From positions 1 to 39,361 of IMG/VR virus record IMGVR_UViG_3300038974_000844: DNA of 39,361 bases; one strand, 5' to 3'. Both the position numbers and the translations under genes were made by a program. Origin of the DNA: a virus. Taxonomy: Duplodnaviria; Caudoviricetes. The notes beneath the pieces were generated by a model. That model saw only the letters and a program-made list of their open reading frames with translations. It did no database searches and had not been told where the DNA came from. This document shows, piece after piece, positions 1 through 39,361 of this stretch. Each line of letters begins with the position of its first letter. Positions within the stretch are counted from its first letter, which is position 1.

Positions 1-568
1 AAGGAGTAAGGAAATTTTCTACGCGGAATAATCTCTCTCTTTCTCCCCATGCAGCGTTTCTCGTGTACATGCTCTGTACTTCAAACCTGCGCAAGCCTGA
101 CGCTGTCTTATAGAAACGAGGGGTAACACAGACTTCAATTTGATCATCTTTGTACGTAGTAATCGGCTTATCTAGCTCAACTTGAGCAGCAACGGCAGCT
201 TCTTTGAGCTGTCTCTCAAGCTCACGAGCCTGACGCTTCTCTTCTTCCATACAATTGATTTCGCCCACGATTGCGTTAATTTCGTTGAGATCAGTAGAAA
301 CGACTTGGTACCTCTCATAGTATGTACTACGAGTAGAATTGGGCACGTATACGCTGTTCCAATCGATGCCAGAGCCTGTAATCCCCCCAGAGTATGTGCT
401 GGAGATCATGCTCCCCTCGTCGTCGATGTACATATAATCATATCTAGGAGTACCGTTAAAAGCTTTGAATGTGTCGTCCCTGACGAGAGCAAGCCGGAAT
501 GTATGCTCTTGTCCTTTTGCATCTAGAACGATAATTGCTACTGTGCTTCCTGCTTCTGGTTTATTCAT
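1..568 (-). CDS. Hypothetical protein, runs off the window edge; paralog of 680..1378
   Basis: Not in the ORF track because it has no stop in the window. Read by hand from ATG 568: MNKPEAGSTVAIIVLDAKGQEHTFRLALVRD...YSGGITGSGI...RVENFLTP, open to base 1. AAGGGG SD-like site upstream. Confidence 0.85.
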   Translation of the reverse strand, partial: MNKPEAGSTVAIIVLDAKGQEHTFRLALVRDDTFKAFNGTPRYDYMYIDDEGSMISSTYSGGITGSGIDWNSVYVPNSTRSTYYERYQVVSTDLNEINAIVGEINCMEEEKRQARELERQLKEAAVAAQVELDKPITTYKDDQIEVCVTPRFYKTASGLRRFEVQSMYTRNAAWGERERLFRVENFLTP

Positions 569-618
569 TTTCTATCCCCTTCTTGCATATATAATATAAG
601 AAAAAGTATTTAAAGAAC

Positions 619-645
619 AAAAAAAAATTCCCCAAAAAGGGGAAT
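619..645 (-). terminator. Intrinsic terminator after 680..1378
   Basis: Minus strand reads ATTCCCC-TTTTT-GGGGAAT followed by a T tract. Confidence 0.8.
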
Positions 646-679
646 GATTTATTATCCCTGCTGATAGCATAACTCTTTC

Positions 680-1378
680 CTATGCGGGGGAAGAGCTATT
701 ACCGTTGGTGGCTTTTCGCGCTTCTTTGGCTTCAGCGTTTATTTGCTTTATTCCATCAGCAACCGCAAGCGCAATATCCTTACCTTCAGCGGAAAAAAGC
801 CCGGTAACATGTGCCTTGGATATACGCCCTGAGGGGGTAAAAAGGTACTGCACAGCAAAATTATGCCTCGTAGGTACTGAAGCTTTCTTAAACGTATAAG
901 CCCCGTAAATGCTTAACCCACCGCCCTTATTAAGAGAAGGTTCAAGAGTCACAACATACTTATCACTGTTGTATACTTCGCGAGGTTCACCATCACGAAT
1001 CGCTTTCTTAATTCTCTCATAACCAGCCTTTCTTTCTGCTTCTTCTTGAGCGATTTTATTTTCGTAATTACTAACAAGCTCCTCCGTCATACGAAGAATT
1101 TCTTTGGGGTTAGTAGTTAGCACCTCGTACTTGGGTTGCTGAGACAGCTCTCTAATATCCCGAGGATGTACACCGGCTCCTGTGGATCCCCCAGAATACA
1201 TGCCTTCAAAAAACTGCCCTTTGTCGTTAACAAATATAAGGCGATAGTCGTGATCTCCTAGTTCCCACTCCCATCTAGAATCTTTGAGCAATGCAAGCCT
1301 AAATGTTTCTAGTTCATGATTCTCTTTTAAAATTTCTACGGAAAAAGCGCTACCTGGATCGATTCGTCTAATATTCAT
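680..1378 (-). CDS. Hypothetical protein (232 aa), paralog of 1..568
   Basis: Long ORF with GAGGA SD. Shares TFRLAL and YSGGxTGxG blocks with its neighbour. Confidence 0.85.
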   Translation of the reverse strand: MNIRRIDPGSAFSVEILKENHELETFRLALLKDSRWEWELGDHDYRLIFVNDKGQFFEGMYSGGSTGAGVHPRDIRELSQQPKYEVLTTNPKEILRMTEELVSNYENKIAQEEAERKAGYERIKKAIRDGEPREVYNSDKYVVTLEPSLNKGGGLSIYGAYTFKKASVPTRHNFAVQYLFTPSGRISKAHVTGLFSAEGKDIALAVADGIKQINAEAKEARKATNGNSSSPA

Positions 1379-1495
1379 TATTATCCTCTTTTATTTAATA
1401 TAAGGAAAATTGGAACCAAGCAATATTTCCTCTTTAGAATTAGTATAAGAAAGCCCCTCAACACTGAAGGGCCTTATATAAACAAGGCTAACAGT

Positions 1496-2551
1496 TTAGC
1501 CTAGGAGACCATTCTCAAGAAGCTTCTTCCAATTGAGTTGCTTTTTCTCCTCAAATTTTTCTAGGAACTTCTTATCGAAGGCTTCTTGCTGCTTGTGTTG
1601 CTTGATACGACTTTCACCAATCTTATCAATAACACTCTGCACCGAATCATAGTCAGCATCTTTGTCAAGAACATCAGGGTCTTCAGTTGCATCAGCTACA
1701 ATTTCTTGAGCATCTTTTTCCTTCATTCTCTTCTCACGCAGCTTTCTGATAAGCTCTCTGCGGCGTTTCTGTGCTTCACGCGTCTTCATAAACTCATCTA
1801 TATCTTCTGATGCTTTTTCACGCTTTGGATCGCCAGCGGGATACTTGATCTCTTCTTTGACTTTCTTTTTCTTTGTTGACTCAACAATCTCCTCTTTAGG
1901 CATTTCCTCATCAACAACCTCTTCTTCGTCAATAGCGATCTCTTCCTCATCTACAAGCTCGTCTTCTTCACCCCCGATAACCTCACCTACGTCACCGCCA
2001 AGATCAGAAAATAGCTCATTAATGTCAATAACAATGTCTTCAAATTCATCCATGAAGTCTTCGTCCTCATCGATAAGCTCATCATCATCTATCATGTCTT
2101 CATCTTCGACAGGAGGCTCTTCAAGTGCTACCTCTTCAGGCATGACAGGCTCCATTTCCATATCTTCGTCTTCTTCTTCTTTAATCTTCTTGTTTTCTTT
2201 TACGCGGTTGGCTTTCCACTTGCGGTATTCTTCAATAACTTCTTTCTCTTCATCTGTAAACATATCTTCATCTTCTCCTTCAGGCATATCTGGTTCCCCA
2301 GCATCTATTGCACCACCATCAGGTGCCATTCCTGCCATTTCTACATCTCCTGTATCCATAGCTTGGGCTACTGCACTCTGCTGCGGCCACATCCAACCAA
2401 TCGGTACCATTCCCGGTTGTGGGGGTGTGAGGGGGTCGATAGGAATAGTGGCTGCTTGCGGAGCAGGTACATTGACAGGTTGTGGAGCAGGTGCTTGACT
2501 CTGTTCTATAGCCTGGTCGATAAATTCGTCTTGTTCTTTTTTTCGTCTCAT
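1496..2551 (-). CDS. Highly acidic, low-complexity protein; probable prohead scaffold/core or internal head protein
   Basis: D/E-rich with Lys patches and many (I/V/L)xE sites of the T4 prohead-protease type. ATG 2551 (after AGGGAG) preferred to GTG 2584. Function is inference. Confidence 0.55.
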   Translation of the reverse strand: MRRKKEQDEFIDQAIEQSQAPAPQPVNVPAPQAATIPIDPLTPPQPGMVPIGWMWPQQSAVAQAMDTGDVEMAGMAPDGGAIDAGEPDMPEGEDEDMFTDEEKEVIEEYRKWKANRVKENKKIKEEEDEDMEMEPVMPEEVALEEPPVEDEDMIDDDELIDEDEDFMDEFEDIVIDINELFSDLGGDVGEVIGGEEDELVDEEEIAIDEEEVVDEEMPKEEIVESTKKKKVKEEIKYPAGDPKREKASEDIDEFMKTREAQKRRRELIRKLREKRMKEKDAQEIVADATEDPDVLDKDADYDSVQSVIDKIGESRIKQHKQQEAFDKKFLEKFEEKKQLNWKKLLENGLLG

Positions 2552-2690
2552 ATTGGTAGATTGTATCTCCCTAATATAGTTCACTTTGTGTATAATAAGC
2601 TTTCATCACTCTTCATATATCAAAAGTTGTCCCGAGAGCCTTCATTTAGCATCTTCAGTATGCGTATTTAAATTAGTATACTTATTTATT

Positions 2691-3716
2691 ATGGATAGTA
2701 CTGTTATACAAAATGCAGGTTCTATGCTTGTTGATCTTCTAAGTGGGGATGAAAGCATATTTGATCGGGACGATTTTAGTCAATTAGATCCTCAGCAGAT
2801 ACGCAAAGCTCTAGAGTTTCTTATGAAGCATCCAGATCTAAATGAAGAGCAAAAAATAGCTCTTGCTTCTAATAGCTGGAGAATTAACTACCGCGATAAA
2901 CCACCTACCCCAGATAATTTCATAACAGAAAGGTATCTCGGACCTGTCTCTCAATATACATATGACCGGGTAAAGAAAACGTTTAAAGAATTTATGGATC
3001 CTACCAAGCCATATCGCAACGGAATTCTCTATCCTCACATTGGTTGGGGCAAAAGCTATTTATCCGCCCTGGTAATGATATACATTGGGGTGCATCTTTC
3101 CATGATGAGATCCCCGTATAAGTATTTTGGGCTTAATCCTGCTTCTGTATTAACTCAGCTGCTTGTCTCCTATTCATTGAAGAAGTCTTCGGAATTACTG
3201 TTAGAACCCCTTATAGCTATTTTAGAAAATTCGCCCTTCTTTGAAAAAGTTCACACACGAGAAGGAATGATAAAGAAAGACAGGGACTTTACAAGACAAA
3301 ACCACATAGATAGAATTTACTGGACCACTGCTGTACCTACATCAGCTATTCAGATGTCTAATGGTGCTAATATGAAGACAGCTTCTAACCCAACAGGGTT
3401 GTTAGGTCTAGCCCAGCCACTAGATGCTAAAATACAGCTGCCGGATAACAGCTATACTACGATGGGACAGCTAAAAGTGGGAGATGAAATTAAATCCCCC
3501 ACAGAAGGTGTCCAATTGGTAACGGGAGTGTTTCCGCAGGGAAGTATAGACTGTTATGAAATAGAGCTAGACGATGGAAGAAAAACGCGGTGCTCCGCGA
3601 ATCATTTGTGGAAGGTGGCTTGGGAAAAAGATGAAAGTAATAATTGGATTTGGAGGGTAGTAACAACGCAGTTTATGATAAATAATAGTGAAATCGAATT
3701 CGAGATATACTCTTGA
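2691..3716 (+). CDS. terL: Terminase large subunit, N-terminal part, fused to a split-intein N half
   Basis: Walker A-like PHIGWGKS. Extein ends at GLLGL and is followed by the intein AQPLDAKI...TRCSANHLW. ATG 2691 is the likely start. Confidence 0.85.
   Translation: MDSTVIQNAGSMLVDLLSGDESIFDRDDFSQLDPQQIRKALEFLMKHPDLNEEQKIALASNSWRINYRDKPPTPDNFITERYLGPVSQYTYDRVKKTFKEFMDPTKPYRNGILYPHIGWGKSYLSALVMIYIGVHLSMMRSPYKYFGLNPASVLTQLLVSYSLKKSSELLLEPLIAILENSPFFEKVHTREGMIKKDRDFTRQNHIDRIYWTTAVPTSAIQMSNGANMKTASNPTGLLGLAQPLDAKIQLPDNSYTTMGQLKVGDEIKSPTEGVQLVTGVFPQGSIDCYEIELDDGRKTRCSANHLWKVAWEKDESNNWIWRVVTTQFMINNSEIEFEIYS
3411..3713 (+). mobile_element. Split intein N half (class 3 signature; Ala1, block B HLW)
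   Basis: AQPLDAKIQLPD...MGQLKVGDEI...VTGVFPQG...YEIELDDGRKTRCSANHLWKV; 101 aa, then stop. Confidence 0.9.
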
Positions 3717-4055
3717 GGATACAGCTAAGCCATCTCCTATAGAATATTTTGGTGAAGATGGAAAACCCCATAAATATTTATGGGCCCATAAATACTTTGA
3801 AAGTACTTATGGTCCCATAAGTACTTTCCTGATTTTGTAGTAGAGGGAGGCTTTGTAGAAATAAAATCAAATAACCTCATAACAGAGAACGGCTTTCTAT
3901 GTACATGGAGCGGAGAGAAACAGATAGCAAAAACTCAGTTGCTAGAAAAGTTAAATGTCATTTTTATGAAGAATGAGGAAATTAAACCTATCCTGAATTA
4001 CATTAGCTCTAGATATTCAAGCAAGTACTTGCAGAGCTTTCAGGTGAAAAAATAA
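3714..4055 (+). pseudogene. Decayed PD-(D/E)xK homing endonuclease between the intein halves
   Basis: No start codon. Reads IEYFGEDGKPHKY, then after a 47-nt frameshifting duplication HKYFPDFVVEGGFVEIKSN...QVKK* (TAA 4053-4055). Confidence 0.8.
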
Positions 4056-4065
4056 AGGAAATCGT

Positions 4066-4176
4066 ATGCCAAAGATTGCAGCTATAAGAAAAGTGGGTAT
4101 TGCTGAACAGCAGTGTATCTCGGTGAGCGGAAAGGATAAGCTGTATATAACAGATGAAGGAATCATAACACACAAT
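4066..4176 (+). mobile_element. Split intein C half (37 aa; Cys in block F, Thr-His-Asn end, +1 Thr)
   Basis: MPKIAAIRKVGIAEQQCISVSGKDKLYITDEGIITHN|T. Confidence 0.92.
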
Positions 4177-5505
4177 ACAGTTGTTTCGGCAACTTTGAGC
4201 GAGTTGGCATTCTTCAAGGACGCAGGGAAGGATGATGCGTTTATTATGAGAGTGTATAATGATGCCAAGAGTCGTGTTGACTCTCGTATGAAGGGCAACT
4301 ACTTCGGCAGAACTATAATTGACTCCTCTCCCAACACTCTTGACTCCCCCATTGATGATTATATTGTAAACTATGCACGAAAGGATCCTACGAATTTTAT
4401 TATCTCAGGAAGTCAATGGGAATGGGCTCCTGAAGACTTTGATATGTCTAAAACATTTAAAGTATATACTGGAGGAAAGGGGCAACCTCCTAAAATATTA
4501 GAGCCAGCTGACGACGAAAATGAATATTCTCCTGAGAGATTAATTGATGTTCCTTTAGAGCTCAAACAATACTTTATTGACGATCTCTATAAGTCATTAA
4601 AAGACCGTGCCGGTATTCCTGCTGGTTCTGCAGATATGCTTATATACGATCACAACAAAATAGAGGCTATCTTTAACCCCAAGCTCAAAAGTATTTACAC
4701 CCACATTAAGGCTACAGAAAATCAAGAAGCATATAGGTTAATATGGAATCAAGTATCTCATATCTTCTTTAAAGAGCGTGCTGGCAAGCTGGAGTTCTGG
4801 TACAAGCCGTGGATACCGCGTTGTATCTCTGTTGACCAATCTATTACTGGCGATGTATCGTGCATAGCTATGACACATGCTGAAAGAATACGTGAAACAG
4901 AAGAGCAAATGTTCGTAGTGGACTTTGTTATACCTATCGCACCGCAAGGAGAGCGTATTAATCTCGATGCTATTAAAATGTTCATCGAAGATTTACGTGA
5001 TGTGGGTAATATGTATATACCCTATGTTTCGTTTGACCAATTCCAGTCTGAGTTATCGTTACAGTATCTTCGTAGCAAGGGATTTGAAGCAGAGAAGTTG
5101 TCTGTAGATGCAACTACCGATCCATACTTCTTCTTGCTTGGGCTTGTTAATAGAGGGCGTATTGTATCAGGTAGGAATCTTTATATAAAAAATAATTTAA
5201 AGGCTCTTAAACTCGTTACCGAGCATAAGAATGGTAAGAACAGGAAAACTAAAGTAGACCATGATGATAGCCGACCGGTAGTTGTTTCAGGTTCATTGGA
5301 TTGGAATAAATCGCTTATCGGAGCATATGCAAAGGATGCTACCGATGCAATTGCTGCTTCGATTGCTCTTAATAGAAAATATTTCCCTGTTGCTACGGAG
5401 TTTTGGGATCCAGCATATCTTGATGTTCTCCTCGATACTTCACGACAAAAAAAGAATGCCGAAGAAAATATCTCGGCATTCTTGGATATGATGGGAGTTG
5501 AATAA
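4066..5505 (+). CDS. terL: Split-intein C half plus terminase large subunit C-terminal part (Walker B and RNase H-like nuclease)
   Basis: Own AAGGA SD. After ITHN the chain reads TVVSATLSELAF (Walker B-like), IIDSSP, ISVDQS..GD, SFDQFQS and KDATDAIA. Confidence 0.88.
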   Translation: MPKIAAIRKVGIAEQQCISVSGKDKLYITDEGIITHNTVVSATLSELAFFKDAGKDDAFIMRVYNDAKSRVDSRMKGNYFGRTIIDSSPNTLDSPIDDYIVNYARKDPTNFIISGSQWEWAPEDFDMSKTFKVYTGGKGQPPKILEPADDENEYSPERLIDVPLELKQYFIDDLYKSLKDRAGIPAGSADMLIYDHNKIEAIFNPKLKSIYTHIKATENQEAYRLIWNQVSHIFFKERAGKLEFWYKPWIPRCISVDQSITGDVSCIAMTHAERIRETEEQMFVVDFVIPIAPQGERINLDAIKMFIEDLRDVGNMYIPYVSFDQFQSELSLQYLRSKGFEAEKLSVDATTDPYFFLLGLVNRGRIVSGRNLYIKNNLKALKLVTEHKNGKNRKTKVDHDDSRPVVVSGSLDWNKSLIGAYAKDATDAIAASIALNRKYFPVATEFWDPAYLDVLLDTSRQKKNAEENISAFLDMMGVE

Positions 5506-5632
5506 CTAAGAGGTTATCCCTCAAATGCATATCGTCGTCGCCCCAGGTTTCGTAAATATTAAACAAGTTACTTTTTCCAGTAGCGAGATTAACAGCACCT
5601 AGAGGCAGTACAGCAGAAGGTTTTCCTTTTGC

Positions 5633-7627
5633 TTACTTAACCTTACCTCTTCTCTGCTTTATAAACTCATATCCCTCTTCTGGATCATCTACAGGCATTG
5701 AGATACCTTCACCTACTACATAGTATCCATCAGATTTTCGTGTTACTCGCAGGGGACCGTCTGTATTAATGCTAACACCATCATTAAAGTTTAATGTGCT
5801 TTCATCAACCTTAACCTTCTTACTAGCTCCATCAGGTTTATCCTGCTTAAACGCCTTCGGCACCTCAACATAATACTCAGTACCGAATAGCTCTTTCTCA
5901 GCTGCAGGTACAGTGGTATTTAAGTAGTCTGCGTACGGTTCAGCTTCCTCTTTACTGTCAAAAGTAGCAACAATTTGATCTTCTATGTTACCAATTTCAC
6001 CTAAGGTAGAAGCTCCGTTGGACTTCCTCTTAACGAAATATAATCCCTCAGTGGGTAGTACTTCTTCGTCAGAGGTCTTCTCTTTTGCCTCTGTTTTACG
6101 GTAACTGCCGCCTGTTTCCTCGAGGTAGTCATCGATAAGCTTCTTTTGGAGGCTGATTGCTTTTTCCTTATCTTTAAAATACTTCCCATCATATTCAGAC
6201 GGTTCACCAATATTATTGCTAGTGCGGTATGCAGCTTTCCCTTGTATCCTCTTAGGAACTACCACAATTTCAAAACCTTTATATGAAATTACTTCATGAC
6301 GATCGTTGAATTCTTTCACTGCACTCTCAACAAGTGCCATAGGATATTTCTTCCGTACCCACTTGCGCAACTGACTTGCTATTTGAGCGTCAGGAGCATG
6401 TACTACAAAATTTACAAACTCTTCTTGAGGAAGAACTGAATCACTTTCATAGTCTTCGTCCTCATCTTCCAATCCTTCTACTTCATATTGAATGCTTGCA
6501 TCGTTGAACATATCACGCAGCTTATCAACAATAAGCTCTCCGTCATTAGGATCCGCATCCCATGCACCAAGCCCGATAAGTAGTGTATTGTCCTCTTCAA
6601 CAAGCTTCTTTTCTTCGATTTTTGTCTCTTCTGCCGTCTCAGGTTTTCCCTCCTGAGGATTTTTAGTTAACTTAGCTTTTGGCTTTTCTGGAAGACTTTC
6701 AATGTATGTATTAACACCTCGAATAATAGCCTTAGCGTCGCGATCAGAAAGTTCATACCGTACGCGCAAGTGACTTACCATGCGTGCCTGCTCGGCACCG
6801 GCCGAAATCATCTCAACGGTGTCGGCGATCGCTTCGTAAAGATAACTGAAACCGATTTTAATATTTCCAATAATGCGTTCAATAGCCTTTACATCATTAG
6901 CATCAACAGTCTCGTCGTTGAAGTCTTGTCTCCAACGAACTTTTTCTTGCACCTGAGCTGCATAAGAACCTTCAACAGGTCCTCCTGTAGGAAGCTTACC
7001 CGTCTGTCCTACAGACGCTCTTACAGTGTTGGCTGCAGCACTTTTTCGAGTCTTTTTCTCATCCATTACAGTGTACATGGCATATGGATAGGGTTCATCT
7101 TCAAAATCATCATCCTCGTAACTCAGCTCATCTGGGTGCTTCTCCCATTCATACTCATAGTCATCAATATCAGCATCTACCTCACTAGGATGCTTCTCCC
7201 AACCAGTAGCATTTCTTCCAAGACTCTCCTGGACTTGTGCGGCATAGCTACCCTCAGCAGGGGGTCCAGCAGGCTCTTCTGTTTCTGGTGGTGTTGCAAT
7301 AGCTGCTGAAGCTGTAGCTGCTGTAGTAGGAGTAATCTCCTCAGGAGTAGGCTCCTCACGTGTCATAGCTAATGGAACACTATCCAAAAATACTACAAGA
7401 GGGGTCATCGCTCCAGGAGTATCCTCGTCATCAATAAATTTAGCTACTGTGGGTATAAAATACGTATTCAGCTGGTCGGTAACTACACGAGGAATTTCAC
7501 CGCCAAATTGCTGAGAAATATTTACAGCCTCCTGAGCTAGCGAAACAGCTTCTTGCAATGATTCACGAATGCTGAAGATAGCCTTGTAGAGCTCCTCTAT
7601 GGATTTTTTCTTTTCGTCTAATTTCAT
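5633..7627 (-). CDS. Acidic multi-segment protein (664 aa); probable internal head polyprotein
   Basis: Long ORF with SD. Internal repeats EGSYAAQVQE x2 and WEKHP x2; many hydrophobic-x-E sites. Function is inference. Confidence 0.55.
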   Translation of the reverse strand: MKLDEKKKSIEELYKAIFSIRESLQEAVSLAQEAVNISQQFGGEIPRVVTDQLNTYFIPTVAKFIDDEDTPGAMTPLVVFLDSVPLAMTREEPTPEEITPTTAATASAAIATPPETEEPAGPPAEGSYAAQVQESLGRNATGWEKHPSEVDADIDDYEYEWEKHPDELSYEDDDFEDEPYPYAMYTVMDEKKTRKSAAANTVRASVGQTGKLPTGGPVEGSYAAQVQEKVRWRQDFNDETVDANDVKAIERIIGNIKIGFSYLYEAIADTVEMISAGAEQARMVSHLRVRYELSDRDAKAIIRGVNTYIESLPEKPKAKLTKNPQEGKPETAEETKIEEKKLVEEDNTLLIGLGAWDADPNDGELIVDKLRDMFNDASIQYEVEGLEDEDEDYESDSVLPQEEFVNFVVHAPDAQIASQLRKWVRKKYPMALVESAVKEFNDRHEVISYKGFEIVVVPKRIQGKAAYRTSNNIGEPSEYDGKYFKDKEKAISLQKKLIDDYLEETGGSYRKTEAKEKTSDEEVLPTEGLYFVKRKSNGASTLGEIGNIEDQIVATFDSKEEAEPYADYLNTTVPAAEKELFGTEYYVEVPKAFKQDKPDGASKKVKVDESTLNFNDGVSINTDGPLRVTRKSDGYYVVGEGISMPVDDPEEGYEFIKQRRGKVK

Positions 7628-7678
7628 ATAATTCTTCCCTCTAGAAGTAAGTTGGATATCTCTTAGTTAGTGTGTAGA

Positions 7679-7939
7679 TTACAATAAACTCGTAACATAC
7701 GCTCTACTCTTATGCCCATTTTCAATAAACATGAGATCGTCTACGAATGCGTGCGGAGAAACACGCTCAACAAATTTTTTAGTAAAATCTTGCAATGTCA
7801 GTTCATGATACTCAATAAGATACGATAACTCTGTTTTATATTCCTTCTCTGCATATTCTTCTATCTCAGCAATATAATCAGAGATATCTTCATGCGGAGG
7901 ATCGATTTGGGATTCTTGGAATAAATTATCTAGGTTCAT
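7679..7939 (-). CDS. Hypothetical protein (86 aa)
   Basis: Fills the gap between co-oriented genes; ACTAATT motif just upstream of the ATG. Confidence 0.7.
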   Translation of the reverse strand: MNLDNLFQESQIDPPHEDISDYIAEIEEYAEKEYKTELSYLIEYHELTLQDFTKKFVERVSPHAFVDDLMFIENGHKSRAYVTSLL

Positions 7940-7945
7940 AGTTAA

Positions 7946-8320
7946 TTAGTTATTTTTACTAGAGGAAGTGAGAACAGCGTTCTTAATTTTTTTCATGAGG
8001 AGATCTATAATAATATTATCCCCCTCATCATGAATATCACCAATAAGCTTTTTAAACGAATCGTCAAGATTGTGAAATACTGTCACATTCGTTGTCATCT
8101 CTCCTGTATCGAGTATTTCATCACCAGCGTACTTTACAGCAATATCTCCCATAAAGGGAATTTTTAGCTTTACAAGTTTATCAGGACTTGCTGCTATTTT
8201 TTCAGCCCAGCGTATCAGCTGGAATTCAAATACTTCACGAATGACATCACGTTGAATACCAGAGAGAGCTGAAATTTCTTCTATTAATTGTTTTTGTTCA
8301 TCATCAAGTTTTAGGTACAT
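7946..8320 (-). CDS. HU/IHF-like DNA-binding protein
   Basis: LIEEISALSGIQRDVIREVFE...KLKIPFMGDIAVK resembles the HU helix-helix and IxGFGxF strand pattern. AAGGAG SD. Confidence 0.55.
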   Translation of the reverse strand: MYLKLDDEQKQLIEEISALSGIQRDVIREVFEFQLIRWAEKIAASPDKLVKLKIPFMGDIAVKYAGDEILDTGEMTTNVTVFHNLDDSFKKLIGDIHDEGDNIIIDLLMKKIKNAVLTSSSKNN

Positions 8321-8375
8321 ACAATCTCCTTTATTATAATATAACTACTAACATGCACTAATTGAAAGAGGTGAT

Positions 8376-8783
8376 ATGAGTATGCAAACTATTTTTCCCA
8401 GCGGAAATCTTGATATATGGAATTACACAGTGCAGACGTATCTTCCCCAAGGAATGGATACTATTATTCGTATTATCGTTCCTACGGTGGAAGCAGCCCT
8501 GAACGAGCTTGTCGGGGAGGCTGGTGAGTTTGAACGTGAGGCTGGTCAAATTGACTTTATAGAAAACAAAGACGGAACTCCTCGCGGGGTATACGGAAAG
8601 TTAGAATATACTGTTCCAGCATTTAAGGTTCCAGATGTTCCTGAAGACGCAGTCAGCCATGATCAAGACTTTATTAACTCCCGCATTACACGATTAGATG
8701 CTACGTTTAAGCCTACGGCAATTGATACAGAAACAGGAAAAGTTACTATTACCTTCTCTTTTGAGTTTGGAGGCATGAAATAA
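8376..8783 (+). CDS. Hypothetical protein, probably virion-associated
   Basis: GAGGTG SD, ACTAATT motif upstream, coupled to the next gene through TAATG. Confidence 0.75.
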   Translation: MSMQTIFPSGNLDIWNYTVQTYLPQGMDTIIRIIVPTVEAALNELVGEAGEFEREAGQIDFIENKDGTPRGVYGKLEYTVPAFKVPDVPEDAVSHDQDFINSRITRLDATFKPTAIDTETGKVTITFSFEFGGMK

Positions 8784-9907
8784 TGACTAAGCTCGAAATT
8801 CTCTTGCAATATCCTTTGCGCAGAATCCGCGATAGCTGGATAGCGTTAGGGTCGTTAGAGATCACGGCTACTTCACGTATATATAATAAGGAACAGATAT
8901 ACAAGGTTAATAATCCATCAAGCAATTTGCATGGATATGTACTATTCTGCACTCAAGAGTATATTGGGAATGATTTAGCTTGGAGTAATGCTACCATAAC
9001 AGATGCTCAGTATGGAGAGATCTCTTTCGGTAATAATATTGTATCCCCTAATTTTACCATCATTCTTTCAGCTGATGAGTTTAACTCTATTACCGACCCT
9101 GTCGATCCTACATTTATTCCCTTTCAGGAAGAATTCCAACAAACAACTGATCTTATTATCGATGATGATGAGCTAAATATTATTCTCGCGGATATAGGTA
9201 TACCCTTTATTCGTTTTGATGAATTAGAATACTCGCGCCAAGACTTAGTTAATAATTTTATTAAGCCCGCTCTTCAGGAGTACTTTAAATGGTTTCCTAA
9301 GGTAGTAATACAATCGTATCCTATTACGTCTACTGCTGTTCATGAGCACGAATTTCCTACTGATGCATATAGCGTTGTGCATGTAGGTATTCAGCAGGGA
9401 ATAGCACAAGGAACTACATCTAATATTCTTCTCAGATATTTTGACGAGGTTATTTGGAGTAGTCAATCCCCTGTTACCGGGCATATGGGTGGAAGAAACT
9501 CTCCTCGAACGCACACAGGAAGCTGGGGTGCTATGATGCTTGATAGAGCAACGCGACAAGGTATGATTAACTACGCTTCTCGTGTGCACCACCAAGTCAT
9601 AGAAAAACATGGCAAGAAATATTTATCCACGTATACAAACAAAACTGGTCAGCTACAAGTTCATTATGCCGTTAAATCTAATAACTGGAATGATATAGAA
9701 TATGCGCGATTACCAGAAGCACGACGATTAGCTGGAGCGTATGTTATGAAGGGATTGGGAGCAATTAGATCTCAAGCCAAGAATGATATCCCTGGCTCGG
9801 TTGACTATTCTGAATGGATTAATCGTGCTGAAAAGATTCGTGAAGAAGTAATTACTGACTGGCAGAAGTTGGTGAAGTTCTCGGGTATTATACGAGGTTC
9901 CTTCTAA
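8783..9907 (+). CDS. Neck/head-completion protein (T4 gp13-like) with N-terminal extension
   Basis: IKPALQEYFKWFP and the C-terminal DYSEWINRAEKIREEVITDW resemble gp13-family blocks. Confidence 0.55.
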   Translation: MTKLEILLQYPLRRIRDSWIALGSLEITATSRIYNKEQIYKVNNPSSNLHGYVLFCTQEYIGNDLAWSNATITDAQYGEISFGNNIVSPNFTIILSADEFNSITDPVDPTFIPFQEEFQQTTDLIIDDDELNIILADIGIPFIRFDELEYSRQDLVNNFIKPALQEYFKWFPKVVIQSYPITSTAVHEHEFPTDAYSVVHVGIQQGIAQGTTSNILLRYFDEVIWSSQSPVTGHMGGRNSPRTHTGSWGAMMLDRATRQGMINYASRVHHQVIEKHGKKYLSTYTNKTGQLQVHYAVKSNNWNDIEYARLPEARRLAGAYVMKGLGAIRSQAKNDIPGSVDYSEWINRAEKIREEVITDWQKLVKFSGIIRGSF

Positions 9908-10182
9908 TAGACAAAACAATTAAAAGCATCGTAGGCAAAAGCCCTATCAAACCGCTCGTATGTGTAGTAACGCATTTGACCAATTGCTAATTATTATGCA
10001 CCCTTTGCTTTCGAGTTTCTTTTTCCGCGGTTGAAAGGGAATCATGATTCAATGCCAATTTTTTCAATTCCTTTTAAAATCTTTTTTTTCTTTTCTTTTT
10101 TTCTTTTACCATTTTTACCACCCTGTATCCACGGTATAAGAAAATAATTCAAATTCTAAAAAATTGCTTTTATATTATTTGC

Positions 10183-10779
10183 ATGTTGGAAATTAGGAAC
10201 ACAGAAGTATTTGGGTTATCTCGAGCGCTGGTTGCATCGGGTAATCCTATGAGAGTAGGTGAAATAGACACGCTTGATCCAGCAACTACTTTAGATGATG
10301 AACGTGCCAGAAAGCTATGCAAGATGCCTGATGGCTCAGGACACCTAAACTTTCTTTCAGGTATTACTGTAATGTTTGATGTAAAGTACTCGCAGTATTG
10401 GTCGATAGAATTCCAGCGATATCACTTTGCTCAAATCGTATCGTCTACTAGCAAGATGCATAGACTAGTTGCTCATGCTTCAACAGACGAGTTTGCCAAA
10501 AGCTTTAACAAATATGTAGATGACGATGCAATTAATCGCGTTCGCGACTATGTTACTATGTATAGTAATGCAGCTGATCCTGAAGAAAAGTATCACTATT
10601 TCATGAAGGCTCTTAGTAATCTACCTCTCGGATATGAGTTATGGATGACAATCAACACAAATTACTTGCAATTACGAACCATATATCATCAACGAAAAAA
10701 TCACAAATTAAAAGACGACTGGGGTTATTTCTGCAACTGGGTTGAGGAACTCCCTCTAGCTCGGATGCTGCTTCTCTAG
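10183..10779 (+). CDS. ThyX-like (flavin-dependent thymidylate synthase fold) protein, divergent phage type
   Basis: GSGHLNFL, EFQRYHF..IVSSTSKMH, LPLGY, TNYLQLRTIYHQRKNHKL. The canonical RHRx7S motif is diverged. Confidence 0.65.
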   Translation: MLEIRNTEVFGLSRALVASGNPMRVGEIDTLDPATTLDDERARKLCKMPDGSGHLNFLSGITVMFDVKYSQYWSIEFQRYHFAQIVSSTSKMHRLVAHASTDEFAKSFNKYVDDDAINRVRDYVTMYSNAADPEEKYHYFMKALSNLPLGYELWMTINTNYLQLRTIYHQRKNHKLKDDWGYFCNWVEELPLARMLLL

Positions 10780-10888
10780 CGGTAACACTAAATATTATGC
10801 TGCCTCGTATGAGGGGCTAACGACTGCTCTGTATAGAAAGTCATATCACAAACGGGCGCTTAAAGCGCAGTATTACAGGAGGTACAGT

Positions 10889-11326
10889 ATGTACGGCTAT
10901 GGTCACGGATACGATCGTCTTGTGGGAGCAAATTTCTTTGATGAAGTTAACAACATCTTCAAAGAGCTGGAGAAGAGTAGCTTCTCTTCGTACCAGGAAA
11001 ACTTTCCCCCAATGGACATGGTTCTGGATGAAGCCACAGGAAATCTAGAGCTCACCTTCGCTCTAGCAGGATTTACTAAGGAAGAGATCGATATTCAACT
11101 CGATGGAGACTTCCTAAAGATCTCTGGAAAGAAGGCAGAAAAAGAGAGACCTGAATCTCACAAGGTAGTACGAAGGGGTATTCGCAAGAGGGATTTCGAA
11201 TGCAAATACCAGCTACCAGCGAAATTCAATCTCGGGGATGCAAAGGCATCGTTTGAGGATGGACTTCTCTCACTACACATTCCTGTTCGTGAAGAATCAA
11301 AACCAAGAAAACTTCTTTTGAAGTAG
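10889..11326 (+). CDS. Small heat-shock protein (Hsp20/alpha-crystallin family)
   Basis: FPPMD, ALAGFTKEEIDI, RGIRKRDF, ASFEDGLLSLHIP. AGGAGG SD. Confidence 0.95.
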   Translation: MYGYGHGYDRLVGANFFDEVNNIFKELEKSSFSSYQENFPPMDMVLDEATGNLELTFALAGFTKEEIDIQLDGDFLKISGKKAEKERPESHKVVRRGIRKRDFECKYQLPAKFNLGDAKASFEDGLLSLHIPVREESKPRKLLLK

Positions 11327-11330
11327 CAAA

Positions 11331-11359
11331 TGAGAGTGGCTTCGGCCACTCTTTTTTTT
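11331..11359 (+). terminator. Intrinsic terminator after hsp20
   Basis: GAGTGGC-TTCG-GCCACTC followed by a T run. Confidence 0.92.
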
Positions 11360-11375
11360 ATGTACTAATTATAAT

Positions 11376-13709
11376 ATGCGTACACTGATAGAAGCGGAAA
11401 TTACTTCCGAAAAATTAACCCACATGACCCATACAGAGGATCTCTATCTATTTGGGGATACTGCAGGCGAATTCGCTGTTACAGCTCTTATGGATGTATC
11501 CAATGCTCTACACGGAGAAAAACACAATACCACTATTTCTCGCAAGTGGGATGGAGCTCCTAGCTGTGTGGCGGCTTCTGATTTTAATGGAGAAGCTTTT
11601 GTTGCTACAAAGGGATTCTTTGCAAAGGATCGCAAAATAGCCTACACAGAAGAAGATGTGGATACCTACTTTGGGCATGCTCCTGATCTTGCGCGCAAAA
11701 TGAAAAAGCTTCTTTCCTACGTATCTCTTATTAATATTCCTTCTGGAGAGATTTGGCAAGGTGATTTTCTATTTGATAGTGAGACAGTAAAGCTCGAAAC
11801 TATCAATGGTGAGAAAATGCTCACCTTCCATCCTAATACTATTATATATGCTATTCCTGTAACTGATCCTCTTGCACGAAGAATTTCTCGAGCAGATATT
11901 GGAGTAGCGTGGCACACCAAATACCAAGGTCGAGATTATAATTCTCTGCATATAGGTTTCGGAGTTAGTGTGGATGATCTCAATGATGTTCCTGGAGTGT
12001 TTCAGGTAGATAGTAAAATTCCTAATCTGCAAGAAGAAACTCTTTCTGACGATGAAAAAACTACAATACATATTCTCCTTCAAAATATACAAAGTCTCTT
12101 TGAAGAAGTAAAAGCTCTAGGAATACTAGAAACTATTTCTCACGATACAGCTCTACAAAAGTATCTTCTTACCTATCGTAACTTTCTCATTAAAACTAAG
12201 AATGTGGAGGAGGAAGACGAATTCGTCGATGGAATGATTTCCTGGGTATCAGATGCATTTGATAAGGAAATTACAAAGAAGAAGCAACAAGAGACACGTG
12301 ATGCCTATGAAGCAAAGAAGCAAGAAGAAATACAAAAAATTGAATCTCTACGCGAGGAAATTTCACGTGTAGTTTTACTACAAAACGAAACGCGCAAAGC
12401 AAAAGAATTTTTCGTAAAGAAATTAAATTCATTAGGTAATTTTAGGACATTGGTAAAGCATATTGACCAAGGATACCTGCCAACAGGGGAAGAAGGCTTC
12501 GCCATTAGTGATGCAGAAGGTAATATTCAAAAATTCGTATCCCGACTTGAATTCTCTAAAAATAATTTCTCACAGGAGATTGTAAAGGGCTGGATGAGTG
12601 ATGCTCGTATGAGGGAAAAGATTACTGTAGGAGATGTGCAAAGTTTTTTAGGGGGAATGGATCGTTTTTCAATAAAAAGTGCTCCTCAATCCCAAAGAAC
12701 CAAAGGAAATATTACGGTACTTGATAATGAAAATAATCGTGAAGAAGCTTTAATGCTAGCAAAAGATTTGGCCAGCAAGCAACTTCCTCTCGAAAATATT
12801 AGGAGGTCAAGAAGAGATCTCACCCTAGATGATGTAAATCTTATTTTTAAAAACGCTTCAACTTCCTCAGGCAATAAAGGAATACAGTTTGAGGAAGAGA
12901 TACTGAGTAAAATAGAAGAAGGGGATCGTTCTTATCCGGGAGTTGGGGGAGTGGAAAAAATTCTACAAAAGGAATTTAATTCTTCTCTCGAAGATATAGT
13001 TTCCGTAATTCCCTTGGGTGCGGCCAACACTAGAAGGCCCTTATCACTGTCTCAGCTAAAAAAAGGAACTTTAGTTTGCCTGCCTAAAGGAGTTACGGAT
13101 TTTAGAGACGGGGATGCTATAGCGGAGGCTTTAGCGGATGGGGCTTTGCAACTTAAGAATGGTCAGCATATTCCTCTCTCTATAAAACATTCTGAAAAGG
13201 TTTCTCTCATTAATGCCGGACTCTCTGCAGGGGTAAGAAACCCGGATCTAAGGCAGAATGAAGTTAAAAAAGATATCATAATAAATATCTGCGAAGCCTT
13301 AAGCCCTGAAATAGACACACAAAAAGTAATTCAAGGATTTATTGATTTTTATGAGAAAAGAGCTTCAATAAATTACGATTCCGAGCAGCAGCGACGCGGG
13401 TCTACTATTAATAAAATCCCTATAACTCTTAACCCCGATGTTTTTGCTAACCTATTAATATCCGCCACGGGCTTTAATTATATTATGATACATGATGAGC
13501 ATGTGTTTTATATGAAAAAGTCTTTGGTCGAAAAAATGGCTAGAATACGAGAAGCAACTGTGGCTTACCCAGATAGCACCAGGGGTCGGTTTGATCTTCA
13601 CTTTGAAGCGGTGGGCATGAAGGGAATAATCACTTTAAGGGACACCAACGCAGACGGGTGGGTTGATAAACTTCTTATAGAATATGATTCAAAGGGAATA
13701 TTAGTATAG
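11376..13709 (+). CDS. Fusion: N-terminal KxDG ligase-like nucleotidyltransferase domain (T4-like phage family, recalled as DUF6267) plus C-terminal restriction-endonuclease-like domain
   Basis: N half has HMTHTED, KWDGAPS, QGDFLF, FHPNTIIY, EEGF and KFVSRLEFS. C half has NKGIQFEEEI...ADGAL...PLSIK. Confidence 0.6.
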   Translation: MRTLIEAEITSEKLTHMTHTEDLYLFGDTAGEFAVTALMDVSNALHGEKHNTTISRKWDGAPSCVAASDFNGEAFVATKGFFAKDRKIAYTEEDVDTYFGHAPDLARKMKKLLSYVSLINIPSGEIWQGDFLFDSETVKLETINGEKMLTFHPNTIIYAIPVTDPLARRISRADIGVAWHTKYQGRDYNSLHIGFGVSVDDLNDVPGVFQVDSKIPNLQEETLSDDEKTTIHILLQNIQSLFEEVKALGILETISHDTALQKYLLTYRNFLIKTKNVEEEDEFVDGMISWVSDAFDKEITKKKQQETRDAYEAKKQEEIQKIESLREEISRVVLLQNETRKAKEFFVKKLNSLGNFRTLVKHIDQGYLPTGEEGFAISDAEGNIQKFVSRLEFSKNNFSQEIVKGWMSDARMREKITVGDVQSFLGGMDRFSIKSAPQSQRTKGNITVLDNENNREEALMLAKDLASKQLPLENIRRSRRDLTLDDVNLIFKNASTSSGNKGIQFEEEILSKIEEGDRSYPGVGGVEKILQKEFNSSLEDIVSVIPLGAANTRRPLSLSQLKKGTLVCLPKGVTDFRDGDAIAEALADGALQLKNGQHIPLSIKHSEKVSLINAGLSAGVRNPDLRQNEVKKDIIINICEALSPEIDTQKVIQGFIDFYEKRASINYDSEQQRRGSTINKIPITLNPDVFANLLISATGFNYIMIHDEHVFYMKKSLVEKMARIREATVAYPDSTRGRFDLHFEAVGMKGIITLRDTNADGWVDKLLIEYDSKGILV

Positions 13710-13716
13710 TTGAATG

Positions 13717-13736
13717 CTGATAGGATAACCTATCAG
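13717..13736 (+). promoter_or_regulatory. Perfect hairpin just upstream of the cytidyltransferase RBS
   Basis: CTGATAGG-ATAA-CCTATCAG, then TTTC GGAGG AAAA ATG. Confidence 0.6.
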
Positions 13737-13749
13737 TTTCGGAGGAAAA

Positions 13750-14409
13750 ATGAACAAAAAAAACAATATTTACAGGAGGTTATTGACCGAAGAAATTCAG
13801 CGAAATAAAACAGCTGCATTTGTCTTCGGTCGATGACGATTTAACCCTCCAACGATTGGGCATCTCAAACTTATAGAAACATTAGCCAAACAACCTGCGG
13901 ATGATCATTTTGTATACCTCTCTCACTCTCAGGATAATAAAAAGAATCCACTACCATACGATAAGAAACTATTCTACGTTAAAGAGTTTTTTGAGAAAAC
14001 CATTCCTAATGTACGGGTTGTTGAATCTGATTCCAAGACAGCAGTGCAAGTGCTCGGCGAATTGAATGGGAAATATGATTCTATTATCCTTGTGGCAGGT
14101 GGAGATCGCATAGAAGATTTCGACAGGCTTCTTAACGCATATAATGGTGTTCCTACTAAGACAGGGGAGATCCTGTATCAATTTGATTTCATTGACGTAG
14201 TGTCAGCAGGAGAACGAGACCCTGAAGCAGAGGGTATAGAAGGAATGAGCGCAAGCAAATTGCGGGCTTTTGCACAAGCGAATGAATTTGACAACTTTGC
14301 TCAAGGTATTCCTACAGATGATAAGGAATTAGCTCATAAATTATTTACTGATATTCGTGGAAATTTAGCTCATGTTCGGGAAAGCGCATTAGACCCCATA
14401 CAACGATAA
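13750..14409 (+). CDS. Cytidyltransferase-like (HIGH superfamily, NMNAT-like) protein interrupted by in-frame TGA at 13834-13836 (recoded gene or pseudogene)
   Basis: GGAGG then ATG 13750: MNKK...TAAFVFGR*RFNPPTIGHLKL...SHSQDNKKNPL...VAGGDR...SAGERDP...GMSASKLR. In frame with the tracked ORF 14044..14409. Confidence 0.88.
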
Positions 14410-14535
14410 GAGAAATCCCGCTCTCCTTGGAGAGCGTGAGGATTTGGAGGGCTCCGTACAGGATTTCACAAGATGCTTGAGCGGTACGGATATCGCTGTA
14501 CGGTTGACAACACTATTGAGGAAATAGAAAAACTC

Positions 14536-15231
14536 TTACATGACGTGAGCTGAGATTCTATTTCGTATTTCCAGCATTAAAAGATCAAACACATCCTCTG
14601 TCTTTGAATCAAGAAAATATTTCTTAAATGACGGAAACGTTAAGCGTGTTTTTGGTCTACGTAAACGCAATAGGAGATACACATAAAAGAGTAGCATCGT
14701 ATGATACGGAAGTACCTCTTCCGCCTCCTGCAATACTGTGCTTACTTCGTCCATCGATATATCAATTGTCTTCATAAGAAGATTAGCGGGATCGGACTCT
14801 GGGTTTTCATCTAACCAGGGAGGTACTGCTCCAAGCTTTTTAAATATATCAGCTACTTCTTGATTAGCATTATCCCCTATAACCAAATTTAACGATGTGG
14901 TAATATCCTCAGAAGCATCTCCGTAGAGTGCTTCCACAACCTTCCATTGTAATACTCCATGAAATGATGCACTTACTTTCCATCCGGGTTTCTTGTACTG
15001 GTTAAGCATAAGAATTGTAGCCTCAGTAGCTATCTCATCAATACGCTCAGGAGGAAGAAATATTTGCTTATTCTTCATCTTACGTAGCGTAATAGAGCGT
15101 GCATATGCTTTAAGCAGCAGGAAGAAGTCTTCTGGAATCTTGCGCTCAGGATCCTGTAATACTTGTTCCTGCAACGCCTCGAGAGCTACTTCTGTAGGGG
15201 GCTTAACTGTTGTTTTCTTTCTACGTGGCAT
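14536..15231 (-). CDS. Divergent sigma-factor-like protein (region 2 only; possible T4 gp55-type late sigma)
   Basis: Helical pattern LLKAYARSI...IDEIATEATILML...SFHGVLQWKV resembles sigma region 2, with no region 4 HTH. Likely start is MPRRKK at 15231. Confidence 0.45.
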   Translation of the reverse strand: MPRRKKTTVKPPTEVALEALQEQVLQDPERKIPEDFFLLLKAYARSITLRKMKNKQIFLPPERIDEIATEATILMLNQYKKPGWKVSASFHGVLQWKVVEALYGDASEDITTSLNLVIGDNANQEVADIFKKLGAVPPWLDENPESDPANLLMKTIDISMDEVSTVLQEAEEVLPYHTMLLFYVYLLLRLRRPKTRLTFPSFKKYFLDSKTEDVFDLLMLEIRNRISAHVM

Positions 15232-15232
15232 A

Positions 15233-16366
15233 CTACTCCGATAATTTAGCAAATACTACATCATACAAGCCAGCTATACTGCATGTAACCCCAGGGGCAT
15301 CCTGATCATAGAAGAAGGTTACATTCCCTTCATCTACGAGATTCACTGCTTTATTTACGAGCTTTAGTAATGTCTCAGATCCAATGATAAACTCCCCATC
15401 CTTATCCCCTGCAGTACCGAGATTCTTTGTAATTTCAGTTGTTGGATGCTTGTAATAGAGCGATGCTTCCTTGTGAGCCGTAATCAAGAATGTGATGGGC
15501 TTCCAAACAGATGCCTCATAAAATCCGTTAAAGAAGTTTAAGCAAACTTGTAGCTCTGTATGCGGAACTGTAAGCACTCCGATATCTTCTTGAGGACCGA
15601 TTGCTGCTAGTTCTTCTTCAGTAGGAAGATTAATCTCACACGGTTCCGAAACAAGAACCATCTGCGTACCCTGCTGATCATCCCATACAAGCACATCGAA
15701 GTTTTCAGCAAACGCTATTGTAGGATAAGAAGCATAGAGGTAAGGAAGCACCCCCGCTGTAAACTTGTGTAATATTATTCTATCTGAAATAGGAAGGGGA
15801 TCCTGTAATTGAGCCTTCAGCACAAGAGAGCGATCAGCATACATTACGTATGTAGGAAATAGAGCAATTGCATTGTTGTTGCCTACTGTGCTAAACATAG
15901 CTGCTGCGGTGGAAATAGCAGAAATTACCTGCTCGGTTAATATCATTTCCTGCTGAGTATCTTGTGTACGTGTACGATAATCAGAAATGTATGACTCTAT
16001 AATATCAATTTCAGGAGAGTTTTTCTCGCAAGGAATAATTCCCAGATTAATTACATCTGAACTTCCACTTCCAAATACCTTTACAAACTTATCAGTAACG
16101 CGTAGGGATACCTCCTTGTAGAAGGACAACTTAGAAAGAGCATTAACCCATTTGTTATAATCTATCTGAAAATATTTCTTAGCTCCTACGATCGTGTCAA
16201 TATAGAAGGTAGATGTAAGTGCTCCCTTCTGCCCATAAAAGAAAAACGAAAATCGTCCCTCTCCTATAGAAAAATATGTTTTAGTAAACGATTGTTGCAT
16301 ATAACTATATAGCTTGCTATACTTCTGCATCTCGTCTAGTTGTTCACGTATAATGGTAAATTCCAT
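15233..16366 (-). CDS. Putative DNA sliding clamp (beta-clamp-sized, 377 aa)
   Basis: Three repeated alpha/beta units, MYADRSLVL similar to the clamp ATDxxRL strand, replication context, AAGGAG SD. Confidence 0.5.
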   Translation of the reverse strand: MEFTIIREQLDEMQKYSKLYSYMQQSFTKTYFSIGEGRFSFFFYGQKGALTSTFYIDTIVGAKKYFQIDYNKWVNALSKLSFYKEVSLRVTDKFVKVFGSGSSDVINLGIIPCEKNSPEIDIIESYISDYRTRTQDTQQEMILTEQVISAISTAAAMFSTVGNNNAIALFPTYVMYADRSLVLKAQLQDPLPISDRIILHKFTAGVLPYLYASYPTIAFAENFDVLVWDDQQGTQMVLVSEPCEINLPTEEELAAIGPQEDIGVLTVPHTELQVCLNFFNGFYEASVWKPITFLITAHKEASLYYKHPTTEITKNLGTAGDKDGEFIIGSETLLKLVNKAVNLVDEGNVTFFYDQDAPGVTCSIAGLYDVVFAKLSE

Positions 16367-16495
16367 AATATCTCCTTCAATATATGCATCTATTATTAAT
16401 ATACAGAAGGTATGTAAAAAGTTGAAACAGCTGATTGCCTTCTCACGCTCTTTATCTTATATTATCTGCGTAGGAATATATGCAAAGGAGAACAC

Positions 16496-17155
16496 ATGCC
16501 TATGAATGATCGCGACATACTTATCTCATTAAAATCAAATCCGCCAGATGAGGAGCGTAAATATCTGGAAAACATTCTTTGGGTGCGATACCAACGGCTC
16601 ATTCACAAGAACTGGGGTATTCTAAAACGACAAATGAATAATTCAAGTCAAATACTAGCAAAGGAGGATGATTACTTTTCAGATGCATACATTGCTATGA
16701 AGAAATGCATCACAGCTATTGATATCTCAAAAATAGAGAATGATAACTGGAAGTTTGTAGGGTATTATCGCTTCTACCTAAGAAATGTGCGTTCTCATAT
16801 TATTACTACGATTAATAAAGAGTATCACAATGAGTGTAGCCTAACTATTGAATCGGATGATCAACGTGAGGTCTCTCTTGTGGACTTGATGGTATCACAT
16901 AGTAAAGAACTAGCTAATCAAAACGATCCAGCTGAAATTGTTGTGCATACCGAAGAGCAGCGTGTATGCGATCTTGCTGTAGCATCTTGCATGCAAAGCT
17001 GGAATGATATTCGTAGGCAAATATTCTCTCTTAGAGAAGAGGGTATTCCGAAGAAGAAAATAGCGGACCGGTTGCAGGTACACCCAGCAACGGTTACCTA
17101 CTATATGAAGGGAATGCGTGCTGATATAGAGAAGGCGCTTCTGCACTACAAGTAA
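16496..17155 (+). CDS. RNA polymerase sigma-70 family factor
   Basis: Region 2-like RYQRLIHK...DDYFSDAYIAMKKCITAID...KFVGY; region 4 HTH RRQIFSLREEGIPKKKIADRLQVHPATV. AAGGAG SD. Confidence 0.85.
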   Translation: MPMNDRDILISLKSNPPDEERKYLENILWVRYQRLIHKNWGILKRQMNNSSQILAKEDDYFSDAYIAMKKCITAIDISKIENDNWKFVGYYRFYLRNVRSHIITTINKEYHNECSLTIESDDQREVSLVDLMVSHSKELANQNDPAEIVVHTEEQRVCDLAVASCMQSWNDIRRQIFSLREEGIPKKKIADRLQVHPATVTYYMKGMRADIEKALLHYK

Positions 17156-17185
17156 AAAATAGCCACCAGAAATGGTGGCTTTTTT
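17155..17185. terminator. Bidirectional terminator between convergent sigma and nrdJ-C genes
   Basis: AAAAAT-AGCCACCA-GAAA-TGGTGGCT-TTTTT. Confidence 0.88.
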
Positions 17186-17186
17186 A

Positions 17187-18206
17187 CTAGGTAATTTCGC
17201 AACTACCTCCAGAGCAAGCAAGCTCACCCATAAGGCTTGTGTCATCTTGCATCTCTACTACCCCAGAAAGATCCACTTCATACAAATGCTTAACAGCTTC
17301 CTCATACTCCTCTTTTGTACACGTTTCAAAGGGAGCTTGAATATGAGATCCGTTGTCATAGGGAAGTACTGCAATGCCATTATAATGCTCGCGGTTTTCC
17401 CACATCCATTGTCCTACTGTATCCCACTCATCATCTTTCACGTTAATAGTGCAGGATACATTATTCTTGTTGATACCCTTCTTATGCCCTGGAACAATCC
17501 AATGTTGATACAGATACTTAACACGCTCCAGAGTATCGATTGCAGACTCGCTTCTTAGAACAGCCCCTTTAGGAGCTTTCATAGGAACTTTAATTACTCC
17601 TGTAGTATTAGGTTTGAAAAAGTCATCTTCAATCAACTCAGGATGCATAATCGAGAGGTATTTATATATTGCTTCGTCCTTTCCAACACGTACACGCCTC
17701 CAGTAATATTCATCATACCAGGCATGTACACCAGACGAGGTACCAAAAATAAGCGATGCTGTACCCGAGGGTTTGAGCACGGTACTTCGGGAGCTAGGAT
17801 TAATACCGAGCAGCTTAGCTACGCGTCTGTTCTCTTTTACTACTACCCTCGCTGCAGAATCGAGATCGTAGTCTTTTAAATGCTCACTAGCAACACCAGT
17901 TAATGATACGCCGATAAGCGCTTCTTTTTCTGTGGTATCTTTCCACTCATCTCTCAGGTAATGAAAATCCGTATAGCTAGATTGCAGAGTGGCTATAAAT
18001 GCAGCTGCTTTAGCGCGTTGCTCAAGATCCTCTTGAGACTCAACAGTTCCAAAATTAATTTCTACGAGATTGCAGAACTGATTAGCGCGCAAAGAAACCT
18101 CTCCGCAATTATGAACCACAATATCATTCGCGTAAAAATTATGATTATCCTCTACGGTAATATCATATACATCTTCTTTATTATCTAAATATTCAATAGT
18201 AAGCAT
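17187..18206 (-). CDS. nrdJ: Split-intein C half plus class II (B12-dependent) ribonucleotide reductase C-terminal part
   Basis: VYDITVEDNHNFYANDIVVHN|CGEVSL...FCNL, TVLKPSGTAS, QAPFE, C-terminal ACSGGSCEI. Confidence 0.95.
   Translation of the reverse strand: MLTIEYLDNKEDVYDITVEDNHNFYANDIVVHNCGEVSLRANQFCNLVEINFGTVESQEDLEQRAKAAAFIATLQSSYTDFHYLRDEWKDTTEKEALIGVSLTGVASEHLKDYDLDSAARVVVKENRRVAKLLGINPSSRSTVLKPSGTASLIFGTSSGVHAWYDEYYWRRVRVGKDEAIYKYLSIMHPELIEDDFFKPNTTGVIKVPMKAPKGAVLRSESAIDTLERVKYLYQHWIVPGHKKGINKNNVSCTINVKDDEWDTVGQWMWENREHYNGIAVLPYDNGSHIQAPFETCTKEEYEEAVKHLYEVDLSGVVEMQDDTSLMGELACSGGSCEIT
18108..18206 (-). mobile_element. Split intein C half (33 aa, +1 Cys)
   Basis: MLTIEYLDNKEDVYDITVEDNHNFYANDIVVHN|C. 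Confidence 0.93.
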
Positions 18207-19231
18207 TCTAACTCCTCTTTATTTGTTTTTTGAAGAAAACCCCAATTTTTAGGTTTCTCTTCAAATGTTAAACAAAAATTATAACCAAGCTCTTCGCATT
18301 GAGGAATGGCCGGTATCAATTTGTTTTTAATATAGTCTTCACCCTGTCGAAAAAAGGTTCCTTTAACTTCCACAACCCAAGGCTTTCCAAACTTATGTAT
18401 AATAAAATCTGGTCTATAGGAACCCCCGTTTGCTGTATCTAATATTAGCTCTTCATAATCCCACACTACTTTTTGTTTTTCAAAGAATTTAATATAATTT
18501 TCCTCATACCCAGAGCGCAATTGAATAAGGGTTAACCCCCTTTTATTGTACTTTAAATCCTTTAATAGGGGCCTTTTATAAAAAGAAGTCCTTCCCGCAG
18601 AATGAGGAATACTGATGGTGTTTAAACCCCACACAAAAAATTTAAACTTTGAAAAATCCTCTGGGTTTAGGTTTTGTATAAATTGTTTGTCAATTTTTCC
18701 AGGATATCTTTTTATGAATCTTTCACGACACTCAGGGGAAAAACCAGCAATCATTCTTAGCAAAACATTAACAACATTGTCTTTCTCTTTGTTTCTGGCA
18801 CTTAACATTTTAGAAAAACTAATATTGACATTTTCAGCATCTACTTTAATTCCTTTATTTTCTAACACTTTTTTTCTAAATTCAAAAGTATTAACTTCTT
18901 TATTGTGCAATTCTCCTTTTTTCATTAAGCCTGTTAAGGGGCTGTCTTCCTGTGATGCCAATTCTTTCATTCTTTTGGAGTGTTGAGGTCTTTTCCTGCA
19001 ATCAGGATTATCACATGCGGGGTATAGAAAAGGTATTCCATTTTTTCTTTCTACCACAGAACGGGGTTTTCCACAGGCACAAAACAAATCATCATACGTT
19101 CTGTCTCTTTTCTTTGTCTTTACATTTCTGCTTGTTAAATACCCCAGTAAAAAAGAAGTATCAACCCCCATCTTTTTACTCAACTCATCAATTTTTTTAA
19201 TAAATTCCTCTGTTATATCTCTTTTGTACAT
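18185..19231 (-). CDS. Free-standing PD-(D/E)xK homing endonuclease between the nrdJ halves
   Basis: RSGYE...WDYE...YRPDF...VEVKG plus an N-terminal Cys cluster (CACGK...CDNPDC). Lys-rich and AT-rich. Likely ATG at 19231. Confidence 0.85.
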   Translation of the reverse strand: MYKRDITEEFIKKIDELSKKMGVDTSFLLGYLTSRNVKTKKRDRTYDDLFCACGKPRSVVERKNGIPFLYPACDNPDCRKRPQHSKRMKELASQEDSPLTGLMKKGELHNKEVNTFEFRKKVLENKGIKVDAENVNISFSKMLSARNKEKDNVVNVLLRMIAGFSPECRERFIKRYPGKIDKQFIQNLNPEDFSKFKFFVWGLNTISIPHSAGRTSFYKRPLLKDLKYNKRGLTLIQLRSGYEENYIKFFEKQKVVWDYEELILDTANGGSYRPDFIIHKFGKPWVVEVKGTFFRQGEDYIKNKLIPAIPQCEELGYNFCLTFEEKPKNWGFLQKTNKEELECLLLNI

Positions 19232-19234
19232 GAC

Positions 19235-19277
19235 CACCAATCCTTGTGTATCTTATTAGTTAGTACAAGGATTGGTG
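19235..19277 (-). promoter_or_regulatory. RBS-sequestering hairpin with a promoter-like motif in its loop
   Basis: CACCAATCCTTGT-ACTAACTAATAAGATAC-ACAAGGATTGGTG-GTC-ATG; perfect 13-bp stem with AAGGA in the 3' arm. Confidence 0.8.
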
Positions 19278-19283
19278 ACAAGT

Positions 19284-20570
19284 TTACTCGTTGATTTCTA
19301 AAACGTCTGTTTCTTTTAAATACCGGGCTTCTACGTATCCCCTATTTTTTGTGAAAATCTTATGATCTGGTGTGCAGGTTACGCTGTTGCCCTTTTCATC
19401 GGTTACTTTCATAAGAGAAGCATTCTTTTTTGTCAGAGCAGCCGCTGTTATTTTCTTGAATTCCTTCTGCCCTGTTTTTTCATTAAAAGATAAAACTTCC
19501 AGCGATTCACCGGATGTAGCTAGTGAAACTACATCTTTCATTTGCATAGTTTCTTCATTGCCATCAAATCTAACTGCGAGCTTCGTGTTGCCGACCACGC
19601 AGGGGTTAGTTCCCCACTCTTCTGAATTACTAAAAAAGATTCCTGGCTCCCCGGATCTGCTTGCTTGAATCTTTTTCCAAAGATCAAAGAACACCTCTTC
19701 GTCAATTTGACTCCGCAACACCATCGCACTATTGTTGGCAAGAGCTCGTTGGGGGTTTAACTCCCACCAATTGCCGAACTTAGACTCAAGCATTTCCGTA
19801 TCATCGAGAGAAAAAAGAGAAATCATTGCTGAGCGGCGTATCCCTCCGCTGAGAACAGCTTCTGCTATATAGCACATAATATCATGAACTTCGATAGGCT
19901 TAAGCTGACAGGCTCTTCCTCGTTCTTGAATAGCATTTTCAAATACAGAAATAATTTTAACAAGACATTCTCGCAGTGGCTCTGGTCCAGGAGCCCTTCC
20001 TCCACTAGTTAGCAGCAATGATCCTTTGGATCTAATATCTCTGAAATCATAATCGATTTCACGCTTATTGTAGAAATAAGACTCTACAAGCACCTTAATA
20101 GCATCTGCCCATCCTTCAATGGAATCGCCAATAAGGTATCGTCTCTTGCGTTGTCTCCCTTCAGGACGCTGCACTCCCAGTACCGGAGGAAGCTTTCGTA
20201 CATGATGTTTTTGTACTGAAAATCCAACCCCCGTCCCGGAAAGCAGCAACTCCATAGCTTCAGAAAAAGCATCAGGATGGTCCATGTGCATAAAGCTACA
20301 GTTATAGATACGGATAGGGTTTAACTCAATTGGCTTACCCGCGAATTGCATACTACGCATAGAAGGTAAGTTCTTTTTATCGTATATAAATTGATATGCA
20401 TCTTCAATTTCTTCCTTCAATTCAGGAAACTTTTTAAGATGCATTGCTTTGTTTCTGTCTACAATTTCTGGCCACAATTCTCTACGCTGCTTATCTGGTA
20501 AATACTTTGCGTATTTCATATAAGCAATGATATCACTAAAAATTTGTGAAGACAAGGGTGGTTCTTTCAT
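19284..20570 (-). CDS. nrdJ: Class II ribonucleotide reductase N-terminal part plus split-intein N half
   Basis: LPSMRSMQFAG, YNCS, GTGVGFSV, GGRAPGPEPL, GGIRRSAMI, SGEPG, TNP|CVVG. Confidence 0.95.
   Translation of the reverse strand: MKEPPLSSQIFSDIIAYMKYAKYLPDKQRRELWPEIVDRNKAMHLKKFPELKEEIEDAYQFIYDKKNLPSMRSMQFAGKPIELNPIRIYNCSFMHMDHPDAFSEAMELLLSGTGVGFSVQKHHVRKLPPVLGVQRPEGRQRKRRYLIGDSIEGWADAIKVLVESYFYNKREIDYDFRDIRSKGSLLLTSGGRAPGPEPLRECLVKIISVFENAIQERGRACQLKPIEVHDIMCYIAEAVLSGGIRRSAMISLFSLDDTEMLESKFGNWWELNPQRALANNSAMVLRSQIDEEVFFDLWKKIQASRSGEPGIFFSNSEEWGTNPCVVGNTKLAVRFDGNEETMQMKDVVSLATSGESLEVLSFNEKTGQKEFKKITAAALTKKNASLMKVTDEKGNSVTCTPDHKIFTKNRGYVEARYLKETDVLEINE
19287..19601 (-). mobile_element. 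Split intein N half (class 1, Cys1, 105 aa)
   Basis: CVVGNTKL...VTCTPDHKIFTKNRGYVEARYLKETDVL. Confidence 0.93.
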
Positions 20571-20698
20571 GTATTATGCTCCTATAGGTATCAATACTAA
20601 TTATGTTGTTACATAAGACAATATAATCCAAAAGCAGCGATTGTTGGACAATACGCTGCAAGGATAAATTAGTAGAGAATACCAAAGAGGCAGCTGAT

Positions 20699-21193
20699 AT
20701 GATAGATGAAAAATTTGATGCGACATTACAACTCATTCAAGACAAAAAAAGAAAGATTTCTTTCTACGAAAAGGAGTTAAAAGCTCTCTTTGAGACTGAG
20801 CTTAAAGAGGATTTTGCGCGTTTTGCTGAACAACTACAAGCATACCATAAAAAATATCATAGCTACTTAGAGCTTCTTAGTAAATATGAAAAGGTTGAAA
20901 AGATCACTCCATTAGATATTTTTCCTGGAATACGTACAGTCAAAAGTATGGCCGATACAGCAGGGATGGAAGAAGATTCTAAGACAATGGAAAAGCTCGC
21001 TAATGATATTAAGCAATTAGAAGCTATACTTGAGCGACGTGAGGGGGATCTTATTAATAATACTAAGCAAGTGTCCCAGATGATTTCAAGTCTCTTATCT
21101 TTGCACGGAGAAGTACAAGAAGCATACCGCCAAATTATGGAGCAGCTAGACTCTGTATATGATATCGGATTCCTGTCTCGTAATAGCAACTAA
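20699..21193 (+). CDS. Hypothetical coiled-coil protein (164 aa)
   Basis: Heptad-rich ORF with GAGG SD. Confidence 0.75.
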   Translation: MIDEKFDATLQLIQDKKRKISFYEKELKALFETELKEDFARFAEQLQAYHKKYHSYLELLSKYEKVEKITPLDIFPGIRTVKSMADTAGMEEDSKTMEKLANDIKQLEAILERREGDLINNTKQVSQMISSLLSLHGEVQEAYRQIMEQLDSVYDIGFLSRNSN

Positions 21194-21396
21194 ACTTCTA
21201 GAGCAAGTGGTGAGCGCTGTTCCCCTGGAATATGCTCAGAATTTCCATACATAATATCCTCAGCGCGAATACAAGCAAATCGTGTAGCAGGCTTGAAAAA
21301 CACACACGAAGAAACATACTCAGAGGAATCCACTACCATATACTTTAGCATACATACTGTATGATTGTCGTGTATGCAGCGTCTACAAATATGCAT
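21190..21396 (-). CDS. Small Cys-rich hypothetical protein
   Basis: CxxC...C...C pattern; directly follows the polymerase, with ACTAATT just upstream of its ATG. Confidence 0.6.
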   Translation of the reverse strand: MHICRRCIHDNHTVCMLKYMVVDSSEYVSSCVFFKPATRFACIRAEDIMYGNSEHIPGEQRSPLALEV

Positions 21397-21402
21397 ACAT
21401 AA

Positions 21403-23475
21403 TTAGTCAACCACAAGTGTATCGTGTTCAGTTAAGTCGCGTGCAAATACATAACCTCTATTAACTGTTTCTACTTGCTGTCCATCTAGAAATGTATGTG
21501 CCTTACCGTCTTGTTCTACTGTGATTTCAGTTATGTCGAATAATCTATTCTTTACAAACACATTATACGCTGTGCGCGTGTGTACATCAGCATCTCTGCG
21601 CGTACGGAATAGATCTGTTAGTGCTGGATCGTCTCCATCAAGAGATGCTAGTCGTAACTGCATTGCTGCATAGTCCACTGTCATGAGATAATACTCGTCT
21701 TCGTTAGGAGGAACAATGCAGGATTTTATATCCTTGGCTACTTTTCCACGCGTAGGCACATTCATGAGATTTGGCTCACGACAGCGTGTTCTTCCGGAAT
21801 CTGTTCCCAGAGGATTGTAATTACCGTGTAAGCGATAGCTGTCATCCTCTGGATGATACTGTAGTAAGCTCGTCCAACCGGTGCCCCCACCAGGAGTCCC
21901 AACAAACGTTTTAAGGAACACGTTCAGTGTTCTCATTTCTTGTATAAGAGCTGCCTCTGAATGAGACTTAGCCCAAAGAGCTAGCTGATCGTCACTACAC
22001 TGATAGTGACCCGCTTTCGTGCGTCCGAGATCCTCCCATCCTTTTTCCTCAAGAAGCTTTCCTAGTTTAGTTGAGGAATCAAAATCAAAAAGTGGGCTTA
22101 CTTCAAAGCTTTCTGACAGCTTTTGCTTTACCTCTGCTATTAATCTAAGAATTTTCTCTCGCGTAGCATTCAACCGTTCCATGCTTACTGGTACGCCATA
22201 GTATTCTATATGAGCATACATATTAGCGGCCGGTATACGAATTGTTTTATAGTAACTTTCTAAGTTATGAGTATATCCTTTTTCATTAGGATATTTCTTA
22301 TCGAGAGAGCGCATGTGCTTAAGCATGCGATGAAATACTCTCCACGTTACTATTGCGTCCATAACAGCATACTCTCGTAATATTTCTTCTGGAATATCTA
22401 GGTAATTATCTATTTTAGTCTTTCTCTTATACTCTTCAAGAGCCCAATCATACCCTCCAAATTCAGAATACAAGTATGCAAGTGTCTTAAGAGAATTAGA
22501 GCGTGTTTCGTCGAGCGTATGTCCCATCATTACAATATCTTCATCTATACGCGCGGCGGTAATGCCTTCATGAAGAAGAAACTTTACGTCAAATTTTAAG
22601 TTTGCTCCCAATTGTATATTTTTCGATAGTATATCATTTAACTTTTCTTTATCTACAGCATCCCAGCGAATATAGTATCCTGTCTTCCCGTCAAAGCTAA
22701 GTGTAATGCATCCGATTTTATCCTGCAAAAAATTAAACCCGCTCGTTTCCAAGTCTTCTGCTAGTAGCTCTCCAGTACGATGTTTATGTTCCTCATAAAA
22801 TGCATCAAATTCTTCTCGCGTGTTAATATATACTTTTGTGATTTGAGGAAAGCGTGGAGGAGGAAATTGTTTATTCCTCACAATAGTCTTGAACTGAAAT
22901 TGAGCAAGCTTAGTCTTAAAGCTGTCGACAGGAGGAGCAGAAAAGCCGTACGCAAATATATCAGTAAAGCTTTCAATCGGAAATATCCAATTACCACGTG
23001 GGTGATCGAGATTTGTACCGTAGCATACATCGCGTGAGAACCAAAACTGCGATACCCCAAAAATGCGCTGATGAGTATAATCAGGGTATACATCATCACT
23101 CATAGTAACCGCATAGAGCGCTGCTCCTGCAGTAATAAGAATTGCGTTTTCAGGAACTTCATTCCAAAAATCAGATGCGTTATTACGATAAAAGTCTACA
23201 AGGCCACTCTTCTGCTCTTGCTTAATCTGCTCTTTCGTAGCAATACAATTTAATGCTGTTACAATCTTGTATCGCGTAATACGATTAGCTTCCAAAAATG
23301 TACGAATAGACTTAATCTGATACTCGTTATAGTATTGATCGGCAAGCACGACAACTGGCTGAGAATAGCTAGCATATGCACGGGATTGATCGACGAGCAC
23401 GATAGTGTCGATTGTCCTGAGATTGATTACATGCTTCTTTGAAGCTACATTTATTTTACCGAATGCGAATGCCAT
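21403..23475 (-). CDS. polA: Family A DNA polymerase, N-terminal chain only (UDG-like domain, 3'-5' exonuclease, through motif A)
   Basis: ExoI DLETSG, ExoII NLKFD, ExoIII YAVMDA, TDSGRTRCREPNLMNVP, motif A VDYAAMQLR, DVH. Motifs B and C are absent. Likely start is MAFAFG at 23475. Confidence 0.92.
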   Translation of the reverse strand: MAFAFGKINVASKKHVINLRTIDTIVLVDQSRAYASYSQPVVVLADQYYNEYQIKSIRTFLEANRITRYKIVTALNCIATKEQIKQEQKSGLVDFYRNNASDFWNEVPENAILITAGAALYAVTMSDDVYPDYTHQRIFGVSQFWFSRDVCYGTNLDHPRGNWIFPIESFTDIFAYGFSAPPVDSFKTKLAQFQFKTIVRNKQFPPPRFPQITKVYINTREEFDAFYEEHKHRTGELLAEDLETSGFNFLQDKIGCITLSFDGKTGYYIRWDAVDKEKLNDILSKNIQLGANLKFDVKFLLHEGITAARIDEDIVMMGHTLDETRSNSLKTLAYLYSEFGGYDWALEEYKRKTKIDNYLDIPEEILREYAVMDAIVTWRVFHRMLKHMRSLDKKYPNEKGYTHNLESYYKTIRIPAANMYAHIEYYGVPVSMERLNATREKILRLIAEVKQKLSESFEVSPLFDFDSSTKLGKLLEEKGWEDLGRTKAGHYQCSDDQLALWAKSHSEAALIQEMRTLNVFLKTFVGTPGGGTGWTSLLQYHPEDDSYRLHGNYNPLGTDSGRTRCREPNLMNVPTRGKVAKDIKSCIVPPNEDEYYLMTVDYAAMQLRLASLDGDDPALTDLFRTRRDADVHTRTAYNVFVKNRLFDITEITVEQDGKAHTFLDGQQVETVNRGYVFARDLTEHDTLVVD

Positions 23476-23539
23476 ATGAATAATATACGCAGAAATGCAC
23501 AAAAGTTGTAGAGGAAAAAACATGTGTTTAACAGTGAAA

Positions 23540-23745
23540 GCTCCTAGTACTGAACTTTCTAGTGCTGAACAAAGTTCAGGTATATATAAAAATAGATATA
23601 TATAAAAATATCTTAATAAAAAAAATACTAAAGAGTGAATCTATATAATATATATGAAATTAATTCTTTATATAATATATAGTTATTTTTATAGGTGTGC
23701 TTTATTTTTATATATTGTAAGAGGTTATTTGACTTATTTTCTTTG
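23540..23745. other. AT-rich intergenic region with short repeats; candidate replication origin
   Basis: CTAGTACTGAAC / CTAGTGCTGAAC / inverted GTTCAG, then TATATATAAAAATA x2 and a long AT tract, between the divergent pol and primase operons. Confidence 0.45.
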
Positions 23746-23774
23746 CAACTAACTAAATAACTTGGAGATATTGA

Positions 23775-24137
23775 GTGCAAACAGAAGAGCTTGGATTTTA
23801 TTATATGGTATATCAACCCAATCCACCAAAAGAGCGTGTACGTGCTTGGCTGGATGGAGATCCTGCATGCAAGTATTACTCGTATGACTCTCTTATGAAG
23901 CTTATTCCGCATAATATGCAAGCTGCTATAAAGAAATCTTTGATGGAGTATTCACTCTTTTTGTGGGATGTGCATAATGAAGGATTGCGCCGCCTCTCAT
24001 CTAAGGGTGGAAAGATTCCTATAGGTGAGTGGATAAAGAATAAGAAAACAGAAGGAGCTGTAGAAGAGCCTCTTTCTATAGAAGATCAATATTGGAATAG
24101 AGATTATACAGAAGATGGTCTAATTATCAAGAAGTAG
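23775..24137 (+). CDS. Hypothetical protein (120 aa)
   Basis: GGAG SD before GTG; ACTAACT motif upstream. Confidence 0.75.
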   Translation: MQTEELGFYYMVYQPNPPKERVRAWLDGDPACKYYSYDSLMKLIPHNMQAAIKKSLMEYSLFLWDVHNEGLRRLSSKGGKIPIGEWIKNKKTEGAVEEPLSIEDQYWNRDYTEDGLIIKK

Positions 24138-24154
24138 CTGTTATATTATGCGTA

Positions 24155-25150
24155 ATGATTACGCGCAGCGAGCTTACACGACAGGCTATTCATCTCCTTA
24201 ATCTTCGTACGCAGCATGCTATAACTGAGCATACAGATAATATCTTCGTGCACTGCCCATTTCACGTGGATAAGACTCCATCACTTTCTATTTCGTTAGA
24301 GAGAGGTATATATCGCTGTTTCTCTTGCCAAAGCGGTGGATCAATAGAAAAGCTGTATCGTGAAGTTACAGGTGATAATCTATATAAGGTGCTCGGCATT
24401 AAAGATGATCCGTTTGATATGTATGCCTTTCAGCGTACTATGCAAGCTCCATTGCAAGAAACATTCGAAAACTATTTTGAGAAGACACATATCCGATATG
24501 AACCCGCTGACTTTAAAAGTATAAAATACAATCCGTTGGCGTTACGTTATTTACGCAGACGCGCTATTCCTCTATCCGTAGCTCACGAGCTCGGAATGCG
24601 CTACGTAGAAAAAGGATATATTAACAATACACTGTTTGAAAAACGCCTCACTATACCCATTTATGAAAACGGAAAACTTGTGTCTATAGAAGGGCGCGAT
24701 ATTACTGGGTTGTCAACAAAGGATAAGACATATCCTAAATGTAAGTACCCGAAAGGTTCCAGTGTTAATACACTGTTTGATATAGATAACCTTAATAAAG
24801 AGGAGGACATCTATGCGGTAGAGGGAATTATGGATGTAGCTATATTGCGTAAGTATCCGCAGTTACAGAATAGTACAGCGTTATTTGGTTCGGGAATAAC
24901 ACGTAGACAAATTCATTTAATTAAGCAGTGCAGGAGGTTTATACTTATACCTGATAACGATGCTGCAGGGGAAGGAGCGATTCGCTTATTGAGAGAGCAA
25001 CAATTAGACAATGTTTGGATTCTACGTCTTCCTAGTACAGTTGGAGGAGTGTATATAAAAGATCCTGGTGATTATGATACCAAGACAAAAGAAAATCTCG
25101 GAGATCTTCTTAAGAAAAAATGGCTTTCATATGCGAGACCACTAAATTAA
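24155..25150 (+). CDS. dnaG: DNA primase (CHC2 zinc finger plus TOPRIM)
   Basis: CPFHVDKTPSL...CFSC, VEGIMD, PDNDAAG, KDPGD. Confidence 0.95.
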   Translation: MITRSELTRQAIHLLNLRTQHAITEHTDNIFVHCPFHVDKTPSLSISLERGIYRCFSCQSGGSIEKLYREVTGDNLYKVLGIKDDPFDMYAFQRTMQAPLQETFENYFEKTHIRYEPADFKSIKYNPLALRYLRRRAIPLSVAHELGMRYVEKGYINNTLFEKRLTIPIYENGKLVSIEGRDITGLSTKDKTYPKCKYPKGSSVNTLFDIDNLNKEEDIYAVEGIMDVAILRKYPQLQNSTALFGSGITRRQIHLIKQCRRFILIPDNDAAGEGAIRLLREQQLDNVWILRLPSTVGGVYIKDPGDYDTKTKENLGDLLKKKWLSYARPLN

Positions 25151-25179
25151 CAACATAAAATGCTAAAGGAGAAGTATAA

Positions 25180-25434
25180 ATGATAATTTCACGAGATGAA
25201 GTTATGAATCTATTTTCAAGTGCTTATGACAGAGATGAGCAAGCAGCAGAGATTAAGAAAGATATTGCTGCAGATCTTGTTACATATGCTGAAAATAATG
25301 AATTGAATGCTAAGAGTGTAAAGCAAGCATACGCGCTATACAAGAAATATAGAAAAGGTAGTGTACCTACCGATGATGATGCATACTTCGAGCTTACAGC
25401 AGCCGTAGAAGATTATTTTGCATCACAGGAGTAG
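25180..25434 (+). CDS. Small dsDNA-binding protein (T4 DsbA/GapR-like)
   Basis: Size and the pattern EIKKDIAADL..YAENNELNAKSVKQAYALYKK. AAGGAG SD. Confidence 0.5.
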   Translation: MIISRDEVMNLFSSAYDRDEQAAEIKKDIAADLVTYAENNELNAKSVKQAYALYKKYRKGSVPTDDDAYFELTAAVEDYFASQE

Positions 25435-25437
25435 GCT

Positions 25438-25995
25438 ATGTTATATACTAAGACAGACTCTGCAAAGTACATAGCTGAATTTAAAACACGCTTTACTAAC
25501 TTTGCACAGAAATCCCCTATCCTTCTTTCTTTTGTGGTATCGGATGCAGCAGTAGAAATCATTCACGAGAATTCTGGAATGACTCATCGCTTTGAGTGGG
25601 ACTTCACTATTCCTGTAAAAAGCTTTATTCATGAAATAAAGCAGGTGTTGAGCGATAATCACTACCCGCGCATAGCGAAAGTTACAAAAGAACTGATATC
25701 GCTTACCCCTGACGAGCAGGCTACCTTGATAGCAAACGGAACATCTGTTGATGAAGTTCCCTCGTATAGAGAAGAAATACAAAAAGAAATCTTTAAGATA
25801 GATAAGGTAATCACATTAGACGATATTATTATTCTTCAATCAGAACGTGATTATAGAATGTATCGGTATAAGATGAATTATTCCTGTATCTTCTTCCTAC
25901 GCAAGTATCGACAAGGTGAGTATAAATCATTAGAAGAAGCAGGTGATTTTTTCTTTAGTAAAGCAACGTTATTGAACGAGTTACCGCATAAATAG
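25438..25995 (+). CDS. Hypothetical protein (185 aa)
   Basis: Operon-packed ORF with AGGAG SD. Confidence 0.8.
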   Translation: MLYTKTDSAKYIAEFKTRFTNFAQKSPILLSFVVSDAAVEIIHENSGMTHRFEWDFTIPVKSFIHEIKQVLSDNHYPRIAKVTKELISLTPDEQATLIANGTSVDEVPSYREEIQKEIFKIDKVITLDDIIILQSERDYRMYRYKMNYSCIFFLRKYRQGEYKSLEEAGDFFFSKATLLNELPHK

Positions 25996-26006
25996 AGGTA
26001 CGGTGC

Positions 26007-26387
26007 ATGGGAAGGCGTGATTATAAGGATGCTGAATGGCACAGGGTAAAAAAGCAGGTACGGGAACGCGACGGAGAAATTTGCAGGCTTCTTCGGATTA
26101 TATCCGCTAAGCAAGCATTATTTCTTAAAAAGAATGCAGAAGGTATTTTGCAAAAGCTTGATCCTGCTCACATCTTTCCCGTGTCCACGCACCCAAACCT
26201 TTGTTACGAACCGAATAATATTGTATTGTTAAATAGATATTCACATAATATGCTTGACTTTGGAAGAGACCCAATTCTTGGAGAGCCTATTTCTCACGAA
26301 GAGACTTTAGCCTGGTGGGAGCGCATTGCAGGACCTGAGCAGTGGGAATTCTTACAAAGAAAAATACAAGGGGATGACTATGAGTGA
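26007..26387 (+). CDS. HNH-like nuclease
   Basis: WHRVKKQVRERDGEIC...LDPAHIFP...NIVLLNRYSH. Confidence 0.7.
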   Translation: MGRRDYKDAEWHRVKKQVRERDGEICRLLRIISAKQALFLKKNAEGILQKLDPAHIFPVSTHPNLCYEPNNIVLLNRYSHNMLDFGRDPILGEPISHEETLAWWERIAGPEQWEFLQRKIQGDDYE

Positions 26388-26526
26388 ACAGGAGCACGTA
26401 AAGCTTGACGAAAAAGTTATTACTAAGGAGGAGCTTCAAAAGATTAAAGAAGAACTCCCTAAGGATAAAAGAATCGTCGAGGTAGGTTCTGAAGAATTCA
26501 AGACGCTTACACGCATGCAAGAATAA
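26380..26526 (+). CDS. Small hypothetical protein (48 aa)
   Basis: MSEQEHVKLDEK...TRMQE; GGGGA SD; overlaps the previous stop. Confidence 0.65.
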   Translation: MSEQEHVKLDEKVITKEELQKIKEELPKDKRIVEVGSEEFKTLTRMQE

Positions 26527-26579
26527 TACTAAACTCTGCCAGCTGGTAAGTTTATATTGTTAAATACAAAGGCAGACAT

Positions 26580-27518
26580 ATGAGATACGATTGTTTACTA
26601 ATTGACGTGCTAAATGTAGCGCACAGATACTTTAATCACGAAAAAGAGAAGCCTGAATTTGTTTCCAAAAAGCAGGTGTTTAAGCAAGCTGTGTGCAATT
26701 TTATTAATAAGGTAGAGCAGCTAGAAAAGGAGTTTCTTCATTCAACTGGAGACGTGTATCTTTTATTCGATAACCCCACTAGTCGCGCTGATCTTCAATC
26801 CTCTTTTTACTATGCAGATAGAAAGGATGCTTACGACAATTACAAGAGAGATCGCGCTAAGCAGCCGAAAGAATTTTACAACTCAGTAAATCTTCTCAAG
26901 TATTATTATATGGTGGGTGATAAGCATTATCATGTTATACAAATACCGCGGCTTGAAGCGGATGATCTTGTTGAGCCTATCCTGCGTAATTACTGTAAAA
27001 ATAAAACTGCTCTGCTTATGACTAACGACCTCGACTGGGTGCGTTATTTATCTCCTTCGGTCGACTGGATCCCGAATGGTAACACTCCTGAAAAGGTGGA
27101 AGATCTCTCCGAAAGATTAGGCTTTCCTGTTACGCAAACAAGTATTATAGCGTACAAAGCTTTGTTTGGGGATCCTGCTGACAATATTCCTAGTATTGTG
27201 CCTCCACGCTATCACGAGGCATTTTCCATACTTGCTCGCGAACTTGTAGACGCAGATGATCTACTCTTTATGCATACCAAAGACGAGATGACAGAGCGGT
27301 ATCCGTTGCTGCAGTTTGTAAGTAAGAACACAAATCAATTACGTATTAATCTTCAGCTTGTACGCGCTATTCCTGTACAAGACGTGCACTTGCAGCACGC
27401 TATTGTTGAAGGGCGTAATAGCCAAGTATCCCGAAAAGCTGTACGTCGAGCTATCGGTCTTGATGATGAGAATCCAGGAGAGTTTGTTTTTGGAAATATT
27501 AGGAGACCACGCGTTTGA
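26580..27518 (+). CDS. 5'-3' exonuclease / flap endonuclease (T4 RNase H-like)
   Basis: LLIDV, LFD, YKRDR, LEADDL, TNDLDW, GDPADNIP. Confidence 0.92.
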   Translation: MRYDCLLIDVLNVAHRYFNHEKEKPEFVSKKQVFKQAVCNFINKVEQLEKEFLHSTGDVYLLFDNPTSRADLQSSFYYADRKDAYDNYKRDRAKQPKEFYNSVNLLKYYYMVGDKHYHVIQIPRLEADDLVEPILRNYCKNKTALLMTNDLDWVRYLSPSVDWIPNGNTPEKVEDLSERLGFPVTQTSIIAYKALFGDPADNIPSIVPPRYHEAFSILARELVDADDLLFMHTKDEMTERYPLLQFVSKNTNQLRINLQLVRAIPVQDVHLQHAIVEGRNSQVSRKAVRRAIGLDDENPGEFVFGNIRRPRV

Positions 27519-28522
27519 TTGCAATACTAGGGGATATTCACTTTTCAGCATCTAAGCCATATTTTGTAGAAGCGGCTCATCGTGTTATCTCGTGGTTTTC
27601 TTCGTGGGAGTATAATAACGAAGATAATGAGCTTATTCTTGCTGGAGATCTCGTAGCATTAGCAATTAACGGAGGACTTGTATTAGAATTCCTCTATAAA
27701 TTTATTACAGCATCACGCTTTAAGCATATTCATATTGTGGTAGGAAATCACGATAAAAAAATGAAAGATGGAATCCAGCAATTAGCCTACTCTTTTCTAA
27801 AACACGTACCATATGTTACCCTATATGAAGAGATTACTAGTATATGTATACAAGAGAAAAATGTACTCCTTATGCCATACTATAAGGCCGAAGGGTTCCA
27901 AAAGAGTATGCAAGAAAGATATTCAAATCTCTATCTAGAGAAGAAATATCAGCAACACTTCGATCTTCTTGTAGGGCATTTTGCGGATGGGAACTCCACG
28001 TTTGAATCTTCGGACACTGTACACAATTTAGATAAGCTAGATGTAGATACTATTTGCTTAGGGCATATTCATCAGCGTATTATTCCGGACAGATACATAG
28101 GATCGTTATACGCCAATCGTGTAAATGAGAATGCGAGCAATCGTGCAGCTTGGATTGTACGTGAAACAGATGTTATTGAAGATCCCTTACCCGTTTTCGT
28201 AGAATTTATTTCCGTCCGATATCCTGAACCTCTTCCTGCATCCACAGCACTAGTTCCTGTTTATACCATCACAAATTGTTCTAGTGAAAAGGTAGCACAA
28301 GAGCTGTATGGAGATATTTTTATTAAGGCTGTGCTCAAGAACATCCAAGGAGCAAGTGCGTTTGATGGGGATATTAATTCTTCAGATATATTAGATATTA
28401 ATATACCGAGCATATTTAAGGAATTCTTACAAAAGCAAGACCCTCCTCTTGATCGTCGTGTCGCTAGAATGTGTTTATCACTTATAGAAATAACTACTAA
28501 TTCTAGTGATGGAAGTAACTGA
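27515..28522 (+). CDS. Mre11/SbcD-like recombination nuclease (T4 gp47-like)
   Basis: GDIHF, AGDL, VGNHD, VGHF, LGHIH, YIGS. Confidence 0.9.
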   Translation: MIAILGDIHFSASKPYFVEAAHRVISWFSSWEYNNEDNELILAGDLVALAINGGLVLEFLYKFITASRFKHIHIVVGNHDKKMKDGIQQLAYSFLKHVPYVTLYEEITSICIQEKNVLLMPYYKAEGFQKSMQERYSNLYLEKKYQQHFDLLVGHFADGNSTFESSDTVHNLDKLDVDTICLGHIHQRIIPDRYIGSLYANRVNENASNRAAWIVRETDVIEDPLPVFVEFISVRYPEPLPASTALVPVYTITNCSSEKVAQELYGDIFIKAVLKNIQGASAFDGDINSSDILDINIPSIFKEFLQKQDPPLDRRVARMCLSLIEITTNSSDGSN

Positions 28523-29582
28523 AACACCAAGAAAGCAATATTACGATCATAGCAATTATACAGCAACATACTACGCTCTTTATATAGCGTTAGAACGTTG
28601 GTTAGCCTCTGTAGCGTTCCGTAATGATCTCTCCCGTGTGTTTCTCGCTTCTCCCGATTATGCGTATCGTCGTAGATTCGAACTCACAGATACAACTACA
28701 GATTACAGTCAACTTCCTATCTCTTCGCTACGCTTTCCCTTCGCTAACTATTGGCCGTTGAATGATGGATGGGTACCCGATACTCGCATAGCAGCAAACC
28801 CCGCATCTCTTGTAGAGATTGGTATGTCAGCACAAACGCGCATGCTGCAGGCAATTATGGTAACTATGGATGTTGAATTACTACTCCATTTTGATAGAGA
28901 AGATGATGCTCGACAGGCATATGAGCTTCTTCTCTGGCAATCATATAGAGAGCAGTATACAAGCACAACAATAGCGTGGAAAGGCGAAACATTACAAATA
29001 CCGCTTAACATAAAAGTACAAAACTTGCAGTTTAATCCAGATTTTACAGAGAAGGATTGGCTATCATCCAACCGCATATTTATTGTTCAGGCTACACTAC
29101 AACTGCGATCGTTTTCGTTGAAACCTCCACGACAGTTGGATTACAATGCTCTTGATGGTAGCAGTCTTCCTGATGATGATAAATTCTATCTTACAGATGA
29201 AGTAATATTATCCTTTATGAATGATAAGAAGATAACTAAGGTACTTTCTGTGCGGGCTTTGTTTGATTATAATATAGATATTCCTATCAATTATGCCCGT
29301 GTGGCTTATGCCACAGAAAGCACTGTTAAGATAGAGTGGGATGTAGGGATTGAGCTGAGTGAAGTTATTATAACACGTGAAGGTACTGAGGCTATTCACT
29401 TACCCGGCGATAGCAAGAGTTATATTTTCAACGAACTAATTAAAAATAGCAGTTATACAACTACTATAGCATTTATAACTGAAAGTGGATCATCAAAGGA
29501 GATAGCGTTAACAATTGAAACTTCTGCAGGAACAGAAGAAGTAGAGAGAAGCACGGGGACCTTGATTGGTACGACTTGGTAG
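28509..29582 (+). CDS. Tail completion/terminator protein (gp15-like) with C-terminal fibronectin type III-like domain
   Basis: Immediately upstream of the sheath. C-terminal ATESTVKIEWD...SYIFNELIKNSSYTTTI matches an FN3 pattern. Confidence 0.55.
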   Translation: MEVTETPRKQYYDHSNYTATYYALYIALERWLASVAFRNDLSRVFLASPDYAYRRRFELTDTTTDYSQLPISSLRFPFANYWPLNDGWVPDTRIAANPASLVEIGMSAQTRMLQAIMVTMDVELLLHFDREDDARQAYELLLWQSYREQYTSTTIAWKGETLQIPLNIKVQNLQFNPDFTEKDWLSSNRIFIVQATLQLRSFSLKPPRQLDYNALDGSSLPDDDKFYLTDEVILSFMNDKKITKVLSVRALFDYNIDIPINYARVAYATESTVKIEWDVGIELSEVIITREGTEAIHLPGDSKSYIFNELIKNSSYTTTIAFITESGSSKEIALTIETSAGTEEVERSTGTLIGTTW

Positions 29583-29610
29583 ACTAATTACATATAGGAG
29601 CTAGTAAATA

Positions 29611-31749
29611 ATGGATACAAACAGAATTTCTATAATAGGAAGAGATTTAAGTGAGGGAGCCACTCCTCGAACTGAAACGCTAAAAGGGTTTACCGTAGTA
29701 AAGGCACCTAAAGGACCGATTGATCCAGTGCTTATTCCCGCTGGGAATCCTTCTCTTGTGTACGAGGTGCTTGGATATACCTCAAAAGAATATCCACAAA
29801 TTCAAGAAGTTCTTGATTTTAATAAGCAATTCGATGTGTACGTTTCTGCACCGTACTCTCAGTCAGTAGAGGGTCTTTCAGTAACATCTATTCCAGTTGC
29901 ATACGTAACCCCGGCTGGCATCTTCCCTGCTGCTGAAGTTGTATCTCTTGAAGGTGCTAATTTGAGCAACGTAAAAGGAGGCGAAGAAGATGTAGATGGC
30001 ATTAGCAAATTCACAAGTGACCCTGCAGTACTCGTACCGGTAGGTATAGAAGCCTCGTTATTTGGTTCTTCTGATCTTGCAGAAGATGATGCAACACCAC
30101 TTACATTTAGCAATGATACCCTGACAATTGGCTTTGGTTTTGACATTGGTCTTGCATTAACAGATTCTCCTACAGGCATTGATGTGCTAGACAGCACTGA
30201 ATTCTCTCCTACAGACGTAGGGCGTATTCTCCGTATGGGAGCAGCTACAGCTAATATTGAAGGTGAGCTAGTATTCGATATTCCCGGAGAAGAATTAATT
30301 GTATTGCGGATTAAAGACGATGCAGGAAACTTCTCACTTGTTACAGAAGCAGGTACTGAGCTCTGTGCAATCAACCCTGTTTCGGGGGATACAGTACTCG
30401 ATATCGTAAAAAATAATCTTGAAACAACCGGGGATGCATTAATAGATAGATACTTTACTACTTCTTCTTTCTCTCAGATTTGGGGATCAACTGAATTCTT
30501 ATCAACAGTACACGTGTATTGGAGAGCTACGCTTAATCAGGACTTTATTAAAGCTACCATCTTTCCGAAGTATGTAAGCGAGAGAACACTTTCATTCACA
30601 GTAGCTCGGCAGACGCTAGGAAATAGAATTTCCTTTACAGTATCCGAGCAAGTGACACCTACTACATACAGCACAAAGAATATTACAGGATCTCTTCTCG
30701 GAGATGATGTAGATGGTTTTGGGGCTTCACTAAGCTTTGACGAGCGCTTAGCTAATCAACATCTTGTAGAAGTTGTAGTTATAGATACTTTTGATGAAAC
30801 TACTGTATACTCTGCTACGAGGACATCTGTAGCTCCAATCCTTCCTGCGACAAGCTTTAGATTAGCACGTGGTACTCGTATTGTTGATGATGCTGCAATT
30901 GAAGCTGCTTGGTCTAATGTAGCTTCCGATCCAGATTATGAGCATGTAGAGGTATTTTTCCGTCCCGATGAGCTTGCAGTTTCCGCAGAGAGCTCTTTCT
31001 TCGATCTTGCTGCAACTCATAAGCTATCGCGTTTTGTAACAAGCATGGTAGTTGCTCCTGAAGATGCAACAACAACGATGCCTCAGCTTTCGAAGGGATA
31101 TAATTACTTTGTCATTACAAACTCTTTCTTGCGTCGTAGTACATTTACACGAGAGGATTATTGGTCACCGCTTACAGGCGCAGCTGCAGCAATGTATCTC
31201 GCTTGTGTAGCCCAGAAGATGGGAGGGGTAGCTCCTATGTACCTCAACTCTAACGGACTTGGTGGACAATTGAATGTAGCAGTTAAGAAGCCTAGGTATA
31301 AGTTTAATAAGGATCAACTCACGAATCTTGACAATGCTAACTTTAATCCGATTATCCGTGATCAGGCGTATGGAGTAATGCTCGTAGGGCAGAAGACAGC
31401 TCGCGGCGGTGAATTGAGTGATTGGTCATATATTGGGCATGCTTCAGCTTTCTTGCGATTGCTGCGTGAAGTTCGTGACAATGTAATGATTCCTCAGTTG
31501 GGTAAACCTAATAATACTTTCTATAGGGAATTGCGACAAGAACAGATTTCCATGATGCTACGTCCACGAACAACGGGTGATACACGTATTTGGGCAGAAG
31601 CTATCGCCGATACATCAAGAGCGGTTAACACGGACGATGTTTTACGCGAAAGAAACTTTGCTATGGTTATTAAAGTAAAGGTGGATATCTTCAGTGAAGG
31701 TGTTGAACTTACACTTATTAACTATCCGCAGGGAACTGAAATAGTTTAA
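29611..31749 (+). CDS. Contractile tail sheath protein
   Basis: N-terminal KAPKGPIDPV..YEVLG; C-terminal WSP..G, LDNANFNPII, GQKT, GKPNN, DTSRAVNTDDV. 712 aa with AGGAG SD. Confidence 0.9.
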   Translation: MDTNRISIIGRDLSEGATPRTETLKGFTVVKAPKGPIDPVLIPAGNPSLVYEVLGYTSKEYPQIQEVLDFNKQFDVYVSAPYSQSVEGLSVTSIPVAYVTPAGIFPAAEVVSLEGANLSNVKGGEEDVDGISKFTSDPAVLVPVGIEASLFGSSDLAEDDATPLTFSNDTLTIGFGFDIGLALTDSPTGIDVLDSTEFSPTDVGRILRMGAATANIEGELVFDIPGEELIVLRIKDDAGNFSLVTEAGTELCAINPVSGDTVLDIVKNNLETTGDALIDRYFTTSSFSQIWGSTEFLSTVHVYWRATLNQDFIKATIFPKYVSERTLSFTVARQTLGNRISFTVSEQVTPTTYSTKNITGSLLGDDVDGFGASLSFDERLANQHLVEVVVIDTFDETTVYSATRTSVAPILPATSFRLARGTRIVDDAAIEAAWSNVASDPDYEHVEVFFRPDELAVSAESSFFDLAATHKLSRFVTSMVVAPEDATTTMPQLSKGYNYFVITNSFLRRSTFTREDYWSPLTGAAAAMYLACVAQKMGGVAPMYLNSNGLGGQLNVAVKKPRYKFNKDQLTNLDNANFNPIIRDQAYGVMLVGQKTARGGELSDWSYIGHASAFLRLLREVRDNVMIPQLGKPNNTFYRELRQEQISMMLRPRTTGDTRIWAEAIADTSRAVNTDDVLRERNFAMVIKVKVDIFSEGVELTLINYPQGTEIV

Positions 31750-31773
31750 TAATAAGAGGAGTGAAGATATAGT

Positions 31774-32385
31774 ATGAATACTTATATAAGCGAATTGTTG
31801 GGAGCTGGCGCAGATGCAATGACCAACATGTACGAGGTAAATTTTACACTGCCAGAAAGTTCAGCACTTGGTATAGATGCGGGCAGCACACAAAGCTTAC
31901 GCATTCGTACTGATGGGTTTACACCTCCTGCTGATTCTCAGGCAACATACGCGGTGCATTGGAAAACAGTATCTGTGGATAGACCTTCTACGAAGATAGT
32001 AATGGACAGACAATTTGCTATTACGTTTAGAGTTGATGCAGAGTGGGACCTCTATAAGTTATTGCTAAAATGGAAAGGAATCACTTCAGTAGGTTCAGTA
32101 GGATTTGCTTCTCAGCTATTAACAGAGGCTCTTGGTACTGTTGCAGTAAAGGCTCTTGGAGTGCCGATTGGAAGACCGGATCAAGTTGCGGCAGCAATAG
32201 ATGATGTTCCTACAATCGCTGATGATTCTCGTTTACTCTGGGAGTATCATAACGTATGGATAGAGACGATTACTAATCCTGATTTCTCTACAGAAAGCAC
32301 AGAACCAGCTAAAGTTACCGCTACCTTCCGTTTTGGAGATTTCAGAGACGAAGCATCTAAATACGTAGAAGCTAACTTACTCTAG
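31774..32385 (+). CDS. Tail tube protein (gp19-like)
   Basis: Follows the sheath; NMYEVNF, ITFRVD..W..Y..LLKW, WEYHNVWI, VTATFRF. Confidence 0.75.
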   Translation: MNTYISELLGAGADAMTNMYEVNFTLPESSALGIDAGSTQSLRIRTDGFTPPADSQATYAVHWKTVSVDRPSTKIVMDRQFAITFRVDAEWDLYKLLLKWKGITSVGSVGFASQLLTEALGTVAVKALGVPIGRPDQVAAAIDDVPTIADDSRLLWEYHNVWIETITNPDFSTESTEPAKVTATFRFGDFRDEASKYVEANLL

Positions 32386-32397
32386 TAGGAAGCTCGT

Positions 32398-32946
32398 ATG
32401 AGTGAATTATATACTTCGAATATGGCTGCATTATTATCGGCGGGAGCTGATGCTATGGATAACCTATTCGAAGTATCGTTTGATCCTCATCCAGATTGGG
32501 GCATATCGGATGAGGATATTAAACTGCTTACCTTACGCGTTGAAAACTTTACACCACCGGCTCCTAAGCGCTCGGTGGTAAATATACCCTACCAAACAAC
32601 AACAATACAAAAACCAGGAAGTGCTGTTGATTTGCAGCGACAGCTTACATTTACTGTACGATTAGATCAAGGATTTGTTGTATACAATCTCCTTGCAAAA
32701 TTTCGGGATAAATCATTTACAGGCTCTTCAGTTGCTCAAGTAGAAACACAAGAAGAAGAAATGACCGTTCTCGTGACTTCCTATGGAGCAGACTATTCAG
32801 GTATGCGCGATCCTGATATCAATCATCAATGGAAGTTTTATAATGCTACTGTGGTAGGTCTTGCTGTAACGGAATACGAACACGACAACCAAGCAAATCC
32901 TACTAAAGCAACTATAACTATTCTCTATTCCTCATACTCTGAATAG
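32398..32946 (+). CDS. Tail tube-like paralog
   Basis: LLSAGADAMDNLFEVSF matches LLGAGADAMTNMYEVNF of the previous gene. Confidence 0.7.
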   Translation: MSELYTSNMAALLSAGADAMDNLFEVSFDPHPDWGISDEDIKLLTLRVENFTPPAPKRSVVNIPYQTTTIQKPGSAVDLQRQLTFTVRLDQGFVVYNLLAKFRDKSFTGSSVAQVETQEEEMTVLVTSYGADYSGMRDPDINHQWKFYNATVVGLAVTEYEHDNQANPTKATITILYSSYSE

Positions 32947-32978
32947 AGAAAAAATCTACGCAAGTCAACTAACTTAAT

Positions 32979-33533
32979 ATGGCAATACTAGGCGTAGCAG
33001 ATACTAACAGTATTACATCTCTCTTTGCGGAGTATAATCCAGCGTTTACTAATCTATTCACGGCGATTCTTTACTCGGGGGTTTCATCTCTTGAAGTAGC
33101 TAGAAATGAAGGATTAGCGCAGTACTCCATGCTGCATGCAACAAGCATATCGTTTAAGGGATCAGGAATTACATTAAAACGGCATAACGTCACTAAGCTG
33201 TTTTCTCTAGAAGATTATCAACGCAGTGATATAGTAACAATTACGTGGCGCGAGGATGATCATTTTACAGTACGTAACTTTCATAAAGAATGGTTGCATC
33301 AGTTCTACGACGAAGAATCAGATACGTATTATAGCTATAATACAGATGCCGATGCTCAGGCAGCTCTTATGAAGAATATACATGTAAACCTACACGAGGG
33401 AAACGCAAAGCTTAAGCTCGAAGGCGTTCTTCCTCAAAGGATACCTGATTTAGATTTATCGTGGGAAGCTCCCGGTGTTATTACTTATACGCTATCATAC
33501 TATGTTACGTCATGGGATTGGGAGACAACATAA
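32979..33533 (+). CDS. Tube-fold baseplate/tube initiator (gp48/gp54-like)
   Basis: NLFTA, ITWREDDHF..RNFHKEW, GVLP..IPDLDLSW; position in the tail block. Confidence 0.6.
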   Translation: MAILGVADTNSITSLFAEYNPAFTNLFTAILYSGVSSLEVARNEGLAQYSMLHATSISFKGSGITLKRHNVTKLFSLEDYQRSDIVTITWREDDHFTVRNFHKEWLHQFYDEESDTYYSYNTDADAQAALMKNIHVNLHEGNAKLKLEGVLPQRIPDLDLSWEAPGVITYTLSYYVTSWDWETT

Positions 33534-33986
33534 ATGAAAACAACCACTCCAATATTATCAGAGCTGCAAACTAAGCAGCTAGGGGATACTGCTCGAGCAT
33601 TTATTGACGGTAAGGATTTTAATTTTAAAGGTAATAATATTACTGCAGAAGCCTCCCAACGAGAGGACTTCGTGCTCGACGGTACTGCTGCTATAAAAAA
33701 TAAAGTAATGTTCTGGCTAACTTCCGCTGAAGGTGATTATGTGCGCGAACCAGGTAAAGGAGGCGTATTATGGAGCTTGCTTGGAAAGTCTCTTACGGAC
33801 GCGAATGCCGCACGCATCAAGAAAGATATCCAAACATTCTTTTCTGCTAACTTTCAAGGAGAGCTTAATTTGCTTGGTGTAGATATAATAAAAGATATAG
33901 AAAATAGACGATGGAAAATAGAATTGCTAGTTAAAGATCCTATTAGACGAGAAATCTTTAATTTAGCTGTAGGAGTTACTATATGA
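33534..33986 (+). CDS. Baseplate wedge/sheath initiator (gp25-like)
   Basis: AIKNKVMFWLTSAEGDYVREPGKGG..WSLL matches the gp25 pattern. Confidence 0.8.
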   Translation: MKTTTPILSELQTKQLGDTARAFIDGKDFNFKGNNITAEASQREDFVLDGTAAIKNKVMFWLTSAEGDYVREPGKGGVLWSLLGKSLTDANAARIKKDIQTFFSANFQGELNLLGVDIIKDIENRRWKIELLVKDPIRREIFNLAVGVTI

Positions 33987-36466
33987 AAGCGTTTGACGCA
34001 GCTAGTATATACCAACGATATGTAGATAAGTTGTCCCAGAATCCTGACTGGAAAGCAGTTTTAGGAGATTCTGTAGTATCTGCTGTGCTAAAAGCAGTAG
34101 CAGAAGTGCAAGCAGAGACAGTACGATATTCCGAACATATGTATAAAGAAACAAAATGGGATACCGCTCAAAATACGAGCTCTATCGTTGCCGCAGCTGG
34201 ACAATTAGGGTACAAGCCTGCTCGTCGAAAATCGGCGTTCGGAGAAATTTATATTTCAGCTGATCCACGCACACACCTCGTAGGACGCGCTATATTTAGA
34301 GATGCATTTCTCAGCTTAACCAGCAGTTCTCCTCAAATAGCTGGATGGAAAACCCTAACTGAAGAGATTAATTTTAGCAAAAACGCTACTGTTGTAGATT
34401 CAAAAGGCAATAGCTACATACTAACATCTCTTCGCCCGTTGGAAGCCTCGAGTACTACCTATAGCGATAATTTATTTGGATTTCCATCTCATGCAGCATA
34501 CACGCGGAATACTATCATACAGGGAGTACACAAGTCTATAGAAATACCCATAGACGTTGCACGAGCAATATCTACACGCTCTAAGCTCGATCCGTATGTA
34601 TTTATTCCTGTTGAGATACGAGATTGCGAGGACGCGAATACAGCATTAACACGGAGCTTATTTCGTGTATTCTCTGTAAAAACATCTGGAGAAGAAGAAG
34701 AATATCGTGTAGTAGATACACTACATTTTTCAAACTCTACAGACAGGGATGTAGAAGTATATAATGACTTGTATAATAAAGATGTACTGTACTTAAAATT
34801 TAATGCAAGCAGTAATCGCGGTCGTGTAATGAACCTATCAACTGGATCTGGTATAGATCATTTACGCGTGGATTATGTAGAATCTCTTGGTAGCGCAGGA
34901 AATGTTTCTTCCGCTTTTGAACAATTCACCGTATCAGATATTCCCGAGCACCCAGGATTAAAGCTATATGGTATTAATTTGGATCCAATTATTGGAGGAG
35001 CTGATGAAGAGACAGTATATGATATTAAGCAGAATGCACCGCGATATTACATGAATACATATACCGTAGCTACCAAAGAAGCATATGAAAACATTATTAA
35101 GAGAATTGATTTTTCTGGTGAGTATGCTTCAAAGGTGCGTGTATTTGCTCGTACAAGCGAGAATGAAGATTCCGAAGTACGTCAGCGTATTACGTGGGCA
35201 ACAATGATTCTTCCTTCTTTAGAAGATCTTGCTACCTCAACTGAAGATAATCCGTATTCTGAAATTGAACGCTTAATAAATTATTACTTAACCGAGCTAA
35301 AAGCTCCTACTGATGTGATTAGATTCACTCCTCCACGATACGTAGGGTTCGGCGTAGGAATAAACTGCACAGCCGATCGCGCACAGGTAGACAATCTCTC
35401 GGCATTAAAACGGGATATTCGAGATACTGTTGATGCAGCGTATGGTTCACGCAGTTCGTTGTTAGATTTTAAGCGTCCTGTATATTCAGCAGATATTATA
35501 TCTAGTCTCAAATCCTCCTTTCCGGCACTAAAATCCGTAAAGATAGAATTAGAAGCTGTTACAAAATTGAATTGGAATAACACACAGAGAATTCAACCAG
35601 TTCCAGGAACTACGAATCCGATTCGTACATTACGCATTCCTTTCTCATTCAATTCTCTCTTTAACGGGACTGGGCTTCGTCGTGGGTTTAAAGATTACCA
35701 AACAGGTGCTGCGTATGTATTGCGCGTAGATATTTTCTACAAGCAATCCCCTAGCTCAAACCTACCCCCCTACCATGTATCCATTTTTGTTAAAGAGGAT
35801 CCTACACGCACAAAGAAAGCATTCTACTATATGCAAGATGGTGCGGAAAATGCAACTATCTGGCCTGAAGGGCTTGTAGAAGGTAATTATCCATTCTTTA
35901 GTCCTGAGGTATACGATCGGCTAGATGAAGGATATCAATTCTACTTTAAAAAGAAGTATTATACAGATCTTGAATTTGAGGAGCTTGTTTCAAACGAAGC
36001 ACTTACTCAGGAACGTGTACTTAGCACATATCGTCAAACTCCCGGGGCTCTTAACTCGTACCTTATATGGTGGGGTGAGAATGAAGACGAGACCGAGGAC
36101 GATGCTGGGGACGGCTTCTTTGAATTTGACATAGAATCATTCTACTATACATTACAGAAATGCGCTGAGCAAGATACATATCTACAGTCCGCACTTTCAC
36201 CGTACGAGTTTTCATATGTACGTTGTGATGCTGCTAGTAGTGAAATATTAAACGGATTTGTAAAGGATGTACTTGCCAATTATATTGATATATATGTAAG
36301 TATGAGACCATTAGACAGTGATATAGTATTTACTGATGCGGAAACAAACAATGATGTAGTTCTCTATATCGACTCACAAGACCAGTTAAGTATCGAAGGA
36401 AGTGCTACCGAGGCTTCCCAGAGCAGACGTAATCGCCTTATATCTGTGGAGTGTGATTTAATATGA
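33983..36466 (+). CDS. Baseplate wedge protein (gp6/BaseplateJ-like)
   Basis: ETKWDTAQN..SIV..A.QLGYKP, YVESLGSAGNV, GGADEET...IKQNAP, VATKEAY. Confidence 0.88.
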   Translation: MKAFDAASIYQRYVDKLSQNPDWKAVLGDSVVSAVLKAVAEVQAETVRYSEHMYKETKWDTAQNTSSIVAAAGQLGYKPARRKSAFGEIYISADPRTHLVGRAIFRDAFLSLTSSSPQIAGWKTLTEEINFSKNATVVDSKGNSYILTSLRPLEASSTTYSDNLFGFPSHAAYTRNTIIQGVHKSIEIPIDVARAISTRSKLDPYVFIPVEIRDCEDANTALTRSLFRVFSVKTSGEEEEYRVVDTLHFSNSTDRDVEVYNDLYNKDVLYLKFNASSNRGRVMNLSTGSGIDHLRVDYVESLGSAGNVSSAFEQFTVSDIPEHPGLKLYGINLDPIIGGADEETVYDIKQNAPRYYMNTYTVATKEAYENIIKRIDFSGEYASKVRVFARTSENEDSEVRQRITWATMILPSLEDLATSTEDNPYSEIERLINYYLTELKAPTDVIRFTPPRYVGFGVGINCTADRAQVDNLSALKRDIRDTVDAAYGSRSSLLDFKRPVYSADIISSLKSSFPALKSVKIELEAVTKLNWNNTQRIQPVPGTTNPIRTLRIPFSFNSLFNGTGLRRGFKDYQTGAAYVLRVDIFYKQSPSSNLPPYHVSIFVKEDPTRTKKAFYYMQDGAENATIWPEGLVEGNYPFFSPEVYDRLDEGYQFYFKKKYYTDLEFEELVSNEALTQERVLSTYRQTPGALNSYLIWWGENEDETEDDAGDGFFEFDIESFYYTLQKCAEQDTYLQSALSPYEFSYVRCDAASSEILNGFVKDVLANYIDIYVSMRPLDSDIVFTDAETNNDVVLYIDSQDQLSIEGSATEASQSRRNRLISVECDLI

Positions 36467-39361
36467 TATACAACGAAGAAACACGCACGTATACTCTCGA
36501 GCTAAAAGACGCAATCGAGCTATTTCGTAAGATTCCCTTTATGGTAGAGGAGTTTAACGAGGTTCAGGGGCTTAATGCAGAGAATAGGGATCCCTCAAGC
36601 ATGATTTCTCCGCTTCTCGCCGAAGAGACAATGAACACACCTACTCCTTCTGCGCTTATTCAAGTTGCTCTTAATACTCTTCCATACTATGCATATTCAA
36701 GTGCTAACTACTCCGAAACACGGGATGCAGCATACTTAGATGTACCACGTAGTATGCGCGGAAATTTCTGGAACACACTGTTCAGAGACGCGTTCGCTAC
36801 AGAGCTTAATTCAGTTATTAATACCGTGCATAATAAACTCAAGTATGTATACCTGAGTGAAGAACATATTCTAAATAGAGGACTATTTAAAAAGCTTATT
36901 ACGCTTGGCGACTCAGCTTGGGGTAATGTGCCGCTTACTCTTCAGGAAGAAGAAGGGGATGCTGAAACACTTGACACAGTTATTTCAGAAAAGCTAACAT
37001 CTATTTACAAGCTACTAGATTACTCTCCTCCTCAATCCAGCTTAATAGAAGATTGGATGTCCTCATTATATTTATCTGGTCAAATAGATTATCAGATGAA
37101 GTTACGAGAGGAGAATTTGTTTAAGATTCAGGATTTAAAATCTGAATTACTCCGCAGAAAGTTTGCAGGATCTATTAGCCTGTACCGTATTCTAGCATCA
37201 AGTATTAATAGAAGTGGTACGTTCGCTCCGGTTCTTCCGCTATTTTCAGTAACAGAGCAGGCTATCTTTGCAGATAATAGAGCTATCAGAGCTCTCGATA
37301 TGCCAGGGATTACCACAAGAACTGAAGAGTTTCCTATAGACCCTCTGAAAACATATGAAGGTATTATACCAGCGCGCACAATCTATCCGCTGTACTATAC
37401 AAGTGCTGGGTACAATGCTGATGACTTTGAAAACGATGCTACGCAATATTTACGTAATAATAAACCTATATTTGCGTGGGATAATCTGCGCGGTATCATA
37501 GATGCATCGCTTGTTAAAAATACATATCCACGATTCGATCAACCAGTCGCAGGAAGTGATACAAGCTTTATTAAGCTTGATGAGGATCCTGTATTACGTC
37601 TTGACGAAACTACATCATTTTTTGATATGTCCACTGTAACAGGTTCGTTTTTTGATCTTCAAGCAGATGAAGTACTCTATCATAGAAATTCTTTGCAAGA
37701 GGAGCTTGGGCAAGATTATCCGTACGTAACATATACTATCTCCGGTAATAGCGGGCTTAGTATGATGGACTTTCCTTGGCTAGATTTTATGGCCGCTGCA
37801 CTTGATAGAAAAACACGCGTTCAAGAACAAGTAGACATCGGAGTGCAAGTAAGTAGACTATCCATAGACCCTGGCAGTGAAGTTACCGAGAATTTTGTTA
37901 TAGTAACATTTAGCGAGAACTTTGAGCGTAGTTTATCCCTCCAGGATAGCCACTACGATTCTACTATTCATAGATATGCATATCTTTGGAATTTAGGAAT
38001 TCATTATGATGTAGATACATTTATTTGTAGAACAACAGCTTCGCTTATTACTTATATGCTTCTACGTGTAGACGAGACTACTATACCTGCAGATGATGTT
38101 CTCATATTATCCGCGCATGCTAGCTACTATACGTTTACTCACTTTACATCTGGAATGATTCCCTTCGCGTATAAGAATATGACGCAGGATGATATATTGA
38201 GCATGCGCCTAGCTCTACGAGAGAATGAATTAGGTGACTGGGAGATTATCGACGATGTGTATGAGGAGGAGTATAATAAAGCTATCTTCCTATTTACCCC
38301 TCATGAGAACGTTGCTATCCCTAAAAAGTATCTGCGTCGTACCCCGGAGAGCTTACTTGACGTTGGTGGGGAAACCCCATACTGGTTTGCCGCTCCCAAT
38401 GAGGATAGAGCACTCAAGCATATTATTTATGGTATTAGTAGATACAATGAAGAATTACAAACAACGGAATGGTTTTGGTCAGAGCCAGTTCGTGTGTACC
38501 CTAAAGAATTGTTTGATAATTTAAACGGAAAACTATTTCATCCCGATTGGAAGGGGTTAGTTGCATATATAAATCCATATTTAAATATGACAGAAAAGAG
38601 CTCGTCCCCATTGCGCGGCAAAGAAGCTAACTTCCGCGCATTAAAGCCAGCTACTCCCGGTTCCGATGCGGAGGCTCTTTCAGAGATCGTTCCTCTTAAA
38701 GGACCGTCTCTTAGTGCCGCTCTTATGAATATAAATTTGGATAGAGGGTATGCATTATATACGTCTCAAACAGGAGATGGAGTATCGTTACGCGGCACCT
38801 ATTTTCATAGAGAAGTACCTGATGTTGATCCCTTTGATCCAGCGTTTGTGTGGGATACATACATTCTTAACGAAACACTTCAAATTTGGGGTGATAATAG
38901 ACCACTTTGGGATGATGAATACGCAAAGGACCCGGCGGATAACTGGGATGATGGGGCTGTGCGATCGCAGTGGGCATATGATGAACATGGACTTACCGCG
39001 CTTCTCTTCCGTCCAGGATATGCGTATGATGCAGGTATTCAGCATGCTACGTACTTTGATCTGCGCCCGGAGAAAGATGATAGCAATACAGCAGGATGGA
39101 ATGCCTGGGTATGGAATGATGTTCCTAATACAGGAATGTCTGCATGTATAGACTTGCTTGTTCATCCTACTCCTGACGGGATAGCTGCTGAAGATTATTA
39201 TTTGTTAAGCAGGCATACCGAATCTCTTACAGCTACGGACATGCAAGCAGAGTTTGATTTTTACATTGATAGAACTACTGCACCGGCACATCCATCTCTT
39301 GTTATGAATGTATATGTTGAAGGAACAGTAGACGGGATTGTATTTACATGTGAGCTACCGG
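36463..39361 (+). CDS. Large baseplate protein (gp7-like), runs off the window (about 966 codons)
   Basis: Missing from the ORF track (no stop in window). ATGA overlap with the gp6-like gene; reads MIYNEETRTYTLELKDAIELFRKIPF...LLRRKFAGSISLYRIL... I read the first ~250 codons and infer the rest is open from the track's silence. Confidence 0.8.
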   Translation, partial: MIYNEETRTYTLELKDAIELFRKIPFMVEEFNEVQGLNAENRDPSSMISPLLAEETMNTPTPSALIQVALNTLPYYAYSSANYSETRDAAYLDVPRSMRGNFWNTLFRDAFATELNSVINTVHNKLKYVYLSEEHILNRGLFKKLITLGDSAWGNVPLTLQEEEGDAETLDTVISEKLTSIYKLLDYSPPQSSLIEDWMSSLYLSGQIDYQMKLREENLFKIQDLKSELLRRKFAGSISLYRILASSINRSGTFAPVLPLFSVTEQAIFADNRAIRALDMPGITTRTEEFPIDPLKTYEGIIPARTIYPLYYTSAGYNADDFENDATQYLRNNKPIFAWDNLRGIIDASLVKNTYPRFDQPVAGSDTSFIKLDEDPVLRLDETTSFFDMSTVTGSFFDLQADEVLYHRNSLQEELGQDYPYVTYTISGNSGLSMMDFPWLDFMAAALDRKTRVQEQVDIGVQVSRLSIDPGSEVTENFVIVTFSENFERSLSLQDSHYDSTIHRYAYLWNLGIHYDVDTFICRTTASLITYMLLRVDETTIPADDVLILSAHASYYTFTHFTSGMIPFAYKNMTQDDILSMRLALRENELGDWEIIDDVYEEEYNKAIFLFTPHENVAIPKKYLRRTPESLLDVGGETPYWFAAPNEDRALKHIIYGISRYNEELQTTEWFWSEPVRVYPKELFDNLNGKLFHPDWKGLVAYINPYLNMTEKSSSPLRGKEANFRALKPATPGSDAEALSEIVPLKGPSLSAALMNINLDRGYALYTSQTGDGVSLRGTYFHREVPDVDPFDPAFVWDTYILNETLQIWGDNRPLWDDEYAKDPADNWDDGAVRSQWAYDEHGLTALLFRPGYAYDAGIQHATYFDLRPEKDDSNTAGWNAWVWNDVPNTGMSACIDLLVHPTPDGIAAEDYYLLSRHTESLTATDMQAEFDFYIDRTTAPAHPSLVMNVYVEGTVDGIVFTCELP

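Follow-up and report, generated by a model that had tools for sequence, protein, structure and literature searches.

A candidate in-frame stop-hop, CGA to CGA over six bases, in a phage nucleotidyltransferase gene

Synthetic "stop-hops" were described in E. coli by Weiss et al. in 1987 as low-level events in constructs without stimulators, and a 2016 recoding review, in its accessible text, proposes that in-frame stop-hopping could underlie some apparent readthrough and knows of no natural case (PMC5009743 for both). No later report of a natural in-frame stop-hop was found in the literature searched (most subscription papers lie outside it), and the same search returned no report of recoding in the nucleotidyltransferase family described below. 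Longer gaps are bypassed in T4 gene 60, where the top pairs of a 5' stem-loop form just outside the exit channel and completion of this stem-loop is proposed to pull the mRNA (accessible parts of PMC5009743 and of 10.1101/2024.12.09.627546). For gene 60 homologues, a further preprint reports that the bypass insert shields DNA against the nuclease of the element itself (10.1101/2022.08.31.505936). Among natural cases the closest short one is the terminase of Streptomyces phage phiHau3 (PMC10732093), in which gaps of 7-10 nt at a conserved junction shift the frame, the A-site trigger is a rare UUA codon, and a 5' stem-loop with a flanking internal Shine-Dalgarno sequence as well as a regulatory role are proposed.

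The window analysed here is the whole stretch of 39,361 nt, a phage contig that encodes PolA, a primase, a class II ribonucleotide reductase and the sheath and tube proteins. Most of the runs in which the stretch occurs have bioreactor, landfill or plain metagenome as their label, and no RNA run is among those listed. Positions 13750-14409 encode the "cytidyltransferase" known from T4-like phages (PF01467 at 32.2 bits, where the cut-off is 21; phrog_3041, E 1.5e-53). A model of its read-through protein has phosphopantetheine adenylyltransferase (PPAT) as best structural match (3otw, Z 14.8, rmsd 2.7, 151 residues aligned), and both the T/HxGH motif and the PPAT/NMNAT Rossmann-like fold of CTP_transf_like (HIGH) nucleotidyltransferases are present in the gene. 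The FGRFNPPTxGH active-site motif is interrupted, the codons across the site being GGT CGA TGA CGA TTT AAC CCT. Re-reading of the sequence confirmed the CGA-UGA-CGA arrangement, the codon coordinates and the good ribosome-binding site given in the original prediction. The parts of the gene are as follows.

13741 to 13752, plus strand: Shine-Dalgarno sequence GGAGG (13741-45), 4-nt spacer and ATG at 13750, read from the sequence and paired in the predicted 260-nt fold
13750 to 13836, plus strand: ORF1 of 28 codons, from ORF calling and model, comprising a 17-residue N-terminal extension, strand beta-1 (TAAFVFG) and Arg, and ending in UGA
13831 to 13833, plus strand: CGA in the sequence, the putative take-off codon
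13834 to 13839, plus strand: six extra bases seen by alignment, the UGA stop at 13834-36 (context UGA-C) and CGA at 13837-39, the putative landing codon
13840 to 14409, plus strand: rest of the HIGH-type nucleotidyltransferase (FNPPTIGH ... SAGERD ... MSASK), from PF01467, phrog_3041 and the PPAT fold

Strand beta-1 corresponds to residues 21-27 of the model, and the break falls between it and the NPPTIGH loop with the HxGH helix. The 17-residue extension is absent from the nearest homologues; the stretch 13750-13794 (YRRLLTEE) is similar to the xxFxxE leaders at the N-terminus of marine homologues. Within it, at 13758-13764, A AAA AAC forms a classic -1 slippery heptamer, 10-14 nt ahead of the stem described below; the -1 frame stops at about 13806, never passing the UGA.

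TGA terminates six of the 31 genes in the window, in three of these cases sharing bases with the start that follows (ATGA or TTGA), and thus the genetic code is standard and the UGA a genuine stop. The frame 3' of it is open for 190 codons to 14409 with its earliest in-frame start 70 codons on, and gene callers give a 119-121 aa product from an internal start (GTG 14044). These internal starts and the AUGA overlap at 13833-36 bring up a group of routes that we consider very improbable taken together: a reassigned or selenocysteine-coding UGA, re-initiation at AUG 13833 or GTG 14044, or a 28-residue peptide that complements a separate C-terminal part. Restart at the overlapping AUG was rejected, as it yields only M-T-I-stop, and the product from GTG 14044 would come without beta-1 and HxGH. 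Selenocysteine insertion and reassignment were rejected because TGA is used as a stop here, because two codons are extra and not one replaced, and because the RNA 3' of the UGA folds weakly (13831-13900 reaches only -4.4 kcal/mol, with no stable hairpin and no tetraloop); an Rfam search near the site gave two chance-level rows, none near threshold. Internal starts are also seen in two homologues, in P0012 (119 aa, 9,290-nt contig), at about the same place as in the fragment of the window, and in P0007 (177 aa, 147-kb contig), just after the motif Arg; these may be further interrupted copies or merely start-calling choices.

In the alignment with 118 homologues, the two insert columns are occupied by the window protein only. 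The X-stop-X form spends nine bases on one residue, and dropping two codons restores the family alignment. The insert is identical to the preceding six bases at five of six positions. The original prediction had read the matched CGA codons as a hallmark of bypass, an argument that lost weight when matched flanks appeared in all 558 simulated 6-nt tandem duplications: they are automatic for any such duplication. The middle codon was one change from a stop in 228 of the 558. A duplication origin does not decide function, and a later change to a stop could have rescued a dead insertion. The site is the only X-stop-X among 13 stops between long frames in the contig. A stop near the motif is absent from all 133 homologous loci collected in IMG/VR and JGI, which together with the window make up 104 distinct regions, and two pattern scans of IMG/VR, for the 6-nt insert or for R-stop-R, gave no match. 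The T4-like "cytidyltransferase" of PHROG 3041/395 shares family, motifs, fold and a DUF6267 neighbour with this gene, but at none of the 133 loci the stop at the motif.

We favour a natural in-frame stop-hop from CGA to CGA over the six bases, with a rough probability of 0.55. In such a hop the UGA would wait in the A site while the peptidyl-tRNA-Arg releases the first CGA, slides six bases and re-pairs with the second CGA, whereupon translation would resume. A fraction of ribosomes would in this way make the exact family motif FGRFNPPTIGH, and the remaining ones would stop and release the 28-residue peptide. Decoding of CGA relies on a weak I:A pair, and in E. coli a UGA with a C after it is a weak stop. 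CGA is also found in other slippage sites; no literature value was found for hop efficiency at CGA or for the leakiness of UGA-C in bacteria. None of the 118 homologues has an insertion at this site, and the break separates beta-1 from the HxGH helix, so that a hop alone yields the consensus spacing. The CGA-to-CGA hop of the original prediction stands as the likeliest route to a consensus enzyme, and the frame appears maintained in a second strain (X4, below), but three of the arguments offered for it, the matched codons, the stem with its G-U pairs and the likeness of its placement to that in gene 60, are weaker than had been stated.

Plain readthrough, in which a near-cognate or phage-encoded suppressor tRNA reads the leaky UGA-C and an enzyme lengthened by two residues (G-R-X-R-F) still works, is in our estimate improbable, although it would explain the signal of purifying selection given below equally well and could draw on the weakness of UGA-C. 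If the gene works, the hop is favoured over readthrough, since none of the 118 homologues carries extra residues and this loop forms the PPAT-like fold's signature for nucleotide binding; nor is there a tRNA gene in the 39-kb contig, a result for this part of the genome. A model with Trp at the stop has pLDDT 85-90 over residues 21-40, but AlphaFold confidence says little on small insertions and such a model cannot separate hop from readthrough. The clade does tolerate motif changes: three of its nine proteins match the motif consensus, against 106 of 110 elsewhere. By eye, however, seven clade proteins have 7 of 37 deviations within about 7 of the 53 conserved columns, which is no clear enrichment, so that hypervariability of the motif in this clade is only partly upheld.

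Contigs (not raw reads) from four runs, X3, X4, X6 and X9, were compared at the site, which lies outside the coverage of the contigs of X6, X17 and X19. The CGA-TGA-CGA is spanned unchanged by a 23,877-nt contig of X4 (2013, another study, depth 17) and by a 372-nt piece of X9 (another study, depth 3.2). Assembly error was thereby ruled out and the bases of the original prediction are real, at the level of contigs from two other studies. The allele is present in runs of 2013, 2021 and 2023. X3 holds the insert plus an extra T behind 13829, which would shift the frame; at depth 2.6 this is either real decay or an error.

The main competitor of the hop is a young pseudogene: a 6-nt duplication or a hairpin-driven template switch, together with one substitution, would have killed a dispensable gene that has been drifting since, and the stem would be older, serving initiation control or nothing. 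The near-perfect duplication with its automatic flanks agrees with this, as do the extra T in X3 and the lack of the gap in any other lineage (133 loci and the IMG/VR pattern scans). Selection 3' of the stop points the other way. X4 differs from the window there by five synonymous changes and one conservative change (V77A), an excess with P = 0.020 under a transition-only neutral model and 0.003 with all changes, for a test of six sites in one strain pair into which recombination could import synonymous changes. Adding X6, which does not span the stop, gives a union of 7:2 (P about 0.01). Four of the six X4 sites are common to X6 and, among the matches listed, three to X11 or X19. Moreover, no intact near-identical allele was found: the best full-length match is 70% identical, the 90% cluster to which the window protein belongs consists of just two internal-start fragments, and a search with residues 1-48 gave no close intact form among 53 matches. 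With no intact allele closer than 70%, no intact donor is seen for the synonymous changes of X4. Nor is there decay at conserved columns, as the protein is off-consensus at three of 53 highly conserved columns (118 homologues), and the nearest intact homologue, P0003, has the same three changes. The persistence of the allele from 2013 to 2023 and an additional substitution falling exactly on the codon that would turn a dead insertion into a skippable one also sit poorly with drift. The original prediction had named two signs that together would speak against a bypass, absence of the insert from relatives and relaxed downstream selection; the insert is indeed absent from the close relatives X10 and X11, which are intact, but relaxed selection was not seen. 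We therefore judge that the gene is probably functional, the downstream frame looking maintained in X4 with the same stop, and that the pseudogene is unlikely, though a reading to be taken seriously.

A long RNA stem surrounds the site, with these predicted elements.

13770 to 13780, plus strand: internal Shine-Dalgarno-like 11-mer (AGG AGG codons) at the foot of the stem, read from the sequence and mostly paired in the fold
13779 to 13793, plus strand: 5' arm of the 15-bp stem, predicted fold
13794 to 13820, plus strand: inner hairpin (7 bp, 11-nt loop) ending 9-10 nt before the putative take-off codon, predicted fold
13823 to 13837, plus strand: 3' arm with the V-F-G-R codons, the UGA and the first base of the second CGA, predicted fold

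The 11-mer is identical to the ribosome-binding site of the Hsp20 gene (10873-83). The two arms form 15 contiguous bp, among them G-U pairs at 13784/13832 and 13781/13835; the pairing probability is 0.53 at the outermost position and 0.87-1.0 at the other 14. Folding bore out the 15-bp stem with two G-U pairs and the inner AAU/AUU and CAGC/GCUG pairs, all in the minimum free energy structure (-33.3 kcal/mol, z -4.77, 0/200 shuffles as stable). The stem takes in the first CGA and the UGA as had been noted and, as a correction, the first base of the landing codon as well. None of 3000 synonymous recodings folds as stably (three have a helix of at least 15 bp), and thus the stem exceeds chance given the protein. 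Among other 120-nt coding windows of the contig, 15 of 482 are as stable and two contain a helix of at least 15 bp. Across 103 distinct homologous regions z does not go below -4.5 and no helix exceeds 14 bp, the values for the region here being -6.1 and 15; three intact related homologues (L065, L077, L079) have 14-bp helices in the same region.

Several roles ascribed to the stem were weakened by the analysis. It does not need the insert and is nearly as stable in its absence, as the pseudogene reading would have it: 12-13 pairs do without the six extra bases, and the stability is -30.8 kcal/mol without them against -31.8 with them. The G-U pairs had been held to favour selection at the RNA level, but one of the two lies on the G of the conserved Arg codon, so that protein constraint explains that pair. 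Conservation of X-stop-X and covariation of the stem among homologues were likewise not borne out (none of 133 loci; no covariation, the carriers being identical in the module and the relatives being without it), and with a single lineage and no covariation the weight of the case is limited. Since the take-off codon belongs to the 3' arm and is within the ribosome at that point, the stem cannot be a take-off hairpin of the gene 60 type, as its placement had been read; it could act only behind the ribosome. The long stem could not exist while the ribosome is on the take-off codon. According to the prediction, the inner hairpin forms immediately behind the ribosome and acquires about five more pairs over the six-base move. 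The folding energy of the mRNA freed from the ribosome changes during the hop from -8.0 to -11.9 kcal/mol if the footprint is 9 nt, and from -6.1 to -8.5 if it is 12 nt. Completion of the hairpin may push the ribosome forward, like the 5' stem-loop of T4 gene 60, and the full-length protein would then be made by hopping with the aid of the stem. This stem-stimulated, programmed form of the hop we propose only tentatively, as it is somewhat doubtful.

Compared with the synthetic stop-hops, the X-stop-X working would be the same, but here it would be natural, in an active-site motif and with an upstream stem. The site shares with gene 60 and the MobA cassettes codons that match at take-off and landing (CGA and CGA, also expected from any 6-nt duplication) and a stop directly 3' of take-off (UGA 13834-36). 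The 5' stem-loop of gene 60 lies about 9 nt before take-off, and the inner hairpin here 9-10 nt before it, with a predicted gain of 2-4 kcal/mol over the hop. A mini Shine-Dalgarno sequence (GAG, GGG, GGA or AGG) stands 5-7 nt before landing in gene 60/MobA; here the triplet at 6 nt is GGU, part of the Shine-Dalgarno consensus and outside the four triplets of the preprint. The KKYK nascent-peptide region of gene 60, some 30 residues before take-off, may be compared by eye with the basic KKNNIYRR from 25 residues before, in a peptide of only 28 residues. On the other hand, there is no take-off hairpin with the codon on its 5' side and a tetraloop, and no 3' barrier to forward slippage (13840-13910, -5.4 kcal/mol). 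The gap is 6 nt and in frame instead of 20-50 nt, and the take-off codon is Arg CGA instead of Gly or Asp. The host gene is of PF01467 and its neighbour contains a fused restriction-enzyme-like domain, unlike the topoisomerase large subunit and HNH MobA homing endonuclease of gene 60. Three defining features were thus looked for and found absent, and the site is not a member of the gene 60/MobA cassettes. With phiHau3 the site has in common the short gap and an internal AGGAGG at the foot of the stem resembling the flanking internal Shine-Dalgarno sequence, but the trigger here is a true stop and the gap keeps the frame.

The beginning of the gene is replaced in close relatives. The following features lie upstream of or across the break.

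11376 to 13709, plus strand: upstream gene of 777 aa, N-terminal DUF6267 (PF19782, E 7.5e-69, residues 15-399) and C-terminal nuclease-like domain
12663 to 13706, plus strand: predicted restriction-endonuclease-like domain of HinP1I/MspI type, from a model with pLDDT 86 and structural matches
13709 to 13841, plus strand: lineage-specific 133-nt module, with 35 nt in its place in X10 and X11 (joint 13708/13842 in both runs)
13717 to 13736, plus strand: perfect 8-bp hairpin just 5' of the ribosome-binding site, from sequence and fold; no terminator was called here by the scan

The end of the upstream gene matches the window at 98% identity in X10 and 95% in X11, and in both runs the 35 nt, by eye, make up a short intact start (MTKTVAFTF, I or M, RA) that overlaps the upstream stop. 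Identity to the window is 56-59% over 32 alignable bases by our own count and 90-92% just after. The right edge of the module is at the insert, within 2 nt of the landing codon; so the 8-bp hairpin, the ribosome-binding site, the 17-residue extension, the 5' arm of the stem and the insert form one derived module. The X6 contig leaves the window at 13705, in the end of the upstream gene, into other sequence with a small hairpin, and the junction after the upstream gene thus exists in at least three versions (window, X10/X11, X6). A blastn search of 50,697 phage records with the module came up empty, and nothing in the homologous loci truly matched it. Three of three syntenic relatives (L100, L101, L106; 53-63% identity) have the gene intact at the same place, with short gene starts close to or overlapping the upstream gene. 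Searches of IMG/VR with the upstream gene and the tail sheath gave no close relative, and a GTDB scan one unrelated weak match.

The nuclease-like model resembles HinP1I (Z 8.6, rmsd 4.9, 205 residues aligned) and MspI (Z 6.9), Foldseek hits for it are not significant (E 0.012 and 0.04), its Atlas neighbours include RE_HaeIII, HinP1I and MspI clusters at 10-19% of members, and E77, D159, S173 and K175 are invariant in 20 sequences. Sequence searches of Pfam and PDB gave no name for the domain, and the assignment to a HinP1I/MspI-type fold, based on narrower structural searches, is of moderate confidence. The N-half of the upstream gene is 66% identical to L106 and 51% to L100, whose C-halves are another domain without significant match; L101 has a separate unrelated gene in place of the nuclease-like domain. 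The domain occurs free-standing in other phages, in L071 upstream of DUF6267, and X10 and X11 share the nuclease end of the window with a different module. For distant loci, a Pfam search of 79 among the 104 distinct upstream ORFs gave no homing endonuclease; of the remaining ORFs 24 are DUF6267-like by tblastn, that of L101 being left out. In L100, the Hsp20 gene is separated from the homologue of window 10183-10779 by a nuclease-like ORF with a GIY-YIG-looking start by eye (9682-10575, minus strand); the window is without it at the matching place.

The swapped C-half, the free-standing occurrence and the HinP1I/MspI-like model make target protection possible. Nothing was found in support of the proposal that the stop sets enzyme dosage, and the likeliest purpose of a hop would be to tolerate a DNA change in a conserved motif rather than to tune the dose of the enzyme. 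Such a change might, on slight grounds, block cutting by the nuclease domain encoded just upstream, although that domain may simply attack host DNA. The full scenario, a programmed minimal bypass with a stem-driven hop that arose to shield the motif DNA from the phage's own HinP1I/MspI-like nuclease while keeping the consensus protein, with sister strains escaping by amino-acid changes, is rather unlikely. If the hop is true, it would be a natural case of an effect so far shown only in laboratory constructs and, at 6 nt, the smallest possible bypass, which fits a 150-nt reporter cassette. It would also allow a direct test of whether mRNA pairing behind the ribosome drives take-off without the A-site hairpin of gene 60. 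Furthermore, some phage genes annotated as pseudogenes or as truncated, here the 119-121 aa fragments, would be functional.

Two other regions of the window deserve mention. A 13-bp perfect inverted repeat with a 4-nt loop lies between two genes at 3799-3828. The class II ribonucleotide reductase (17187-20570, minus strand) is split over two genes, the first ending with an intein N-part and the second beginning with an intein C-part, with an endonuclease-like ORF (18185-19240) between them. This layout, the same in L106 (6-3087), resembles the "fractured gene" split-intein arrangement. A 15-bp imperfect hairpin at 19233-19279 covers the predicted start of the endonuclease-like ORF and could repress its early translation.

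Follow-up and report, generated by a model that had tools for sequence, protein, structure and literature searches.

A half-Hint tail on a split viral family A DNA polymerase, a likely docking module

The polymerase chain in the window and its tail

The window is the whole viral record, which is 39,361 nt long and estimated to be 22% complete. One minus-strand ORF was identified as a family A polymerase (PolA), with a Pfam 3'–5' exonuclease domain at residues 232–404. It covers just positions 2–198 of the 381-position PolA model. After motif A, the chain continues through DVH (the DxH motif) into a half-Hint tail of about 47–50 aa and then reaches a stop codon (Table 1). The segment listed as motif A is named after the corresponding motif of family A polymerases. 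A previous sequence-only reading had described a PolA chain that stops after motif A and DVH without motifs B and C, and the ORF indeed reads so. That reading had also noted that the window holds no C-terminal polymerase chain, and we found no motif B/C chain within the 39,361 nt. The chain is 706 aa long from the first ATG and 690 aa long from the second Met at 23475. The latter is the likelier start and gives protein P0003, which is also encoded on a 133-kb contig.

The stop codon ending the tail is genuine. It was bridged without an InDel by contigs X3, X4 and X6 from three other public runs, and among the 40 of 83 differences to these contigs that were listed, none fell in the tail. No RNA dataset was listed among the holders of the sequence. 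A 68-aa ORF directly after the tail (21190–21396, minus strand) is without a Pfam match, is unlike the C chain of relatives and is probably spurious.

Table 1. Features of the PolA N-terminal chain and of the intein used for comparison (window coordinates).
Feature	Position	Strand	Basis or remark
PolA N-terminal chain: N-terminal domain, 3'–5' exonuclease, thumb, motif A, DxH helix, half-Hint tail	21403..23523	-	
3'–5' exonuclease domain	22312..22830	-	Pfam; the second insertion site (exonuclease site) is unoccupied, near 22572
Polymerase motif A (first catalytic Asp)	21649..21687	-	Sequence
DxH motif, where the final host helix ahead of the insert begins	21580..21588	-	Conserved in homologue alignments
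Half-Hint tail (putative N2 lobe of an N-intein), net charge -6, ends in the stop codon	21403..21555	-	
LDGQ, at the place of block B TxxH	21478..21489	-	
NrdJ N-part with intact class 1 N-intein	19284..20570	-	Comparison, outside the module

The tail had been said to align with the end of the N-intein of the window's own NrdJ, and this was confirmed. Two-sequence BLASTP of the tail against this N-intein gave no match. In a local alignment, the score was above those of 5000 of 5000 shuffles, and the LDGQ of the tail was in register with TPDH of the N-intein. When a tail profile was run against 9239 ORFs, the NrdJ N-intein was the top hit among true inteins (E 9e-5). Against PDB sequences, the profile had one significant match only, the NrdJ-1 intein (E 2e-4). 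Against 1.84 billion representatives, it returned 37 proteins, mostly polymerase tails or their fragments. Four other carriers and five true inteins or intein fragments were among the 37, and a few long repetitive proteins were taken as noise. Pfam identified no intein family on 24 tails.

The structure model of the tail had a pLDDT of 89. The first 25 of its 29 structural matches were Hint domains with modest Z scores, and the best was to Npu DnaE residues 46–97 (Z 5.3, rmsd 4.4, 50 aligned). According to the model, the tail therefore keeps a Hint structure, as had been proposed. A natural one-chain module that includes the extra strand (from the fused L007) was modelled with a pLDDT of 95. 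Its first 27 structural matches were Hint (best Z 9.6, rmsd 2.0, 61 aligned; best non-Hint Z 3.7), and the best match covers 78..429 of PI-PfuI, thereby bridging the place of its endonuclease. Neither model had a Foldseek match at E ≤0.001. A structure-based cluster search returned viral reductase and Hint clusters below the naming bar, and a feature-based search returned one uninformative match under 0.9. The Hint fold is made of two pseudo-symmetric subdomains (PMC7664689). Since the L007 module is modelled as a half-Hint bridging the endonuclease position, the tail and the N-terminal head of the second chain together equal one pseudo-symmetric half of the fold. Sequence and model both identify the tail as N2, the second lobe of a Hint domain.

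The residues needed for splicing were consistently replaced or missing. Block A is absent, as previously claimed: the tail model begins at about Npu residue 46, and a Cys within the first 8 residues was found in none of 41 tails. The loss of Thr and His from the TxxH position, where the window has LDGQ, was likewise found to be general. The block B Thr was exchanged in 41 of 41 tails (Leu 33, Tyr 6, Phe 2) and so was the block B His (Gln 21, Glu 19, Asn 1). A block G motif (blocks F/G; His-Asn followed by Cys/Ser/Thr at +1) was present in 0 of 45 C-chain heads of relatives. These sequences agree with the earlier statement that splicing by the standard mechanism is impossible, and they support the broader prediction that the tail is unable to splice by any known intein class.

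The second chain and the module in relatives

A motif B/C gene with a complementary N-terminus had been proposed as something to look for. It was found in relatives, as a separate chain with a complementary basic strand at its N-terminus. The tail stood at the C-terminus in 22 of 23 homologues (the window's own protein excluded), and the remaining one, the fused P0023 (1057 aa), runs on into motifs B and C. A query with the P0023 continuation gave 44 shorter proteins. In total, 45 C chains (36 of these 44 plus nine read from loci) begin with about 10 residues of the form M-x-K-I-T-K/R-R-T-E, followed by host sequence. This head is one basic IntC-like strand, like the first strand of a C-intein. 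Net charge was negative in 38 of 41 tails and positive in 43 of 44 heads. In Npu DnaE, the N2 lobe is described as the charged capture part, bearing the opposite charges (PMC11923092). Both split-intein features, opposite charges and a break at the endonuclease position, are present in the PolA pair. The break in the gene lies in the fingers loop, after the DxH helix and ahead of motif B, and it divides the polymerase active site. The split adds an acidic N2 lobe of ~47 aa to the N chain and, in relatives, a basic strand of ~10 aa to the C chain.

Of 12 records holding a tailed N chain, 10 also held a C chain. Two of the 10 nearly duplicate others, and seven were retrieved via the C chain. Of the five records retrieved via the N chain, three carried the C chain, and both misses were 20–22% complete. 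The gap between the two genes was 1 base in L085, 4 bases in L084 and 2.5–4 kb in L082, L001, L087 and L081. In G002 and G006, the C-chain gene is found upstream at a distance of about 31 and 38 kb, respectively; on the corresponding side, the window extends over 15.8 kb. As the C-chain gene can be 1 base to 38 kb away in relatives, its absence from a 22%-complete window is expected. Nuclease-like ORFs lie between the N and C genes in L081, L082 and L087. None was found there in L084 and L085, and no nuclease gene adjoins the tail in the window. Single-protein locus searches of viral contigs with P0001 and P0092 returned nothing, nor did the C-chain profile in prokaryote genomes. Cultured phages gave distant PolA only and no tail match.

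Most C chains are open frames. At L087 10124–10138 and L090 217–228 (plus strand), motif B of the C-chain gene is broken by an in-frame stop and extra codons between two Leu codons, a candidate for a short translational hop. The database proteins P0040, P0229, P0066 and P0230 begin downstream of this position, in keeping with other assemblies having the stop too. The L087/L090 site showed no unusual RNA folding, and a search for the pattern gave 12 loci, none of which encodes a C chain.

Mean identity to the window's protein (32 proteins) was 0.49 for the tail, 0.49 for the preceding 200 residues and 0.46 for the first 200 residues, and the apparent conservation of the tail is inflated because most homologues were found with tail-containing queries. 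Among L081, L084, L085 and L087, the tail had a dN of 0.14–0.29 vs a dS of 1.0–2.6 (saturation affected one of the six pairs). Close pairs had a higher dN in the tail than in the core (0.27 vs 0.076 for L081/L085). The substitution rates support the view that the tail is kept under purifying selection.

In a tree of 39 rows, 25 module-bearing rows and 14 others were on opposite sides of one branch (SH-aLRT 99.8). P0023 nested among split relatives with a support of 100 and is accordingly regarded as a re-fusion. The module was present in three fused proteins, P0023, P0113 and P0175. Six rows, including all four bacterial outgroups, were left out; the trees are thus unrooted, and for P0113 and P0175 they are compatible with either order, cis first or split first. 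Beyond the main clade, P0127, P0188, P0161 and L002 have shorter inserts in this fingers loop. The tail at the end of P0188 is truncated, and P0127 branches within empty alleles, which points to an independent insertion or to transfer.

We surveyed 72 related proteins (P0109–P0180) at the fingers loop. Sixty-eight were without an insert, two had the whole module in one chain and two had shorter inserts. An intact intein at the loop was found in 0 of 72, so the in-place decay of an intact intein, which the sequence-only reading had implied, is probably wrong. The residue after the insertion point was variable, with Cys/Ser/Thr in 24 of 66 related alleles. True inteins were found at three other sites of the PolA family: in motif B (five proteins), in exonuclease motif II (two) and before motif A. 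P0170 and P0177–P0180 hold intact contiguous and split inteins in motif B, and in P0177 the last intein residue is Gln, with Ser following it.

In L087, the exonuclease domain is interrupted by another copy of the module (26 bits, 0 of 1000 shuffles), and in L001 by a more diverged one (3.8 bits, 8 of 1000 shuffles). In both, an ORF with DUF7487 lies between the parts; these ORFs appear nuclease-like, based on DUF7487 and on a PD-(D/E)xK-like motif by our own reading. The site is empty in L082, which has 94% DNA identity to L001 on both sides. Occupied and empty alleles with a nuclease-like gene inside were seen for the exonuclease site only (L001 vs L082; L087). With the exonuclease-site and fingers-site splits combined, PolA is in three pieces in L001 (7620–15473) and L087 (2413–10975). 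P0015, P0016, P0076 and P0084 begin as the downstream part of the exonuclease split. Fused alleles tend to lose the exonuclease-site insert, leaving scars of 17–18 aa, which were found in four proteins.

Outside the polymerase, the module ends the UvsW helicase N-part P0092 and also P0090, which is without a Pfam match and which we read as a radical-SAM-like N-part. In P0098 (NrdA), the module follows the intein after block F, and the intein itself appears to be cut there by a half-Hint tail. These three carriers are single-member clusters known without gene context. A P0098 query gave three loci, all with intein-free NrdA, and hence no context for this carrier. Against the tail profile, the truncated unit at other sites scored 26–44 bits vs 1–28 bits for most true inteins; three of these carriers were found by that same profile.

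Probable docking and the alternatives to it

We consider it likely that the tail is a splicing-dead half-Hint that acts as a non-covalent docking module and holds the N chain to the separate motif B/C chain, and that it is a portable unit and not an intein that died in place. The basic head strand and the acidic lobe would pair as split-intein halves do in their charge-driven 'capture' step. This pairing would make and break no bond, and motif A of the N chain and motifs B and C of the C chain would form one active site. As to the origin, a portable cassette may have arisen from a fractured split-intein locus, of which it would comprise the inner segment (lobe and stop, nuclease gene, start and strand). 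Such a cassette would land in tolerant loops near the nuclease target, 8–30 residues from conserved motifs. The tail likely arrived in this form together with a nuclease gene. At the window's PolA, the nuclease gene would since have been lost, and the two genes would have drifted apart.

Complex prediction lent weak support. The L082 tail with the first 32 residues of its C chain scored 0.43 vs 0.02 for the best of three controls. The runs agreed in at least 88% of contacts, and the pLDDT of the partner was 64–65. Of 157 solved pairs, 116 attained the mark used, as did 2 of 215 mismatched ones, and passes at 0.60 or under comprised 18 solved pairs and both mismatched pairs. The L082 pass may stem from likeness to solved split inteins. 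Docking of tail and head is weakly predicted for this relative's pair, and the docking claim therefore rests mainly on anatomy, charge and conservation. The earlier proposal of a docking domain is upheld in part: the Hint fold, the inability to splice, selection and the complementary strand on the C chain of relatives speak for it; that the tail is needed for assembly would be a further step, for which the prediction is weak and concerns a relative's pair. Several observations stand against docking. The fused P0023, P0113 and P0175 keep the module though docking is not needed there, and the window's own C-chain gene was not seen in the 22%-complete record. In Aeh1 NrdA, the nearest case studied by experiment, the two fragments bind without their tails, which activity does require (PMC3045599). 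The faster change of the tail than of the core in close pairs, its inflated conservation, the lack of a nuclease gene beside it in the window and the context-free non-polymerase carriers also count against the reading.

The retention in fused proteins would also fit chains that meet via the polymerase core, with the half-Hint pair serving folding, solubility, fingers geometry or another replisome part instead of capture. The Aeh1 tails are a precedent: they are dispensable for the heterodimer, yet alter shape and activity (PMC3045599). We regard this as unlikely, given the opposite charges of tails (38 of 41) and heads (43 of 44), a head that is exactly the strand completing the fold and the tendency of fused alleles to lose the exonuclease-site insert (17–18 aa scars in four proteins).

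No more probable is a different origin with the same docking role, in which a splicing split intein once sat at the fingers loop and lost both ends in place. It would explain the sequence kinship of the tail to true N-inteins, and it agrees with Cys/Ser/Thr at about +1 in 24 of 66 related alleles and with a PolA family bearing true inteins at three other sites. However, none of the 72 related proteins has an intact intein at this loop, the insertion site is a variable loop, and both ends must go together. Moreover, the truncated unit recurs elsewhere with 26–44 bits vs 1–28 for most true inteins (three carriers being profile-found). Decay in place of the family's motif B intein was rejected, as the motif B site is about 25–30 residues downstream.

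Covalent joining of the chains, by a three-piece intein, by a borrowed NrdJ or terminase C-intein or at the RNA level, is highly improbable despite two intact-looking split inteins in the window and despite the genes lying 4 and 1 bases apart in L084 and L085. There is no junction nucleophile (Cys in the first 8 residues in 0 of 41) and no block B His, and the C chain is without Asn/+1. The NrdJ halves have the opposite charge pattern (C-part -7), and the PolA genes are up to 38 kb apart, with no joint in DNA contigs. Even less credible is a truncated pseudogene or assembly error with an inert tail: the C chain is absent from the window, but the stop was confirmed by independent contigs, 22 of 23 homologues end alike, the tail is under purifying selection, and in two relatives the partner is 31–38 kb upstream, compared with 15.8 kb available in a 22%-complete record.

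Comparison with known systems

The MobA element of T4 splits topoisomerase II into gp39 and gp60 (10.1101/2022.08.31.505936; structure PMC11461880). As in PolA, an essential gene is interrupted by a nuclease cassette and gains a C-terminal (~44 aa in T4) and an N-terminal extension, the extensions persist once the nuclease is gone, and secondary fusion occurs. In T4, the insert projects from the enzyme and has been proposed to help in its assembly (PMC11461880/10.1101/2022.08.31.505936). The MobA element proper is further marked by a translational bypass in the downstream gene; among the C chains of PolA, L087 and L090 have the candidate stops for a hop, and most others are open frames. In the available text of both sources, the extension is termed 'unique' and is not tied to Hint, whereas a Hint origin is detectable for the PolA tail. 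PolA also differs from the T4 case in the host gene, in an old split and in genes up to 38 kb apart. The tail profile gave 1.5 bits against the gp39 extension (116 of 1000 shuffles were as high). By structure, the T4 piece was at Foldseek rank 3 (E 1.5), and in a separate structural comparison it matched with Z 2.6 (rmsd 3.5, 48 aligned).

In Aeh1, nrdA-a / mobE / nrdA-b encode fragments that both carry non-splicing, oppositely charged, unprocessed tails (Crona et al., PMC3045599). These tails are not needed for fragment binding but are needed for activity, and the authors suggest that they could be degenerate split-intein remnants (PMC3045599). They are described as short and without a database match (PMC3045599), and their charges are reversed relative to the PolA pair. 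We found no similarity between them and the PolA tail (709 of 1000 shuffles as high). The MobA/MobE-type traits of extensions on both cut ends, retention after nuclease loss and secondary fusions are all present in PolA.

Fractured genes combine a split intein with a free-standing endonuclease (Dassa et al., PMC2677866). Like PolA, they are broken between N4 and C2, where the endonuclease would sit, and have complementary charges, later nuclease loss and separated genes (PMC2677866). However, the inteins of Dassa et al. keep the catalytic blocks and splice (PMC2677866), while the PolA module keeps the inner half only. In S-SBP1-like phages, a family A polymerase is made from two genes (Czernecki et al., PMC10201439). 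There, the split lies between the exonuclease and polymerase domains and leaves free new termini (PMC10201439), whereas the PolA cut lies inside the active site. The word 'intein' has 0 occurrences in the accessible text of that paper (PMC10201439).

By analogy, the best reading is that the half-Hint module functions like the T4 MobA extensions and the Aeh1 MobE tails; it is not a split intein. In the literature searched, which covered few subscription journals, no description of Hint-derived non-splicing tails on a polymerase was found. The tail would surprise an intein specialist, although functional precedents are known. It offers sequence and fold evidence for what Crona et al. suggested, a descent from split inteins of the assembly tails found on nuclease-split genes. 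The active site of an essential polymerase would have been shared by two chains (three in some relatives) over a long evolutionary span. Annotators would otherwise label such genes truncated. With ~57 residues, the natural candidate docking pair lends itself to testing and may be of use where proteins are to be split.

More tentatively, half-Hint modules may form a family of 'split-and-dock' elements that are portable and do not splice. Next to introns and inteins, they would give nuclease genes a third means of residing inside essential genes. One lineage would have cut the polymerase twice (three chains in L001 and L087); its other targets would be the UvsW helicase, a radical-SAM-like protein and also an intein. 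The T4 MobA tails would be distant members, and some copies would add the motif B stop-hop.

Two further loci of the window touch on inteins. NrdJ (17187–20570, minus strand) is fractured: it holds a class 1 split intein that looks intact and, between the halves, an endonuclease-like ORF of 351 aa (18185–19240; weak Phage_endo_I match). This locus is of the fractured-gene kind of Dassa et al. (PMC2677866). Its C-intein is acidic, the reverse of the PolA pair. A terminase-like gene in two parts (2586–3716 and 4066–5505, plus strand) is without a Pfam or NCBIfam match. It reads as holding a split class 3 intein, with Ala at position 1, Trp/Cys/Thr at the WCT positions and an end of HN/T; a solved class 3 split intein exists (6zgq).
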